In this document: in pieces, positions 1-64,000 of the stretch
Layout of the letters: every line of letters starts with the position of its first letter
How positions within the stretch are numbered: position 1 is the stretch's first letter
Source: an uncultured Pirellulaceae bacterium
GTDB taxonomy: Bacteria; Planctomycetota; Planctomycetia; Pirellulales; Pirellulaceae
Reading direction: 5' to 3'
NCBI GenBank assembly: GCA_964477385.1
Contig: CAYZHQ010000012.1
Span: 21,180 to 85,179 of the forward strand
Length of the DNA stretch: 64,000 nt
Program-made: the position numbers and the translations under genes
The notes under the pieces: model-generated
Seen by the model: only the letters and a program-made list of their open reading frames with translations
Databases searched by the model: none
Told to the model about the DNA's origin: nothing

Positions 1-1
1 T

Positions 2-532
2 GGTTTGCTGGGACTGGATTTGCTCCGTTGTGGATCCGCCAAAAAAGCGCTCGACAAAGCGATGGCGGAATTGGAAAACACCCGTTACGAGGGTGTGAAT
101 ATCTGTATCGCCGACGCCAAAGATGGCTGGGTGGTGCATGTTGATGAGCAGACCGATGTGGTTCAATTGCAGGAAGGTCTGAATATCATTGGGGCTCGGG
201 ACGTGAACGACCCGACGGATGAACGAGTGCAGATGGCGCGCCGTTTGTTGACTTTGCAAATGCTTGATTCACCGGTGAAATTTTTGGCCGTTGCGAGCAA
301 AGTTTTCGCTCGAGCCCCCACCGGACCGGGTCGGCCGAGCATGGTTCTCCGCGGTAAGGAGCATGGCACCGTCAGCAGCACGTTGATCGCCCTGGGGATT
401 AAGCCCCGGGATGCGATTTATCAGTTCGCTAGCGGTGCTCCCGATCAGACGAAGTTCGAGGATTATTCCCCGATGCTGCGTGATATTCTCAGTCGCGGGC
501 TGCGTGAATCACGGACCAAGGTTCGAGCCTAA
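2..532 (+). CDS. NRDE/TANGO2-family protein, 5'-truncated by window edge
   Basis: Frame is open from the window start. The C-terminal HGTVSSTLIAL...YQFASGAP pattern resembles the NRDE YGTRSST motif. Confidence 0.65.
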   Translation, partial: GLLGLDLLRCGSAKKALDKAMAELENTRYEGVNICIADAKDGWVVHVDEQTDVVQLQEGLNIIGARDVNDPTDERVQMARRLLTLQMLDSPVKFLAVASKVFARAPTGPGRPSMVLRGKEHGTVSSTLIALGIKPRDAIYQFASGAPDQTKFEDYSPMLRDILSRGLRESRTKVRA

Positions 533-757
533 CGGTCGTCCCACCGCTGATTGTTTCCGGCTACCAAAGGTAGGTCGGCCACTGTTTTAGTGGCCGGCCG
601 CTGGTTCTCGACTGCACCGGCCCACCCCGCTGCGCTCTTTTGGACTCGGTTCGAGTCGCCCAGCTAAGCTTTTCGCTTCGGCTTTTCGAAACCTGGGCAA
701 GCTGCTAATCTGCTGGACTCAAACCCACTACCCAGTTTCCTCTTATTCATCAAAATC

Positions 758-856
758 ATGGCAAAACCGCACCGTAAGTTGAAAAAAGCCAATCACGGTA
801 AACGCCCCGCTAACGCGAAGGCTCGGAAGGCTCGACGTAAGAAGCTGAAGACTTAA
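758..856 (+). CDS. Small basic protein, 50S ribosomal protein bL37-like (32 aa)
   Basis: Hand translation MAKPHRKLKKANHGKRPANAKARKARRKKLKT*. It contains KANHGKRP, as recalled for mycobacterial bL37. Too short for the ORF track. Confidence 0.8.
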   Translation: MAKPHRKLKKANHGKRPANAKARKARRKKLKT

Positions 857-1099
857 GCTCCGTATTTTGCTCGGTGGGACGATCGAGGGCCAGCGAGTGA
901 AGAACCAATTTGCCCTGCTTTGGTTCGATCTGAATGACCGCTAGGCTGGTTTTGGGTGGGTGGCTGTTGGCTCATCCTCGGTGTGTGCTGGTCAACGATC
1001 CCAGCTTGTCCTTTGATAAACGTTGTCGCCATGCTCTCTTGTCAGGGCTGGCAAGTCACTTTACCGATTCACTTTGTGTCTAACGCCGGAGTGCCGCTG

Positions 1100-1618
1100 G
1101 TGGGAACATCCGACTTCATCATCGATCTCGCTCGGCTCGATTTTGATGCGCCGATTGCGGGAATCGAAGAGATTCGTAAATTCAATCCGCAGCGCTTCGA
1201 AATGGAGCAATTGACGTCGATCTTGTGTGAGTGCAAAGAGACGCAGGCGTGTGCGGCCTACAAGCAGTTGACCGATGACGAATTTTGGGTTCGTGGCCAC
1301 ATGCCGGGGATGCCATTGATGCCAGGAGTCATGATCCTGGAAGCGGCCGCGCAATTAGCGAGCTATTTCACCCAGAAGAACGATCTGCTGGGAGCCGCCA
1401 TGGTTGGCTTCGGCGGCCTGGATAATGTTCGCTTTCGCGGTGTTGTAACGCCCGGTTCAAAGTTAATCGTGATGGTGCGACTCGATCGTGTCCGACGAGG
1501 CCGCATGATTGTTGCCCCTTTCCAGGGGGTGGTCGACGGTAGCCTCGTTGCCGAAGGGGTGCTGCGAGGCATTCCGATTCCGACCGAAGCCCTCAATGAG
1601 CAGATGTCGAAGTCCTGA
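1100..1618 (+). CDS. 3-hydroxyacyl-ACP dehydratase, FabA/FabZ family
   Basis: GHMPGMPLMPGVMILEAAAQ and VRFRGVVTPG match FabZ hot-dog motifs. Start uncertain (GTG at 1091 or 1100). Confidence 0.85.
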   Translation: MGTSDFIIDLARLDFDAPIAGIEEIRKFNPQRFEMEQLTSILCECKETQACAAYKQLTDDEFWVRGHMPGMPLMPGVMILEAAAQLASYFTQKNDLLGAAMVGFGGLDNVRFRGVVTPGSKLIVMVRLDRVRRGRMIVAPFQGVVDGSLVAEGVLRGIPIPTEALNEQMSKS

Positions 1619-1692
1619 CGCTGGTGCGGAACCGAGCGGGACACACTCTAGAGGCTGGCGTCGCCGGATGGCTAGCTGGCGTTGCCTGAGAG

Positions 1693-2712
1693 CTAACGAG
1701 GGATGCTTGCTGCGGTGGCCGGTGTCACACTGCCCGTGACTAGCAGTTCCGTGAAGTGATCGTTGGGTAGATCGGACACGATGCGGACTTTCTGAGCCAC
1801 CGGAGTTGCCTTATCGTCGGCCTCAAAGCGAAGCGGTAAGAAGTGAATTTTCTTCTTGCCTGCCGGTTTTTCGAAACTGAAACGGGGATCGGCACAGACG
1901 ACTTTCGCGATGGCGAACGGGGTTTCGGCTCGCACAATCAAACGCCGCTCATAGGACTCTCCCGCTCTAACCGCCCCCATACTGACGGAGGCAGGGCTGA
2001 CGCTTAGTGAGGGGCGGATGGTTCCTCCGACGCACATTTCGACCGTTGGGGATTGCTGGTCGTTGGTGACCAACGTCAACTGCTCGCGAAGTTCCCCCGC
2101 GGGCATTGTATCTTTCAGCTTTAGCGTCAGGTTATATTTAATCGCATTGGTCATCCGTACCGGTTCGGACAGCTTGACCTGAAGGTCGGCACAGTGACTG
2201 CGGACGTCGGTGATTCTCCAGTCGGTGCGATTCAGTCGCGTTACCGAGAGTTGGATTTCTTTTGCTTCGCCTTCCCTAATCTCGCCAAAGTCGGCTTCTG
2301 GTGGATCGAAGATCACATCGGTGCGGATGAACCCAGCGACGGTCAACTGGACTTCTGCGAAAAACGGACGATCAAAAACCACCGTAATGGTGGCCGCTTT
2401 TTGTCCCGTGAAAGAAGATGTGTTAAAAGTTGCGACGATGGCCGACTTTTCTCGCGATTTCAGCGTTGTTTGGGTGACCGATGGCGTGGTGCATCCACAA
2501 CTGCTACGCACGGCCGACACATGGACATCTTCCTGGTAGAGATTTTCAAACTCAAAGTGGTGTTCGACTTTGGCTCCGCGAGCAACGGCACGGAAATCGT
2601 GACTCGTCGATTTGAACATCTTTCTTGCCCACTCTTGACCGGAGAGCGTGCAAGGTGCCCAGCAAATGACCAGGGACACGGCAAGGACCATGCTGCGGAT
2701 GAGACTGCTCAT
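1693..2712 (-). CDS. DUF1573 domain secreted protein (Ig-like repeats)
   Basis: Signal peptide, HDF...HFEFEN, and the SSCGCT motif typical of DUF1573. Confidence 0.85.
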   Translation of the reverse strand: MSSLIRSMVLAVSLVICWAPCTLSGQEWARKMFKSTSHDFRAVARGAKVEHHFEFENLYQEDVHVSAVRSSCGCTTPSVTQTTLKSREKSAIVATFNTSSFTGQKAATITVVFDRPFFAEVQLTVAGFIRTDVIFDPPEADFGEIREGEAKEIQLSVTRLNRTDWRITDVRSHCADLQVKLSEPVRMTNAIKYNLTLKLKDTMPAGELREQLTLVTNDQQSPTVEMCVGGTIRPSLSVSPASVSMGAVRAGESYERRLIVRAETPFAIAKVVCADPRFSFEKPAGKKKIHFLPLRFEADDKATPVAQKVRIVSDLPNDHFTELLVTGSVTPATAASIPR

Positions 2713-2973
2713 TGCTTTCTGATACAGTTTAGTCGGAGGAGGGAAGCTTCGCCCGAGGCCAAAAACGCCATGGCTGTGGGGTTGTAGGATAAGGATTATG
2801 GCTGTGGATTAAAAGATTGCTTTCGTGGCTCTCCAGTGGTGTCCCGGTTGCTGGTCGACTTGCTAGTATCTGAGCAGGGCTTGATCAAACGCCTGATCAG
2901 AGCGCTCAGCAAGGGCCGATTCATGCTTCAGGAATTTCCTTTTCAACTTTTGCCGAACGAATTGCCGAACAAT

Positions 2974-4044
2974 ATGAGTCCTGAATGCGATGAGAGTGTT
3001 GACCAAGAGGCCTTTGTCCAGGTTTCCGGTTTGACAAAACGTTACGGAGACTTCTGTGCCCTGCGGGAATGCACTTTGTCGGTTCGGAAGGGGGTCGTCT
3101 TTGGCTTGCTGGGTCCCAATGGCGCTGGGAAAACGACGTTGTTGAGGCTCTTGTTGGGGTACCTGTTTCCCACGTCGGGCAAAGCGACCATCGACGGTCT
3201 GGATGTGACGCACGAGAGTGTCGCGGTCCGGCGGTTGGTGTCGTACCTTCCGGGCGATGCAAGGCTGCCACGACACATGCGTGGTCGCAGTGTATTGGAA
3301 TTTTTTGCGGAGATGCAGCCCGAGGGCGACCTCTCGCGTTCGCTAGCGATCGCCGATCAGCTAGAGCTGGATTTGCGCCGTCGGGTCGCTTTCATGTCGA
3401 CCGGCATGCGGCAAAAGCTCGCGTTAGCGGTGGTGATGGGAGCTCGTACGCCACTGCTGATTTTGGACGAACCGACGGCGAATCTGGACCCGTCGGTGCG
3501 GACGACCATTTTGCGGATGGTGGCCGAAGCGCAGTCCGAAGGCCGCACCATTATTTTTTCATCGCACGTATTGGCGGAGATCGAGGAGGTCTGTAATCGG
3601 GTCATCTTTCTGCGGCAAGGGATTGTGGCTCGCCACCAAAGGATGGATGCGCTGAAGCAGCGGCATCGGATTGTCGCCCAGCTTGATGTCGCACCGCCGG
3701 CACCAGAGCCCTCGAGTGCATCGTCGTCTCAGCCGCTGGGCAGCGAATCGCCGGGAGCGGTCAAGCAGGCCCACGCGGCGTCGGGTGAGCTGCCTTTCGA
3801 AATTCCTGTGTCGCTGCGGGCGCTAGTCGAAGTCAGCACGTTCACGCCCCCGGCCGAGCCTCGAACGTTGTGGGTTCGAATGGATACCGCGGGCGATCTG
3901 TCGCCGCTGCTTGGTTGGTTGGATTCCCTGCGACTCCGCCGCATGCGGGTCGAGCCGCTGGGCTTGCGGGCGATTTACGATGAGGTTCACCATTTGAAAA
4001 CCGCGGACGACAAGCACGCCGCTGCGTTAGGAGCGTCCGCATGA
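2974..4044 (+). CDS. ABC transporter ATP-binding protein (ABC-2 type)
   Basis: Walker A GPNGAGKT, signature MSTGMRQK, Walker B LLILDEP, H-loop SSH. Start uncertain. Confidence 0.92.
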   Translation: MSPECDESVDQEAFVQVSGLTKRYGDFCALRECTLSVRKGVVFGLLGPNGAGKTTLLRLLLGYLFPTSGKATIDGLDVTHESVAVRRLVSYLPGDARLPRHMRGRSVLEFFAEMQPEGDLSRSLAIADQLELDLRRRVAFMSTGMRQKLALAVVMGARTPLLILDEPTANLDPSVRTTILRMVAEAQSEGRTIIFSSHVLAEIEEVCNRVIFLRQGIVARHQRMDALKQRHRIVAQLDVAPPAPEPSSASSSQPLGSESPGAVKQAHAASGELPFEIPVSLRALVEVSTFTPPAEPRTLWVRMDTAGDLSPLLGWLDSLRLRRMRVEPLGLRAIYDEVHHLKTADDKHAAALGASA

Positions 4045-5003
4045 TCGATCGCGTGCTATGTAAAAAGTACGTGGGGCAGTCTTCCCTGCTGTGGGCTTCC
4101 TGTGCGGCGGCGTTGTTCTCGTTTGCCTGGGTGCGTGTCTGGGTGGTCAGCCTGCTGGACATGCAGCAGTTCAGTACCGTCCTGGAGCAATTTCGCGACT
4201 TTGAAAAATTCTCCCCGATCAAGTTTGATCAGTTGATCACCTACGTTGGACGGGTGGGGGCCACATTTGATGAACCGATTATTGTGCTGTGTATCGCGGT
4301 TTGGTGTGTGGCTCGCGGTTCCGATGTGATTAGCGGTGAACTTGGACGCGGCACTTTGGAGATGCTACTCGCCCAGCCCATCAGCCGCACGCGGCTGTTG
4401 CTCTCTCATGCGTTTGTTTCGACACTCGGCTTGCTGGGGCTGGTGCTGTTGGTCTGGGCTGGGATGTGGATCGGGATTCAGGTTACGGAGTTTGAGGAAA
4501 CGGTGGCTCCGCCTTCGGTGCGGGTCCCCTTTTTCGGGTTTGAAATTCCGTTGTCGAGCGATGCTCCCGAGAAGGTAACGGTGTCGATGTCTGAGCGAGT
4601 GGACGCGGGGCTGTTTGCCGGTAGTGTGGTCAACTTGTTTGCCTTCGGATTCTTTCTGCTCGGGTTAAGCACGATGGTGAGCAGTTGCGATCGTTACCGT
4701 TGGCGAACCATTGGGGCGGTGATTGCCTTCTACATTTTTCAAACGGTGATGTACGGGCTGGGGAAAGCGGCCGAACAGCTCGCTTGGTTGGAGCACCTCA
4801 CTTTCCTCACCTGTTATCGTCCGCAACAGTTAACGCTCGCTGCGATGGAGGAAACCGGTGGTGGCGTATGGCGATTAATGCCGCAAGAAGAAGAGGTGCT
4901 GGGGCCGATGATGTTCCCCTTAATTCTGCTGCTGCTGGGGCTGGTCGCCTACATCATCGCGGTTCAGATTTTCCGGCGTCGCGATCTGCCGGCACCGCTC
5001 TAA
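4041..5003 (+). CDS. ABC-2 type permease
   Basis: Multiple hydrophobic segments, GELGRGTLEMLLAQPISR motif, C-terminal FRRRDLP, ATGA overlap with the ATPase gene. Confidence 0.9.
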   Translation: MIDRVLCKKYVGQSSLLWASCAAALFSFAWVRVWVVSLLDMQQFSTVLEQFRDFEKFSPIKFDQLITYVGRVGATFDEPIIVLCIAVWCVARGSDVISGELGRGTLEMLLAQPISRTRLLLSHAFVSTLGLLGLVLLVWAGMWIGIQVTEFEETVAPPSVRVPFFGFEIPLSSDAPEKVTVSMSERVDAGLFAGSVVNLFAFGFFLLGLSTMVSSCDRYRWRTIGAVIAFYIFQTVMYGLGKAAEQLAWLEHLTFLTCYRPQQLTLAAMEETGGGVWRLMPQEEEVLGPMMFPLILLLLGLVAYIIAVQIFRRRDLPAPL

Positions 5004-5193
5004 GCTGGAAAGCCTCGCCGCTGTCGATTTACCGTTCGGCTGCGTTGGCTGGATCTGCTTTGCGATTCGGTAGACCGTTGGGATGCGGTTGGGGGCGTCG
5101 GCAGGCTTCTCTGTCGAAAGGTCGTCTTGGCCTTTCGCTTTGGGTTAAAATGACGTCTCTCTCCCGCTTCACGCTCTCACCTGCTGATCACCG

Positions 5194-8013
5194 ATGAAAT
5201 GGACAACCGGCTTTTTCGCCTGGCTGCTGCTTGTCTTGCTGGACGCTTTCGCACCCGTTTCGGGGGCCGCTGCCGACTCGCCGCCGCTTGATTACAACCG
5301 CGATGTCTGGCCGATTTTCCGAGCCCACTGTGTCGGCTGCCATACCAGTGACGATCCTGAAGGAGGCTTGAATATGCAAGATTTTCAAGCTTTCGCCGTT
5401 GGCGGTGAGCATGGTCCCGCGTTCACGCCGGGGGTTCCTGCGAGCAGTCGGCTGCTGCGGATGGCGGCCGGCAAACAGCAACCGGTCATGCCGCCCGAAG
5501 GAGACGAGCCGCTGACGGTGCAGCAGCTTGACATCTTGACGGCTTGGATCGAACAGGGCGCCGGTGGTCCCTCTGGCAACACGGCACCGACGATGCTGCG
5601 GACTCCGGAAATCCCCGCCAACAGCACGTTGCGTCCCGTCACCGCACTTGCGATTTCACCCGCCGGCACCCAAGTTGCCATGGCGCGTTTTGGCGAAGTC
5701 GAGATCCGTGATCGCCAATTAAAAAACGTATTGCAAACGATCACGATTCCTGCCGGCAAGATCAACGCTCTGCAGTTCGACGCGAGCGGCGAACGGTTGC
5801 TGATTGCCGGAGGAATTTCGGGGCTGGAAGGCCATGCGGAAATACGCCAGCTTTCCACGGGGCAGCGTGTCGCGGTCTTTAACGGGCACCGTGATGCATT
5901 ATTCGATGCGCGTTTCAGCCCGGCAGGCGATACTTTGGCAACGGCCGGTTACGATCGCAAGATCATGCTGTGGGACATCGCTTCCGAATCGGTTTTGCAC
6001 ACGATCGAAGGTCACAACGGCGCGATTTATCAATTGGCTTATTCCGCCGACGGAAGTTTGTTAGCCACTGCAAGCGCCGACGAGACCGTCAAAATCTGGA
6101 ATGCGCAAACGGGGCAGCGTCTCGATACCTTGCCGCAGCCCCAAGGCGAAGTCTTTGCCGTGACGTTCACGCCCGATGATGAACGGTTGATCGCGGCGAG
6201 TGCGGATAATCGCTTTCGGGCTTGGCAGGTTTTGTCGCGACGAGCTCCGCAAATCAATCCTTTGTTGGTGACTCGTTTTGCAGACGAGGCACCGCTGACG
6301 CATGCGGCGATTTCCTTGGATGGCAAAAGATTGGTCGTCGTCAGCGAAGGTGGCAACCTAAAAACCTTTCGAACCGACGATTGGACCAATCTATCGGAAA
6401 CCGTTTCGCTTGGTGATACGGCCAGTGATCTGCAGCTCACTGCCGACGGAAGCGAGGCCATCGTTTCCTTGATGAACGGCGAAGTCCGGCGGGTGGATTT
6501 ACCCGCGTTTGTGGAATCTGCCGCTGCTGCATCACAGGCAAGCACCGTCACGCCTGTCTATGTGCAGTTGGCTGCGGCGACCGAAGTGACTGAAACGCGG
6601 TTTGCGGCCGATTGGGCGGAGCAGAAAGCCAGGGCTGCGACTTACCATGGGCCGCGGGGCTTTCGGGTGGCGGGCGTCATTCAGCCTGACGAGGCGGGGA
6701 TTGGGGAGACCGATCGCTATCGCTTTCACGCCCGGCAAGGCGAAGTCTGGGTCGTCGAGACCGAGGCGGCGGCGATCCAGTCACCACTCGACACCATTGT
6801 CGAGGTCTTCGATGGCCGCAGTGAAGCTCCGTTAATCGCGGCGCGGTTGCAAGCCGTACGAGATAGCTACTTCACGTTCCGAGGCAAAGATAGCACCCAG
6901 TCGGGCGACTTTCGGTTATTTGCATGGGAGGAAATGGAGCTGAATGATTATCTCTATGCGGCGGGCGAAGTCACCAAGCTGTGGATGTACCCGCGGGGGC
7001 CGGACAGTGGTTTTAATGTTTATCCAGGTGCTGGCCAGCGTTGGACCTATTTTGGTACCTCGGGCGTCTCGCATGCCTTGGGCGAGCCGGCTTACATCGT
7101 TCGCCCTTTGCCGAACGGCGTCCCTCCCTCTGCCAACGGCTTGCCGGTCTTTGAGGTCCCTGTTGCAAACGACGATGATCCTCGTCGCCGTCGGGGCACC
7201 GATAGCCAGGTGATTTTTACCGCGCCTCGTGATGGAAGCTTTGTCGTCGCGGTGCGTGATGCGCGCGGAGAGGGTGGCCAAGCCTATCGCTACAAGCTGA
7301 CGGCTCGTCCCGCGGCACCCCATTTTGTTCCTCGCATCCAGGTCGGCGATAAACCGATCCCGCCGGGCGCGGGGCGTGAATTGTCCCTTAAAATTGATCG
7401 TATCGATGGCTTTGCAGGGTCCGTTCAATTTGAGCTGGGAGGGTTACCGGAGGGACTGCATGTCACTTCACCGGTGACAATCGAAGCGGGGCAGAACGAA
7501 GCCTTTGCGACGATCTGGGCGGAGGCGCGCTTGACCGCGGCCGACGTTCCAGAACCCGCCCCATTGATCGTGATTGCGAGTGCGGACATCGTCGGACGCA
7601 GGGTGGAACTGGAGGTGCCTGTCAAGACACGCTTTACCGTGGGCGAAGCTCCTCCGCTGACGCTGCAGATTTTACCGATCGACCGCGATGTCGAGCTAGC
7701 GGAAAACTGGACGCTGACGTTGCGTCCAGGCGAAACCGTACGAGCACGGGTGAAGGCAACACGCAAGGGCCATCAAGGGGAGATCGCGTTGGGCAAAGAA
7801 ACGGCTGGACGAAACACCGCGCACGGTGTCTTTGTCGACAACATCGGACTGAGCGGTCTGTTGATTACCGCCGACGCCGATCAGCGAGAATTTTTTCTGA
7901 CCGCCGCGCCGATCACTGCCCCCGGCGAACGAAGCTTCTTCTTAAAGTCCAACGTGCAAGGTGGCATCACCACTCCGCCAATCACCCTCAAGGTGTTGGA
8001 CATCAAGCGATGA
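5194..8013 (+). CDS. Planctomycete cytochrome c + WD40 repeat + PPC-like domain protein
   Basis: Signal peptide, CVGCH heme motif with MPP...WI..GA, WD40 repeats (GH..ALFDARFSP..ATAGYDRKIMLWD), and DRYRF/NDDD..DS pre-peptidase-like segments. Confidence 0.88.
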   Translation: MKWTTGFFAWLLLVLLDAFAPVSGAAADSPPLDYNRDVWPIFRAHCVGCHTSDDPEGGLNMQDFQAFAVGGEHGPAFTPGVPASSRLLRMAAGKQQPVMPPEGDEPLTVQQLDILTAWIEQGAGGPSGNTAPTMLRTPEIPANSTLRPVTALAISPAGTQVAMARFGEVEIRDRQLKNVLQTITIPAGKINALQFDASGERLLIAGGISGLEGHAEIRQLSTGQRVAVFNGHRDALFDARFSPAGDTLATAGYDRKIMLWDIASESVLHTIEGHNGAIYQLAYSADGSLLATASADETVKIWNAQTGQRLDTLPQPQGEVFAVTFTPDDERLIAASADNRFRAWQVLSRRAPQINPLLVTRFADEAPLTHAAISLDGKRLVVVSEGGNLKTFRTDDWTNLSETVSLGDTASDLQLTADGSEAIVSLMNGEVRRVDLPAFVESAAAASQASTVTPVYVQLAAATEVTETRFAADWAEQKARAATYHGPRGFRVAGVIQPDEAGIGETDRYRFHARQGEVWVVETEAAAIQSPLDTIVEVFDGRSEAPLIAARLQAVRDSYFTFRGKDSTQSGDFRLFAWEEMELNDYLYAAGEVTKLWMYPRGPDSGFNVYPGAGQRWTYFGTSGVSHALGEPAYIVRPLPNGVPPSANGLPVFEVPVANDDDPRRRRGTDSQVIFTAPRDGSFVVAVRDARGEGGQAYRYKLTARPAAPHFVPRIQVGDKPIPPGAGRELSLKIDRIDGFAGSVQFELGGLPEGLHVTSPVTIEAGQNEAFATIWAEARLTAADVPEPAPLIVIASADIVGRRVELEVPVKTRFTVGEAPPLTLQILPIDRDVELAENWTLTLRPGETVRARVKATRKGHQGEIALGKETAGRNTAHGVFVDNIGLSGLLITADADQREFFLTAAPITAPGERSFFLKSNVQGGITTPPITLKVLDIKR

Positions 8014-9460
8014 CCGCTTCGATCAAGTGTCCTTTGACATCCGTCAAACGCATGTCCCTTCCGCCAAATCGAAACGTCGATCGCGTGTGATCGACACCCA
8101 ACAGGTGCAGCATGGTCGCGTGCAGATCGTGGATCTCCGCACGATTTTCCACCGCCTTGTATCCCCACTCATCGGTTGCACCGTAGACCGTGCCCGCTTT
8201 GACTCCGCCGCCGGCCATCCAGATGGTAAAGCCAAACGGATTGTGGTCTCTGCCGTTAGCGCCTTGCGCGAACGGAGTGCGTCCGAACTCGCCGGCCCAG
8301 ACCACCAGCGTCTTGTCGAGTAAGCCTCGCTGACGCAGGTCCTTGAGCAGCGCCGCGATCGGTTGGTCGACTGCAAGAGCGTTGTTTTCGTGGCCTTGCT
8401 TCAGGTTGTTGTGTTGGTCCCAGCGGTCACCGCCGACCTGGGGACAAGTCAACTCGACAAACCGGACGCCACGTTCGACCAAGCGTCGCGCGAGTAAGCA
8501 TTCGGCGCCGTAGATTTGAGTCGGCTTGTATTTGGAGTCCAGACCATACATCGACTGTATACTTTGTGGCTCGTCGTCAACAGACATCAATTCGGGCACG
8601 GCCATTTGCATGGCGTAGGCCAGTTCGTAGTTCTTGATCGCGGACTCCAGGCTGTCATGGCTGCCAAATTGTTCCGTGGCCATGCCATCGAGTTGTCGCA
8701 CCAAATCGAGCTTGTTCTCTTGGCGTTTGGCGGTCGGTTCGTTACGGCGAACATTGGCGACCGCCGTTCCGGAAGGCTTGAAGACCGATCCTTGAAAGCT
8801 GGCCGGCAAGAAACCGCTACCAAAGCAATCGAGGCCGCCGGGCGGAATCAGGCCTCCGTTAATCGCCACAAATCCAGGTAGGTTTTGGCATTCGCTGCCC
8901 AGGCCATAGTTGACCCATGCGCCCATACTGGGACGGCCTTGCAGACCGCTGCCGGTGTGCAGGAAGTAGTTAGCAAAGGTGTGTTCGGGAAATTCAGAAA
9001 CCATGGACCGAATCACCGCCAGCTCGTCAGCGCAAGTGGCTACATGCGGAAACAGATCGCTGACCGGCAAACCGGACTCGCCGTACTGCTGAAATTTCCA
9101 AGGACTGGCCAAGACCTTTCCGTTGTTATTGAACTGTGTCGGTTCCACGGTGAAGAACTCGCCTGGATTCTTGCCGTTGTATTTGTCGAGCATTGGTTTG
9201 GGGTCAAACGTATCGACTTGGGAAGGTCCGCCATCCATATACAAAAAGATGACATGTTCGGCCCTTGCCGGAAAATGGGGGCCGTGACCAGCGACGCCGT
9301 TGTCAGCCGGGACGCCCGCGTTGTTCGCAAACGCTCGGTCGCCCAGCAGTGCCGCTAACGCGACTCCCCCAAATCCCGAGGCGCCACGCATCAGCATCTC
9401 GCGACGCGAAACGGAGACGGGACGATACTGTTCGCAAGGAAAGCTTGTTCGGTGTCTCAT
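8003..9460 (-). CDS. DUF1501 domain protein (Tat-exported, sulfatase-like)
   Basis: SRREML twin-arginine, MDGGPSQVDTFDPKP, WDQH, GEFGRTP, GRDH. ATG 9460 overlaps the upstream stop. Confidence 0.93.
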   Translation of the reverse strand: MRHRTSFPCEQYRPVSVSRREMLMRGASGFGGVALAALLGDRAFANNAGVPADNGVAGHGPHFPARAEHVIFLYMDGGPSQVDTFDPKPMLDKYNGKNPGEFFTVEPTQFNNNGKVLASPWKFQQYGESGLPVSDLFPHVATCADELAVIRSMVSEFPEHTFANYFLHTGSGLQGRPSMGAWVNYGLGSECQNLPGFVAINGGLIPPGGLDCFGSGFLPASFQGSVFKPSGTAVANVRRNEPTAKRQENKLDLVRQLDGMATEQFGSHDSLESAIKNYELAYAMQMAVPELMSVDDEPQSIQSMYGLDSKYKPTQIYGAECLLARRLVERGVRFVELTCPQVGGDRWDQHNNLKQGHENNALAVDQPIAALLKDLRQRGLLDKTLVVWAGEFGRTPFAQGANGRDHNPFGFTIWMAGGGVKAGTVYGATDEWGYKAVENRAEIHDLHATMLHLLGVDHTRSTFRFGGRDMRLTDVKGHLIEAVIA

Positions 9461-12400
9461 CGTAGGAAGATAAACTCCTTGGTATTGATCAATGCGTGCG
9501 ACAGATCGGACCACAAATCTGGAGTGTGGAGAGGGACCTGCAGGGCTTCGGCTTGTTGGTGGACAAAGGCTAAAGCTGATTCGGATTCGCGAGGCGTTGG
9601 CGGGCGGGCAAATGCGGAGGTGTACAGCCAGTCTACTCGCCGCGCAGCGTCCGCCGCGGTTTCCCCTGGGACAGTCTGCAACGCTCGTTTGGCCCACCCG
9701 GTGGCTTGCTCACTCACAAACGGATCGTTCATCAAGATTAAAGCTTGGGCGGGGACGTTGGAAACATTCCGCCGCCCCATGGTGCTGAAAGGGACGGGAG
9801 TATCGAACGCCAGCATGAATGGTGAAATAAAGTTCCGGCGAACGGCGATATAGATTGATCGCCGGCCGGCTCCGTCCTGAGGGCCGCTACCGCCGGGGCG
9901 TCCGCGACCATCCATAAAGTTGGACAAGTAAATCGGGACAGGTTCCCCATACATCTTCGTGTCCAGCCGTCCGGATATCGACAACAACGCATCGCGAATG
10001 GCTTCGCCCTCGAGTCGTTTGGGAGAGCGATAACTCCAGAGTCGATTCTCTGGGTCGAGCGTCTCTGCTTGCGGCGTCGATTGGCTGGACATTTGATAGG
10101 TGCGCGACAGCACGATGTAGCGGATCAGACGCTTTATCGATTGGCCGTCAGCGACAAAGAAAGTCGCCAAGTGGTCGAGCAGTTCAGGGTGCGTCGGGCG
10201 CTGGCCTAGGACGCCGAAATCGTCAGTCGTCGGCACGATCCCACGCCCCATTAGATGGTGCCAGACTCGATTCACGACCACGCGGGATGTCAGCGGGTTA
10301 TCGGGATGGTTGATTTCCGCCGCCAGTTCCAGGCGGCCGCTCCGGGTCGTGTGATCCAGCGGTTCATTGCCGGAAATAGCGGTGAGGAAATGTCGAGGTT
10401 CCACGCGGCCCGGGTTGCTGGAATTGCCGCGAATCAAGATCCGGTCGTCTTCGCTGCTGCCGTCGAGCATCGCCATGGCCGTCGCGGAACGCGTCCGCCG
10501 CGAGTTTAGCAATTCCGTTCGTTCGACTTCCCAACGCTTAATCCGTTCTTCAACGCGTTGCCGCCATGAAGGGTCGGCTTGTTTGGAGGCATCGAATTGT
10601 TGCCGGCGCTGAGCGGCGTATTCCGCCTCGGTCGCCTCACGTGACTCAATCGATTTCATCTGGTCGGGGGTCGCCCCCTGAAGGACACAGACGACTTCGA
10701 TGGACTCGTTAGGCTTGGGAGTGAATTCAAAGTGAACGCGGTGCCCAACGTAACGCGTCAGGTTCAATCTCAGCCATGGTTGGTCAGGTCGGATTTCGGC
10801 AACCGTTTCACCATGCAGCGGACCGGCAATCAATCGATGTGAGTCGACGCAAGCCACGACGTGGCCGCTGCCATGGACTCGGCAGAGGACTTGGCCGTCC
10901 TCCAGGGTCACCGTGGGAGTGCGTAGCGTTCTGCCGCTGCGCTGGATGGATGACAGTCTGCCTCGCCCATGAACCCCTTTTTCACTGATCGATTCCAAGC
11001 CGTCCCAGGAGCGATCCGACACGGCGGCGGAACGCGGCACGAACTGCAACGTCGATTGTCCCGATGCCATCTCCAACCAAGCCTCGCCGGCGCGCCGCGG
11101 ACGGGACCCAAACAAAAAACCGTCCTGAATCCATTGATCCGACGATAGCCTGGAAACGTCGACCAGCATCGTGCTGCCGAGATCGCTAGTCGCTTCTTTG
11201 GCTTGCGTCTGGCTTGGTTTCGAAGAATCTCCAGCCGACTCGGTCTGTTCGGCCATCAGCGAATCGATCTGCGCACGGTAATTCTGGTCCAGGTCGGCTA
11301 AGCGTGCGGCGATCTGGCGGTTGTGCTCGAGGGCTTCAAAGCGAACTTGGCGGTAATCGCTGCTCTGCAAAAAACCTGACAGAGAATAGTAGTCGGCCGT
11401 GGAAATTGCATCGAATTTATGGTCGTGGCAGCGAGCACACGCGACCGTCACTCCGAGAAACGTCTTGGACATCACGTCGATCATATTGTCGAAGCGATCG
11501 GTTTCATCCTTGCGGATGTCGACCGGTGAATGCACCCACTCGCCCAAAAACCAAAATCCGGTGGCCAATATCGATTCATTAAACCCTGCTTCCGGATTTA
11601 AACGAGGAGACTCCAGCAGGTCGCCTGCGATGTGCTCCTGGACAAATTGGTCGTAAGGCACATCGGCATTCAGAGCCCGGATCACATAATCGCGATATTG
11701 AAAAGCGTTCTGAGCGTCATTGTCAAACTCATGCCCTCGCGATTCCGCATACCGGACGAGGTCCAGCCAGTGCCTGCCCCAGCGTTCGCCAAACTGTGGC
11801 GAGTCAAGCAATCGATCGACGAAACGCTCGATGGCTTGAGGCGCCGGATCGTTCAGCGTCTCGGCGATTTGTTGCTCGGTGGGAGGCAGGCCCACGATGT
11901 CAAATGCCAAGCGACGAATCAATGCCCGGCGATCCGCCGTCGGTGCGGGAGATAGCTCGGCTTTTTCTAGCGAGGCGAGAATGAACGAATCGATGTCGTT
12001 GCGAGGCCACGAAGTGTCTTGGACGATGGGGATCGCTGGAGGAGTGATTGGTTGCCAAGCCCAATGCTCCGACTTGCGACGCTCAAGATCAAAGATCGGT
12101 TGAGCCTCCTTCGCGGTCGGTTCGGGTTCGTCAGGCCACGCCGCGCCTTCTTTCACCCACTTCTCGAGCACTGCTATTTCGTCATCGGCAAGTTTGCCTT
12201 TGGGCGGCATCTCGTAGGACTCATATCGCACCGCTTCGATCAGCAAACTCGCGTCTGCGTCTCCCGGTTCCAGAGCTGGGCCGGAGTCGCCTCCCCGCAG
12301 CAAACCGGTTCGGCTGTCCATCAGCAGGCCCGCCTCTAGTTTCTCGGCATCGACACTGTGACAAGCGAAACAATGTTCAGCCAACAAAGGACGCACTCGT

Positions 12401-12540
12401 GTCTCGAAGAACTCCAGTTGAGCCTTCGTCGCAGGGGATTCTGCGTAACTACACGCTGCGGGGGCCAACCAGCTAAAGAGGCAGAAAGGGATTGCCAGCC
12501 ATGCAGCAGAGAGGCGAAATGGATTGCGGTCCACGTTCAT
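9457..12540 (-). CDS. PSD1/planctomycete cytochrome c protein (DUF1549 + DUF1553)
   Basis: CFACH and [10 protein letters not shown] heme motifs, [34 protein letters not shown]. Start at MNVDRN inferred. Confidence 0.92.
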   Translation of the reverse strand: MNVDRNPFRLSAAWLAIPFCLFSWLAPAACSYAESPATKAQLEFFETRVRPLLAEHCFACHSVDAEKLEAGLLMDSRTGLLRGGDSGPALEPGDADASLLIEAVRYESYEMPPKGKLADDEIAVLEKWVKEGAAWPDEPEPTAKEAQPIFDLERRKSEHWAWQPITPPAIPIVQDTSWPRNDIDSFILASLEKAELSPAPTADRRALIRRLAFDIVGLPPTEQQIAETLNDPAPQAIERFVDRLLDSPQFGERWGRHWLDLVRYAESRGHEFDNDAQNAFQYRDYVIRALNADVPYDQFVQEHIAGDLLESPRLNPEAGFNESILATGFWFLGEWVHSPVDIRKDETDRFDNMIDVMSKTFLGVTVACARCHDHKFDAISTADYYSLSGFLQSSDYRQVRFEALEHNRQIAARLADLDQNYRAQIDSLMAEQTESAGDSSKPSQTQAKEATSDLGSTMLVDVSRLSSDQWIQDGFLFGSRPRRAGEAWLEMASGQSTLQFVPRSAAVSDRSWDGLESISEKGVHGRGRLSSIQRSGRTLRTPTVTLEDGQVLCRVHGSGHVVACVDSHRLIAGPLHGETVAEIRPDQPWLRLNLTRYVGHRVHFEFTPKPNESIEVVCVLQGATPDQMKSIESREATEAEYAAQRRQQFDASKQADPSWRQRVEERIKRWEVERTELLNSRRTRSATAMAMLDGSSEDDRILIRGNSSNPGRVEPRHFLTAISGNEPLDHTTRSGRLELAAEINHPDNPLTSRVVVNRVWHHLMGRGIVPTTDDFGVLGQRPTHPELLDHLATFFVADGQSIKRLIRYIVLSRTYQMSSQSTPQAETLDPENRLWSYRSPKRLEGEAIRDALLSISGRLDTKMYGEPVPIYLSNFMDGRGRPGGSGPQDGAGRRSIYIAVRRNFISPFMLAFDTPVPFSTMGRRNVSNVPAQALILMNDPFVSEQATGWAKRALQTVPGETAADAARRVDWLYTSAFARPPTPRESESALAFVHQQAEALQVPLHTPDLWSDLSHALINTKEFIFLR

Positions 12541-12964
12541 TTCTTTCGTCGAGGCAAGGGCGGGAGGGAGCGAGGTGGGACCGGTGGGGATGAGTCTTGG
12601 GGAGACTCCGGTCCCACGGAATATCATAACAGGAATACAAGGTCGAGTCTCTGATTGATTCGCTACGTTCGCCACAGCGGTTCCGGCTTTCGCCCGCCCG
12701 ATCCAGCCATCATGGATAAATGTGCTTTGTCTCGCGGTGGGGGTGCCAACCGGTCTCGTGGGATGCCTCGCGGCGGTGAGGCATGGCGCGATTGTGACGG
12801 TCGTAGTCATTGGCGTCAGATCGGAGCATTGGGAAAGTGTTGTTTCTAGAGAAGCCCCGCAGGGAAGCGAGTTTGCAGGACCTACATTTTGGGGTGGTCA
12901 ACCTGTGGTTCAAAGGTGCTCTGACCGCTTCATTCTGCTTCAGGTTAGCGCCGCATCGAACGCT

Positions 12965-13300
12965 ATGCATCGACGACTAAAATTACTGCTCACCGTGATC
13001 GGCGTCTTTTCCTTGGCCATCAATGCCGATGCTGCTACGCATTCGTCTGTCAGCGTTTGGATTGGTAGCGGTTCGTTAGAGAGTGAGCCCAAGGCGGCAT
13101 TGACGCTCCCAGGTTGGCTGGCCACTACGTTGCGGCGGATTCCAACGCTCCTTGTCTCGCGATGGTCTGCGGTTTCCGCACTTCTAGAGCTAAAGACAGT
13201 TCGGACACCGACGGCAGGGTTCGACCACCTGGCCTGCTTCTTTCCGGCCATGCAACGAAAGTTCGCAGCGGAGTTTGCACCGGAGCTCGGAGCGAAATGA
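12965..13300 (+). CDS. Possible small secreted protein (111 aa)
   Basis: MHRRLKLLLTVIGVFSLAINADA resembles a signal peptide. Its TGA overlaps the next ATG (ATGA). No family recognised. Confidence 0.35.
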   Translation: MHRRLKLLLTVIGVFSLAINADAATHSSVSVWIGSGSLESEPKAALTLPGWLATTLRRIPTLLVSRWSAVSALLELKTVRTPTAGFDHLACFFPAMQRKFAAEFAPELGAK

Positions 13301-15306
13301 ACCCGAGTGAAAGCCCCGATAATCGGTCAAGGCTATTGCTCATTGATGACCAAGAGCAAGTCCACCAGGCGTACCGAATGGTCTTTGCACATCCGGAAAC
13401 GGATGGCGAACATGAACCCTTGTGGGCCGAATCTTTAGGCCGTTGCGGACCAGATAAGCACTCCGCAGTTCTCCGTCCAGAGCGTTTTGGGTTTGCCTTG
13501 ACGCATGCCAAGCAGGGCGAGGAGGCCATCGAACTATGCCGAGCTGCGCAAGCTGTCGACCAGCCTTTTGATGTGGCGTTTGTCGACATGCGAATGCCAC
13601 CGGGCATCGATGGCTTTGACACCATAGAGCGTTTATGGCAAATCGATGCGCTGCTGCAGGTCGTGATTTGTACCGCTTTCACCGACTACGCCAGTAGCCA
13701 GCTCGTACAGCGGTTTGGTTACAAAGATAATTTGCTGCTGTTGAAAAAGCCTTTTGCTGCGGAAGAGGCTTTTCAGATGGCGGTCTCGCTGACACAGAAA
13801 CGGCGTGCCACCATCGCAAGTCAGGTGCATTACGAGCAGTTGCTTTATGCAAACCGCGGGTTGGCCAATGAGATCGATCATCGCAGGACATCAGAGAATC
13901 GATTGCACCATGCTGCCACGCATGACCCCCTCACAGGCTTGCCAAATCGCCATTACCTGAAAGAGATATTGGAAGCACGGTTTGTTGACGAAGCGTTGGG
14001 ACGCCGGCAGTGTGATGCATTGATCTTTCTTGATATCGACGATTTCAAACACATTAACGATAGCTTGGGCCATGTTGTTGGAGATCAATTGTTGGTGGCG
14101 GTTGGTCAGCGGTTGCATGCGCGTTTGCAAACCTTCAGGGCGGAAGCGAACGGCTCTACGGTGAGCGACTTGGAGGGTCCGCAACACTTTGTGGCACGGA
14201 TGGGCGGCGATGAGTTTGTCGTTTTCTTGAGCGATCTGTGCGAGGAAGCATTGGCGGTAGACTTCGCCGAAGCGGTTTGTGATGATCTGGGTGTGCCTTA
14301 CAGTATCTGCGGTCAGGAGTTGCACCTCGGATGCAGTTTGGGCGTTGCGTTCAAGAGTCCGGCGACTGCGACCCATGAGGAACTCATGGGCAATGCCGAT
14401 CTCGCCATGTACCGCGCCAAGTTGGATGGCAAGCGTCGCGTGGCGGTATTCGATCAGGAAATGCGGCAAAGCGTACTGAAACGGCTTGAGATGGAAAACG
14501 CACTGCGGGTCATCGTTAAGAACGACGAACTCCGTCTAGAGTATCAGCCGATTATTGACATGCAGTCGGGGCAAATTGTGAGCATGGAGTCGTTGGCGCG
14601 CTGGCATCACCCCCAACGCGGTCTGATCTCGCCAGCGGACTTTATCTCCGTTGCTGAAGAAACAGGGCAGATGAATGCGATTGGCAGATGGGTTTTGGAA
14701 GAAGCATGTAGCGCGTTGAATGTCCTGAATCGGACGCGAGCACCCGAGGCTGCGATCTCCGTAAGCGTTAATGTTTCCAAGCGTCAGCTTGTCGATGAAG
14801 CCTTTGTGTCTATGTTGCAACAAGTGCTTGGGGAGCAAAATCTCCCTGGCAATCTGCTGAATCTGGAATTTACCGAAGCCCTCATTATCGACAACTGCGA
14901 TGAAATGGTTCGGCGACTCGAGGAGATTCGTGCCTTAGGTGTCGGATTGCATCTGGACAATTTTGGTACCGGCTATTGTTCTCTGAGCTGTTTCCATCGT
15001 TTTCCTGTCGACGTGTTGAAGATCCATCGATCCTATGTTTCCTTGATGGAATCCGATCCGGCATATGGTCAGGTGATTCAGGCGATCACTTCACTGGCTC
15101 ATAACTTGGAGCGTAAGGTGATCGCGGAGGGAATTGAAACCGACCCGCAGCGGATTCAATTGCACGATTTGAAGTGCGACTTCGGGCAGGGCTATTTTTT
15201 CTCGCAGCCACAGCGTTTGGACGATCTGCTCACAATGCTCAGCGAGGCATGTAGCTGGCAAGCCTTCCCGGCTTGCGACGCGCCTCGAAGAATCTCAGCG
15301 TGGTAG
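13297..15306 (+). CDS. Response regulator receiver-GGDEF-EAL protein
   Basis: LLLIDD, FVDMRMPPGIDG, KP (receiver); HDPLTGLPNR, RMGGDEF (cyclase); YQPI, ESLARW, AEGIET, QGYFFS (EAL). Confidence 0.93.
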   Translation: MNPSESPDNRSRLLLIDDQEQVHQAYRMVFAHPETDGEHEPLWAESLGRCGPDKHSAVLRPERFGFALTHAKQGEEAIELCRAAQAVDQPFDVAFVDMRMPPGIDGFDTIERLWQIDALLQVVICTAFTDYASSQLVQRFGYKDNLLLLKKPFAAEEAFQMAVSLTQKRRATIASQVHYEQLLYANRGLANEIDHRRTSENRLHHAATHDPLTGLPNRHYLKEILEARFVDEALGRRQCDALIFLDIDDFKHINDSLGHVVGDQLLVAVGQRLHARLQTFRAEANGSTVSDLEGPQHFVARMGGDEFVVFLSDLCEEALAVDFAEAVCDDLGVPYSICGQELHLGCSLGVAFKSPATATHEELMGNADLAMYRAKLDGKRRVAVFDQEMRQSVLKRLEMENALRVIVKNDELRLEYQPIIDMQSGQIVSMESLARWHHPQRGLISPADFISVAEETGQMNAIGRWVLEEACSALNVLNRTRAPEAAISVSVNVSKRQLVDEAFVSMLQQVLGEQNLPGNLLNLEFTEALIIDNCDEMVRRLEEIRALGVGLHLDNFGTGYCSLSCFHRFPVDVLKIHRSYVSLMESDPAYGQVIQAITSLAHNLERKVIAEGIETDPQRIQLHDLKCDFGQGYFFSQPQRLDDLLTMLSEACSWQAFPACDAPRRISAW

Positions 15307-16017
15307 TCTTTTCAGGTGCGCATCACTCAATTGCAGTCCGACGCTTGCGACCAGTTCTACTAGTTCGGCTTGTCCGTGGACTTGCAGTTTTTGGCTGATT
15401 GCTGCCTTGTGTCGCTGAATCGTCTTGGGGCTGCGAAACAGCACGCTGGCGGCTTTGGGAACACTCAAGCCATTACCTAGCAGGACAAGGACTTCCAGTT
15501 CCCGACGTGTTAAGACATTCAGTGGGCCAAGGTCAATGTATTGCGTGTGGGCCTGCTCAATGATTTCCGCTGGGACATCGGAGGAGAGGCTTGGTGTCCC
15601 AGCGATGCTGACAACGATGACGCGATTGTATGGGGGCGCGGGATCGCAAATCGGCCAAAGAGTCGATTCGATCCGCCGGCCGTGGTAGACGTGGCGAATT
15701 GCCAGCGGCCTGCTCTCTTTTAGCACCCTACCGATCAAAGCGAGTCGTTCTTTGACGAATTCGGTCGGATGGAAGTCACTGATCCGTTTGCCCTGGTAGG
15801 CAATGGCGGTTGCTTTGGAGAAGAGGATTTGCGACGTGTCATTGACGAACAGCAAACGGCCTTCCGCATCGGTGATGCTCACCCCAACGCCTGGCGTCCG
15901 TGACAGAGCGGTCCACAATGCTTTGGGATCGCCAACTGGAACGCGGAAATGCGGCGAATCGGGGCTGGGCGATGGATCGGTTGAGGATTCGAAGCGGATT
16001 TCGGAATCACGTTGCAT
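15295..16017 (-). CDS. PAS-like + LuxR-type HTH transcriptional regulator
   Basis: ITDAEGRLLFVN PAS-like start and LTRRELEVLVLLGNGLS...SPKTIQRH LuxR HTH. Start uncertain. Confidence 0.85.
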   Translation of the reverse strand: MQRDSEIRFESSTDPSPSPDSPHFRVPVGDPKALWTALSRTPGVGVSITDAEGRLLFVNDTSQILFSKATAIAYQGKRISDFHPTEFVKERLALIGRVLKESRPLAIRHVYHGRRIESTLWPICDPAPPYNRVIVVSIAGTPSLSSDVPAEIIEQAHTQYIDLGPLNVLTRRELEVLVLLGNGLSVPKAASVLFRSPKTIQRHKAAISQKLQVHGQAELVELVASVGLQLSDAHLKRLPR

Positions 16018-16453
16018 AGTAAGTCGCCGCAAGACCGGCCTGCTCCCACCGGATTTTCGGCGGAGCTGGTTCGGTGGAAAGAGCCAGGGAAAAGACCTCG
16101 ATGTGGTCGAAGCTCCATCGATTGTCATGGAAGTTTCGAACAGAAATGAGGCGATCGGCTCATAGCTTAATAAAAGCGGCGGATCGATACTACTTGATAC
16201 TAGTCCTGGTCTCTGTGGCAGCGAGAACCGGTGTGCAGCGTGCCACCAGGAGGTCATGACGGCAAGCGGGACAGTGGAACATAGCAGAGCTGATCGGCAC
16301 CGCGTGCAAGACGGCAAGTTCGTCTCTAAGGGGACAAATCACCGGGGGGTTGGGCGAGTTGGCACAGGGGCATGGTGCCCTCGCCTCAACCACCTAGTTT
16401 TGCACCATTACACGCTTCATCCTGGTGTCAAATGCTTAGGCTAGAACCGGCTA

Positions 16454-16558
16454 TTTAGCAATAAGCGATAACTAAGTGTCGGGTGCCTTTTGTGCGAAGC
16501 ACCCGAAGGACGAGTTCCTCGCAAAAGGTACCCGTCACTTTTCTGTCGCACGATCCTT
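16454..16558. repeat. 105-bp palindromic dispersed repeat (REP/MITE-like), copy 1
   Basis: 97/105 identical to 22902-23006 by hand alignment. Internal inverted repeat AAGTGTCGGGT[G]CCTTTTG / CAAAAGGTACCCG[T]CACTT. Confidence 0.9.
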
Positions 16559-16979
16559 AGCCGACGCTCCATTGTTCCTGAAACCACTTCACGCGCACAG
16601 CGCGCGTGGCGTTGTGGTTCGTGGCGGGGTCGAATTTCTCGTTTTTCAAGAATGACAGAAATGCGCTAGCAGGCACTTCGGCATGCTGAGCGACAACGTC
16701 CACGAATTCACTTTCCGGCTTCCAGTCGTACAGGACTCGGTTTTCGCGTTCAAACCAATTGTCAAGATACTCCGCATTGGCTGTGCTGGTGACGACAAAG
16801 TCGCATTGCTTTTTGCACAGAAAAAGTAGCAATTTCGAAGCCAAAGCGCGGGTTTCCGCCGCATCCCCGCTACGCGAAGCCGAAGCGATATTCCAGATGC
16901 TGATGAAGCCATCTGAATCGACTTCTTCGCTGGGAATGGAAATTTTCTGCGGTTCCGAAGCTGGCTCAGCCATCGACAT
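16557..16979 (-). CDS. Hypothetical protein (140 aa)
   Basis: Clean ORF with protein-like composition, AGGTAG purine tract upstream, downstream of the DUF3748 gene. Confidence 0.75.
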   Translation of the reverse strand: MSMAEPASEPQKISIPSEEVDSDGFISIWNIASASRSGDAAETRALASKLLLFLCKKQCDFVVTSTANAEYLDNWFERENRVLYDWKPESEFVDVVAQHAEVPASAFLSFLKNEKFDPATNHNATRAVRVKWFQEQWSVG

Positions 16980-17024
16980 AATCTCTACCTTTTCTCGTTC
17001 ACAATTGCCTTTGAAGGCTACTTA

Positions 17025-18386
17025 TTAGACCCGCGCAACAGCTTTTCGGCTAGTGGAGATGACAAAGATTTGGTTACTGACTCGGCCGTTGGCTTGCTGT
17101 TGGGGACGAAGGTAGGCGATCTGTTGCCCATTTGGTGCAAACACACAGGCCAGCGGTGAAGGTGCAAAACAGGCCGGTTGAGGCGTGGTCAGGCGATGCG
17201 TTTGGCCCGTCGCGGCATCGGTTATGCAAACGCTGCCATCCATCACGTGGGCCAACCAACGGCCATCCGGTGACCAGGAAAAAGCGGAAGCGATGGGCGT
17301 CGGATTGCAGGTTAGTTGCCGGAGTTCGCCACCCGCCGGGGAGACTGTCCATAACTGCACGACGCCCTGGAGGTCTCGCTTGAGCAGAGCGATCAAGCGG
17401 CCATCGGGGGAACTGCGGAGCCAGTGCCGAGGGCCTGCGATTCCAGGGTATCGATGTTGCGAAGTAAACGTCAGACGCCGCGAGGTGATCGCTGGCGGGA
17501 CGGCCGGGCGTGTGGTGAGCGTCCCGGCGAGCAGTTCGATCCCGCCCCGCGTCATGGCGCGAGGGTCGCTGGGTAAGTCGACCATAAAGGCTTCCGCAAT
17601 CGTTTGGCCGTCGGCCGTTCGCACGTCTCCTTGGTAAGCGATCGCCCGGCGTTGGTGCGTGCCATCTTGACGATGGTAACCATCGATACCGATCCACGCA
17701 TCACTGTAAGCACGACTGATTTCATCCGAGCCAGGTGTTGGGTCGGCAACCGTACGCGTGACCAATACGCTCCAGTGCGTCCCGCTGTGATTGCGAGGAT
17801 GCGTGCGAGGAACGAGGACAGGCCCCGGTTCTGGCAGGCTGACGGCAATGTTGCGTTGATCGGGGTCGTGCGGTGGCGAGCCAGGTGCGGCGTCGAACTG
17901 CGCCAATAGAGCATCGTGGTAGGTGCAGCTGATCCACTGCCCGTCGCCACTAAAGGTGTGCAGGTGCGTCCCTCCACGAAGCGCTCCCGGTGTGAAGGGC
18001 GCGACCAATTGACGGGCATCCAAGGGCTTGCACCGGAGCGGCTTCTGGTGGAGGTCAAGGACCACGCCGCGGCGATGCGTAGCAGAGTAGGACCAATCGC
18101 GTGTCGGCTGCTCGGGCCCCTGAATGAAGACCACACGGTTGTCGACAGGACTGGCGGTAACGACTCCAACCTGTGCGTCTCGCTGAGCCTGATGCAAGAT
18201 TTCCACTCGCCCCGTTGGGACGTGTATCCGCTCGATACGCGGACTGTCGAAGACGGTTCCCGCAGGATCACTCCGCACGTCGTAGACAATCCATTGGCTG
18301 TCGTGAAGCCAGCAGCCGCTATTCGTGAGAATGTGATTCGTCGGAACGCGACTGAGCTGGCGTTCGTGGTTATGCGGAATCGCCAA
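17025..18386 (-). CDS. DUF3748/YidR-like TolB-type beta-propeller protein
   Basis: HILTN..W..DSQWIVYDVR, PFTPGALRGGTHLHTFSGDG, PRHWLRSSPDG. TTG start inferred from an upstream GGAG. Confidence 0.85.
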   Translation of the reverse strand: MAIPHNHERQLSRVPTNHILTNSGCWLHDSQWIVYDVRSDPAGTVFDSPRIERIHVPTGRVEILHQAQRDAQVGVVTASPVDNRVVFIQGPEQPTRDWSYSATHRRGVVLDLHQKPLRCKPLDARQLVAPFTPGALRGGTHLHTFSGDGQWISCTYHDALLAQFDAAPGSPPHDPDQRNIAVSLPEPGPVLVPRTHPRNHSGTHWSVLVTRTVADPTPGSDEISRAYSDAWIGIDGYHRQDGTHQRRAIAYQGDVRTADGQTIAEAFMVDLPSDPRAMTRGGIELLAGTLTTRPAVPPAITSRRLTFTSQHRYPGIAGPRHWLRSSPDGRLIALLKRDLQGVVQLWTVSPAGGELRQLTCNPTPIASAFSWSPDGRWLAHVMDGSVCITDAATGQTHRLTTPQPACFAPSPLACVFAPNGQQIAYLRPQQQANGRVSNQIFVISTSRKAVARV

Positions 18387-18455
18387 CGCAATTTCTCTCC
18401 CGCGTGAACACCCCCAACTGCGCCCCTCGCGAAGGGTTATGAAGTACAACGGCGC

Positions 18456-19382
18456 TTAGTTTGACGTCGGCTGGGCTGTCAACGATGCGGCGAGCGATTC
18501 AACCGCTGCACCGGCCTGGTAATCGAATGCTAACTCGATCGGCATCCCAGCGGCAGCCTCAAACGGAGTTTCAAGTGGCAAGACCATGCATTGGTTGGGC
18601 CAAGTGATGGCCCGCTGTGCTTGCAGGTCAACGGTGATCACGTTCTGGGTAACAAACCGGATGGCGTTGCAGGTTCCCGCACGTTGGGTCGTGAGCGGTT
18701 GCCGTGCCTGAAAGACCAGCGGAATCGTTTGGTCATAGGAAACGTTGGCGTAAGGCCAGAGGTCGGCCAGCTCGAGCGTGCGCGGCTGTTCCAGTAATGG
18801 AGCTTGGAAGAGCGGCACCGGAGCCAGGTACCCGGCAAAGTTGAAATCGTGCTGGACCGGCTGAGCCATCAGGATGGAGGCTTCGGGCAAGAACATTGGT
18901 AGCGGTCCACCAACGGATGTTGTGTAGTTGCGTTTGAATGCCGCGATCACCTGCGCTTGTTTTTCACGCAACAACGCAACATGCAGCATTTCGCAAACCA
19001 CAACGTCGACCGGGCGTGTGGGGATGTAGGTCGCTGCGTCGGCAGCGACGACCTCGATGTTGGACGCCAGGCGGTTGCTGGAGACAAAGCGTTTCGCGTG
19101 TCGAACCAGTTCAGGGTTGCGTTCAATGCAGGTCACCTTGGCTCCCCGTCGGGCGGCGAAGGAGGAGAGGATTCCGGTGCCCCCGCCAAGTTCCAAGACG
19201 TGCATCCCAGGTTGGACGACTAATTCAATGGCTTCGCGGAAAGCACCGACCCGATCCTCGTCTTGAAGCATGTTGTAGTGGTAAAGCAGCGGGATGTACT
19301 GCCCGAGAGTCCGCTCCTCCGAGGAGGGTTCGACGGCCGACGGTCGTTCGGTCGTCGCGTGATCGGTTTGAGTGGAATGCAT
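18456..19382 (-). CDS. SAM-dependent methyltransferase with PRMT-like architecture
   Basis: HYNMLQDEDR, VLELGGGTGILS, VDVVVCEMLHVALLRE, and C-terminal TWPNQ..LPL. Confidence 0.85.
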   Translation of the reverse strand: MHSTQTDHATTERPSAVEPSSEERTLGQYIPLLYHYNMLQDEDRVGAFREAIELVVQPGMHVLELGGGTGILSSFAARRGAKVTCIERNPELVRHAKRFVSSNRLASNIEVVAADAATYIPTRPVDVVVCEMLHVALLREKQAQVIAAFKRNYTTSVGGPLPMFLPEASILMAQPVQHDFNFAGYLAPVPLFQAPLLEQPRTLELADLWPYANVSYDQTIPLVFQARQPLTTQRAGTCNAIRFVTQNVITVDLQAQRAITWPNQCMVLPLETPFEAAAGMPIELAFDYQAGAAVESLAASLTAQPTSN

Positions 19383-19541
19383 AGAGGGGTTTCGCTCAGG
19401 CGTTGGTCGGGTCGGGACTCGCCGTCCCAACTACTCGTCATTCAGGCCTCACCCTAGGAAGTCTGAGGAGATCAGCTCAAGAGCGATTTCAAGTAACTGC
19501 GGGGGGCTTGAGGTCACCTGTCGCCAGGATCGGAAATGCTC

Positions 19542-19568
19542 AAAAAAAAGCCCCTCCAACTTTGGAGG
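19542..19568 (-). terminator. Possible intrinsic terminator
   Basis: Minus strand reads CCTCCA-AAGT-TGGAGG-GGC-T8. Confidence 0.35.
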
Positions 19569-19861
19569 TCGATTGATCTTTGCAGCACGCGTTGTTGCTG
19601 TCTCTTGCCCTTATGGATCGCTTAGGTGAGTCAATTCTCCCTTCGGTGAAAGGGGGGGCAGAAGCGTCCTCCATCGCGTCGTCCACAGTCCTGAACCGCT
19701 TCTTCACTTCTTCATTGTTTGTTCGCATGATCCTCATGGTCAGTGCCTAGACTTCCGTCGCCGTCAGAGTTTGGGTTGCGGCGTGAGTGGCGACACTCGG
19801 CGAGATCGCTCGCACCGACTTGCAGACCGGCACGTGATTATAGCTGATCGACCTTTTTCCA

Positions 19862-20842
19862 ATGGAAATCTCAAAAATGCGTACGTTGTCCTTGACCGGC
19901 ACGCCCCGGTTGCCCCGTCGTGGTGGCTTTACCCTTGTGGAGTTGTTAGTCGTGATTGCCATCATCGGTGTGTTGGTAGGGCTGTTGTTGCCGGCAGTGC
20001 AGGCGGCCCGCGAAGCTGCCCGACGCATGTCATGCAGCAACAATCTGAAGCAACACGGTTTGGCACTGCACAATTACCACGACACTTTCCTTGTTTTTCC
20101 CGCCGGGTGGGAAAATCGCGGAGGCGTTTGGAATGCCGATATCTTGCCGCAAATGGAACAAAAGAATTTGTACGATACGCTGCTGTGGCAGGAATCGGGA
20201 CTGGGCAACTGGGGGGCGGATGGTTCGCCCAATGAGGCCGCTGCGGGGACGGTCGTTTCCGCCTACCGATGTCCCAGTATGGCTCTGCCCGAGCACGTCA
20301 ACAACAACGGAATCCCAGGGCGTGTACCGGCGAGTTACCGAGGCAATTCGGGGAATGAATCGAGCTCTGACGACACCAGCACGATTGTGATCCCGGGGAC
20401 GAAGGGGTTGGAGAATACCGACCAAAATGGCATCTTTTTCGCCTGCAGTGACATTCGCTTTCGTGATGTCATCGATGGAACAAGCCACACGATCCTAGTG
20501 GGCGAGTCGTATACGGACCCTCAATTTGTCAAAGATGGTCAGGCGATGGATCACTGGTATATCGGTTCGCCTCAAATCGATCCGTGTCGGTGCGACAGTG
20601 GTACCGGAGGGACCGAATTTTCCGAGGTGGTCGGTGGAACGCTTGTGCCGCCGAATGCTCGTCGTCGCGATCCAACCTTGCACGGTCGCTTGATGGAGCT
20701 GTCGTTTGGTAGTTACCACATTGGGGGCGCTCAGTATACGTTGACCGACGGCGCTGTGCGGTTTATCAGCGATTCGATCGACATGCAGGTCTACTCGCCC
20801 CTGGGGTCTCGTGATGATGGTGAAGTGGTGGGAGACTATTAA
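19862..20842 (+). CDS. DUF1559 prepilin-type N-terminal cleavage protein
   Basis: [55 protein letters not shown]......DGAVRF. Confidence 0.96.
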
Positions 20843-20892
20843 ATGCTCCGTCACGATTGCGTTCCCCGTTTTTTCCCACAAGAGGTTCTTTC

Positions 20893-21393
20893 ATGATGAA
20901 TATCTGTAAATCGCGATTGTTGCTGGCCCAAGGGAGCGGCCTGCTGCTGATGGCCACCCTGTTGGTGGGTTGCAGTGGTGGCTTGCAGGCCGATTACTCG
21001 GGCATCGGTTTGGTCCCCGTGAAGGGCAAAGTCACGTTGGATGGCGAGCCGCTCGTCGGCGCGGTTGTGTTTTTCGAAGCGGATGACGGCACGTACGCCT
21101 ACGCGACAACCGATTCCAACGGCCTGTATGCACTGCAGTACAACAGTGAAGTCGATGGCACTCCTCCAGGCGAGAAGGTGGTGCGGATCAGTACCACCGC
21201 GAGTATTGGAGAAGAGGAAATGGAGGAAGAGTTAGATGACGAGAGCGGCGGAGCGGTAAAAATCGATGCAAAGCAGGATCGCGTGCCGGTGGCCTACAAC
21301 AAGAATTCGAAGCTAAAGGTTTCGGTTTCCGCGGAACGCACCGAGTACAATTTTGATCTGCTGGGAGATGGTTCGACGACCGGACCAACGTAA
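20893..21393 (+). CDS. Carboxypeptidase-regulatory-like domain lipoprotein (usual DUF1559 partner)
   Basis: Lipobox LVGC, VKGKVTLDGEPL, TDSNGLY, VPVAYN. Confidence 0.88.
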   Translation: MMNICKSRLLLAQGSGLLLMATLLVGCSGGLQADYSGIGLVPVKGKVTLDGEPLVGAVVFFEADDGTYAYATTDSNGLYALQYNSEVDGTPPGEKVVRISTTASIGEEEMEEELDDESGGAVKIDAKQDRVPVAYNKNSKLKVSVSAERTEYNFDLLGDGSTTGPT

Positions 21394-21550
21394 GCCCTGA
21401 CCGTCGCTGGACTAGCTCGGCAATCCAGATGCGTTCGTTTCCCATTGTTCACGGTGAGGGTTTGGAGAAGTCAACTGATGCAGATGTCCTGAGGCGTCTG
21501 TTGCTCCAAAGCTTGCCAATCCCGTCGGTTCTCTTGCCTAGAAATTTTTG

Positions 21551-22381
21551 ATGCGTGCTTTAACAGTGGTTCTTTGCGGATTGTTTGGGATTGCCTGTCT
21601 GCCGACCTTGCAGGCTCAGCAGATCGTCGCCCATCGGGGTGCTTCGTTTGACGCGCCGGAGAATACTTTGGCAGCTTTTAGGCTCGCCTGGGATCAAGGT
21701 GCCGATGCGATTGAAGGCGATTTTTATTTGACGCGGGATCGACAGATCGTCTGCCTGCACGATAAGACGACCAAGCGGGTGGCCCCGAAGCAGAAGGAAT
21801 TGGTGGTGGCCCAATCGACCTTGGCCGAACTTCAGCAGTTGGATGTGGGAAGCTGGAAAGGCCAGGCGTTTGCAGACGAGAGGATGCCGACGCTGCGGGA
21901 GGTTCTGGCCACCGTTCCACCGGGTAAACAGATTCTGGTGGAAATTAAATGTGGCCCCGAAATCTTGCCGGTCCTGCAGACGGAATTGGCGGAGTCTGGA
22001 TTAGATGATCAGCAGGTCTTGGTTATTTGCTTTAGTGAAGCGGTGATCACTCAGGCACGACAGCAGATGCCGCAGTACAAAGCCAACTGGTTGACCTCCT
22101 ATAAGCAAACCGGGCTTGGCCGAAGTTGGGCACCGGATCAACAGAAGGTCTTGGCCGTCTTGCAACGTTCGAAAGCGACAGGCTTGGGAACCAACGCGAA
22201 TTTAGACGTGGTCGATGACGCGTTTGCGGGCGCCGTCGCGAAGGCTGGATTTGAATTGCACGCCTGGACTGTCAACAGCATCGATGCTGCCAAGACATTG
22301 CAAGCACTCGGGGTGCAATCCATTACCACCGATCGGCCATTGCTAATCCGTGACGCGATTCAGTCTGCCGCCCTGCCTTAG
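21551..22381 (+). CDS. Glycerophosphodiester phosphodiesterase (secreted)
   Basis: AHRGAS..APENTLAAF, EGD, HD, EIK, WTVN, ITTDRP. Confidence 0.95.
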   Translation: MRALTVVLCGLFGIACLPTLQAQQIVAHRGASFDAPENTLAAFRLAWDQGADAIEGDFYLTRDRQIVCLHDKTTKRVAPKQKELVVAQSTLAELQQLDVGSWKGQAFADERMPTLREVLATVPPGKQILVEIKCGPEILPVLQTELAESGLDDQQVLVICFSEAVITQARQQMPQYKANWLTSYKQTGLGRSWAPDQQKVLAVLQRSKATGLGTNANLDVVDDAFAGAVAKAGFELHAWTVNSIDAAKTLQALGVQSITTDRPLLIRDAIQSAALP

Positions 22382-22388
22382 CGGGCGC

Positions 22389-22868
22389 TCAAGCTTCAGG
22401 GGGAGCCTGTTGGGCTTGGCGGATCGCTTTGGTAAGCAAGCGGTCGAAGGTGGCTGCGAAGGCTTTTTTATCGGCGTCGCCGTACGGTGCGGAGCCTCCG
22501 CCGACCATCCCTTCTCCTCGCAGGGTATCCATGAAGTTGCGCATTGAGAGTCGCGACGCGATGGTGTTGGGGGAGTACTCGTCGCCCCGCGGGTCGATCA
22601 CATACAGCCCCTTCGCCACTAGGTCGCCTGCGAGAGGCACGTCGGCGGTAATGGCAAGATCCCCGGCAGTACCGTGCTGGTGGATGAAGCGATCGGCTTC
22701 GTCAGCACCTTCTCGGACCTGAATCGATCGAACCATCGTTAAACCAGGCGGCGTATCGAGTAAGCGGTTGGCGACCAGCAGTGTTTCGATTTCAAGTCGC
22801 TTCGCCGCTCGGTAGACGATCTGTTTGACTTCCGTGGGGGCGGCATCCGCGTCGATCCAAATCCGCAC
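22389..22868 (-). CDS. YaiI/YqxD (DUF188) family protein
   Basis: [27 protein letters not shown] 22868 is preferred because the longer ORF runs through the repeat. Confidence 0.92.
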
Positions 22869-22901
22869 TGATTTGTCTTTCTTAAGAGTCTGGCCAATTG
22901 C

Positions 22902-23006
22902 TTTGGCAATGAGCGATAAATAAGTGTCGGGTACCTTTTGTGCGAAGCACCTGAAGGGCGAGTTCCTCGCAAAAGGTACCCGACACTTTTTTGTCGCACG
23001 ATCCTT
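22902..23006. repeat. 105-bp palindromic dispersed repeat (REP/MITE-like), copy 2
   Basis: Perfect 19-bp inverted repeat at 22922-22940 / 22970-22988. Same orientation as copy 1. Confidence 0.9.
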
Positions 23007-23161
23007 GGTCAAGCAAATACCTAGCCAAAACGGGATTGACCGAAGGTGTCAAACGGTACGCCGAAGATACGTTCTGTCGAGGGGAAACGTTCTCCGCGGC
23101 GGGCTAAAAAAAGAGATTTCGGCTCGGTTTTCACTATCGCTCGATCACGGAAGGTTTTTCG

Positions 23162-23539
23162 ATGACTAAGTTTTACATTGTCTGCGGTTCACAGTCGCTT
23201 GTCATTACCGCTTCGTCGGCTCGGCAGGCCGCAATGCGGATGATGGACGAAGTCATGTCCGCTCATATTTGGATCTACGACGATCCCGACTTGAGCGAGC
23301 AGGACCGTCGCGATCATTTGGTGTTGGAGGCATTATTGCATCTCGGAACGACCGTTGTGGTTAGCCAACGTGGTCTTGGACGGGCCGATGGCGGAACGTT
23401 TGAAGTCCCCGAGTTGCTCGAGGAATGGCATCGCCTGATGAGCTGTGTCAGCCGTCTGTTCGTCGCTGCGGGTTTGGTTCCTCGACGCGTGTTGCCGCAA
23501 ACAATGGAGGGTGGCGTTCGCCCCTTGTTGCCGCGATAG
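23162..23539 (+). CDS. Hypothetical protein (125 aa)
   Basis: ATG with GGAAGG upstream, fills the intergenic gap, protein-like composition. Confidence 0.75.
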   Translation: MTKFYIVCGSQSLVITASSARQAAMRMMDEVMSAHIWIYDDPDLSEQDRRDHLVLEALLHLGTTVVVSQRGLGRADGGTFEVPELLEEWHRLMSCVSRLFVAAGLVPRRVLPQTMEGGVRPLLPR

Positions 23540-23734
23540 GAAACGCTGCCAAGCCAAATCGGCAAGCGGAAGGATGCTATAATCGTCCCTGACGAGGCAA
23601 CCCATCTCACCGAGAAGGTTGGTTGTTTTCGCTCCTGCTGCAGGAACGGCATCCCGGCGACAGTCACTGAATGTTGTTGCGACGAAGTGTGCTTCCTGTC
23701 TCTCCCCCCCCGTTTCCCCAAAGTGATTTCCCCG

Positions 23735-24736
23735 ATGAATGTATTACGAACCAATCGATTGTTATGTCTCTCTGCCGTCGTTTCCATGGTGCTCTCGCAT
23801 AGCACCTCGCAAGGTGCTGATTCGAAAGGACCGGTATACACCGACGCGGCCAACGCAGGTCCCGATTACGCGCTGCAGGGCGAGTACGAAGGGGTGGTTC
23901 AAACCGCCGATGGCGAAAAACGTTTTGGCGCTCAAGTCATTGCTTTGGGGGATCATCGATTTCAAGCAGTAGGCTTTTATGGCGGTCTGCCAGGTGCGGG
24001 TTGGAAAAGAGGGGATAAAGTCACCAGAGTGGAAGGTACGGCAGTCGATGGCAAACTGACGGTGGAGACCGAAGGTGCAATCGTCGAAATAGCCGATGGC
24101 AAAGCGAAAGTGAAGTCGGAAGGCAAGTTGATTGGAACGCTGCAAAAGACGAAACGCAGCAGTCCAACGCTCGGTGCCAAGCCACCTGCGGATGCGGTGG
24201 TGTTGTTTGACGGCTCCTCCGCGGATGCCTTTGTAAATGGTCAAATGGTCGACGGGAAATGGCTTGCCGCAAGCAACTGTGCCAGTAAAGAAAAGTTTGG
24301 TGATCACCATCTGCACATTGAATTCCGCACGCCCTTCATGCCTCAAGCTCGCGGGCAGGCACGCGGTAACAGCGGGGTCTATATCCAAAGCCGCTACGAG
24401 TTGCAGGTGCTCGATTCGTTCGGGCTAGACGGCAAGGACAATGAATGCGGAGGGATCTATTCGGTCTCCGAGCCGATTGTCAACATGTGCTTGCCACCGC
24501 TGGCTTGGCAGACGTACGACATTGATTTCACTGCTGCCCGATATGATGATTCAGGCAACAAAGTCAAGAACGCGCAGGTCACGATTTCCCATAACGGAGT
24601 GGTCATTCATGAAGACCGCGTGCTGCCTCATGGGACGCCTGGCCGCAATGCGGAAGGGGTTGGACCCGATGCGTTGTTCTTGCAGAACCACGGCAACCCC
24701 GTGGTATTTCGAAACATCTGGGTGACGACCAAGTAG
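23735..24736 (+). CDS. DUF1080 (3-keto-disaccharide hydrolase family) protein
   Basis: VLFDG, LHIEF, GNSGVY, YELQVLDS, WQTYDI, LQNHG.PV.FRNIW, signal peptide. Confidence 0.93.
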   Translation: MNVLRTNRLLCLSAVVSMVLSHSTSQGADSKGPVYTDAANAGPDYALQGEYEGVVQTADGEKRFGAQVIALGDHRFQAVGFYGGLPGAGWKRGDKVTRVEGTAVDGKLTVETEGAIVEIADGKAKVKSEGKLIGTLQKTKRSSPTLGAKPPADAVVLFDGSSADAFVNGQMVDGKWLAASNCASKEKFGDHHLHIEFRTPFMPQARGQARGNSGVYIQSRYELQVLDSFGLDGKDNECGGIYSVSEPIVNMCLPPLAWQTYDIDFTAARYDDSGNKVKNAQVTISHNGVVIHEDRVLPHGTPGRNAEGVGPDALFLQNHGNPVVFRNIWVTTK

Positions 24737-24741
24737 GCAAA

Positions 24742-26253
24742 CTACTCCGGCTTCACGGTCAAACCCCAACTGTGCAGCATGCCGAACCGTTCGCTACGCG
24801 AACCGCTAATCACCAATTGCCAAACGCCTTTCATGCTCTGGCCGTTAAAGTGGCTCAGGCTTGGCTGGCGTTTTTGCAATGCTTCGGGAGAAAAGCTTCC
24901 CTCGAAGGGGGGGCGAGCTTTTGTAATCGGCGTTCCCGATTGATCGTCGAAAATCGTGCGAGTGAAATGATCGTCGCTGCCACCGACGTTGGTGAACAAT
25001 TCAATGCGTTGTCCATCGGGGCCGATCAAGAAGCCATCGAGCTGTGAGGTATACGTGTGTGTGATAGACAATTGCAAATTTAAATCGCTGATGATGAACT
25101 CATCATCGACGACAATTTCCGAGATCACCGTTTTGCGAGGGGCAAGGATTTCGGCGTTTCGATTTGTGTAGTTTCCACCCACCAGCGATTTCGCTTGAAT
25201 GGCTTCATTGATGGTCAGCAAGCCATCCTGGTTTGTGTCCAGTTCGTTGAATTCACGCAAGCTTTCTTCGGTCCATTCCTCGGCGAACTCCGCCATCGCA
25301 ACTTGGTTGTCTCGGTTTTTGTCACGCTCGTAAAACCAACTAGGCAAACCCTCGGAAATATCTCCCGCTTCGTCTTGCAACTCACTCATGAAGGCCTGTA
25401 ATTCGTCACGATCCAGTTCGCCGTCACGATTAACATCCATGCGTCCGAACGGGATCCCCATGCTGCCCGCCTCCACTTCGCTTAAGCGCCCGTTGCGATT
25501 GGAGTCGAAGCGACTGAGGAGTGTCCTCGCCAAGTAGGTCTCCATGCCTCCGCGTCGTCTGCTTCGCCAATCGTCTTGACGTGAATCGTCACGACGGTCT
25601 GATGATCGAATCCCATTTCCTGTGCGGACCGCTTTTTTGATCAGTTCGCCGGCAGTCCCAGACAACAGACGTCGTCGCGCGTACCGCTGCGCCAGTTCCA
25701 GGCGGCTGAGCCGATCGTCGTTGTTGTAGTCCTCTTCGAATGGATCGCGGTGCGTCCAGTCGGCACGACGAGCTTCTGCCCGATCGATGTAGCCGTCTTT
25801 ATTGCGGTCGCTGCGACGCAACGTCCGGTCGGCTTGATCCAAGTCATCTTGGATGTACGGGTATTTCACTTCCGACAAGCCAAACTCGGGTACAAGCGGT
25901 TGGTCCTCTTCCGGCCCGAAAGACATGACACCACCCGCTCGTTTGGGCGTTACATTTCTACCTGAAACGCCATTTTGGAGGGCGTGGTAGACACGTGCCG
26001 CCTCTTGCCACTCTTCGATGGAATTGGATCGGCCGAGCGACATCCGTTTGGCTTTGCTGATCCTTTCGAGGTAGGGCCGTGCCAAAGGAGTGACTTCTTC
26101 GGGATCGATTTCGCCATTTTCGTTTCGATCGAGCCGCTCCAACGATTTTCGCAGGCCGGCTTGTCCATAGGCGAGCGAGCCGAGAGGACAGGCGATCGAA
26201 AACAGCGGCAAGCACAACCCGATCAGAGCGCGTAGCGAATGGCAGCGAGGCAT
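24742..26253 (-). CDS. Multi EF-hand + proprotein convertase P-domain secreted protein
   Basis: EF loops DRNENGEIDPEE, DRNKDGYIDRAE, DSNRNGRLSEVE, DVNRDGELDRDE, DTNQDGLLTINE. P-domain ITHTY..L...LIGPDG...GVWQL. Confidence 0.88.
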   Translation of the reverse strand: MPRCHSLRALIGLCLPLFSIACPLGSLAYGQAGLRKSLERLDRNENGEIDPEEVTPLARPYLERISKAKRMSLGRSNSIEEWQEAARVYHALQNGVSGRNVTPKRAGGVMSFGPEEDQPLVPEFGLSEVKYPYIQDDLDQADRTLRRSDRNKDGYIDRAEARRADWTHRDPFEEDYNNDDRLSRLELAQRYARRRLLSGTAGELIKKAVRTGNGIRSSDRRDDSRQDDWRSRRRGGMETYLARTLLSRFDSNRNGRLSEVEAGSMGIPFGRMDVNRDGELDRDELQAFMSELQDEAGDISEGLPSWFYERDKNRDNQVAMAEFAEEWTEESLREFNELDTNQDGLLTINEAIQAKSLVGGNYTNRNAEILAPRKTVISEIVVDDEFIISDLNLQLSITHTYTSQLDGFLIGPDGQRIELFTNVGGSDDHFTRTIFDDQSGTPITKARPPFEGSFSPEALQKRQPSLSHFNGQSMKGVWQLVISGSRSERFGMLHSWGLTVKPE

Positions 26254-26272
26254 GGCGTGGGGTCCTTGTGCC

Positions 26273-28999
26273 TTAACGGCTGACGCGAGAGCGTTGTGAG
26301 GAAGAGGTCCGTGATGTGGGCCGTTGATCCGACGAACTTCCTTCGCCTTGCAACAGCTCTTCAAGCACGGCACCGAAGGCGGCGCTGCTGCTTGGAGCGA
26401 CCACGGTAATCGACTGCTCCCCTCTGGCATCGATCGCCAACGCCAATTGCTCCACTTCGGCAAACAATTGCGGTGGAGCGGTGACGATCAACGAATTGCT
26501 TGGCTCGTGGACGGCGACGGTCAACTTGGGTTCGAGGTCCCGGGTTGCAGGGTTCTGCGTCGGCTTGATGCCTTTCTTCTCCTCCGCCCTCTGTCTCGCT
26601 TCGGCTTCGCGTTGAGCTTGCTGAGCGGCCTGTGCGTTTGCGGCGCCTCCCCTGCCCTGTCCGTTTTGATTGTCGGTCAGGATGCGACCGGCAAAAGCTT
26701 CGCGGATCGCTTCGGCGACTTCATCGGCCCGAGTGTAGGTCAGTTCGATCACATGCGGAGTGCCGTAGGTTTCGATCGACGTGATGCTTCGGTCTTTGTC
26801 GATGATTTTTAAGTAGTCTTCGATTAACTCGATGTCCGCCGCGGTGCCTTGAGCAATCAAACGGTTAAGCCGTGAATCGGCAACCACTGTTATCGAGCCA
26901 GCCATCATCGTCGTGGTGCCTTCATCGGAAGTCATCATCGAGCCAAACATCGATGCCCCTTCTGAGCTGGAAGAGACATAGCCTTTGACCAAAGAATTGG
27001 CTTCGCTGCCGCGGGTCATCTCACCGCCATCGATCAGCTCGCGGAGCATTCGCAGCGCGTCGGCCGGCTTGGAGTGTTTCAGGTAAAAAACCACTGGCGG
27101 CAAAGGTTCTGAATCCATCGGTCCCACCAAAGCCCGCAGCTGGGATTCAAACTTGTCGAGTGCCGCGATGTCATCCGATTGCAGCAACAAGCCTCGTGGC
27201 GAGAGCTGACAGCGAATCATGGGGGCCTGACTGTTGCCGGTTGACGAAAGCAACCGTGGGCTAACCGAGGACTCTGCGGATTGGTCGAGCGGCGAGGCAG
27301 GTTCCACGGCGGGATCGTTAGGCACGCGCTCCGAAGATTGATCGGCGGGCGATTTAGCAGTCGGGTAATAAAGGATCGGATTGGGGCCTCGCCAGAACCG
27401 AGCCGCCGTTTCCAATGCTTGCTCGCCCAGTCGACCAGCCAGCGGCACAATACGTAATGCCGGGCCTTCGCTATCTCCGGGAACGTTGCCCGTTTCTAGG
27501 CCGGCCACGATTTTCTTGATCTGGTCGATTTGTTGTTTCTTGCCGCGGACAAACAGCCGCATGTTGCCAGGATCGGCGTCAATTTTCGGAGCTGCTTCGG
27601 CACCTTTGACGGGCTTATCGAGAGGGCCTGGAATATCGAGCATCTCCTCGAGCAGGCTGATGACAAAATAGGGGTCAACCGTTTTCAGTGGAATGACTTC
27701 GAAATCGGCAACATCGGCTTCGAGTTGCGAAACCGTGGCCGCGATTTCTTGATGGACCGATGGCGCGGCAAGCGCAACGATGCTGCCGGCGGTTTCATCC
27801 ATCGAGAGTCGCACCGACTGACGAGCGAGTAACGTTTGCAGAACGTTGTAGATGGTCTCCACGTTGCCGCCTCCCACGACATACGATCGCAACACCATCT
27901 CGCCATTCTGAGTGTTCATCTGTGGCTGCGGCACATCGATCGCTTTAACCAAACCCTCGATCAGCTTGACTTTGTCTTCAACGCCCGTGACAAACAGATT
28001 CTTTCCTTGCAGGTCAGCGGAGAGGCTGATGTCGATGCCGATCATCTCATCCGTTGCCAGACCGAGGTGAGGACGCGCGACGACCAAGACGTCCTCGGCA
28101 CTGACGTGGTCCAAAGCGAAATTTTGGACGACCGTTCCGTTGGACATTTCGGGAGTCTCAAACGCTGCCAAGACCGCGCGAACGCTTTGCAGTTTCGCCA
28201 CCGTATCGGTGATCATCAATTGGTTCGTCTTGGACAGCACCGCTGGCGTCGACATTAAATTCAACGCACTTAGTTCTTGCACTGCGTCTTCGGCCTGGAT
28301 CTGGCCTAGTGGGAAGACGCACTTCACCACGTCGTGGTTGCTCTCTTCGGCAAGTTGATTCACGCTGACCAACCGCGCCAGTACATCCAGCTTTTGCAGC
28401 CCCCGGGGATCTGCCAAGTTGATCACCGACAACAGCTTTCCGCTCCGTACCAGCGTGTAGCCCTCCGAAAGCAGGAACAAGTTGACTCGTTCAATCGCCT
28501 CTTGGGGCGCGAAGGCGTTGGGATCCGAATAGGTAAAGCTGCCCGTGGGGAGTTCACTGAAGTGGAGTGCCAAATCGGCTTCGTCCGCCAACCAAGTGAT
28601 CACGTCACGCCAAGGAACGGCGTTGAAGGAGAACATCAGTTGGTCGTTCTCGGACGTCTGCTCAGTGGTCTCGTCCGAAGGTGGGTCGTTCGAAGGTGGA
28701 TCGTTCGAAGGTGGATCGTTCGAAGGTGGATCGTTCGAAGGTGGATCGTTCGAAGGTGGATCGCCTGTTTCCGTGTTGGAGGCTGCTTCTTGAGGCACCG
28801 CCACCGTTGCGTTGAGTTCGGTCACCTCAGCCGTGGCATCGGGAAGGCTCGGTACGGCGTCGGTCTCCGATGACGCATTCGAATCGGTCGTGACAGTTGG
28901 GGCGGGCACACCCTGGGGGGGTTCTCCGAAGACCAGCGCACACCCCATCAAAAGTGGAGACAGCAAAACAGGAAAACGAGAATGCCGGAGGATTGTCAT
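26273..28999 (-). CDS. Secretin N-terminal domain-containing protein (no C-terminal secretin barrel seen)
   Basis: FSFNAVPW.DV..WLA N0-like start and repeated N-domain motifs (TNQLMITD, ADPGNMRLFVRG, ADSRLNRLIAQG, HEPSNSLIVTAP). Confidence 0.8.
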   Translation of the reverse strand: MTILRHSRFPVLLSPLLMGCALVFGEPPQGVPAPTVTTDSNASSETDAVPSLPDATAEVTELNATVAVPQEAASNTETGDPPSNDPPSNDPPSNDPPSNDPPSNDPPSDETTEQTSENDQLMFSFNAVPWRDVITWLADEADLALHFSELPTGSFTYSDPNAFAPQEAIERVNLFLLSEGYTLVRSGKLLSVINLADPRGLQKLDVLARLVSVNQLAEESNHDVVKCVFPLGQIQAEDAVQELSALNLMSTPAVLSKTNQLMITDTVAKLQSVRAVLAAFETPEMSNGTVVQNFALDHVSAEDVLVVARPHLGLATDEMIGIDISLSADLQGKNLFVTGVEDKVKLIEGLVKAIDVPQPQMNTQNGEMVLRSYVVGGGNVETIYNVLQTLLARQSVRLSMDETAGSIVALAAPSVHQEIAATVSQLEADVADFEVIPLKTVDPYFVISLLEEMLDIPGPLDKPVKGAEAAPKIDADPGNMRLFVRGKKQQIDQIKKIVAGLETGNVPGDSEGPALRIVPLAGRLGEQALETAARFWRGPNPILYYPTAKSPADQSSERVPNDPAVEPASPLDQSAESSVSPRLLSSTGNSQAPMIRCQLSPRGLLLQSDDIAALDKFESQLRALVGPMDSEPLPPVVFYLKHSKPADALRMLRELIDGGEMTRGSEANSLVKGYVSSSSEGASMFGSMMTSDEGTTTMMAGSITVVADSRLNRLIAQGTAADIELIEDYLKIIDKDRSITSIETYGTPHVIELTYTRADEVAEAIREAFAGRILTDNQNGQGRGGAANAQAAQQAQREAEARQRAEEKKGIKPTQNPATRDLEPKLTVAVHEPSNSLIVTAPPQLFAEVEQLALAIDARGEQSITVVAPSSSAAFGAVLEELLQGEGSSSDQRPTSRTSSSQRSRVSR
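28676..28763. repeat. 15-bp tandem repeat (about 6 units) encoding (N)DPPS
   Basis: CGAAGGTGGATCGTT units read directly, with one A>G variant in the first unit. Confidence 0.97.
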
Positions 29000-29388
29000 G
29001 CAGATAGGCACCGTGATCGCGATCGCTGGAGGGAAAACCAGCGATCGGGACGCGAGGTGGGAATGGAAGGCGGGAAGCGAATCGGTGGGAGGGGTTCGCA
29101 AGCGGAGCAGAGCTTGCTCAAAACCCATATTTATCGTAACCAGAAAGCTCCCTCAAAACAATGTTTCGACTGGCTCAGTCACTACGGGGACCTTAAAAGC
29201 AAGGCTAGCCCGACGGCGGCGGGAAAGAATGCAGAGGTTGGTTTTCCCAGGAGAAGCTTGGGCGTCGCCGCGTCAGGTTGCGGCGCCGTTCCTCTACGTT
29301 GCCTGATTTCAAAAGATTTGTCGCTATTTCCGAACCGGTTTGTTTCCGAACCCGTTTGACTGCTCGCTGGAAAATTGCGTTAGCCTCG

Positions 29389-30318
29389 TTAGCCTTCTGC
29401 CAAAACACCACGGGCGAAGCTGGTCTCGGCCCCCGCTGATTGAAGTTTTTGTAGAGAGCTATCAAAGAGCTGCCGAATGCGTTGCTTGCTGAGCCCTAGT
29501 TGCTCGCCAATCTTCTGAAAAGAGCACGGTTCGGTGCCGCGTGCCATGCCAAATCGAGCGATCACGATGCGGCGTTCTCGCGGTTCGAGTGTCTTGAGCA
29601 CCCTTCGCAGCCATTCCCGTTGCTCCTGATTATCAAGCACCTCGAGTGGATGAATGGGCGATTCAGCGACCGATTCGTCGAGTTGGTCTTGGTCCTCGTA
29701 GAGGGGCGCGAACTGATGGCGGCGGTTTTGAGCCATTTGGCCGAAAATAGCTCGCTGAATGGCTTGGTAGGCGTAGGTACTGAAGCGAAAGCCACGGCGA
29801 TAATCAAAACGTTCCACCGCACGCATCAACGTTTCGTTACCGACACTGATGAACTCGTCAAAGTCGTTTGATGGGACATGCACATGACGCTTTGCCAGCG
29901 AGACGACCAGTCTCAAATTGGCCTCCACCAGTCGATCCCGGGTGCGTCGCGAGGCGATAAAATCTTTCCTCAGTTGTTTCAACGCTCGCACGCTCCCGCG
30001 GCAGGCTCGCAGTTCTTGCCGTCCACGAGCGACCAAGTATTTGAGGAAATTGAACTTGCGAAACAAGACCACCTCCTCCTCGGGCCCGAGCAGCGGCACG
30101 GACCAGAGGTGAGCGAGGTGAACCGGTATCCCCGCCGGTGGTTTGCTACGTCGGCCTTTGTGAGGCTTGACTTGCACACGCAGCAATTGTCGGCGAGCGT
30201 CGGGATCGGAGAATTCAAGTTCTTCAAAGAACTCCAGCGTTCCGTCCAGCAAAGCAGCCTCGGAGTACGAAATCTCGGAGCGTCGTTTCACAGGTGGCTT
30301 AGTAGTCGTCGAGGGCAT
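29389..30318 (-). CDS. Sigma-70 family RNA polymerase sigma factor
   Basis: LVEANLRLVVSLAKR, AVERFDYRRGFRFSTYA, region 4 IGEQLGLSKQRIRQ. GGAGG lies 7 nt upstream of ATG 30318. Confidence 0.92.
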   Translation of the reverse strand: MPSTTTKPPVKRRSEISYSEAALLDGTLEFFEELEFSDPDARRQLLRVQVKPHKGRRSKPPAGIPVHLAHLWSVPLLGPEEEVVLFRKFNFLKYLVARGRQELRACRGSVRALKQLRKDFIASRRTRDRLVEANLRLVVSLAKRHVHVPSNDFDEFISVGNETLMRAVERFDYRRGFRFSTYAYQAIQRAIFGQMAQNRRHQFAPLYEDQDQLDESVAESPIHPLEVLDNQEQREWLRRVLKTLEPRERRIVIARFGMARGTEPCSFQKIGEQLGLSKQRIRQLFDSSLQKLQSAGAETSFARGVLAEG

Positions 30319-30385
30319 GCCCTGACCTCCATGGAAATCGGCAATCGCGTGGATAGCCAAAGGGGGACTCACGAGGAAGCGGGAA

Positions 30386-30736
30386 TCAGATCAGCCCCGA
30401 GGGCTCTGCCGATTGGGGAGCGTGACGCTGAAAACGCTGCGAACGATCGACCGACCGCGACACTGCACGCCCGGCTCTTTGAGCCAGTCGGGCCACGCAA
30501 GCCGACACGTTTGCGTCCTTATCGGAGATCACAATTTCATTCAGATGCCGCAGTCGGATCACAAGCTTGCACAGCTTGTCGATGCCCCCTCGGGGACCGT
30601 TTTCGTCGGTAATTAGCAACGACACGGTCTCTATTTTTGACTCAAATCGGGACAGAGCAAAAAATAATCGACGCTCGGCGAACTGCCGCATTTCGTTGGT
30701 CAGTAGCTGGTCGCGGTCGGTAATCGAAACAGTCAT
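30386..30736 (-). CDS. HPF/RaiA family ribosome-associated protein
   Basis: FAERRLFFALSRF...ITDENGPRGGIDKLC signature. Confidence 0.88.
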   Translation of the reverse strand: MTVSITDRDQLLTNEMRQFAERRLFFALSRFESKIETVSLLITDENGPRGGIDKLCKLVIRLRHLNEIVISDKDANVSACVARLAQRAGRAVSRSVDRSQRFQRHAPQSAEPSGLI

Positions 30737-30804
30737 CAGCGCTTCCCGTTTAAAAAAAGAGAGGTCAGCTAGAGTCTTAGGCTGATAGACTTTACGACCA
30801 ACCC

Positions 30805-30844
30805 ATTCATTTAGACAAATAGAATTTGGGCGTCGATTCATTTA
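30805..30844. promoter_or_regulatory. AT-rich divergent promoter with ATTCATTTA direct repeat (candidate LysR sites)
   Basis: ATTCATTTA at 30805 and 30836, 31 bp apart, between the divergent hpf and nhaR genes. Confidence 0.4.
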
Positions 30845-30865
30845 AAAAACAAAACCGAGGTTTGC

Positions 30866-31783
30866 GTGAACGACTGGCTGAACTACCACCATTTGCTCTA
30901 CTTCTGGATGGTCGCCAAAGAGGGGGGCATTACCCGGGCGGCAGAGCAGTTGCATCTGGCACAGCCGACTCTGAGCAGTCAGATTCAAAAGCTGGAAAAG
31001 TCTCTTGGCATCAAGTTATTCGATCGCAAAGGGCGTTCGTTGGTATTGACCGATACGGGGCAGATGGTGTTTCGCTATGCGGACGAGATTTTTTCGCTCG
31101 GTCAGGAGCTAACCGATGCATTGAAAGGCCGCCCTGGTTCGGACACCATGCGATTGCTTGTCGGCGTCCCCGACGTATTGCCCAAATTGGTCGTCTATCA
31201 CTTGTTGAAGCCTGCCTTGGCGATGCCGGAGAAGGTCAAGTTGATCTGTTATGAGGGCAAGCTGAACGATTTGCTGAGCGAACTGGCGTTGCATCGCCTG
31301 GATATTGTGTTGGCCAATTCCCCTTTGACGCCCGACGTGCATGTCCGAGCTTTTAACCATCTGCTTGGAGAGAGTGGTGTGTCGGTATTGGGGACGCCCG
31401 CACTTGCGAAACGCTATGGTGGAGATTTTCCGCATAACTTGCACGGCGCACCGATGTTGATGCCGACGCAAAATACGACGCTCCGTCGCGCACTCGAGCA
31501 ATGGTTTGATGACCAGGGCATCTGCCCCGAAACGATGCATGAGTTCCAGGACAGCGCCGTACTGAAGGTCTTTGGTCAGGCCGGCGAAGGCCTGTTTGTT
31601 TCGCCAACGGCCATCACCGAGGACGTCTGTCGCCAGTACATGGTGGAGGTGATTGGGCACATCCCTGAAATCTCGGAAAAGTTTTACGCGATATCGGTGG
31701 AACGCAGGTTGAAGCATCCCGCGGTTTTGGCGATCTCCGAAGCAGCAAGAGAGAATTTCTTTGGTGGGGAGGGCAAACGCTAA
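30866..31783 (+). CDS. nhaR: LysR-type transcriptional activator NhaR
   Basis: LNYHHLLYFW, QPTLSSQI, YADEIF, EFQDSAVLKVFG, FYAISVERRLKHP. Confidence 0.92.
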   Translation: MNDWLNYHHLLYFWMVAKEGGITRAAEQLHLAQPTLSSQIQKLEKSLGIKLFDRKGRSLVLTDTGQMVFRYADEIFSLGQELTDALKGRPGSDTMRLLVGVPDVLPKLVVYHLLKPALAMPEKVKLICYEGKLNDLLSELALHRLDIVLANSPLTPDVHVRAFNHLLGESGVSVLGTPALAKRYGGDFPHNLHGAPMLMPTQNTTLRRALEQWFDDQGICPETMHEFQDSAVLKVFGQAGEGLFVSPTAITEDVCRQYMVEVIGHIPEISEKFYAISVERRLKHPAVLAISEAARENFFGGEGKR

Positions 31784-31811
31784 CGACGCTTGGGCGTTTT
31801 GTCGCCGCGTG

Positions 31812-32951
31812 TTAAACGCCCAGCGCCCATTCCACTTCTTGCATGACCTCGGCATCGGCTTCCAGCGTTCGAGCGGCGGCCAGCAGTGCCTTGGTGGCCG
31901 GGGTTGCGATTTGTCCCAGCGCCCAGGCTGACGCTCCGCGCACGATCGGTTCGCAATCGTGCAGTCCGCGTTCCAAGGCCGCGACGGCGCGCCGATCACG
32001 TTGGTTACCGAGGACGATGGCGGCATTGCGAAGAATGCCGCGACGTCGGGTTCTCCAGAGTGGGGTTTTCCGGAACCGATGACGAAACGCATCATCGTCT
32101 AGCTGAAACAGTTCCAGCAGATCGACCGGATGCGCGTTCGCCGACGGTTGGAGGGCAGGCTCGCTGGCGCTGGAGCGTTGCTGGTCGCCTCGCGTGTTCC
32201 AGGGACAGACGTCTTGGCAGACATCGCAGCCAAACAGCCAGTCTTGCATCTGACCGCGCAGTTCGAGCGGGATCGGGTCGCGGTGCTCGATCGTGAGGTA
32301 GCTGATGCAGCGGCGGCTATCGAGCACTCCGGGGGCCACGAACGCATCCGTTGGACAGGCCGTCAGGCAGCGAGTGCAAGTGCCGCAATGGTCTGTCGCG
32401 TGCGGTTGACTGGATGGTAGTTCCACGCTGAGCAGCAGGCAGGCGAGAAAGAAATAACTGCCTTCGTGTTTGTTGATGGTCAGTGAATTTTTGCCACTCC
32501 AACCGAGGCCCGCCAGTCTGGCAAACTCCCGTTCCATCAGGGGAGCCGAATCGACCACGCCTCGCACGGAAATTTCCGGATGCGCCTCCCGCAGGCTCCG
32601 TTGGATATGCTTCAGCCGCAGGTGAATCAAGTCGTGATAATCGGCCGTGCCCCAGGCGTATCGCGCCACGCGGCCGTGTAAAGCTTGCGATTTCGCGTGG
32701 GGCGCCGTGCGGTATGGAAAACCGAGCACCACGAGGGAGCGAACGCCGCCCATGACCCTGTCAGGATGTTCGTAGGCAGCCAGTCGCCGCGGAATGTACT
32801 CCATGTCGGCATGGTAGCCCGCTTCGATCCAGTCCACTAACTGTGGATAGCCGGCAGGAGTGACCGCCGGCGCGATCCCAAAGAGGTGAAAGCCTGCTTC
32901 GCGGGCGGCGGATCGCAGCCACTGTGCTAATTCTGCTGCTGTGCCCTCCAC
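31812..32951 (-). CDS. queG: tRNA epoxyqueuosine(34) reductase
   Basis: ARYAWG.DYH, DSAPLMER, CGTCTRCLTACPT, CISY, GCDVCQDVCPWN, C-terminal HEAT repeats. Confidence 0.96.
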   Translation of the reverse strand: MEGTAAELAQWLRSAAREAGFHLFGIAPAVTPAGYPQLVDWIEAGYHADMEYIPRRLAAYEHPDRVMGGVRSLVVLGFPYRTAPHAKSQALHGRVARYAWGTADYHDLIHLRLKHIQRSLREAHPEISVRGVVDSAPLMEREFARLAGLGWSGKNSLTINKHEGSYFFLACLLLSVELPSSQPHATDHCGTCTRCLTACPTDAFVAPGVLDSRRCISYLTIEHRDPIPLELRGQMQDWLFGCDVCQDVCPWNTRGDQQRSSASEPALQPSANAHPVDLLELFQLDDDAFRHRFRKTPLWRTRRRGILRNAAIVLGNQRDRRAVAALERGLHDCEPIVRGASAWALGQIATPATKALLAAARTLEADAEVMQEVEWALGV

Positions 32952-33007
32952 TGAGATCGCCTACTCCACTACGTCGGTTCGCCAAATTGTTTGACTGTGC
33001 ACAAGGC

Positions 33008-36000
33008 TTACCTCGCGACCGCTTCGGACAATCGACGCACGCCAAGTGACTCGGCATGTTTGATCACCGCAGAGGCTGTCTCTCGGATCTGTTGATCGGT
33101 GTGAACGCTGGTGATAAAGAACCGCAGCCTAGCAGCCGACTCTTCGACGGCGGGATACAGAATGGGCTGGACATTGATTCCGTCTAGGTACATGCGTCGT
33201 GACAGACGCAACGCCACCAACGAGTTCCCCGTGATGACGGGAATCACGGCGGTGCCGCCGCTGGGGCCCGTGTCGATGGCGGCTTGCTTGAGGAGTGATA
33301 AGAACAAGGCGCTGTTGTCGCGCAGACGACGTACCCGTTCGGGCTGTTCTTTCAGTAGTTCAATCGAGCGCACCGCGGCGGCGGCATTCGAGGGTGGCAA
33401 GCCGACGCTGAAGACAAAGCCGGGGGCCGTGTACCGCAACAGCTCGATCAGCTCTTTGCATCCGGCGATGTAGCCGCCACACGAGCCAAAGGACTTGCTG
33501 AGCGTTCCCATCCAGATGTCGACGTCGCGCGGGTCGACTCCGAAATGTTCGCTGATGCCGCGACCGGTCGCTCCCATGGTGCCGATACTGTGGGCTTCGT
33601 CCACCATCAGCAGAACTTTGTGGCGTTTGCAGACCTCGATGGCGTGCGGCAAATCACAGAAGTCCCCATCCATGCTGTAGACCCCTTCGACGACCACCAA
33701 TACCCGGCGGTATTGGTGGCGTACTTCGGACAGCAAACGGTCGAGTTCTTCAAATTGATTGTGGGCAAAAGGACGCCGCCGCGCGCCCGACAGGATGGCT
33801 CCCTGGACGATGCTGTTGTGGGATAACGAATCGTGGACGATCAGGTCGCCGGGGCCCACCAGGTTACCGATCGTTGTCTCGTTGGTCGCATGGCCGCCGA
33901 CCATCGTGATCGAATCATCGACGCCGATCCATTTGGCGATCGCTTGTTCCAGTTCCCGGTGGACCGGTTTTTCACCCGACACCAAACGGCTCGCAGAGAC
34001 ACTCGTGCCGTAGCGTTCGATCGCTTCTTCGGCCGCTCGGTTCACTTCGGGGTCACCCGACATGCCCAGATAGTTGTAGCTGGCGAAGCTGATCATTTCC
34101 TGTCCATCGATGAACGTCGTATCACGAACGACCGAATCATGAACCGAGAAATAGGGGTTTGGTACGCCCGTCATCAGCAACTGCGCCATCGTCTGTTTCA
34201 GACGCAGGTACTCGGGAAATTGGTTGAAGCTGTAAGAGTCTTCGGCGACTTCGATGGTCTTGGGAGCCGAACCGTTGCCGTTGACGACTTGCAGGCGTGC
34301 AAGATCGGTGACCGTCGAGCCCATATGTTGCTCGATCGCCAGAGCGACCTCTCCGATGGTCTCGATGTCCTGCAGCACCTCTTCGGGAAAGCGTCCGCCG
34401 AAGGCCTGTTCCAATGAGTGCGCGATCTGCAGACGCTCGAGCGAGTCGAGCCCCAGGTCGAGCACGATATTGGTGTTGGCATCCATGTGGCCGGCGCGTT
34501 CTTGTGCAATGGACCGCACGTGTTGGAGGACTGCGGACAGGATGTCGGGATTTAGCTTGCGGCCTTCGATCGGGTGATTCGAACCGGTGGCAAACAAATC
34601 GCGATCATCATCGCTAACGCTGGCGGCCTGCATGGCAGGCGCGGCATTCCGCCCACCGCTTTGAGCTTCTTCCCAGCGGACCCACTTGGCGACCACTTTC
34701 AGCGTGTTATCGCGGACTGCGTCGACGCAGGCATGCCGCTGGATTTTGCCGCTGCTGGTTTTCGGGACTGAGCTGTTGCGAACCAAATAGACTGCCTCGG
34801 GCGGCAGCTCGTGCTCGGCGGTCACAGCCCGCCGGATGGCTTGAAGATGCGCGTCCCGATCGATGTCTCGAGCTCGCACGGTTTCGGCGACGATGACCAG
34901 TTGTTCGCGACCATCATGTTCCATTGAAAATGCGGCAACAGCCCCAGCTTGAACCGCATCACTGGCTTGCTCGACCGTTTGCTCGATGTCTTGCGGATAC
35001 CGATTAACGCCCCGAATGATGATCATGTCCTTCAAGCGACCGCTGACAAACAGTTGGCCTTCGTTCAGAAAGCCTAGGTCTCCGGTGCGTAGGAAGGGAC
35101 CTTGCCCATCGTTCGACATGGCTCCAAAAGTTTCCTCCGTGGCACGTTCGGCCTGCCAATAGCCCTTGCCGACGCAGGGGCCTTGAATCCAGATTTCGCC
35201 GATTTTGCCGGCCGGTAATATCGCGTGCGAATCAGGATCCACAATCTCGAGCCGTTCCCCTGGGATGATCGCTCCGCAGCCGATCAGTTCTCGCGCTGCG
35301 GGCGAGTCTTGATCGACGGGCACCACCAATTGTGCATCGAGTTGGTGACGGTCAAAGGTTCGATGAACGGGTCGCGTTTCTCGCGGGCCACCGGTCACAA
35401 TCAGCGTCGTTTCGGCCATTCCGTAACATGGCAAGAAAGCATCATGGCGAAAGCCAACCGAAGCAAATTTTTCCGAGAACGCCTTCAGCGTCGCCGCTCG
35501 AATCGGCTCGGCACCATTGAAAGCGATCCGCCATGTCGACAGATCCAAGCCGACCATTTCCTCGGGTTCGACTTTATCGACGCACAACTGGTAAGCAAAG
35601 TTCGGCCCACCGCTGATGTTGGCCTGATAGCGAGTGATCGCTCGCAGCCACTTCACCGGATGCTGCAGAAACGTCATGGGGCTCATCAAGGTGTTGGCCT
35701 TCCCGAAGAAGACCGGTTGCAGCACGCCACCGACCAACCCCATGTCGTGGTACGTCGGTAACCAAGTGACGCCGCTGCGAGTGCCTTGCGGCTGAAACGC
35801 ATAGGTGATCTGTTCGCAATTGACGACTAAGTTCTGGTGGGTCAGCATGACCCCTTTCGGAGAACCGGTCGATCCCGAAGTGTATTGTAGGACGGCGATG
35901 TCGTCCGCCTTCAAATCGGGGCGTTGCCACTTTGCCAAATCGCGCTTGTCGGTCGCGTCGGTACCGAGGATACAAATGTTCTCGAGGTCGGGATGCCGGT

Positions 36001-36412
36001 TCTCGCCACTTAATTGATCGGCAACGGTCGTCGTCGAGAGGGCAAATCGTGTCTGAGCATCCTGCGCAATGGAGCGAATTCGGCCTGCTTTGCGATTCTT
36101 TCGGGGTGGGTAGGCGGGAACGGCAATCGCACCCGCGGCATGGCAGGCAAAGAAGCCGACCACGAAATCGAGGCCTGGTGGATAGAGCAGCAAAACCCGC
36201 TCATTGCGCTCGATGCCTTGCGACTGGAAGTAGCCCGCCAGCCCCCGGATCTCCGTCCAGAGTTCGCGATACGTCAGCGAAGCTTCTTGTGCGTCGCCGT
36301 CGGTAAAGTAAAACGCAGGCTGTTCACCCTGCCGCTGGCACCAATATTCCAAGATATCGAGGAAGTTGGTCCGTGGAGGATCGCCGTTGTCGAAGTAACG
36401 CTGCAAATTCAC
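33008..36412 (-). CDS. Fatty acyl-AMP ligase - ACP - alpha-oxoamine synthase fusion
   Basis: LQYTSGSTGSPKG, WLPTYHDMGL, CYGMAE plus FAAL-type insertion, PKTSSGKIQR; ACP LGLDSL; AOS SYNYLG, EGVYSMDG, DEAHS, GTLSKS. Confidence 0.93.
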   Translation of the reverse strand: MNLQRYFDNGDPPRTNFLDILEYWCQRQGEQPAFYFTDGDAQEASLTYRELWTEIRGLAGYFQSQGIERNERVLLLYPPGLDFVVGFFACHAAGAIAVPAYPPRKNRKAGRIRSIAQDAQTRFALSTTTVADQLSGENRHPDLENICILGTDATDKRDLAKWQRPDLKADDIAVLQYTSGSTGSPKGVMLTHQNLVVNCEQITYAFQPQGTRSGVTWLPTYHDMGLVGGVLQPVFFGKANTLMSPMTFLQHPVKWLRAITRYQANISGGPNFAYQLCVDKVEPEEMVGLDLSTWRIAFNGAEPIRAATLKAFSEKFASVGFRHDAFLPCYGMAETTLIVTGGPRETRPVHRTFDRHQLDAQLVVPVDQDSPAARELIGCGAIIPGERLEIVDPDSHAILPAGKIGEIWIQGPCVGKGYWQAERATEETFGAMSNDGQGPFLRTGDLGFLNEGQLFVSGRLKDMIIIRGVNRYPQDIEQTVEQASDAVQAGAVAAFSMEHDGREQLVIVAETVRARDIDRDAHLQAIRRAVTAEHELPPEAVYLVRNSSVPKTSSGKIQRHACVDAVRDNTLKVVAKWVRWEEAQSGGRNAAPAMQAASVSDDDRDLFATGSNHPIEGRKLNPDILSAVLQHVRSIAQERAGHMDANTNIVLDLGLDSLERLQIAHSLEQAFGGRFPEEVLQDIETIGEVALAIEQHMGSTVTDLARLQVVNGNGSAPKTIEVAEDSYSFNQFPEYLRLKQTMAQLLMTGVPNPYFSVHDSVVRDTTFIDGQEMISFASYNYLGMSGDPEVNRAAEEAIERYGTSVSASRLVSGEKPVHRELEQAIAKWIGVDDSITMVGGHATNETTIGNLVGPGDLIVHDSLSHNSIVQGAILSGARRRPFAHNQFEELDRLLSEVRHQYRRVLVVVEGVYSMDGDFCDLPHAIEVCKRHKVLLMVDEAHSIGTMGATGRGISEHFGVDPRDVDIWMGTLSKSFGSCGGYIAGCKELIELLRYTAPGFVFSVGLPPSNAAAAVRSIELLKEQPERVRRLRDNSALFLSLLKQAAIDTGPSGGTAVIPVITGNSLVALRLSRRMYLDGINVQPILYPAVEESAARLRFFITSVHTDQQIRETASAVIKHAESLGVRRLSEAVAR

Positions 36413-36726
36413 TAGTGATCAAATCCCAATAGCGAGGGTGGTCCCAGAAGCGAGCGTGGTTCCAGTGTTGATGGTGTTTCCCCTTTCAGGCAGACTGTCG
36501 ATGCCGGGCCGCCGGATTCGCCCGCCAAGCCAGCCGTCTCTCGGAAACACATCAACTCAAGCTGACAGAAACCAGAGTAGTTCCCCGTAAGCCTCTGCTC
36601 CATCGTTATCGGCGCGATGCTCAGGCTTTCCTAAGCTAGCTCTGATAAGCTAGTTTAACCGCATAACCGGCACAGGAATAACCTCAACCGCTTGAATCAG
36701 TGGCCTCGATGCGCCAAGGAACCGTC

Positions 36727-38091
36727 ATGCAGCCCCCTTTGAAGCTGGTCGAACGCGTCGTCAACTTATTAGATCCGGACGGTAACGTACTGCTCAATCG
36801 GACACCTGAGCAAGCCGCCGAAGCGGTCCGGAGTGGGCAAATGGACCGAGTCCGCGAGATTCAGGGCCAGTTTGCGATCTGCCAGCAGGTTGGCAAGACC
36901 ATTCGGATGGCGCGGTCGATCGGGCGGCCAATGCGGTATTTCCTGGCAAAGCGGGCGGCCGGCCCCTGTTTAATCATTGCCGAGCGGATCGATGAGATCT
37001 ACCAGCAGTTGGCCATCGAAGGGCTGCAGGATCAATTTCATCCCTCTTACACTCGGATGGTGCCGGCACACCATCTGATGGAACTGCAGCTAGTGGGATG
37101 TCCCGATCCTAACCCCCAGCTCAGCCGTTTCTTTACCCCTGCAAGAAATCGCCTGCCAGCCGACATCGAAGCCATTGGTCGGCAATATATTGGACAGTTG
37201 GCGAGCGTTTGTGACGCTTGGTTGGATCGCATCGACCAACGTGAGCCGATCGGGGTGTTGTTCAGCGGCGGTGTCGACAGCGGAGCGGTGCTGATGGTGC
37301 TGAATTATCTGTTGCTGCGACGCGGAGAGGCACCTCAGCGGCTGAAGGCGTTTACGTTGGGCGTTGATGACGATGCAAAAGATGCCCCGCAGGCGATCGA
37401 GTTCCTCCGCGCGATCCACATGGAAATGTTACTGGAGCGGGTCGAAGTCCCACGCAGCGCGCTCGATTACCGTCAAGCGATTCGGGTGATCGAGGACTAC
37501 AAACCACTCGATGTTCAGGCGGCAACGATGGGCTTGGCCCTGTGTCGCGAGATCCGGAAGCGGTATCCCGATTGGCGTTACCTGGTTGACGGCGATGGCG
37601 GTGACGAGAATCTGAAGGATTACCCGATTGAGGAAAATCCCGAACTGACGATCCGCAGCGTGTTGGGGAATCGCATGCTGTATCAAGAAGGTTGGGGCGT
37701 CGACGCGGTCAAGCATTCGCTGGTCTATAGCGGGGGGCAGAGTCGCGGTCATGTGCGAACTTCCGCTCCAGCACGCGTGTTGGGGTTCCAGGGGTTCAGC
37801 CCTTTCGCATTGCCCGATGTGATCGAAGTTGCCGAAGCGATCCCGTTTGTGTCGTTGACCGATTGGGACCACGAACGACTGTATCAACTGAAAGGCCAGA
37901 TCGTGGCTGCGGGCATCTTCGCTGTCACGGGCCTGAAGATGCCGCTGTTTGAAAAGCGACGCTTCCAACGCGGGGCGGTCGACGATGCTACTTTCGAACA
38001 GTTGTTTCCCGCCGATCCGCAAGCCTACCGCGATGCCTTCGCGGAACAGTTCAACGGTTCGGCAGCGGCGCAATTACTCGAGACGCCCTGA
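36727..38091 (+). CDS. Asparagine synthetase-related ATP pyrophosphatase
   Basis: PP-loop LFSGGVDS, DGDGGDE, degenerate Ntn-like N-terminus (GQFAI, ARSIGRPMRY) with no N-terminal Cys. Confidence 0.88.
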   Translation: MQPPLKLVERVVNLLDPDGNVLLNRTPEQAAEAVRSGQMDRVREIQGQFAICQQVGKTIRMARSIGRPMRYFLAKRAAGPCLIIAERIDEIYQQLAIEGLQDQFHPSYTRMVPAHHLMELQLVGCPDPNPQLSRFFTPARNRLPADIEAIGRQYIGQLASVCDAWLDRIDQREPIGVLFSGGVDSGAVLMVLNYLLLRRGEAPQRLKAFTLGVDDDAKDAPQAIEFLRAIHMEMLLERVEVPRSALDYRQAIRVIEDYKPLDVQAATMGLALCREIRKRYPDWRYLVDGDGGDENLKDYPIEENPELTIRSVLGNRMLYQEGWGVDAVKHSLVYSGGQSRGHVRTSAPARVLGFQGFSPFALPDVIEVAEAIPFVSLTDWDHERLYQLKGQIVAAGIFAVTGLKMPLFEKRRFQRGAVDDATFEQLFPADPQAYRDAFAEQFNGSAAAQLLETP

Positions 38092-38987
38092 TGCCCTCGG
38101 AGTTGACTCGCGAGGTGCTGGCGCTCCGCGGTCGTCGCGCGCAGGTGCATCCCGCGCGTGCTAACGCGGTCATCCGCGAGGAAGAACCGACTGCCGAAGG
38201 TGTTACGGTTCCCACCACGACTCTGCTGCTCGCCGCCGCGGAATGCCCCCTACGCTGTGCAATGTGCGACTTGTGGCAACACACCTTGACCACTCCCACG
38301 CCGCCGGGGGCGACGGTCGAACAAATCGAAACCGCGCTCGCGGGCCAACCGCGACAGGGGACCATCAAGCTGTACAACAGCGGCAGTTTTTTCGATCCGC
38401 GTAGCGTTCCTGTACAAGACTATCGCGCGATCGCCGAAGCGGTCCAGGGATTTGATCGTGTGGTGGTGGAGAACCATCCTCGCTTTGGTCGCCGTCGCAT
38501 GGCTGCCTTCGCGAACTTGCTGGCGGCACGTTTGGAAATCGCCGTCGGTTTGGAAACGGTTCAAACCAGTATGCTGCGGCGGTTGAATAAACAGATGACG
38601 CGCGATGACTTTGATCGCTTCGCTGCCGCCCTCCAGTCGCAGTCGATTGACTTGCGAGTCTTTCTGATGCTCAAGCCACCCTGGACGGGTGAAGCCGAAG
38701 CGGTGGCGTGGACGCTGCTGTCGGTACGACACGCGGTCGCTTGTGGCGCACGGCATATCACCATCATCCCGGCGCGCAGTGGCAACGGCTGGATGGAGCA
38801 GCGAGCGCGCGCTGGTGAGTTTGCGCCGCCAAGCCTGCGGACGCTTGCCGAGGCGGTGAAGCGATCCCAGCACGCGGTCCGGCAAATCGGCGCCCGTTGT
38901 GCGGTCACCGCCGATTTATGGGATGTCGATGCTGCTGCCGATCCAGAGGCGTATCGGCAACTGTGCGAGGCCAATCGCTTGGGCTGA
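38091..38987 (+). CDS. Radical SAM enzyme, RaSEA (archaeosine synthesis)-like
   Basis: CPLRCAMC, IKLYNSGSFFDP, ENHP, EIAVGLET, LNK, FLMLKPP, PPSL. TGATG overlap with the upstream gene. Confidence 0.88.
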   Translation: MPSELTREVLALRGRRAQVHPARANAVIREEEPTAEGVTVPTTTLLLAAAECPLRCAMCDLWQHTLTTPTPPGATVEQIETALAGQPRQGTIKLYNSGSFFDPRSVPVQDYRAIAEAVQGFDRVVVENHPRFGRRRMAAFANLLAARLEIAVGLETVQTSMLRRLNKQMTRDDFDRFAAALQSQSIDLRVFLMLKPPWTGEAEAVAWTLLSVRHAVACGARHITIIPARSGNGWMEQRARAGEFAPPSLRTLAEAVKRSQHAVRQIGARCAVTADLWDVDAAADPEAYRQLCEANRLG

Positions 38988-39141
38988 GGCAACCGCAGGA
39001 CCGTCGAAGACTCCCGGCACGGCATTGCGACAGGTGGCTCCGTTCGCACCCCAGCTTTCCTCCGGCGCAGTGATAGTTATAGTCATCTCTCTTCGCCTGC
39101 TTCCCGATATCGTCGTCTCCTGTTAGAAGGATCCCACCGTC

Positions 39142-40056
39142 ATGGATACACGCCCACAGACCCCGCAACGGCTGGCGGAAAGTGTGTTTGCCGTCCCGCC
39201 GATGGCGCGGAATCAGGCCCTGCAAGTCTGCCCCGAGCAGAACCTACGGCTGATCCAGCACTTGGAGTCGGGCGGGGTGAATCTGTTGCTGTACGGTGGC
39301 AACGCGGTTTTCTATCACATTCGGATGGCGGAATACGCGGCGACCCTGCAGATGCTGGCCGAATCGGTCCAGCCGACCACCGGCGTCGTGCCTTCGATCG
39401 GCCCGGCGTTTGGCACGATGATGGATCAAATCGAAGTGCTGCGGGACTTTGATTTTCCGACCGTCATGGTGTTGCCCGCTCGTGACATTGCCGATGCCGA
39501 GGGAATCGCCCGCGGGATTCGACTGGCTGCCGAAGCGCTGCAGAAACCGCTGGTGGTGTACCTCAAATTCGACCGTTGGCTGCCGACACGGTTGGTCCGT
39601 TCGCTGTTCGATGATGGAGTTATCTCGTGGATCAAGTACGCGGTCGTGCGAGACGATCCGGCCGAGGATGACTACCTGCGTGAATTGCTGGGTGAGGTTC
39701 CCGGCGAACGGATCGTCAGTGGCATCGGCGAACAACCGGCGATCGTCCACATGCGTGACTTCGGTGTGGTCGGTTTCACCAGCGGTTGCGTCTGCGTGGC
39801 CCCCCGGCGCAGCATGCGGATGCTGAAAGCAATCCAAGCGGGCGACTACGAGACGGCTGAGGCGATCCGCCAGAGCTTTGAGCCGCTCGAAGACCAACGC
39901 AATGCGATTAATCCGATTCGCGTCTTGCATCGAGCGGTCGACCTAGCGGGCATTTCGCAAACCGGTCCTATGTTGCCTCTGCTGGGAGAGTTGACCAGTG
40001 AGCAAGAGGCGGTTTTGGGCCCGATCGCCAAGGACTTGTTGGCGATCAATCAGTAG
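39142..40056 (+). CDS. Dihydrodipicolinate synthase-family aldolase/dehydratase
   Basis: Class I aldolase layout, VVYLK, WIKYA candidate Schiff-base Lys, GFTSG. YGGNA replaces GTTGE. Confidence 0.8.
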   Translation: MDTRPQTPQRLAESVFAVPPMARNQALQVCPEQNLRLIQHLESGGVNLLLYGGNAVFYHIRMAEYAATLQMLAESVQPTTGVVPSIGPAFGTMMDQIEVLRDFDFPTVMVLPARDIADAEGIARGIRLAAEALQKPLVVYLKFDRWLPTRLVRSLFDDGVISWIKYAVVRDDPAEDDYLRELLGEVPGERIVSGIGEQPAIVHMRDFGVVGFTSGCVCVAPRRSMRMLKAIQAGDYETAEAIRQSFEPLEDQRNAINPIRVLHRAVDLAGISQTGPMLPLLGELTSEQEAVLGPIAKDLLAINQ

Positions 40057-40058
40057 GG

Positions 40059-41528
40059 CTAGGCCAGAATGCCTTCGACTAATTCGCCTTCGACATCGGT
40101 CAGGCGAAAACGGCGGCCTTGGTACCGAAAGGTCAGTCGCGTGTGGTCGATGCCCAACTGGTGCAGCAAAGTGGCGTTCAAGTCATGCACATGCACCGGA
40201 TTTTCGCGGATGTTGTAACTGAAGTCATCGGTCGCACCGTAAACCGTGCCCCGTTTCACGCCGCCGCCAGCCAGCCACATGCTGTAGCACCTTGGATGGT
40301 GATCACGGCCGTAATTGGTCGCGGTCAACGCTCCTTGGCTGTAAGCGGTGCGGCCAAATTCTCCGCCCCAGACGACCAGCGTATCATCCAGCAGGCCGCG
40401 TTGTTTTAGATCACGCACCAGCGCCGCCGAAGCTTGATCGGTATTCTTGCATTGCTTGCGAATCCCACCGGGCAAGCCACCGTGTTGGTCCCAGCCTTGG
40501 TGGAAGAGTTGCACAAAGCGGACGCCACGTTCCACCAGGCGTCGCGCCATCAAGCAATTCGCCGCAAACGTACCGGGCTGCTTGGCATCTTCGCCGTACA
40601 AGTCAAAAGTCGACTGAGGTTCGTCGGCAATGTTGGCAACTTCGGGGACCGAAGCCTGCATGCGGTAGGCCATCTCGTACTGGGCGATGCGGCTTTCGAC
40701 TGCCGGGTCGAGCGTTTGCTGATATAGGTTCTCATGCAGTGCTGCCAAACCGTCCAGCAGCTTCCGGCGGGCTGGACGCGAAATGCCAGGCGGATTGCTG
40801 AGGTACAGCACGGGATCGTTGCCGGCGCGAAACTGAACCCCTTGATGCGTTGTAGGCAAAAATCCGCTGCCCCACAAACGGGCGTACAACGGTTGTCCGC
40901 TGCCGTTCTTGGAAATCATCACGCAGAAGGCAGGCAGTTGTTCGGTTTCGCTGCCCAGGCCATAGCTGAGCCAGGCGCCCAGCGATGGGCGGCCGGCAAT
41001 TTGCGAACCCGTTTGCATAAAAGTGATGGCGGGATCGTGATTGATCGCTTCGGTATGCAACGACCGAATGACGCAAATTTCGTCGGCAATCTTGGAGGTG
41101 TAGGGCAGCAACTCGCTGATCTCGGTGCCGCATTCTCCGTGACGCGAAAACTTGAACAGCGACCCGGCCACCGGCAGGCTCGACTGATTGCCCGACATGC
41201 CGGTCAACCGCTGTCCACGGCGAATCGAATCGGGTAACTCGGTGCCATTGAGTTCATTCAGGAGTGGCTTGTGATCGAACAGTTCCATCTGCGAGGGGCC
41301 GCCACTCATGAATAGCGAAATCATCCGTTTCGCTTTCGGCGGATGATGCAGCTCCGTCAGCAGTGGCTCCCCCGCGACGGCGGAACCTTGCACGCGATCG
41401 CACAGCAGGGAAGCCAAAGCGGCCGTGCCGACTCCCAAACTGGCGTTACCAAACAAGTGACGACGGTTCAGGCGAACGGCTTGCGAGTCCACTCGTTCTG
41501 CTTCACGCATTAATTCTGGTTCACGCAT
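40059..41528 (-). CDS. DUF1501 domain protein
   Basis: [43 protein letters not shown] overlap with the upstream gene; alternative ATG at 41510. Confidence 0.93.
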
Positions 41529-44500
41529 TAGTTTTGCCTCACACAAGGGGCGTAGTTCATGATCGCTTGAGCAATGATCGTCACGGCGGCTAATTCGTTA
41601 GGAGACACATCCTCTGCAGCGCGGAAATCGCCAACGGCCAAGAATTCTTCTGCCGCGGTGGTCTGTTGTGCAAACGTTTCTCGTTGTTGCTCCAGCAGCG
41701 ACAGCAAGACCGATCGCTCGCGCTCATCGGCGGGGCGTCCCAGCAAGATTAGGCAAAGCCGATCAAGCAGGGCGGCATCTCGATTCGCGGTGACCTCGGC
41801 GGTCTCTCGGAGGACGCGGGCCGCACAGCCTCGCGCCGACTCCACGGCCTGTTCATCGTTCAGCAGGACTAACGCTTGCAGTGGAGTTTGCGTCAGTTGG
41901 CGTTTTGCCACGCAAACTTCTCGATCGGGCGCATCGAACAGCAGCATCGACGGGGGCGGCGAAGTCCGCTTCCAGATTGTGTACATGCTGCGGCGATGAC
42001 TGTTGGCGCCCGGTTCGCGTTTGTAAGCTCCGGCGCTTTTCTCTTTCCACAGACCTGCCGGTTGATAAGGCTTGACCGGCGGTCCGCCCACGCGATCGGC
42101 CAGCAACCCGGCCGCGAGTAAGCCGCCATCTCGGATCATTTCCACCGACAAGCGACGCGAACGGCCGCGCGCGTACCACAGGTTCTCGGGGTCTTGTTCC
42201 CGCGCCGCCGCGTCGGCCACCGAAGACCGCCGGTAAGCGTCGGAGGTGACGATCAGCCGCGTTAGCCGTTTGATGTCCCAGCCGTGATGCTGCAGTTCCG
42301 CCGCCAGCCAATCGAGCAATTCAGGGTGTGTGGGCGGTTGCCCCTGGCTGCCAAAATCCTCGGCAGTGGAAACCAAACCGGTCCCCATCACATGCGTCCA
42401 GACGCGATTGGCGGCGACACGGGCGGTTAGCGGATTGCGATCATCGACCAGCCATTGTGCCAGGCCCAGTCGATTCGCCGGCAGGCCCTCGGCCATCGGT
42501 GGCAACGCCGCCGGTGTATTCGGTTGGACCGGATCAGCAGGAGCGTTGTACTGTCCACGTGACAACAGAAAGGTCGGACGTCGCTCCGGCATTTCTTCCA
42601 TCACCATGATTTCGCGGACGGTCGCGACGACGCGGCTGCGCGTCTCACGTGCCGATTGAACCGCCGCGGCAGCGGTCCGCGATGCTTCGTCAACGGCCGA
42701 ACGATACCAGTCACGCAGCAGGCGTTTGGCGGCTTCGGTTTCTTGAGGGGCAGCGTCTTGCCGAGCCGTTTCCCAGGCCGTGGCGATCGCCTGTGGATCG
42801 ACCAACGCAGCGATTTCCAGCGCCGACAAATCGCGTTCGTACAGCCGCAATTCGTCCACATGCCCGCCCGCGAATCCACGGTCTCGAAAACGAGCTCCCA
42901 CTGTCAATTCATTGGCACCGCCACCATTGATCGTGCGATCGAGTTGATCACGAACGACCGTCGTCGCGACCGGTTGGCCATCGACAAACAGCGACAAGCC
43001 GTCCGCGGAACTGCTGCCGTCGTAGCGCACGGTCACGTGCGTCCAACGATTTTGTTCCAGCGGTTGTTCAGCGACGATCCGCATCGCATTGCCGGGCCAA
43101 AAGTGAATCAGTGCTGCGCTCCAGCGATCGTCTTCGATCAGCAACTCAAAGCCGCGACTACCGGCGTCGGTCCAGGCACGGCTGCGATGCCAAACCACGG
43201 CCCGCTCGTGCGGCTGAGTCACCTTGATCCAGGCGGCGATGGTCCACGGATCGTCTCGCGTCCACTTGCCACCGATGGGCGTGGTAAAACTGTCTTCGCC
43301 GGTTAAGGCAAGCTGCTGGCCCGACGAGGTGCGATCATCCGGCACCAACGCAGCGCCCGTTTTTAAAGCTCCCTGCGCGGTATCCGGAACGGCGTTCGGC
43401 ACGCTGTTTTTGTCCGCGGTGTCAAAGGTGTAATGTCCCACCAAATCGGGATCGATTGCGGGAGGCGACGGATCAGTGGCCAACCAGTTTGAAAACCGTT
43501 GCTCGGTCTCCTGCTCGATCTGTTCGCGAGCCTCAATCGCCTCGTCCAGCTTGCCATTTGCGTCGGCCAGTTGTTGGGCTTGTGATTCGGTCGGCAACCA
43601 CAGCGTGGGAGTCGGTACCGCCTTGGTAAAGTGCGAATACAAACCCGATTCATCAATGTTGTTGAAGAAGGCGAAGAATTGATAGTAGTCCCGCTGGGAA
43701 ATCGGATCGTATTTATGATCGTGGCAGCGCGCACATTCGAGCGTCAGTCCCAGGATCGCGGTCCCCAGCGTGTTGACTCGATCGGCGACATATTCGACCT
43801 GGAACTCGGCTTCGATACTGCCCCCTTCATTGGTCTGCCGGTGATGCCGATTAAAGGCTGTCGCAAGCGTCGACTCACGGGTGGGCTGCTCAATCAAGTC
43901 TCCGGCGATCTGGTGTACCAAAAATTGGTCGTAGGGCATCGATCGGTTAAAGGCCTCGATTACCCAATCGCGCCATGGCCACATCTCGCGGTAAACGTCG
44001 GACTGGTATCCATACGTATCGGCATAACGTGCCGCATCGAGCCACGGAACGGCCATGCGTTCGCCAAAGCGAGGCGAAGCGAGCAAGCGGTCGACTTGTC
44101 GAGTGTAAGCATCGGGGGCTGTGTCGGCGAGAAAGTCAGCCAGTTCTTCCGGCGTCGGTGGCAAGCCCGTGAGGTCGAAGCTTAATCGGCGCAGCAACGT
44201 CGCGCGGTCGGCTTCGGGCGTCGGCTCAAGCTGCTGCTCGACGATCCTCCGCGTGATAAAACGGTCGACAGGGTGGTCGGGTTCAGGGGCCGGGCCGGCA
44301 GGATGGTCGATGGAAATGACGGCCGGTGGCTTGGCCACAATGGGACGAAACGACCAATGCGATTCCCAGTCCGCGCCCGTGGCAATCCACTTTTCCAGAA
44401 CGGCGATCTCGGCATCGGTAAGGGCCAAGTTCGACTCCGGTGGGGGCATTCTTTCAGACGGATCGTCGGACAAGATGCGGCGCATTAATTCGCTCTCCGC

Positions 44501-44743
44501 CGGCTTGCCAGGGGCGACAACCACCTCGCGCCCGCCGTTGTTGGCCGTGCCGAACAAGCCTTCGGGCGTATCCAATCGGAGGTCGGCTTCGCGACTCGTC
44601 GCATCGGGGCCGTGGCACAGATTGCAGCGATCGGAAAGCAACAGTCGAGCCGCGTCGCTGGCCGTCGCCGTCGCCGACAGCGCAGCGATCAGTAGTAACG
44701 GCCAGATGCAGCGGATCGCCGGTAAGCCAAGCGGTTGGAACAT
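41528..44743 (-). CDS. Cytochrome c + DUF1549 + LamG-like + DUF1553 protein
   Basis: [16 protein letters not shown], LamG-like [40 protein letters not shown]. Start 44743 or 44803. Confidence 0.92.
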
Positions 44744-44989
44744 CGTCAGCAGGCGGGAGGTTTGCGGAAGGGGGTGGGTGCATCGTCGGGTGGGAAAATT
44801 CATGATTTCATTATAGTCAATCGAGCTGCCGATGGCACGTCGGGAAACCGCCGGAAGCAGCAGAAACATCTTCGCAGTCACGAAAATTTGGCGGTTTGGA
44901 CGGGGATTCTTACAATACGCTTATCAGCTTGCAGGTTCCTCCCCGCTGGGCTTCACTTTCTACCTCTTTATCTTTCTGCGAAAAAGCGA

Positions 44990-46090
44990 ATGCTTCCGTT
45001 ACAACCTTTATGCACCCTCGTTTGTCTGACGATCGGGATATCGATGGCGGTCTCGAGCAGGGGGACTGCAGCCGAACCGGCGCTGAACATCGAAATGCCG
45101 CCGGTGCTGATGAAGATGATCCGCAACGAAGGGGTCTGGGACGAGTTGGAGTTGACTGACGAACAGCAGCGTCAGCTCGAATCGGCGCTGCGGCCACTCG
45201 ACGCCCGTTGGTGGCCGTCCAGGATCGAACCCATGGCGGTTCGTCGCACCGTCGCCGCACAGGTCACACAAGACCTCAAACAAAAACTGCGCACGTTGCT
45301 GAGCGATGTTCAGTGGCAGCGTCTGCTGCAGTTGGAGCGTCAGGCGTTGGGGACACGGATGGTTTTTATGCCAGACGTCGCGCAAGCTCTGCAACTGACC
45401 GACACGCAGTTGAAGCAGTTCCCAGTCATTGCATCGGAGACCGACGCGCTGGTGCAAAAGGTGGAACAACGAACACTCGCCAACGAAGATCAGCAGACGC
45501 TGCGAGAAGAACTGCTCGCAGCCCAAGCTAAAGAACGCACCGAGACAGTCGGTTCGCTCACCGAGTCGCAGCAACAAATGATCGGTAAGTTAGTCGGCGA
45601 AACGTTTGACTTCAGTCGTGTCAAGCGAACGCACGCCGGCGCGCCGTCGTTGGAAATGGCTAACAGTCGTTGGCTTCAGCCCTTACCACAAGGCTCGCTT
45701 GAAGCGTTACGAGGCAACGTCGTGGCGGTGCATTTTTATGCTTTTCAGTGCATCAACTGCAAACGCAATTTGCCGCACTACACGGCCTGGCATCAGGACT
45801 ATGCGGATCAAGGCTTGGTGGTGCTTGGAATTCAAACCCCCGAAACCTCCGCGGAACGCGACCCACAGCAAGTCGCCGCCGCAGTGAAGGCCGCGGGCAT
45901 CAAGTATCCCGTGCTGATGGACGGCGCGTCGGAGAACTGGAAGGCGTGGGGAAATACCATGTGGCCCACAGTCTATTTAATCGACAAGCAAGGTTACGTG
46001 CGGACTTGGTGGCAAGGCGAACTGAATTGGCAAGGCAACGCTGGCGAAGCTCAATTTCGCAAACACATCGAAACCCTGCTCGCCGAGTAA
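44990..46090 (+). CDS. Secreted redoxin (TlpA/DipZ-like) with N-terminal helical domain
   Basis: HFYAFQCINC, GIQTPE, WPTVYLIDKQG, signal-like N-terminus. Confidence 0.88.
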   Translation: MLPLQPLCTLVCLTIGISMAVSSRGTAAEPALNIEMPPVLMKMIRNEGVWDELELTDEQQRQLESALRPLDARWWPSRIEPMAVRRTVAAQVTQDLKQKLRTLLSDVQWQRLLQLERQALGTRMVFMPDVAQALQLTDTQLKQFPVIASETDALVQKVEQRTLANEDQQTLREELLAAQAKERTETVGSLTESQQQMIGKLVGETFDFSRVKRTHAGAPSLEMANSRWLQPLPQGSLEALRGNVVAVHFYAFQCINCKRNLPHYTAWHQDYADQGLVVLGIQTPETSAERDPQQVAAAVKAAGIKYPVLMDGASENWKAWGNTMWPTVYLIDKQGYVRTWWQGELNWQGNAGEAQFRKHIETLLAE

Positions 46091-46140
46091 ACGCCAGCGG
46101 GTTCACCGTGACCGTGCGACGTCTTTACAGATCGCTGTCT

Positions 46141-48486
46141 TTACAGGTCGATCTTGCGCAGACGCAGGGCATTGCTGATCACCGACACCGAACTCAGACT
46201 CATCGCCGCCGCCGCGATCATCGGGCTGAGCAGGACTGTCAGCAAGGGATAGAGCAGTCCGGCCGCGATGGGAATGCCCGCGGCGTTGTAGATGAAGGCA
46301 AAAAAGAGATTCTGGCGGATGTTCTTCATCGTCGCACGACTTAGGCGAATCGACTTTTCGATGCCACGTAAGTCACCTTTGACCAGCGTCACTCCCGCGC
46401 TTTCCATCGCCACGTTGGTGCCCGTCCCCATTGCGATTCCGACATGCGCGGCGGCCAAGGCGGGCGCGTCATTGATCCCATCTCCCGCCATGGCGATCTT
46501 ACTGCCGGCGGCTCGCCATTCTTGAATGCGGTCGTGTTTTTGCTCCGGACTGACTCCCGCTTCGAAGTGATCAATCTGAAGGGCCGAAGCGACTCGGGCG
46601 GCGGTTTGAGCGTGGTCACCCGTCAGCATGATGACTTTCAGTCCCATGGCATGCAACGCCCGCATCGCCTCGTGCGTGGATGATTTGATCGGATCCACAA
46701 CCGCCAGCAGGCCGGCGACCGTGCCATTGGAGGTCAAGAAAACGACCGTGCAGCCTTGCTGCCGCAGTTCCGAGGCGCGTGCCGCGGCGACTGCTTCGAT
46801 CGAAATCCCACGCTCTTCCAGCAGATCCGCGTTGCCGATCAAGATCGATGCTCCATCCACTTCGGCTTCCACGCCGCGACCGGTGATGGAATCGAAGTTC
46901 TCGATCGCTTGGAACTTCAGTTCACGTTGTTCGGCCGCCTCGACGATCGCTCGAGCAACCGGGTGTTCGCTCTGCCTTTCGACGCTCGCTGCCAAAGCCA
47001 GCAACCGAGACTCCTCCCAGTCAGCCAGTGGAATCGTTTCGGTCAGCCGCGGTTGGCCTTCGGTCAACGTGCCGGTTTTATCCACCACCAGCGTATCGAC
47101 CTGTTCCAGCATCTCCAGCGATTCGGCGTCTTTGATCAAGACACCGCTCGACGCACCTCGCCCGACGCCGACCATGATCGATATCGGGGTCGCTAATCCG
47201 AGCGCGCAGGGGCAAGCGATAATCAGCACCGCGACCGCGTTGACGAAAGCGTAAGCCCATCGCGATTCGGCAGGTCCCCACCACCACCAGGCGAGGAACG
47301 TGACCACGGAGGCGACCAGGACGGCGGGCACAAAATAGCCGGAAACGGTATCGGCGATGCGTTGGATCGGCGCACGGCTGCGTTGGGCTTGAGCCACCAT
47401 GTCGACAATTCGGGCCAATGTCGTTTCGTGACCGACCTGCTCGGCCGTTTGCAGCAGCGAACCGGTCTGATTGACGGTTCCACCGATCAGCCGATCGCCA
47501 ACACTTTTCGCGACCGCTGTTGGCTCGCCGGTGAGCATCGATTCATCGACACGGCTGCGGCCTTCGACGACCGTTCCATCGACGGGAACTTTGTCGCCCG
47601 GCAGGATGCGCAGTAAGTCGCCCGTCTGAACTTCGCTCAACGGTACCGACTGCTCGGTTCCGTCGCGCACGATCCTCGCCGTCTCTGGGGCCAAAGCCAT
47701 CAGTTCTCGAAGTGCGTTGCCCGTCTGTTTTCTGGCTCGCAACTCCAGCAACTGCCCCAGCAACACCAGCGTCGTGATCATCGCGGCCGCTTCGAAATAC
47801 AGCGGGGTTTGGCCTTCGGTGGTAAAGGTTGTCGGAATCCAGTCGGGCAGCAGCAACGCCCACACGCTGAACCCGTAGGCAGCCAGAGTGCCGATGCCGA
47901 TCAACGTGAACATGTTCAGATTGCCGGTTCGCAAGGAGCGCGCCGCACGCACCAGGAACGGCCAACCACACCAAAAGACGACCGGCGTGGCCAAGCCGAG
48001 TTGCCACCAGCGGGCCGCCAGCGGGCTGAGCAGACGCTCGACCGGCAAACCGATCATCGGGCCCATGGCGATCGCAAACAGGGGGAGAGTCAAGACACAG
48101 GCGAGCCAAAATCGACGGCTCATCGATGTCCATTCGGGGTCGTGTTCCTCTTCCAGTGAAACCGAGTTGCGTTCCAAGGGCATGCCACACTTCGGGCAGT
48201 CTCCCGGGACGTCACTACCAACTTCGGGACACATCGGACAGATATAAAGGGCATCATTTTGCGGAGCCCCCGCGGCGGAGGGCGGACTGTCCGGTCCATG
48301 ACAGCAAGCGTGTGCCGGCGCGCCGATGCCGATCGAGTGAACCATCGGCGTCGAGGGATCACCAGCGTTTTGCAAGAATTTGATGCGACAGGAATCGCAA
48401 CAAAAATAATAGACTTCGCCGTCACGCTCGGTCGATATCGCGGTCGACTCGTCAACCGTCATGCCGCAGATTGGATCAATCGCCAT
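46141..48486 (-). CDS. copA: Cu(+)/Ag(+) P1B-type ATPase with YHS and heavy-metal-binding domains
   Basis: [14 protein letters not shown] (YHS), YICPMC..CPKCGM, TGEP, ACPCALG, DKTGT, SEHP, GDGIND, YN and MSLSS. Confidence 0.93.
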
Positions 48487-48629
48487 CAAAAAAAATCGTT
48501 GAAGGAAAAATCGAGGATGTCCGTTTGTCGGACGACAGGCAACCCCGTTGCCAGGACTCAGGCTTGCCACTTCTCTGCCTCTGGCCTGCCGTGCCGCCGC
48601 GCGGATCGTTGTACGACACGATACCGACT

Positions 48630-50024
48630 CTAAGGCGGAGGGGGAACGTCTTGCTTGCCGATCATGTCGATCGATCGCCAGCGGCCTTGAAAGAAACGCA
48701 ACGACATCATCACCGCCAGCATCCAGACCCAACCGGTGATCGCCCACCACCACCAACGCAGCGCTCCCTCGTCGGGTTCGAAGATGGCACCGATGACCAC
48801 CGCGATGACAGAGCATGCTGCCGTGCCGAGCAGCACAAACCAGGTGTCGCCAGCACCTCGCAGCGCCCCGGCTAAAATCAGTTGAGTCGCATCGAACAGC
48901 ACGTACAGAGCGACAAAGCCCAGTAGATTGCGGGCGATCACGATCGATGCTTCGGAGCCCGCATCGACTTCGCCCAGCCGGTACAGCGACAGCAGCCAGT
49001 CGGGCAGCGCTACATACAGCAGCGCCCACAGTCCCGAATAGATCATGGCCAATGCCCAGGCACTCTTGACAGCATGTTGAGCCAACGCCGGGCCGCTTTG
49101 TGTCAAATGACGTCCGACCAGCACCGAGGCGGCGATCGAAAGTCCAACGAGGGGAATAAAGGCGATCATGTTGAAGTTGATCGCCATCGTCGTCGCACGC
49201 AGGGGGAGGTCTCCTAGCGAACCGATTTGCAACACGATCAAGGTGAATCCGCCCGCTTCGACGAGGAATTGCAAGCCGGCAGGCAGCCCATAGAACAACA
49301 GCTTTTTAAGCAGCGGGAAATCAAACACACAGCCGCTACGGAAGCCAAACGTTTGTTCATCGGCCTGCCGGGCGATCAGGACCACAAACAAGATCGCTTT
49401 GAACCAAAACGAAATGGAACTCGCGATGCCGGCACCCACGATTCCCAGTTCGGGCAAGGGACCGATGCCGAACACCAAGCCCACGTCCAGCACGATGTTT
49501 AAGCACGCTGAAGCGATGCTGGCCCACATAATGGTTTGGGTTTGTTCCGTACCGCTGAAGAAACCGCTGAGCGCGGTGTCGATGACCGAACCGACCGCGC
49601 CGATCAGCAGGATCCGCAAATAGATCGACTCCATGGGGATCAAGTTAGCCGGCTGGGAGGCAAGTTCAAACAGCCAGGGCGTGATGATGGCGATGCCCGC
49701 AAAGACCGGTGCGGTCATCAACGATAGCCACACCGCTTGCCATAAAAATCGCCCAATCTTGTGCTGTTGATTGGCGCCGACATATTGAGCCACAAAAGCG
49801 CCGGTCATCGATGCCACGCCGACGGGCAGGCAAATCAGTGACCAGAACAGATTGCCGGCAGCCATCGAAGCTCCCATGGCCGACCCGTCGTACCACAGCA
49901 ACAGTGTCCGGTCGATAAACAGCACCAGCGAAAAAGTGCCGGTGCTGATCATCAGCGGCAGCGCGACGCGAAGGACACTGGAGATTCCGGCTGGGCCGCC
50001 AAACAGGCGTTTCAGCCCGTTCAC
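48630..50024 (-). CDS. MATE family efflux transporter
   Basis: Many TM segments, [30 protein letters not shown] overlap with the rhomboid stop. Confidence 0.92.
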
Positions 50025-51028
50025 GATGGCGGCCAAAACCGAATCGCCAAGGGGACGATTGTCATTCCCGCCAGCAGTCCACCGACGTGAGCCGCGTTTG
50101 CGATCCCGGGGATCAACGGGGTCATGCAGAGAAACATCCAGCCCAAGATCATCACCACGCTGCCGCGCGGAATCCGAATCGGGTACATCGGTTCCAGCAT
50201 CGGACGCACCCACAGGTAGCCAAACAAACCAAAGATGGCGCCCGAGGCTCCCAGCGCGATCGGCGTTCCGCCCAGCGAGGGCGGAACGAGGGCTTGGACA
50301 AGCGACCCCACGGCTCCGGTGAACAGAATCGCAGCGAGCAAAAACCATTTGCCATGCAGACGCTCGATGATGCCTCCCAGCGAATACATCGCCAGCATAT
50401 TGAAAGCCAGGTGCATGATGTTGCCATGCAGCAATACCGGGGTGACCAAACGCCAGAGCTCGCCCCGCTTCAGTCTCGCCAGTGGGTCTTTATTGCCCAG
50501 CGAGGGGCGTTTGTAGTCGGGGCGGTACTCGAAGGGGTCGACTAACATCAAGGCGCGGTAGACCGCACTGGCGGTGGTGTTTTCGAATTGGAAGACGATC
50601 TCGCCGTCCGCATTGATCCTTTCCGAACGCATCACACTGACGTCGCCGAACTTGGTGATCAGCGAGACGATGGCGGCCAGGATGATAAAGCCGATCGTCA
50701 GGGGAATCTGACGCGACATCATGCTGCCCAAACCACCTCGCGGCATCGTCTGTTGCAGTTTGGCGCGTCGCTGCAAATCTTGCGACTGTCGTTTGCGGAT
50801 TTCGTTCGCCGCCGCGGTTGCCTCGAAACGCGGGTCGCCGGGGGCTTCGCGGAATTCCGCCAGGATCTGCTTGGCGCTGTCGAACTGGTCTTCCTCACGC
50901 ACCCACAATTCCCAGCCGTCGCGAGGGTCGGCCGCCACATCCATGACGGCGACGATTCGCTGCGTGAGCAAGTAGTCGATCAAACGCTTTGCATCGATTT
51001 CGTCGCGTATCGCGCCAAACTTCCGCAT
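50021..51028 (-). CDS. Rhomboid intramembrane serine protease (GlpG-like)
   Basis: GELWRL, HGNIMHLAFN, GASG, AHVGG. Confidence 0.93.
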   Translation of the reverse strand: MRKFGAIRDEIDAKRLIDYLLTQRIVAVMDVAADPRDGWELWVREEDQFDSAKQILAEFREAPGDPRFEATAAANEIRKRQSQDLQRRAKLQQTMPRGGLGSMMSRQIPLTIGFIILAAIVSLITKFGDVSVMRSERINADGEIVFQFENTTASAVYRALMLVDPFEYRPDYKRPSLGNKDPLARLKRGELWRLVTPVLLHGNIMHLAFNMLAMYSLGGIIERLHGKWFLLAAILFTGAVGSLVQALVPPSLGGTPIALGASGAIFGLFGYLWVRPMLEPMYPIRIPRGSVVMILGWMFLCMTPLIPGIANAAHVGGLLAGMTIVPLAIRFWPPS

Positions 51029-51056
51029 CAATCTATCCGTTTCGGTATCTTGAAAG

Positions 51057-51833
51057 CTATTGAACTTGTTGCCGCAGCCATTCCGCATCGCGGTAGTAGT
51101 CCGCAAATTCCAACTTAGAGGCTGCCGCCGCATCGAGCACCGCCAGGGTGTTGGGGTGCCACTGCAAAGCCGAGGCGGTCACGCGAGCTGTCACCGGGCC
51201 TTCGATGGCATCACGAATGGCGGTCGCCTTATTTTCGCCGGTCGCCAATAGCAGGCACTGTTTCGCTTCCATGATCGTGCCAACTCCCATCGTGATCGCC
51301 AACCGGGGTACGTCGCTTTCGCTACCGAAGAACCTCGCGTTATCGCGAATCGTTTCGGCCGCTAAAGATTTTAGCCGCGTGCGGCTGGCCAAGGACGACC
51401 CCGGTTCATTGAACGCGATATGGCCGTCGGTGCCGATGCCTAACAACTGTAGATCAATCCCGCCCGCTTGACGAATCAACCGCTCATAATGCTCGCAAAA
51501 CGCGTCGCAGTCGTCGGTCATCCCGTCAGGGACGTGCGTCTGTTCCTGCGGAATATTAATTTTTTCGAACAGTTGTTCCTGCATGAATTGACGATAACTG
51601 TTTGGGTCCGACGCCGGTAAGCGGTAGTACTCGTCAAGATTGAAGGTCCGAATGGCCGAAAAATCGAGTCCATCGGTTTGGTGCAGGCGAATCAACTCGC
51701 GGTAGCAACGAACCGGCGTCCCTCCGGTGGCCAGCCCCAGCACCGCTGCGGGTTGCTGTCGGACCACATTGGCAATTTGGTCTGCCGCCCACACTCCGGC
51801 GGCATCCGCCGATTCCAGAATCATGACTCTCAC
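51057..51833 (-). CDS. nagB: Glucosamine-6-phosphate deaminase
   Basis: LGLATGGTP, FNLDEY, LGIGTDGHIAFNEPG, ITMGVGTI. AAGGGAGA lies upstream of GTG 51833. Confidence 0.96.
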   Translation of the reverse strand: MRVMILESADAAGVWAADQIANVVRQQPAAVLGLATGGTPVRCYRELIRLHQTDGLDFSAIRTFNLDEYYRLPASDPNSYRQFMQEQLFEKINIPQEQTHVPDGMTDDCDAFCEHYERLIRQAGGIDLQLLGIGTDGHIAFNEPGSSLASRTRLKSLAAETIRDNARFFGSESDVPRLAITMGVGTIMEAKQCLLLATGENKATAIRDAIEGPVTARVTASALQWHPNTLAVLDAAAASKLEFADYYRDAEWLRQQVQ

Positions 51834-52077
51834 GATCTTATATCTCCCTTGCAATTGCTATCAAATTGGTTCCGAAAGGTACCACAGACGGCTGCCTTCG
51901 CAGACCACCCCACGGCTTGCGGATCGAAAAACCGTGGCCACGTCGATGTTTCCATGTTGTTGTGCGTCCCCCCTCGCCTGTACACTTCGCAGCGGTCGCT
52001 GGACTGCCGTACCAAGGATGGGCGGCTGAGTGCGGCGCAACGGCAACTTGCTCCTTGTAACTTAGGCGTCGTCACGG

Positions 52078-53139
52078 ATGACAGAGCCCCTTCAGCGATC
52101 AGAATTTGCGGCCCCGCAACCGGCCATCGAAACGCCCCTGGAACGCTTGCGTTTTGTGCGCCAGATCGTCGCTGCCGAAGCCGCTGCGCTGCGGAATGTT
52201 GCCAATCGGCTGTCGCCAACAGCGGTCCGTGCAGCGGAATGGACCGCCGCCACCGAGGGCATGGTCGTGGTGACGGGGATCGGCAAAGCGGGTTTGATCG
52301 GTCGCAAATTGGTCGCGACGCTGGCCAGCACGGGGACCCCGGCTCAGTTCTTGCATCCCTCCGAAGCGATTCACGGGGATTTGGGCATGGTGCGCAGCGA
52401 CGACCTTGTCTGGGCACTTTCCAACAGCGGCCGCAGTGATGAAGTGCTGCAGATTTTGCCCATGTTGCGGCAGCAATCCGCCGGCGTCGTGGCGCTAACA
52501 GCCGACGATCGCAATCCGCTGGCGGTCGCGGCCGATTGTGTGGTCAGCTTAGGGCGTCATGCCGAGGCGTGTCCGCTGGGGCTGGCTCCGAGCACCAGCA
52601 CGACGGCCATGTTGGCGGTGGGTGACGCGATCGCCTTGCTTGCCAGTCGCCTGCGAGGGTTTTCTCGTGACGACTTTGCCCGTTTTCACCCCGGCGGCAG
52701 CTTGGGAAAAAAAATGACCAGCGTGGAGCAACTGATGCGACCGCTGGCGGAGTGCCGCATCGCGTCCCAGTCCGCCACGATTCGCCAGGCGATGACAGCC
52801 ACCGCCGCGCAAGGCCGGCGCACCGGTGCGGTGATGCTGGTCGACGAAGTCGGACGACTGGTCGGCTTATTTACCGACAGCGATTTGGCCAAGTTGTTGG
52901 AGCGACGTAACGAACATCAATTGGATCAGCCGATTGACAATGTCATGACGCGCGACGTTCAGGCGACGCAAGCCGGAACGCTGCTGGGGGATGCGATTGC
53001 GGTCTTGGCCGGACGAAAAATCAGCGAGCTGCCTGTGTTGGACGAGCTGGCTCGTCCAATCGGCTTGCTGGATATCACCGACATCGTTTCCCTGTCCGAA
53101 CCGCAACGCGCTGTTGTGCCGCTGAAGCCCCGCCACTAG
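52078..53139 (+). CDS. kdsD: Arabinose-5-phosphate isomerase (KpsF/GutQ, SIS + 2 CBS)
   Basis: TGIGKAG, STGTP..LHPSEA.HGDLG, APSTST, FHPGG.LG, CBS pair. Confidence 0.93.
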   Translation: MTEPLQRSEFAAPQPAIETPLERLRFVRQIVAAEAAALRNVANRLSPTAVRAAEWTAATEGMVVVTGIGKAGLIGRKLVATLASTGTPAQFLHPSEAIHGDLGMVRSDDLVWALSNSGRSDEVLQILPMLRQQSAGVVALTADDRNPLAVAADCVVSLGRHAEACPLGLAPSTSTTAMLAVGDAIALLASRLRGFSRDDFARFHPGGSLGKKMTSVEQLMRPLAECRIASQSATIRQAMTATAAQGRRTGAVMLVDEVGRLVGLFTDSDLAKLLERRNEHQLDQPIDNVMTRDVQATQAGTLLGDAIAVLAGRKISELPVLDELARPIGLLDITDIVSLSEPQRAVVPLKPRH

Positions 53140-53189
53140 TCGCCTGTACGCCCGTTTTTTCCACGCGAAGATGTACGACGAGACCTTGC

Positions 53190-53729
53190 ATGAAGAATCC
53201 AGTACTAGCCACCGACGAGGAACTCGCCGCCGGCATCGAGTTGATCTTGTCGGACGTCGATGGCGTCCTGACCAACGGACAAATCATCTACGACAACAGC
53301 GGCGTGGAAATCAAAGCCTTCCACGTGCGTGACGGATTGGGGATCAAACTTTGGCAACGGGCCGGATTGCACTTCGGAATCCTGACCGCGCGCAACAGCC
53401 AGATCGTGCGGATCCGAGCAGCCGAGCTGGGTGTCGAAATCGTGCGGCAAGGATTCGAGCAAAAATGGCCCGCCGCCGCCGAGGTGATCGCAGGGTTGGG
53501 GCTAACGCCCGAGCAAACCTGTTATATCGGTGACGACCTGCCTGACCTGCCGGTCCTCCGCCGAATCGGTTTGCCGGTGGCCGTGGCGGACGCATGTCAC
53601 GATGTTCGCAATGGTGCAATCTGGACCACGCGAGCGGCGGGTGGTTGCGGGGCGGTGCGTGAAGTCATCGAGCGACTGCTGCGCGCCAAAGATCGGTGGG
53701 AAGAAGTCGCTGCGATCAATCCAAATTAG
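53190..53729 (+). CDS. kdsC: KDO-8-phosphate phosphatase
   Basis: DVDGVLT, FHVRDGLG, YIGDDLPD, GGCGAVRE. Confidence 0.95.
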   Translation: MKNPVLATDEELAAGIELILSDVDGVLTNGQIIYDNSGVEIKAFHVRDGLGIKLWQRAGLHFGILTARNSQIVRIRAAELGVEIVRQGFEQKWPAAAEVIAGLGLTPEQTCYIGDDLPDLPVLRRIGLPVAVADACHDVRNGAIWTTRAAGGCGAVREVIERLLRAKDRWEEVAAINPN

Positions 53730-53755
53730 TTCGAACTTTCGACCCGAAACGTTTC

Positions 53756-56700
53756 ATGTTTGCCAAGCTGTTGAACTACTCGATCGCATTCGCCGTGTTG
53801 GCGGTCGTTGCGCTCGTGTACCAGTTCACCATTGTGGCTTGGCTAACACCTCCCGACATCTCGTTTGCCGCGACGGTGAATGTTCAGCAGACGCACGAAC
53901 CGTCCCAGCTGGAACAGATGTTTCCCGAAGGATCGTGGCAACGCACGGCTCGCAAACGGTTGTCGATCAAGGACCAAGGGGTGGTCCTGTTTAGCGAACG
54001 CAAGCAGATTACCCCCAGTCAATGGCGGGTGTGGCCGGTAACGGTGATCATGCAACGAGAAGGCCGTCCGCCGATTGTTTTAGATGCCGCCGAAGGAGCC
54101 GACGTCACCTTCGCCGAATCGCTCGATGTGTTGGGCAGCCAGGCGCCGCCGATCAAAAGTGGTCAACTGGTCGGCAAGGTCGTGATCCGTTCCCTGCCAG
54201 CCGAACCAGGTGGAAAGATTGCACCGAGTGATCAGTTGGAAATCGAAACGCGGGACGTGGGGATCGACAATCGTCGCGTTTGGACCAACGAAGCGATTCG
54301 TATGCGGTGGGGCGAGAGTCGCCTCGAAGGCCGCAACCTGACGATTCGGCTGGCCGGTGGCGGGGACATTCCAACTTCGGGAGGGCAATCCCCGCTGTCG
54401 ATTCTGGACAGCATGGAACTGATTTACCTCGATCGTTTGCAGTTGCCCGTGCCAGCACAAGGTCGGATGCAGCGCAACAGCAACGCAAGCCTGCCACCCG
54501 GCATCGCCTCCATCAAGTGCAAGGGGCGTGTGACGTTTGATTTCGCCACCGATATCTTGAAATTGCGTGATTCGGTGCGCATCGAGCACAAGCCGCATGT
54601 TGGCCCGAGCGATCGGATTGAGTGCGACGTCGTGACGATCGAATTCAACAATCCACTCTCCTCCGAGCTGCCACGTCAGACCGCCGATGATTGGTTGCGT
54701 CGGATCGAAGCGGAGGGGCAACCGGTCATCGTCCGTTTGCCCACCGTCGGGGCCGAAGCGGTTGCCGAGACGGTGCTGTATGACTCCGAACAAGGGGCGC
54801 TCCATGTGCAAGGCAGCGCCGGAGTGCGGATTGCCTACCAAGGGGTGAACTTCCAAGCCACCGATTTCGTCTACACCTTTCCCGTCGAAGACCCGCTCCG
54901 TGTGGGAACCCTCGACTGCAAGGGAAGCGGTTTTCTTGATTTTCAGATGGACGACGAGTTGGCGATTCAAACCATTCGTTGGACCGAAGGCGTCCGCTTA
55001 AAACCGTTGCCCGAAGCCGACTTGCATGAACTGCAGGTCGACGGAAAGGTGACCGCAACCCTCAGCGATGGCGGCAAGGTCCTCGCCGACGCGCTGCGGT
55101 TCGTGTTTCGTCAGTTACCGAATCAGCAACCGGTCCAAGCAGCCCAAAGAAGTCGACCAGCGAATGGCGTTGAGGATGGACCGGCCGGCGAAAAGGGGCT
55201 CGTTGCACAGTTTCGCCCCGAACGAGCATCCGCGACGGGTAATGTGATCTTCGACACTTCGCTGATGTATGCCGAGACCGGTCTGTTGCAGTTGTTTTTC
55301 GATGTTCAAACGCCAGTTACCAAGGCAGGGGCCGAAGCAGGTGTCGCACTGACTCCCGCCTCCGGTGCAACGAAAAGGTTTTGGGTTCGGCAGCCGGGCG
55401 AAGGCGAGCAGACGGTCACGCCGGTGGCACGACCGCGACCAAGCTTGATGGCAAAAACGATCCACGCCAATCTCACCTTGCGTGGACGCGAGATCATCGG
55501 CAGTGACTTGACGGTCGATGGGGATGTCCGTTTGAGGCATCAGATGACAACACCGCGGGCAACTTTGCCGCTGGCCGTTTCGGGTGACAAGATGCGTTTG
55601 CTGAGTAAGGATGGCCACGACACCATCCAGATCCAAGGCAACGCACAGCCGGCTCGGTTTGACCTCGGGGATGGCTATTTTGTCGGGCCGCTAATTTTAA
55701 TCAGCACCAGCGAAAACTATGTCTGGATCAATCAAGCGGGGGAATTTCAAATGCCGACTGCCGTGTTGCCGCAAGGCAATGCGACGGCGGCCATGCGGTG
55801 GGCCGAGCCACCTCGCTGTGCTTGGTCGGGCACGATGGGATTTGACGGACAAACGGTGGAACTTTCCGGCGGCGTGCGTCTCTCGGCGGAGATGCTGACG
55901 GGGATCGAACAGACTCCATGGGACGTGGTCGCGACCGGCGATCGGATGTTGGTGACGCTCGGTACGGCGATTGAAATCAAAGATCCCGCAGCGATGCGCA
56001 GCGCGACGATCGAAGACATCTCGCTGCTCGGTTCCGACACCCAGCCGGTATTCTTGACCGCTGATCAAGCCGATGCCAATCACAACCTACAGGCTCGGCA
56101 TGTGCTCAGTGGGCCCAAGCTGTCGCTGTTGCCGCAAGCTGGCCAACTGAAGGGACCCGGGCCGGGGTGGTATCGACAGTGGGCGCGCACTTCGCCGACC
56201 GGACCGTTTGCCAGCTTCGTGCCCCAAGGGGGACTGATGGGGACCCACCTCGTGTTTAACGAAAGCATGGAAGGCAATTTGGAGAAACAAGAGTTGCGGT
56301 TTCAGCGTGGGGTCCGGATTGGTGTCAGTCCGGTAGCCTCCTGGGAACACGGTTTTGACGCCATCCAAATGGACGCCTTGGCAAGTGGACAAGCAACGAT
56401 CGATTGCCAAACGCTCAGGCTGGCGCAGGCACCTCAGGCGGCCCAGGATCGGCAGCCTTTGGCTAGGCCCTTGACCGGCAATGCTCCCGCTGGCGCCGGG
56501 CCTCTGCAGGCCGGAGCGTGGGAGGTGGAAGCGCTTGGCGGCGTCGTCTTCCGGGCCCGTAACGAGAATGGTCTGTTCGATGTGACGGGAAATCGCGCGT
56601 CGTACGCCGCGGTGAAAGACCTGTTTATTGTCGAAGGGGACGGCCGCCGGCCGGCGACGCTGAAGCAGACGCAGCCAAACGGCTTGCCGGGCATGAACAT

Positions 56701-56809
56701 CGCACTGGGATACTTAAAAATCCGGCCCCAAACGATGGAGATCGACTCCGAGTTGCAAATGGCGTCGCCAGGCACCCTGCCAGCGAACATGCGGTCCCGC
56801 CGCAACTGA
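53756..56809 (+). CDS. Large membrane-anchored beta-rich protein, OstA/LptC-LptA-like repeats
   Basis: N-terminal TM helix; repeated A.G.V-type segments (IEAEGQPV, ASATGNVIF, VEALGGVVF..TGNRASY); directly follows kdsD-kdsC. Confidence 0.6.
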   Translation: MFAKLLNYSIAFAVLAVVALVYQFTIVAWLTPPDISFAATVNVQQTHEPSQLEQMFPEGSWQRTARKRLSIKDQGVVLFSERKQITPSQWRVWPVTVIMQREGRPPIVLDAAEGADVTFAESLDVLGSQAPPIKSGQLVGKVVIRSLPAEPGGKIAPSDQLEIETRDVGIDNRRVWTNEAIRMRWGESRLEGRNLTIRLAGGGDIPTSGGQSPLSILDSMELIYLDRLQLPVPAQGRMQRNSNASLPPGIASIKCKGRVTFDFATDILKLRDSVRIEHKPHVGPSDRIECDVVTIEFNNPLSSELPRQTADDWLRRIEAEGQPVIVRLPTVGAEAVAETVLYDSEQGALHVQGSAGVRIAYQGVNFQATDFVYTFPVEDPLRVGTLDCKGSGFLDFQMDDELAIQTIRWTEGVRLKPLPEADLHELQVDGKVTATLSDGGKVLADALRFVFRQLPNQQPVQAAQRSRPANGVEDGPAGEKGLVAQFRPERASATGNVIFDTSLMYAETGLLQLFFDVQTPVTKAGAEAGVALTPASGATKRFWVRQPGEGEQTVTPVARPRPSLMAKTIHANLTLRGREIIGSDLTVDGDVRLRHQMTTPRATLPLAVSGDKMRLLSKDGHDTIQIQGNAQPARFDLGDGYFVGPLILISTSENYVWINQAGEFQMPTAVLPQGNATAAMRWAEPPRCAWSGTMGFDGQTVELSGGVRLSAEMLTGIEQTPWDVVATGDRMLVTLGTAIEIKDPAAMRSATIEDISLLGSDTQPVFLTADQADANHNLQARHVLSGPKLSLLPQAGQLKGPGPGWYRQWARTSPTGPFASFVPQGGLMGTHLVFNESMEGNLEKQELRFQRGVRIGVSPVASWEHGFDAIQMDALASGQATIDCQTLRLAQAPQAAQDRQPLARPLTGNAPAGAGPLQAGAWEVEALGGVVFRARNENGLFDVTGNRASYAAVKDLFIVEGDGRRPATLKQTQPNGLPGMNIALGYLKIRPQTMEIDSELQMASPGTLPANMRSRRN

Positions 56810-56904
56810 GCCTCCCGGCGGGCGGCGTTTATCCGCAACGCCGATTCGATACGCCGGCACGCGTCGCGGTGTGCTGGCGACGAATGTTGCGGCCATTGGG
56901 GGGC

Positions 56905-57441
56905 CTATTCGGGCGGGCCGGTGATCATGTTCACCCCGACGACGAAGAAGACCGCCAAGCCAATGACCGCTAACAGGATCAGCAGCAGCACCCACCACGG
57001 CAGCCCAGCGCCCTGCAGCTTTTTCTGCAGTTGCTGGTCGTGCTCCATGTCGACTTGGGCTTTATCCAGCAGCGTGTGCCCCAGCAACGTCCGTTCGGCT
57101 TCGGTCTTATACGCTTGATGCCTTTCGCCTGTTTGCGTGTTGAAGCCGCAAGCTAGGCAGAGAATCGCTCCTGGTTTCATCTCCGCGGTACAGCTCGGGC
57201 AGGTGGCTCCCTGGCGATGCTTCAGACCTTCCTCTTCAAAAAGGTCGTCCAAGCCGCCTGGAAAACCGCTTGCCGCCGAGGCCTGCGGTGCGGATGCCGC
57301 ACGCTGGCTTCCGCTGGACGCCGCAGCGGCCGCAGGAATGGATAGCGGTTGTTTACAAGCTGGACAGCGAACGTTTTTGCCGGCCAGCTCATTTTTGACC
57401 TGAAGGGTTTTTCCGCACGCGCAAGTGACGGGAATAGGCAT
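56905..57441 (-). CDS. Double zinc-ribbon protein with C-terminal TM helix
   Basis: MPIPVTCACGK...CPAC and CPSC...CLACG, hydrophobic C-terminus. Confidence 0.85.
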   Translation of the reverse strand: MPIPVTCACGKTLQVKNELAGKNVRCPACKQPLSIPAAAAASSGSQRAASAPQASAASGFPGGLDDLFEEEGLKHRQGATCPSCTAEMKPGAILCLACGFNTQTGERHQAYKTEAERTLLGHTLLDKAQVDMEHDQQLQKKLQGAGLPWWVLLLILLAVIGLAVFFVVGVNMITGPPE

Positions 57442-57686
57442 GGTCGGGTGATTTCGAAAGAGGAGTTCAGCGTGGATGGGATCGAAGACGAGACGAGCGG
57501 TGGGCCGGTGGGAGGGACGCAAAGGGCCAGTGAGAGGGACGCAAAAACGTCCGTAACGCGACGCCTGCCACCAAACCGACCGCTTCAAGTTTACCCTACC
57601 GGGACGCGGATACAATTCGGCCGCTCGGCTGTGCGGAGCTGCCAATGTCAGAAGAAGCGGCTCTCACGGCGAGAAAAGGCCGCTTC

Positions 57687-57701
57687 CTGCCACTGTGACA
57701 G
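57687..57701. promoter_or_regulatory. Near-palindrome CTGCCA-CTG-TGACAG, candidate activator site
   Basis: Imperfect inverted repeat about 120 bp upstream of the sigma54-like motif; related CTGCCA half-sites at 57639 and 57728. Confidence 0.4.
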
Positions 57702-57821
57702 CGGGAAGAACCCCGTTTGGCTCCGTGCTGCCATCATGCTGCCGTGCTGAGGGGGCTTTTTTTCGTACTGAAAAACGTAAACCCTTGCTTGATAGTGCCT
57801 TAGGTTTCCATTTTTTGATTC

Positions 57822-57837
57822 CGGCACACCGCTTGCT
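57822..57837 (+). promoter_or_regulatory. Sigma54 (-24/-12) promoter candidate for groESL
   Basis: CGGCACACCGCTTGCT = GG-N10-GC, close to the TGGCAC-N5-TTGC consensus. Confidence 0.65.
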
Positions 57838-57995
57838 GTTGGGAGGAGTCAGCTGCGGTGGGCTGTCATGCCTGCGCACCCAAAACACTTGTGCAAGCGA
57901 TCGGTCGACTCGACAAGTCCGCCACATTGGCGGGCGGAGCGTCCAACTGCATCGCAAATCCCTTAAGCATTACTACACTCGGAGGCTAGACACTG

Positions 57996-58313
57996 ATGGC
58001 GACTGCCACGAAAGCGAAATCGAAGATTCGGCTGCAACCCATGGGCGAGCGCGTTGTGGTGCAGCGCGACGAAGGCGAATCGACCACCGCCGGCGGCATC
58101 GTGCTGCCCGATTCGGCCAAGGAAAAGCCCGCTCGTGGGACGGTCATTGCCGTTGGCACCGGGAAATTGCTCGACGACGGCAGTCGTTCGACGCCGCAGG
58201 TCAAAAACGGCGAAAAGGTTCTGTTCACCAGCTATGCCGGCGAAACGGTTGAAATCGATGACGTCGAGTACCTCTTGATGCGTGAAGACGACATTTTGGC
58301 TGTGATTGAGTAG
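57996..58313 (+). CDS. groES: Co-chaperonin GroES
   Basis: LQPMGERVVV, TTAGGIVLPDSAKEKP, REDDILAV; GGAGG RBS. Confidence 0.98.
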   Translation: MATATKAKSKIRLQPMGERVVVQRDEGESTTAGGIVLPDSAKEKPARGTVIAVGTGKLLDDGSRSTPQVKNGEKVLFTSYAGETVEIDDVEYLLMREDDILAVIE

Positions 58314-58380
58314 TCCGAGGCGTCGTCCTGCTGCTCATTTCCCGGCTTTCCACTCCACTAACCATCCACTGATTAAGTAA

Positions 58381-60006
<1,626 letters not shown>

Positions 60007-60030
60007 TCCTGATACGCTGTCGAATCATTC

Positions 60031-60117
60031 CAGACGGTTGGCTGCCGCCCCGCAGGCAACCGTCTGATAAAGACCTCGGTGTTCGCAACGCCACCCCACC
60101 GCGACGCCGAGGTTTTT
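60031..60117 (+). terminator. Tandem hairpins ending in an intrinsic terminator after groEL
   Basis: CAGACGGTTG/CAACCGTCTG stem, then AAAGACCTCGG...CCGAGGTTTTT, between convergent genes. Confidence 0.75.
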
Positions 60118-60140
60118 CATGCGCGGTCGTCAGGCAGCCT

Positions 60141-62276
<2,136 letters not shown>

Positions 62277-62373
62277 CGCGGGGGATATTCCAAGAGGAGC
62301 GATCGCGGTCGGCGCTACAGCGTTTCCGACCAGAGGGCTTCTCAATATAGTCGACTTCTCAGCGCGATGACGA

Positions 62374-63999
62374 CTACCGCGTGGTAGCGGGAAGCAACGT
62401 CTGAGGACGCTGGGCAAGCTGCCAGTAAATCAGCGGGCTCTCGCCACGAGCAATCAAAGACGCGCGTTGACGAGCCGGCAAGCCTTGGCGCACGACGTCG
62501 TACAGGTCTCGTAACATCGACTCATTGTCACCGTAGTAACTGTGCCCCAGCAGGCTGAGGTCGATGCCGCTGACGTCGATCGTTTCGATGCCGGGAACGA
62601 TCACCAATTCTCCGCCACTGTCGCCCGCCCGCGCGCTGCCGTGAACCAGTTTTGAAGCTACCAAGGCTTGGTCGTCCGACGACGCATACAGCGTGACCTG
62701 ATTGGCAATCTTGACCAGCGAGGGACCAAAGTCACGTCGGAACTGATCGGCATCCACATCGGGAGCAGCTAAAACGATGCGGTCAAACGGCGCGGGAGAT
62801 TGTGGATCATGCTCCAGCTCGATCTGTTGCATCGCCGCTGTCATGGCACGGTTACCCATGCTATGCGCCACCACATTGATCGACTGGGCCCCGCTCGTTT
62901 CGGCCAGCTCCAGCAAAAACGTTTTCAGATGGGAGACGGTCCAGTCAGCATTGTTTTTATCGATCGTATAGCCCAACAAACTTGCTTGACTGGGCCAGCT
63001 ATAGCAAACCGGCACCCCTTCGAAAGGCAGGTCGACGGCGACCTGCGCGGTCCGTCGCACGGCTGATTGAAAGTCGACGTTGTAACCATGAATGAAGACC
63101 AGCAGGTCGCGGTCGGGTGAACCGGCAACCGATTGCGACAAGCGTTGCTGGAAATCGTTTTCGGATAGCTCCACGGCACTCGATAGGACGACATGCTTTT
63201 CTTGGTCTTCGCGAAATTCCAGCCGCAGCAGGCTGGGGCGTTCGACCACACCACGTTGATGAGAGTTCGGTACGGTGACTTTGCAGATGCCTCGGGCCAG
63301 CGTGCCGCGATCAGCGGTGTAGGTCACGCCATGCTTTTCGATGGGGGCTTGTCCATGCAGTACCAAAACGCCGGAGAAAACACCGGTAGCACACCCTCCA
63401 ACGACCAGCAGAGCGGCCAGTCCGCTGCGAGCACGCGCCCAGCAGAGCAGTGATACCAACCACAGGCAGGCGGTGCAGCCGATCAACGTAAACAAGGTTT
63501 GACGGTCACCGCTCACATGCAGCGCCGACAGCGGCAACTTGCCACGTTGGCGGTCGGTCGCGTAATAGACCTCGACCGTCGCAAACGCCTCGTCGGCATT
63601 TCGAGTCGTTCCGGCAGGTTCGACAGCCGACGTTTCGGGCGTCACCGACTGGGGTGCCAGGGGAGTATCGGTGGAGAGGCTGCGGACAGCCGACGGGGCA
63701 TTCATCGGTTGGAGGCTCATCGACGGTGCCATGTCCGGCGGCATCGAGCTGCGAGTCCGGCTTTGGTTCGTGATTTCGGGCGACTTGGAATACGCGATCG
63801 AAGGCGCGGCTTCCCTATCGGGCGCGGACGCTGACTGTGTTGTAGTGGCTCGGCGATCGGCGGACAGCGAAGGCTCTGAGGGGGGCATCTCGACGATCCC
63901 CTGCGAAGCTCCCGGCACTACCGGTTGCTCCGCAACGGCGTCCTCGTCAACTTCGCGACCCTGTCGTTCGGTCTGCGGTTTCGCGCTACATCCACCGAG
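62374..63999 (-). CDS. DUF900-family alpha/beta hydrolase, probable lipoprotein, 5'-truncated
   Basis: YYATDR, VFIHGYN, YSWPS, AHSMG, LAAPD, LYASSDD.AL, GHSYY. Frame stays open to the window end and reads LGGCSAKP. Confidence 0.88.
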   Translation of the reverse strand, partial: LGGCSAKPQTERQGREVDEDAVAEQPVVPGASQGIVEMPPSEPSLSADRRATTTQSASAPDREAAPSIAYSKSPEITNQSRTRSSMPPDMAPSMSLQPMNAPSAVRSLSTDTPLAPQSVTPETSAVEPAGTTRNADEAFATVEVYYATDRQRGKLPLSALHVSGDRQTLFTLIGCTACLWLVSLLCWARARSGLAALLVVGGCATGVFSGVLVLHGQAPIEKHGVTYTADRGTLARGICKVTVPNSHQRGVVERPSLLRLEFREDQEKHVVLSSAVELSENDFQQRLSQSVAGSPDRDLLVFIHGYNVDFQSAVRRTAQVAVDLPFEGVPVCYSWPSQASLLGYTIDKNNADWTVSHLKTFLLELAETSGAQSINVVAHSMGNRAMTAAMQQIELEHDPQSPAPFDRIVLAAPDVDADQFRRDFGPSLVKIANQVTLYASSDDQALVASKLVHGSARAGDSGGELVIVPGIETIDVSGIDLSLLGHSYYGDNESMLRDLYDVVRQGLPARQRASLIARGESPLIYWQLAQRPQTLLPATTR

Positions 64000-64000
64000 C

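Follow-up and report, generated by a model that had tools for sequence, protein, structure and literature searches.

A compact PRMT-fold methyltransferase gene of a Pirellulaceae bacterium and its possible tie to the flagellum

The methyltransferase gene and its surroundings

The window, by which we mean the whole stretch of 64,000 nucleotides analysed here from a contig of an uncultured Pirellulaceae bacterium, carries on its minus strand the gene of a methyltransferase with a predicted PRMT-type fold (P0001, 18456..19382). The minus-strand translation of this interval is an open reading frame of 308 residues closed by a stop codon, and its genome has no second copy of the gene. The protein would gain 16 residues if translation began at an in-frame TTG at 19430, but the ATG at 19382 is the more probable start. 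Its homologues and the surrounding genes likewise point to the Pirellulaceae. An earlier note on this DNA, made from the letters alone, had described the frame together with four motifs, HYNMLQDEDR (residues 35-44), VLELGGGTGILS (residues 62-73), VDVVVCEMLHVALLRE and ITWPNQ (residues 259-264), and all of these are found in the translation. Scans with the Pfam and NCBIfam models assign to the protein a generic SAM-binding domain only, with all NCBIfam matches far below their cut-offs. The Pfam model PRMT_C gave no match to the protein, and its C-terminal half, used alone as a query, matched no PDB sequence.

Two genes lie downstream in the same orientation: a DUF3748 (YidR-like) gene with a Pfam match, encoding a β-propeller protein (17025..18449, minus strand), and a gene from the list of open reading frames that encodes a 140-residue hypothetical protein without a Pfam match (16557..16979, minus strand). 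The earlier note had remarked on the shared orientation. The three genes are indeed co-oriented here, but a homologue of the DUF3748 gene was found in none of 90 fetched loci, same-genus genomes included, and the YidR-like protein was rejected as a partner on this ground. In only two of the 90 loci (L015 and L057) is a homologue of the 140-residue protein, with about 60% identity, encoded near the methyltransferase, at a distance of about 3.6 kb. In most loci the context consists of unrelated housekeeping genes, and the methyltransferase behaves as a stand-alone gene. About 40 of 80 metagenome loci belong to one proteobacterial clade, in which the gene sits in a housekeeping region. In a set of 80 loci, 10 have GGDEF/EAL genes as neighbours, roughly the number expected from their abundance by our estimate.

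Comparison of planctomycete loci brought out a sigma-70-type promoter candidate upstream of the gene (TTGAGC, an 18-base spacer and TAGGGT; 19451..19489, minus strand), with a short conserved element upstream of it; a strict promoter scan did not report this candidate. Of 56 planctomycete loci, 40 have a sigma-70-type site upstream, compared with 5.6 on average after shuffling and none on the reverse strand, and in the window's own lineage the gene is putatively read from such a housekeeping promoter. The 18-base spacer of the candidate is kept in about 27 related planctomycete loci, in many of which AATC occurs as a short element further upstream, and the conserved element is possibly the site of a regulator. 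Immediately upstream of the promoter candidate, a hairpin scan gave a weak terminator-like hairpin with a T run (19553..19568, minus strand), one of seven such hairpins in the region, where shuffled sequences yield 4.9 on average.

Fold, conserved residues and relation to the arginine methyltransferases

The best PDB sequence matches of the protein are all protein arginine methyltransferases (PRMTs), with Trypanosoma PRMT7 at the top (7e-11, and 8e-19 with a profile). When a profile of 62 sequences that includes distant relatives is used, mouse PRMT7 is reached at 9e-42 and PRMT9 at 6e-36. The AlphaFold model, built from 120 homologues (pLDDT 89.2, pTM 0.84), predicts a PRMT-type β-barrel at about residues 163-305 (18468..18896, minus strand); the C-terminal half is all-β in this model, as the earlier note had expected from a β-rich domain. 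The Foldseek matches listed are exclusively PRMTs, with a TM score of about 0.7 over about 300-345 columns. Structural re-alignment of the predicted model against PRMT6 gives a Z score of 24.9 and an r.m.s. deviation of 2.7 for 275 residues over 21-308, and the deviations from the aligned PRMTs over the same stretch range from 2.7 to 2.9. Among 48,161 representative chains searched, PRMTs take all of the first 15 ranks (Z 24.9-19.5), and the first match of another kind is a Rossmann-only methyltransferase (Z 13.2). All solved two-domain structures of this fold that were retrieved are arginine methyltransferases. The comparison with PRMT structures had been put forward as the means of refuting the original reading; as far as the AlphaFold model tells, the barrel is there and the reading is not refuted. 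The protein is almost certainly a PRMT homologue.

The accessible part of PMC8399567 gives the Rossmann fold, the barrel, the helical arm and the THW region as PRMT hallmarks, and these were used for comparison. Motif I of the Rossmann domain, the double-E loop and the Trp of the THW-type loop are present in the sequence, and the barrel is predicted by the model. The model has no arm: no helix is predicted between residues 157 and 293, so the helical dimerisation arm is probably missing. A short β-hairpin is predicted at the position of the arm (about residues 179-193, within 18468..18896, minus strand). The matched PRMT chains are about 40-80 residues longer than the part of them that aligns.

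The N-terminal part carries the H35-x-x-M38-L39-x-D41-x-x-R44 helix, counterpart of the PRMT SAM-binding helix (19251..19280, minus strand), and the SAM-binding motif I, assigned from sequence and domain matches (VLELGGGTGILS, residues 62-73; 19164..19199, minus strand). They are followed by the double-E loop E131-E140 (VDVVVCEMLHVALLRE; 18963..18992, minus strand), whose two Glu, nine residues apart as first noticed, are invariant in every set of homologues: 120/120 close, 41/41 cross-phylum and 80/80 metagenome sequences. H35, M38, R44, H134 and W261 are likewise invariant in the 41 cross-phylum homologues; the first four are kept in 80/80 metagenome homologues and W261 in 79/80, the single exception being a gapped row. 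G66 and G68 are invariant, E87, the acidic residue after strand 2, is present in 40 of the 41 cross-phylum homologues, Q142 is as invariant as H134, and R139 nearly so; M38, R44, H134 and Q142 are also without exception in the 120 close homologues, and H134 and R139 are specific to the family. Profile alignment places the pair E131/E140 at the double-E loop of PRMT7 and PRMT9 and matches W261 to the Trp of the THW-type loop; the Glu pair is in register with PRMT3 as well. At the level of sequence, the conservation of these motifs is far above chance.

W261 belongs to the loop I259-T-W261-P-N-Q264 (18591..18608, minus strand), the equivalent of the THW loop, in which the Trp alone is conserved. 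TWPNQ had been proposed as a THW loop. This holds for the Trp, but TWPNQ is not a THW motif, because the residue before W261 is never His (Asp in 24, Thr in 8, Glu in 7 and another residue in 2 of 41 homologues). In type I PRMTs, an N-terminal YxxY motif precedes the H-x-x-M-L helix; the corresponding region of the family reads L-G-Q-[FY]-I-P-x-x-Y-H and holds no YxxY. Both marks of the type I enzymes, the THW His and YxxY, are missing from the family.

The motif set had been assigned to the PRMT1 type. All top sequence and structure matches bear out the relationship to PRMTs, but the protein is nearer to PRMT7 and PRMT9. These eukaryotic enzymes (PDB 4c4a/6ogn, 4m36/4m38/5eku and 8rbk) are the best sequence and profile matches of the family and have in common with it the Rossmann and barrel layout, the H-x-x-M-L-x-D-x-x-R helix and the two Glu nine residues apart; PRMT9, too, has a Trp loop without His. 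Unlike them, the family members are bacterial, stand-alone and apparently flagellum-linked, consist of one module of about 290 residues without a helical arm, and carry, in or just after the double-E loop, His, Arg and Gln at positions that are acidic or small in mouse PRMT7. The type I PRMTs (PRMT1, 2, 3, 6, 8 and CARM1) tie for the best structural scores (Z 24-25, about 260-277 residues aligned) and have the same Glu spacing as the family, whereas the family lacks their YxxY, THW His and helical dimer arm and is about 20% identical to them.

Searches retrieved 678 relatives with the window protein as query and 1,422 with the family profile. Of 104 loci confirmed in the GTDB collection, 79 were kept; they come from Planctomycetota, Pseudomonadota, Bacillota, Actinomycetota, Spirochaetota, Myxococcota, Verrucomicrobiota and Thermodesulfobacteriota. 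The distribution is patchy: a gene was found in 8 of 41 relatives, and in one of the eight it is of a different PRMT class. A quick tree of 61 rows, from which near-duplicates were omitted, groups the sequences mostly by phylum with several breaks, and its base is an unresolved polytomy from which neither a donor nor an order of transfer can be read. As a class, bacterial PRMT-like enzymes are already known; a bacterial protein of this fold is as such ordinary, and the new part is the consistent flagellar tie.

Association of the gene with flagella

The Flagellin_N domain (PF00669) was matched in all of 50 carrier genomes tested, which were taken from the 79 loci; five of them gave weak matches only (E 1e-11 to 1e-13), which are probably due to FlgL. 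Within single groups, a flagellin domain is found in 17/17 carriers of the window's own order, Pirellulales, versus 139/221 background genomes (P 3e-4), in 7/7 carriers of the Polyangiaceae, six of them newly found, versus 52/121 (P 2e-3), and in 3/3 carriers of the class of a Gaiellaceae carrier, presumably Thermoleophilia, one of them newly found, versus 24/251 (P 8e-4); these are hypergeometric P values with genomes counted singly, and related genomes inflate all three. Counted by genus, the Pirellulales test gives P 0.045, and at least 2 of the 17 carriers recur among the 50. The carrier from the Verrucomicrobiota has flagella too, where the background is 38/151. Most flagellated genomes are without the methyltransferase gene. 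Since the genomes of the Polyangiaceae carriers span 3.5-10.8 Mb, genome size does not explain the co-occurrence. The Polyangiaceae and the class of the Gaiellaceae carrier are usually regarded as non-flagellated; flagellin-type genes were seen in the 52 and 24 background genomes counted above.

The co-occurrence extends to other motility proteins. MCP and CheW were found in 5/5 planctomycete carriers, and CheR in 17/17 carriers versus 185/221 background genomes. Flagellin is therefore inseparable as a correlate from the other motility proteins, and whether flagella or chemotaxis is the real correlate cannot be told apart in these samples.

The position of the gene points in the same direction in some Bacillaceae, where all four carriers among 49 genomes of one family have it between flagellin and flaG-fliD; the four form one clade in the tree. 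Three of these loci have the order flagellin, methyltransferase and flaG-fliD-fliS; so does the fourth, in which a homing-endonuclease gene separates flagellin from the methyltransferase. Of 17 regions mapped in Bacillaceae that do not carry the gene, 5 have in this slot genes of the Maf type (PF01973), of the nonulosonate pathway or for glycosyltransferases, the others having endonucleases, an IS element, an Ig-domain protein, an unassigned gene or nothing, so that homing endonucleases and IS elements also gather there. On a separate branch, the methyltransferase of a Defluviitaleaceae member (L051) lies back to back with fliD-flaG-fliS. In the window, the gene is not encoded beside flagellin. 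As a side observation, many flagellin frames of the Bacillaceae family are cut short by a stop that falls at one common place close to the C-terminus (L091, L099, L103, L106, L108, L045 and L053), and after several of them LAGLIDADG endonuclease genes follow on the opposite strand. Introns in flagellin genes are known in bacilli, and the early stops and endonuclease genes would fit such introns.

Regulatory sites add a third line of evidence. In five related actinobacterial loci, the gene is directly preceded by CTCAA-N15/16-GCCGAT, with spacers of unrelated sequence, which we take, by its likeness to the consensus, to be a sigma-28-type promoter. With a search pattern composed after the sites had been seen, each of these genomes holds 6-12 such sites, against 0-1 for the reversed control, and in 5/5 one of them is at the methyltransferase. 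In one locus (L076:5959-6857), the family member is broken over three reading frames, through decay into a pseudogene or assembly errors, and the promoter motif is retained. Flagellin, flaG-fliD and chemoreceptor genes have the motif in front of them as well. The genes downstream of 20 other sites inspected include fliD (4), chemoreceptors (2), HD-domain response regulators (2), a sigma factor (3), a GGDEF protein and MreB; the motif stands before an RpoD-like sigma factor in three genomes and before MreB in one (L157, L161, L173 and L172). A family-wide sigma-28 promoter was rejected: top-scoring sites occur in 5/96 loci, all of one actinobacterial group, and in 0/73 metagenome loci, and an exact site at the gene was absent from five other carriers. 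In the Polyangiaceae, sigma-54-type boxes were found upstream in 7/7 loci (scores 12.7-14.9, four of them strong) and at 5/20 flagellins, and a sigma-54 site was present in five of the 73 metagenome loci, versus one on the reverse strand. This evidence is weaker, because sigma-54 has many targets.

Candidate substrates

Co-occurrence, position and promoter, three lines of genomic evidence, suggest the flagellum as the place of action, and we consider it quite likely that the methyltransferase is functionally tied to flagellar motility. By analogy with the PRMTs, it is probably an active guanidino N-methyltransferase. The reading that we put first, with less than an even chance of being right, is that of an arginine N-methyltransferase acting on a protein of the flagellar system, with flagellin as the first candidate. 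Flagellin is favoured because in some lineages the gene sits in a flagellin-modification slot or has the promoter type of flagellin, but that flagellin is itself the arginine substrate is a doubtful proposition. The earlier note had left the substrate open between a protein, a peptide and a metabolite. In its most specific form the proposal is speculative: a minimal PRMT without the arm, specialised in methylating arginine in flagellin, would have spread across flagellated bacteria from at least eight phyla.

Roles of single residues are known for PRMTs, such as the binding of SAM and that of the guanidinium by the Glu pair. By this analogy, SAM would bind beneath the H35-R44 helix, at motif I, E87 and D115; the guanidinium of the substrate would be gripped and oriented by E131 and E140, and W261 would shut the pocket from the barrel side. 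The substrate would be a protein of the flagellar system that is cytoplasmic or met before export; flagellin would be modified while still unpolymerised in the cytoplasm. The product would more likely be monomethyl-arginine, since among solved enzymes the monomethylating type III enzyme PRMT7 comes nearest by profile and the YxxY of type I is absent; however, H134 replaces an acidic residue, Asp, in the double-E loop of the mammalian enzyme. As a guess, the modified site may be one of the arginines conserved in all flagellins examined, in which case the enzyme could function after transfer between phyla.

The nearest functional analogue of the proposed role is FliB. According to the accessible parts of the papers, FliB methylates flagellin lysines (PMC8598068, PMC10450907) and is encoded beside the flagellin that it modifies (PMC8598068). 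It differs in being, as given there, a [4Fe-4S] enzyme acting on Lys, whereas the family protein has the predicted PRMT fold and Arg as its predicted target. For methylation of the arginine guanidino group in bacteria, what is accessible of PMC11705231 and PMC12637814 presents SznE and StzE as an established case, SznE acting in streptozotocin synthesis. SznE and its kin, compared here by their descriptions, are encoded in biosynthetic operons, and their substrates are free Arg or small peptides; the family has no biosynthetic neighbours. McmA of methanogens was dropped as a PRMT-like precedent, as it is not so described in the accessible part of PMC7058361. A literature search, mostly outside subscription journals, found no paper on the family or on arginine methylation of flagellin.

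The alternative that survives best, though rather unlikely in our view, keeps the enzyme at the flagellum and changes the acceptor: a re-tuned PRMT pocket would methylate Lys, His, Gln or an N-terminus. The data on co-occurrence, position and promoter fit it equally, the flagellin methylation known from the available text of PMC8598068 is on Lys, and the family-specific H134 and Q142, the near-invariant R139 and the acidic residue or Thr before W261 could reflect such a change. An Arg signature is also missing from the carrier flagellins: among 74 flagellins of 240-330 residues, with 20 regions per group representing non-carriers, no gain of Arg is shared across lineages, and actinobacterial carrier flagellins have fewer Arg (12.9 versus 16.5). 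Against a non-Arg acceptor stand the Glu pair, invariant at the PRMT spacing in every set, the exclusive presence of arginine methyltransferases among the solved two-domain structures, and PRMT9, which also does without the THW His.

It is unlikely that the protein is a general or unrelated protein arginine methyltransferase whose flagellar tie reflects the lifestyle or ancestry of motile cells. Such an enzyme would suit the mostly unrelated gene contexts, the housekeeping-type promoter of planctomycetes and the 80 metagenome loci, whose fetched flanks (up to 6 kb, many shorter) contain no flagellin or hag-region gene. Methylation of Lys and Arg in bacteria is, in the portion of 10.1101/2023.06.29.546327 at hand, common and understudied, with few known writers. 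It fits less well that a non-flagellated carrier was found in none of the samples, including the groups in which only 10%, 25% or 43% of the genomes have flagellin, that genome size offers no explanation, and that the sigma-28 sites were retained though their spacers diverged.

A small guanidino or amidino substrate, either free arginine as for SznE or the acetamidino group of a nonulosonate sugar bound for flagellin, is improbable. SznE and StzE are described as bacterial enzymes that methylate such a group, the accessible part of PMC3417536 describes a bacterial radiation of PRMT-like peptide methylases, sisters of the PRMTs in secondary-metabolite operons, and other strains have glycosylation genes in the Bacillaceae slot. 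However, no biosynthetic neighbour recurs among about 220 neighbour proteins scanned, on which ground a role in a biosynthetic cluster was rejected. The sugar amidine in particular is disfavoured because this genome (97.9% complete) and five other carriers are without a full-length NeuB, which is present in only 4/10 carriers, and Maf was found in 1/5.

That the protein is an RNA methyltransferase, as the source name 'predicted RNA methylase' of several homologues and weak Pfam and NCBIfam matches to RNA methylase models confined to the Rossmann part might suggest, or is inactive, is highly improbable: RNA methylase structures align to the Rossmann part alone (Z at most 13.2 versus 24.9), the NCBIfam matches stay below their cut-offs, and the pocket residues are strictly conserved.

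Should a dedicated flagellin arginine methyltransferase be confirmed, bacteria would have a PRMT that acts on a defined protein of its own cell, and it would offer a simple model of the ancestor of PRMT7 and PRMT9. With flagellin as the target, methyl-arginine would be a new filament modification, used in place of FliB-type Lys methylation or Maf-type glycosylation, which could alter assembly, surface properties or phage binding. An armless PRMT, if active, would test the need of the dimer arm for catalysis. PRMT-fold proteins are common in prokaryotes, mostly without a clue to their substrate, and the family has one via the flagellum. Its culturable hosts, Rossellomorea vietnamensis, Novipirellula and Mariprofundus species, allow direct experiment.

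Beyond the family lie uncharacterised prokaryotic relatives named 'predicted RNA methylase', which we take to be COG4076. They have the E-x8-E-x-Q loop and the barrel in common with the family and form similar clusters in bacteria, archaea and phages, but mostly have Asp at position 134, where the family has His, and many bear N- or C-terminal fusions. Look-alike clusters of about 280-310 residues in the ESM Atlas are dominated by Thorarchaeota, Methanobacteriota and tailed phages, with TPR-fused forms in cyanobacteria. Fused forms of the family itself, of 586-2000 residues, were not found at E 1e-30, which is weak evidence, and viral contigs gave one marginal match of 29 residues only. Eight distant relatives (P0260, P0272, P0274, P0278, P0280, P0283, P0285 and P0295) carry an N-terminal extension of 90-140 residues without a Pfam match at 1e-5; its resemblance to a winged helix-turn-helix suggests fusions of a regulator and a methyltransferase. 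In P0349 and P0328, the methyltransferase is fused to a Cys-containing domain that looks radical-SAM-like on reading its sequence, and P0251 has two methyltransferase modules in tandem, as in animal PRMT7. A relative in the same family (G013) encodes at L086:5863-6900 a different PRMT, closer to type I, that has a true THW motif and is matched by Pfam PRMT_C, and at least two PRMT-like classes are therefore present in these planctomycetes.

Follow-up and report, generated by a model that had tools for sequence, protein, structure and literature searches.

What is made by two genes that overlap by a single base, one for a predicted amide ligase and the other for a radical SAM protein? The pair lies in a 64,000-nucleotide stretch of DNA from an uncultured Pirellulaceae bacterium (hereafter the window). 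The upstream gene, A (36727..38091, + strand, 454 amino acids from an ATG at 36727, with an in-frame GTG at 36700 as alternative start), is predicted to encode an ATP-dependent amide ligase of the AsnB/beta-lactam-synthetase fold. The downstream gene, R (38091..38987, + strand, 298 amino acids from an ATG at 38091), encodes a radical SAM protein in the neighbourhood of RaSEA and QueL. The TGA stop codon of A (38089-38091) and the ATG of R share one base within the sequence TGATG (38089..38093, + strand), suggesting that translation of the two genes is coupled. A first-pass annotation, made from the letters alone, had described both reading frames, their overlap and a set of protein motifs, and each was present in the sequence. 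A sigma-70 promoter scan of positions 36300-39300 returned no candidate, and no riboswitch was detected upstream of the module in 20 loci scanned, where the sole RNA found was one tRNA.

The family assignment of A was confirmed by a match to PF00733 (Asn_synthase) at 55 bits, against a cut-off of 21. The motif SGGVDS occupies residues 180-185 and GDGGDE residues 289-294. The predicted model of A (pLDDT 85.5) matched 12 entries of the AsnB superfamily with Z scores of 20-25, the next row falling to Z 10.5. Superposition on beta-lactam synthetase (1mc1) gave Z 24.9 and an rmsd of 3.8 over 381 aligned residues, a match with which human ASNS ties. The two-domain fold, extending across ~380 residues, is thus common to A, beta-lactam synthetase, CarA, AsnB and TsnB9, and the PP-loop, GDGGDE and the catalytic-lysine region are kept, whereas identity to these proteins is 10-17% and the first ~39 residues, including the glutaminase cysteine, are gone. 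In the structure comparison A aligned with AsnB and beta-lactam synthetase chains only from their residues ~30-40 onwards, indicating that the region of the glutaminase nucleophile is absent. The Ntn domain of A is truncated and Cys-less, in agreement with the earlier observation that no N-terminal nucleophile cysteine is encoded. Beta-lactam synthetase is itself a Cys-less paralogue of AsnB and couples an organic amine.

Among 127 orthologues of A, the PP-loop, GDGGDENLK.Y and K410RRFQ were at least 97% conserved. Two further motifs, HPSYTRMVPAH and GCPDP, were invariant (127/127) and are A's own, setting it apart from beta-lactam synthetase, CarA, AsnB and TsnB9; the invariant internal cysteine of GCPDP could form a second catalytic site. 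The full-length divergent relatives of A, with 31-39% identity (P0249, P0305, P0296, P0304, P0339, P0349, P0382 and P0260), lack the GCPDP motif; two of them carry the source labels Ca. Berkelbacteria and Nanoarchaeota. A metagenome scan aimed at this divergent group gave loci of the main A family.

R contains the cysteine motif C52-x3-C56-x2-C59 together with KLYNSGSFFDP (residues 93-103), GLET (153-156) and LKPP. Across 144 sequences the three cysteines, K93-D102, E127/H129 and G153-T156 were at least 97% conserved, giving R and its orthologues a RaSEA-like core. The top NCBIfam match of R was TIGR01210 (RaSEA; E 4e-26), which also matched 22 of 22 orthologues tested; two orthologues scored 91 and 102 bits. 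The proposed likeness to RaSEA therefore holds for the motifs and the family match, but the score of R, 92 bits, lies below the curated cut-off of 212. At least four tail cysteines were found in 110 of 140 R orthologues, and the R protein of the window is without this four-Cys C-terminal tail.

The best PDB sequence match of R was QueL (6p78, E 0.022), with which it has the motifs NSGSFF, E.H and G.ET in common. The two proteins differ in that their structural identity is ~16-18% and R is without Q-salvage neighbours. QueL also headed the structural comparison of the R model (pLDDT 94.8) with Z 17.4 and an rmsd of 3.5 over 220 aligned residues. As HydE (16.9) and BioB tied with QueL within 1 Z, and QueL ranked ninth in a Foldseek search, C-N lyase chemistry is taken as a lead for R. 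Domain searches detected neither a SPASM or other peptide-recognition domain nor an RNA-binding domain in A or R. One weak match (L008) was rejected as an R homolog, being a different radical SAM protein.

Scanning GTDB with an R alignment yielded at least 571 confirmed stretches. Among the best 80 of these, A was immediately upstream of R in 57, and the loci spanned Planctomycetota, Acidobacteriota, Armatimonadota, Verrucomicrobiota, Bacteroidota/Balneolaceae and Methylomirabilota. Within Planctomycetia A and R marked an identical set of genomes (47/151), in 40 of which the genes are adjacent. With adjacency in 57/80 loci and 40/47 genomes, the pairing is not due to chance, and the expectation that the two genes are conserved together was borne out. 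Metagenome loci centred on A contained R in 58/80 cases, or 55/69 where at least 700 bp followed A; one of the 80 was nearly identical to the window. In Acidobacteriota R occurred in the same locus as A in all 11 examined, a twelfth having been left out, with a gap of ~1.1 kb in one (L204), and in the class of a Balneolaceae genome this held for 16 of the best 20 A loci.

The distribution of the pair is patchy within genera. In a FastTree phylogeny of 62 A proteins, copies from one Planctomycetia family (f96) grouped with those of Armatimonadota (SH 100) and not with other Planctomycetota, which suggests transfer of the cassette between lineages. Carriage by viruses or plasmids was considered and rejected, since searches of IMG/VR (no relatives of A or R), GenBank phages (no R and no divergent A relative P0260) and plasmids (no A, and two distant R-like proteins, both on Streptomyces plasmids) returned no close relatives. 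The nearest named relatives of A and R are from Pirellulaceae such as Roseimaritima. Judged by database names, cultured carriers include Roseimaritima, Stieleria, Rubripirellula and Rhodopirellula baltica, making comparative metabolomics feasible.

A third gene, H, surfaced when the neighbours of R-centred loci were clustered. It encodes a flavoprotein of ~520 amino acids whose matches include PF04820 (43 bits, cut-off 21) and two halogenases, CtcP and PltM (E ~1e-45). H shares GxGxxG, the catalytic lysine motif and WxWxL with these free-substrate flavin halogenases, the lysine of CG.KRGF being kept in 89/89 H sequences and WxWx[LIVFM] in 78/89, whereas the similarity is limited to the first ~390 residues. 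In the PltM work, Lys87 is given as catalytic, and a mutagenesis primer listed there encodes the same motif as H (PMC6424973). H is therefore predicted to be a PltM/CtcP-type flavin halogenase, although it may instead act as a hydroxylase. A planctomycete brominase, BaaB, was rejected as a member of the same system; it occupies a separate locus beside a chorismate lyase gene.

Gene orders among the best 80 of the at least 571 GTDB loci were A-R-H (55), R-H (19), A-R (2) and R alone (4), such that H follows R in 74/80. No flavin reductase recurred among the neighbours in this set. H was present in 32 of the 80 A-centred metagenome loci. In the genome studied here it sits on another contig, outside the window (G000:C29:42471-43967). 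H was found in 41 of the 47 Planctomycetia genomes with A and R, and the six without it all belong to family f96, indicating that the halogenation step is optional and not obligatory; a weaker H match occurred in one A-negative Planctomycetia genome.

The remaining partner is a TPR/FG-GAP propeller protein of ~1,200 residues that is probably exported and ends in an unnamed C-terminal domain. This genome encodes a single copy, outside the window (G000:C103:6232-10059, 1,275 amino acids, with an N-terminal hydrophobic segment), whose C-terminal domain was used as the query in a co-occurrence search. Over three lineages the domain was detected in 87/88 A-positive versus 128/365 A-negative genomes, counts that overstate independence because the genomes are kin, and Fisher tests on such data, which share this bias, are given no weight. 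The corresponding figures were 47/47 versus 48/104 for Planctomycetia, 11/12 (10/11 without the unpublished genome G370) versus 48/139 for Acidobacteriota, and 29/29 versus 32/122 for the third class. A is thus near-strictly dependent on the propeller protein, in one direction only. The exception, G454, contains A-R-H and gave no match to the domain with two queries; its assembly is fragmented.

A score gap was visible in Planctomycetia, where 51 genomes, including all 47 that are A-positive, matched at E ≤6e-76 and 44 had weaker paralogues alone; the split at 1e-75 was set post hoc, after the gap could be seen, and is biased to the query from this genome. Some paralogue was present in 34/35 genomes of family f96, the high-scoring form being confined to the six with A and R. 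In one genus (g210) A-R and the strong form occur together in four genomes, and three others have neither. No R remnants were detected in the four Planctomycetia genomes that have a high-scoring propeller protein without A.

The C-terminal domain begins with an invariant Ser-Cys-Pro. It had no match in Pfam or the PDB and fell into unnamed Atlas clusters only. A single A-R-specific clade of propeller proteins was not supported by a FastTree phylogeny, in which the A-R-adjacent copies were polyphyletic. Beside the propeller protein in A-negative Acidobacteriota, no other enzyme set was common (nitrilase 3/20, ketosynthase cluster 3/20). Weaker-scoring propeller paralogues are followed by a nitrilase-family (formamidase-like) gene at L183:6287-7219 and in 11 other loci of the series L173-L192, as well as in L211, L215 and L220. 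In L209, L212 and L219, propeller proteins of a distinct clade are encoded beside three propeller genes and the gene of a FabF-like ketosynthase. In this genome, a 745-amino-acid glycoside-hydrolase-65-like gene directly follows the propeller protein (L130:3983-6220, on contig C103).

Physical linkage joins the propeller protein to the module in several gene orders. Five f96 genomes have the co-directional order giant-V-U-A-R, where the giant is the propeller protein and V and U are of the UnbV and UnbU types; the orders A-R-H-giant-V-U and giant-V-U-A-R-H occur in G261 and L038, respectively. Among R-centred loci (best 80 of at least 571) FG-GAP/ASPIC genes were present in 36 and RnfD-like (UnbU-type) genes in 23, mostly from related Acidobacteriaceae. 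These flanking proteins, which we take to be those named E4/UnbV and E5/UnbU, recall the enediyne cassette, in that many loci are flanked by FG-GAP and ASPIC/UnbV propellers and by a membrane protein resembling RnfD. Unlike that cassette, no polyketide synthase recurs among the neighbours, and this genome has no UnbU-like match. In a study of a diiodotetrayne, E4/UnbV and E5/UnbU reportedly take part in forming the product.

The observations comprise the gene identities and folds, the conserved catalytic motifs, the joint inheritance of A and R, the frequent operon linkage to H and the almost strict dependence of A upon the propeller protein. From these we infer, with a probability of roughly 0.45, that A, R and, where present, H form a cytoplasmic module that ligates, radically cleaves and optionally halogenates, and that the small amide or amine it makes would serve the exported protein. 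The same inference covers each reaction, the sequence in which they occur, the substrate and which way the link to the exported protein runs. A would adenylate a carboxylate with ATP and then couple an organic amine, following the chemistry of beta-lactam synthetase. Like RaSEA and QueL, R would remove a hydrogen from the donor and cleave its C-N bond, and H could halogenate an electron-rich activated ring. The product would then be handed to the exported protein or, alternatively, a precursor would be received from it. Ligation followed by cleavage would be the most economical chemistry for this set of enzymes, and the presence of halogenase and exported-protein partners makes a small molecule likely and points away from tRNA chemistry. 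The module is conserved, built from known enzyme families and apparently undescribed; in line with the first-pass claim of novelty, no description of A-R-H was found in the literature searched, a coverage that mostly leaves out subscription journals.

A bolder form of this reading is doubtful, if not far-fetched: A, R and H would make an unrecognised cofactor or signal that is halogenated, through a novel combination of amide ligation and radical C-N cleavage, and the widespread TPR/propeller/SCP protein with UnbV/UnbU would constitute an undescribed extracytoplasmic enzyme class that uses it. If true, this would for the first time assign a function to relatives of the enediyne cassette proteins, which are themselves unexplained, and would uncover a hidden pathway in phyla that abound in soil and sea. 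More generally, the module is widespread (at least 571 GTDB stretches) in abundant, little-studied phyla and joins three enzyme classes with unusual chemistry. It would extend RaSEA/QueL radical enzymes past queuosine and archaeosine metabolism, and it offers a genetic handle on uncharacterised FG-GAP/ASPIC proteins, which are multi-copy in Planctomycetota and Acidobacteriota.

The module might instead act in salvage or catabolism. In this case an ABC importer of the NitT/TauT type, together with the exported protein, would take up an environmental amine or heterocycle that R would trim and that A and H would rebuild into a cofactor or metabolite. Consistent with this, QueL is a salvage enzyme, an SsuA/NitT-like ABC transporter adjoins the module in seven Planctomycetia and 3-4 metagenome loci, and a paralogous exported protein lies next to a nitrilase-family amidase in 12 loci. 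However, halogenation and ligation at the expense of ATP usually belong to biosynthesis, and no transporter family recurred among the best 80 of the at least 571 R-centred loci. A role in salvage or catabolism is unlikely overall. Transporter genes of the SsuA/NitT type beside the module were recorded at L191:13559-16643, in L131-L133 and L135-L137, and in L249, L257 and L291.

That A depends almost strictly on the exported protein (87/88) would also be expected if that protein were itself the substrate, with A, R and H modifying it, for example at Ser-Cys-Pro, to give a protein-derived cofactor before export, as with QhpD/QhpG and LodB. QhpG is indeed the top NCBIfam match of H, at 83 bits, under its cut-off of 240, but H is much nearer to the free-substrate halogenases. 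Moreover, Ser-Cys-Pro is equally conserved in propeller proteins from genomes without A-R, the A-R-adjacent copies do not form one clade, and A and R were without a detected SPASM or peptide-recognition domain. Taken together, these observations make maturation of the exported protein quite improbable.

The kinship of R raises another alternative, in which A would replace ArcS in bacteria, and tRNA or DNA would carry an archaeosine-like or other 7-deazaguanine modification. The two nearest characterised relatives of R both act on 7-deazaguanine derivatives: RaSEA is described as converting preQ0-Lys to archaeosine (PMC11298593), and QueL as a queuine lyase that functions in salvage (PMC11130926). 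The uniform TIGR01210 matches of R orthologues fit this alternative, and the genome contains queC, queF, queG and tgt. In the account of the euryarchaeal system, ArcS is a TGT homologue that acts on preQ0-tRNA and needs RaSEA in a complex (PMC11298593). The A-R pair resembles ArcS-RaSEA in that a predicted amine-transferring enzyme is matched with a RaSEA-related radical SAM protein. It differs in that A is an AsnB-fold PP-loop enzyme unrelated to the TGT paralogue ArcS, R scores far under the RaSEA cut-off, an ArcS-like gene and linkage to tgt are lacking, and the partners are a halogenase and an exported protein.

Further observations argue against such a modification. The genome encodes a single tgt, with no second (ArcS-like) PF01702 match. 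The gene queG, previously suggested as a guide to the substrate, was near the pair in 1/93 related loci in the neighbourhood count, tgt was near it in 0/93, and neither occurred in 80 metagenome loci. No RNA-binding domain was detected, and the occurrence of the pair is patchy within genera and follows that of the exported protein. In addition, a RaSEA-like protein scoring higher than R (173 bits) is encoded on a Streptomyces plasmid, clustered with genes for a P450, a glycosyltransferase and a carbamoyltransferase, indicating that kinship with RaSEA need not mean tRNA chemistry. A role in 7-deazaguanine modification thus appears decidedly improbable. The plasmid cluster itself (Streptomyces sp. 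FR1 plasmid pFRL3, L098:11791-22937) is headed by the RaSEA-like radical SAM gene matching TIGR01210 and includes P450, SHMT-like, GT9, carbamoyltransferase, GDSL and heptose adenylyltransferase genes; its RaSEA-like protein belongs to a sizeable, mostly actinobacterial family.

Finally, that A is an ammonia-dependent asparagine synthetase with incidental neighbours is highly implausible, despite the above-cut-off PF00733 match and the tie between the ASNS and beta-lactam synthetase folds, because the genome carries three full-length AsnB genes elsewhere, the AsnB equivalog TIGR01536 was not reached (42 bits versus a cut-off of 267), and A and R co-occur exactly; the initial view that A is no plain asparagine synthetase was therefore upheld.

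Other genes of the window were compared with the same related loci. The FAAL-AOS fusion, the second lead offered by the first-pass annotation, recurred in 2/93 loci, both from close Pirellulaceae relatives; like that of queG, the link of this FAAL-aminoketone gene to the pair is local only. The DHDPS-like gene downstream was rejected as a partner (0/93 loci). The fusion, FAAL-ACP-AOS (BioF/SPT-like; 33008-36412, - strand, 1,134 amino acids), is a candidate synthase of aminoketones or sphingoid lipids. The DHDPS/KDG-dehydratase-like gene (39142-40056, + strand) comes right after R and is not conserved beside the A-R pair. Farther along the - strand, at 26273-29128, a protein of 951 amino acids that appears secretin-like by inspection has PPSND repeated in tandem close to its N-terminus.

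Follow-up and report, generated by a model that had tools for sequence, protein, structure and literature searches.

Results

A giant protein is encoded directly after kdsC

The window analysed here, 64,000 nucleotides of a contig from an uncultured Pirellulaceae bacterium, carries on its plus strand kdsD (52078–53139), kdsC (53190–53729) and the gene for a giant, putative LptC-(LptA)5 protein that we call P0001 (53756–56809). The kdsD product is a KpsF/GutQ-family arabinose-5-phosphate isomerase of 353 residues with an SIS and two CBS domains (TIGR00393, 246 bits against a cut-off of 203.7), and the kdsC product is a Kdo-8-phosphate phosphatase of 179 residues (TIGR01670, 153 bits against a cut-off of 107). 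Between the kdsC stop at 53729 and the ATG of P0001 at 53756 lie 26 bp, and the open reading frame, which ends at 56809, encodes exactly 1,017 residues, confirming the arrangement and approximate length given in the original prediction. In proteobacteria the gene order is kdsD-kdsC-lptC-lptA-lptB, LptC and LptA are each about 190 residues long, and LptA oligomerises across the periplasm. As had been noted, lptB does not follow here: the downstream neighbour runs on the opposite strand and encodes a membrane protein with a zinc ribbon, and lptB sits on another contig (C65), unlinked to the giant gene. A promoter and terminator scan gave nothing clearly above shuffles. The association with Kdo genes is kept elsewhere, kdsC and/or kdsD lying upstream of the giant gene in 27 of 28, 28 of 29 and 26 of 27 loci in three overlapping sets, where the exceptions are loci with cut-off flanks.

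P0001 comprises a helix, an LptC-like domain and five LptA-like units

P0001 begins with a hydrophobic helix, a predicted inner-membrane anchor (residues 2–30; 53759–53845, plus strand as for all features below). Its only hydrophobic stretch peaks at residues 10–28 (Kyte-Doolittle 19-residue peak 2.46, all other windows at most 1.6) and the structure model places a helix at residues 2–30, both of which bear out the prediction of one N-terminal transmembrane helix. Tyr22 of this helix is invariant across 67 aligned sequences. An LptC-like beta-jellyroll follows (residues ~64–232; 53945–54451), which VIA aligns over residues 64–223 with V. cholerae LptC 6mjp_C (Z 11.5, rmsd 3.0, 123 aligned) and which has no match to the LptA-unit profile (hhalign 3–6%). 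PF06835 is matched by 5 of 35 relatives, one of them above the cut-off, and all of these matches fall within residues 47–219.

Five LptA-like units make up the remainder. Unit 1 (residues ~249–395; 54500–54940; hhalign 99%) aligns with LptH 4uu4 (VIA Z 8.6, rmsd 3.1, 126 aligned) and has a conserved Cys255/Cys290 pair; of 67 rows, 61 have the first Cys and 62 the second. Unit 2 (residues ~404–513; 54965–55294; hhalign 96% over 72 columns) is the weakest, with weak HMM matches and a disordered insertion at 458–481. A low-confidence linker, residues 522–558, precedes unit 3 (residues ~560–666; 55433–55753; hhalign 97%, also matched by HMM), and the region spanning residues 544–706 aligns with LptA 7zax (VIA Z 8.2, rmsd 3.6). 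Unit 4 (residues ~684–812; 55805–56191; hhalign 97%) leads to unit 5 (residues ~830–1005; 56243–56770; hhalign 98%), the predicted LptD-docking unit, which aligns with E. coli LptA 2r19_A (VIA Z 13.0, rmsd 2.6, 130 aligned).

The units are recognised by an LptA profile

Against Pfam and NCBIfam, P0001 itself matched no family. By contrast, all five units match a profile made from LptA units of other planctomycetes, at hhalign 96–99% compared with 0.4–1.9% for reversed-unit controls. The repeated OstA-like beta segments of the original prediction are thus real by this profile, though invisible to Pfam and NCBIfam on P0001. PF03968 is matched by 17 of 35 relatives, 14 of them at or above the cut-off. 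In a PDB search with a 67-sequence profile, LptA 8onu was the only match (E 5.6e-5); a 29-row profile returned nothing but a spurious epimerase (E 0.06). Automated database entries label relatives of P0001 'OstA-like'.

Predicted structures are of the jellyroll type

The AlphaFold model of P0001 consists of the N-terminal helix and an all-beta body (pLDDT 80, full-length pTM 0.59), with residues 522–558 left unmodelled at low confidence. The jellyroll fold expected by the original prediction is found in the P0001 models, as matches to LptC, LptA and LptH. The best VIA rows for the full model are LptC, and a separate model of units 4–5 (the C-terminal 338 residues) forms jellyrolls at pTM 0.83, for which the best 8 matches among 48,161 chains are the LptD N-terminal domain, LptA, LptC and LptH (VIA Z 10.4–13.5). 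MORN-repeat sheets likewise reach VIA Z 8–10 against P0001 models. TamB/AsmA beta-taco chains do not appear among the fold matches listed, an absence that does not exclude that fold; the repeats in the sequence point to LptA rather than AsmA/TamB. Foldseek with the whole model gave LptD and long beta proteins at a TM-score of at most 0.2 and an rmsd near 40, and is unusable alone.

Strands alternate between hydrophobic and polar residues along P0001 (lag-1 autocorrelation −0.43, a value reached by 0 of 2000 shuffles), and amphipathic strands are kept in all five units. Low-rmsd structural matches are confined either to residues 64–513 or to residues 530–1016. Given this confinement to one half or the other, the pTM of 0.59 and the unmodelled residues 522–558, a continuous groove across residues 513–560 is unsupported.

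The genome holds the other Lpt genes

The genome, which is 97.9% complete, contains lptB, lptF, lptG, lptD, lptE, lpxB, lpxC, lpxK and waaA, and every Lpt part is present except a separate lptC or lptA, neither of which was detected. An LptA-unit HMM trained without rows of P0001's own family was scanned over all open frames 80 residues or longer; it identified the P0001 frame (E 2.8e-17) and no second significant match, the next frame being at E 0.084. Pfam searches of the genome with PF03968, PF06835, PF13100 and PF04453 were all blank. These blanks are uninformative, because LptD was later found with a planctomycete LptD profile, as a separate gene on contig C186; similarly, since P0001 scores no Pfam or NCBIfam family, Pfam absence of lptA and lptC proves little.

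Three frames were considered as small LptAs and set aside. C56:9291-10787 (E 0.084) and C239:3258-3524 (E 0.18), both inspected by eye, are not significant, and C2:66782-67372 runs on the opposite strand within an open reading frame of 5,336 residues. Identification of P0001 itself as LptD was also rejected, as the planctomycete LptD profile matches the gene on C186 and the P0001 C-terminus models as jellyrolls with no beta-barrel.

The giant gene is found throughout the class

All 46 Pirellulaceae genomes carry the giant gene, with full-length reading frames kept, and all 46 carry LptD; in the phylum sample the giant gene is present in 29 of 29 Planctomycetia genomes. The 46 family genomes yielded 138 LptA-unit matches: the giant gene accounts for 129, LptD for 8 and a sequence with stops for one, and no stand-alone LptA was detected among them. 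The profile does detect stand-alone LptAs of ~200 residues in other lineages, including one outside the training set (G040:C36) at E 3e-24. Within the phylum, the number of LptA units in the post-kdsC protein ranges from ~1 to 5. A gene break between units 4 and 5 in one genome (G320) was rejected as a natural split and not counted; it lies inside a short tandem repeat, the second frame has no signal peptide, and it is probably an assembly frameshift. A representative search gave at least 150 multi-unit matches, and the one named organism among 20 looked up is a planctomycete.

Pairing with LptD is weakly predicted

A complex of units 4–5 with the LptD N-terminus was predicted weakly (ipSAE 0.52 against 0.00 for the best control; partner pLDDT 76), with runs agreeing in at least 88% of contacts. 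The mark used for complex scores is reached by 116 of 157 solved pairs and 2 of 215 mismatched pairs, and the scores that pass it at 0.60 or below come from just 18 solved pairs and both mismatched pairs. Likeness to known jellyroll pairs may be the reason for the passing score.

Discussion

We consider it likely that P0001 is a one-chain LptC-(LptA)5 bridge that replaces LptC and the LptA oligomer in LPS export. The concatenated LptC-(LptA)n jellyroll proposed in the original prediction stands, with n = 5, on the profiles, two predicted structures, the gene position and the lack of a detectable separate lptC or lptA in a genome with all the other Lpt parts. By analogy with LptC, the N-terminal helix and first jellyroll would contact inner-membrane LptB2FG, where ATP hydrolysis by LptB would push the acyl chains of LPS onto the jellyrolls' hydrophobic face, a face consistent with the amphipathic strands observed. 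LPS would then slide along the five covalently joined units, the last of which would pair with the N-terminal jellyroll of LptD as weakly predicted, and LptD and LptE would insert it in the outer membrane. Such a bridge would be of fixed length, estimated (not from the model) at ~32–36 nm with LptF/G and LptD counted in, and would function in places where the membranes come close together. The other part of the original proposal, adaptation to a wide planctomycete periplasm, is unsupported, as a bridge of this estimated length would reach only apposed membrane zones. The planctomycete periplasm varies in width, and at crateriform structures the inner membrane is held near the wall (PMC5394234); we found no measured width in the literature.

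We judge it unlikely that P0001 is instead an extended LptC whose link to LptD still depends on a separate, highly diverged LptA or on some other adaptor. Lineages with a short post-kdsC protein do keep a separate LptA even though that protein already has one LptA-type unit. Moreover, the unit profile is of limited sensitivity in P0001's family: most genomes showed no match at unit 2, and one of the 46 showed none anywhere in the giant gene, which leaves room for a divergent small LptA to escape it. Against this, none of the 138 family matches is a stand-alone unit, the scan of this genome's frames gave no second significant match, and direct pairing with LptD is predicted, if weakly. Slightly less probable again is a P0001 that is hinged or processed, with the helix cleaved, or the chain divided into two halves (LptC with units 1–2, and units 3–5), or part of it a spacer or tether with no lipid track. 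The low-confidence linker at 522–558 and the pTM of 0.59 would fit a hinge, some distant relatives begin with a signal-peptide-like sequence as judged by eye, and in one genome (G211) the arrangement is split into two genes, the second with a signal-like start; yet the invariant Tyr22 of the helix, the amphipathic strands in all five units and the full-length frames throughout the family argue for an intact chain. Least probable of the three is a jellyroll bridge that carries something other than LPS (a different glycolipid, lipoproteins or phospholipids): a shared fold does not reveal its cargo, Lpt parts have been connected with lipoprotein sorting (PMC12065857), and an Lpt-like system is reported in LPS-free Borrelia (PMC10353723), but the linkage of the giant gene to Kdo genes holds throughout the phylum, the genome has lipid A-Kdo genes, and P0001 is the sole candidate for the roles of LptC and LptA, both otherwise missing.

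As a one-chain bridge, P0001 combines features of known Lpt proteins. Like LptC of E. coli and Vibrio (PF06835; PDB 3my2, 6mjp_C), it is encoded directly after kdsC and has one hydrophobic helix at its N-terminus, with a beta-jellyroll next in the chain; unlike LptC, it is ~5 times longer, with five extra jellyrolls in the same chain, does not reach the PF06835 cut-off, and is not followed by lptA-lptB. Its five units share the profile and fold of LptA/LptH (PF03968; PDB 2r19, 2r1a, 4uu4, 8onu). Those proteins, however, exist as soluble monomers and assemble head to tail into oligomers, whereas the units of P0001 are covalently joined and predicted to be membrane-anchored, with insertions within and between them. 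The N-terminal jellyroll of LptD (OstA/Imp) has the same fold, but the P0001 model contains no LptD-type (PF04453) beta-barrel. The Anabaena LptA Alr4067, reportedly described by Hsueh et al. in 2015, is said to be an elongated LptA of several repeated units, soluble and beside a separate LptC, in contrast to the predicted membrane-anchored LptC-LptA chain of P0001. An engineered LptC-LptA fusion, in one chain as in P0001, binds LptB2FG and hands LPS over to LptD ATP-dependently in vitro, in nanodiscs, according to PMC12065857; as presented there it is one artificial construct, whereas P0001 is natural, has five units and is class-wide. Apart from this fusion and the automated labels, we found no description of a natural one-chain LptC-LptA form in the literature.

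Two points are still unsettled in E. coli (PMC5575297, PMC6164715), namely the number of LptA units that cross the periplasm and whether the bridge has to form and come apart, and a natural one-chain bridge with countable units makes both testable. A covalent bridge would be without the LptC-LptA and LptA-LptA interfaces targeted by thanatin-type peptides, and would offer one stable particle for the structure of the whole periplasmic LPS track. The planctomycete Lpt system has been described as 'largely reduced' (PMC8871954); it appears that LptC and LptA have not been lost but have fused and diverged, and the fusion fills the gap behind that description. More tentatively, Planctomycetia might, in place of a free LptA oligomer, have one essential chain of fixed length from LptB2FG to LptD, which could double as a ruler or tether that fixes the distance between the membranes at export sites while the periplasm is otherwise variable. 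If so, the series of 1, 3, 4 and 5 units in the phylum would predict the minimum periplasm width of each lineage.

Gene position and conservation

As the original prediction had it, kdsD (52078-53139) and kdsC (53190-53729), both above their NCBIfam subfamily cut-offs, are followed after 26 bp by an ORF encoding a 1,017-aa protein (53756-56809). The next gene (56905-57441 (-)) is convergent; its 178-aa product has two zinc-ribbon motifs and, at the C-terminus, a hydrophobic helix, so lptB is indeed absent directly downstream; groES-groEL, recognised by sequence, lies beyond (57996-60006). The two closest Roseimaritima loci are the only ones in which the zinc-ribbon gene also adjoins the giant gene. 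Pfam and NCBIfam scans gave no match to the giant protein, and its nearest named relatives, Roseimaritima proteins of 58-65% identity, are labelled 'hypothetical' or 'OstA-like'.

With a 67-row profile, obtained by enlarging a 9-row alignment first to 29 and then to 67 rows, we found the giant gene in 46/46 Pirellulaceae genomes, as a single match in 40 and in two pieces in six (three inside one frame, two across contig breaks, one a probable frameshift), and in 29/29 Planctomycetia genomes of a 301-genome phylum sample, 59 of which carry it overall. kdsC and/or kdsD lie upstream in 27/28, 28/29 and 26/27 loci of three overlapping sets, counts that, like those of genomes, are not independent because the genomes are related; two of the three other loci begin at a contig end or within the gene and the third has kdsD-kdsC in its wider flank. 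kdsD alone was detected upstream in 24/29 loci of the class-level set (1.5 kb flank). One database relative (P0016, 1,186 aa) carries KdsC (HAD domain) as an N-terminal fusion to the giant protein, which may stem from a sequencing artefact, and in a single locus (L029) an ABC-ATPase-like match to lptB lies <8 kb from the giant gene. An archaeal (Nitrosopumilus) MAG contig (L022) bears kdsD-kdsC and a giant gene of 34% identity, like Pirellulaceae loci, and probably reflects bin contamination.

Domain anatomy and predicted fold

The expected single N-terminal TM helix corresponds to the protein's one hydrophobic stretch (residues 10-28). In a full-length AlphaFold2 model built on the 29-row alignment (mean pLDDT 80, pTM 0.59), residues 2-30 form a helix and beta strands occupy all the rest, with 35-47, 203-212, 458-481, 522-558 and 898-918 unmodelled. 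LptA (8onu, E 5.6e-5) was the one PDB sequence match of the 67-row profile. Among 35 relatives scanned, PF03968 matched 17 at scattered positions, 14 of them at or above the cut-off, and PF06835 matched five, always inside residues 47-219; the neighbouring Atlas clusters, planctomycete proteins of ~1,000 aa, carry PF03968 in 15-46% of their members.

An LptA-unit HMM, seeded with seven stand-alone LptAs of ~200 aa from planctomycetes of other lineages and then refined iteratively with loci absent from the 67-row alignment (the pool included one same-class orthologue), recovered repeats at about 249-395, 404-513 (weak), 560-666, 684-812 and 830-1005, and no significant repeat before residue 245. 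In profile-profile comparison with a 39-row unit profile that left out the window rows, units 1-5 scored 99, 96, 97, 97 and 98%, and reversed segments 0.4-1.9%. The OstA-like segments first noticed in the sequence are thus five LptA-type repeats; the first domain scored 3-6% and is therefore of a different type. Cys255 and Cys290 (54518-54625), present in 61/67 and 62/67 rows, form a possible disulfide; Cys688 (55817-55819) is found in 50/67 rows and Cys884 (56405-56407) in 60/67.

Foldseek on the whole model was uninformative (TM-scores 0.2 or less). VIA re-alignment of 964 chains placed LptC at the top (6mjp_C over model residues 64-223, with Z 11.5, rmsd 3.0 and 123 residues aligned), followed by 4b54 and 3my2, and aligned LptA/LptH chains to residues 72-231, 236-398, 329-451 and 544-724. 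For a second model of residues 680-1017 (pLDDT 88, pTM 0.83), the top eight of 48,161 representatives were LptD N-domains, LptA, LptC and LptH (Z 10.4-13.5), above MORN sheets (Z up to 9.7), and E. coli LptA ranked first in Foldseek. Hydrophobic and polar residues alternate in the strands of all five LptA units, to a degree seen in 0-8 of 2000 shuffles; the pattern is weaker in the LptC domain (89 of 2000). The Lpt-type jellyroll fold is thus recovered in the models; low-rmsd matches never cross the 513-560 linker, which counts against a single continuous groove.

Search for separate LptA and LptC

The genome (97.9% complete) encodes lptB (contig C65), lptF (C33), lptG (C58) and lptE (C85), together with lpxB, lpxC, lpxK and waaA. 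Its lptD (C186) was missed by Pfam and recovered with a planctomycete profile (E 3.6e-129); lptD is present in 46/46 family genomes. lptF and lptG lie on separate contigs among unrelated neighbours. At the lptB locus (C65:24526-27321 (-), L199), a putative signal-peptidase-I-like gene, so assigned by its motifs, precedes lptB directly, and there is no lptA upstream. LptD (L198:777-4031 (-), C186:1276-4530) carries, between its signal peptide and a Pro/Gln-rich linker, an additional beta-rich segment of ~100 aa, kept in family members, that looks jellyroll-like by eye; the usual jellyroll and barrel come after the linker.

Pfam finds no lptA or lptC in this genome, which proves little because it misses the giant ORF too. 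Among all open frames of 80 aa or more, the unit HMM found only the giant ORF (E 2.8e-17; next 0.084). A unit alignment that included four segments of the giant protein gave 138 matches across the 46 family genomes. Their coordinates assign 129 to the giant gene and eight to the LptD N-terminus, and the last is interrupted by stops; one genome gave no match. Among the matches listed, the same alignment also picked up stand-alone LptAs in other lineages of the phylum, one of them absent from training (G040:C36, E 3e-24). No separate gene turned up in these searches, which a very divergent small LptA could have escaped.

Unit number across the phylum

In five genomes (G124, G040, G151, G011, G077) the open frame after kdsC is about 350-560 aa long and has one detected LptA unit, and each of them has a separate ~200-aa LptA. 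The post-kdsC protein has three units (about 630-660 aa) in families f27 and f72 and four (877 aa) in G057; in Planctomycetia and family f32 it is about 1,000-1,190 aa long and, where its units were countable, has five. This series is a pattern, not a census, because loci were picked from best matches. In G211 (L192:5674-8996 (-)) two genes follow kdsC, a long jellyroll protein and a 391-aa frame with two LptA units and a signal-like start, possibly an intermediate form. Post-kdsC proteins of distant lineages (L187:4894-8118, L193:5281-8397, L272:2030-3259, L273:3503-5047) have, by eye, cleavable-signal-like starts, which suggests a soluble LptC end instead of a membrane anchor. Many such proteins occur among 1.84 billion representatives, the best 150 having 457-1,355 aa and 3-10 matched stretches; 20 of these, when looked up, included an 832-aa planctomycete protein named LptC and four clusters labelled LptA.

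A probable single-chain bridge

With its gene position, domain order, conservation, six-unit homology and amphipathic strands, and with the other Lpt parts present, the giant protein is most likely a single-chain LptC-(LptA)5 bridge that would work like LptC plus LptA. The proposed concatenation LptC-(LptA)n thereby acquires n=5, from an LptC-type first domain by VIA and five LptA units by profile. The protein belongs to the Lpt jellyroll superfamily as a canonical member of neither family: its first domain superposes on LptC yet heads a longer chain, and its LptA-type units are joined in one polypeptide. An elongated multi-repeat LptA was reportedly described in Anabaena by Hsueh et al. in 2015. 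We found no description of a natural one-chain LptC-LptA bridge in full-text literature, a coverage outside which most subscription journals fall. An engineered LptC-LptA fusion, of which the giant protein would be a natural counterpart with five LptA units, functions in vitro (PMC12065857). LptD occurs in planctomycetes according to passages of PMC3422733 in which LptA and LptC never come up, and the planctomycete Lpt system is called largely reduced (PMC8871954).

By analogy with E. coli, the protein would anchor on LptB2FG, LPS would slide along the units and be handed over to LptDE. When units 4-5 were modelled together with LptD residues 58-480, ipSAE was 0.52 (best of three controls 0.00; partner pLDDT 76; at least 88% of contacts shared between runs), past a mark reached by 116/157 solved and 2/215 mismatched pairs, with 18 solved pairs and both mismatches at 0.60 or under. 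The models hint that units 4-5 may dock on LptD; likeness to known jellyroll pairings may explain the pass.

The E. coli bridge, whose length is also treated in PMC6164715 and PMC8824477, is put at about 16 nm with one LptA in a 21 nm periplasm (PMC5575297). Adding four units, estimated at 4-5 nm each, gives an estimate of about 32-36 nm. PMC5394234 describes a planctomycete periplasm of variable width in which crateriform structures hold the inner membrane close to the wall. A bridge of fixed length would therefore operate where the membranes are apposed and could not follow enlarged regions. The suggested adaptation to a wide periplasm is thus neither shown nor needed. The extra segment of LptD might extend the bridge at its outer-membrane end.
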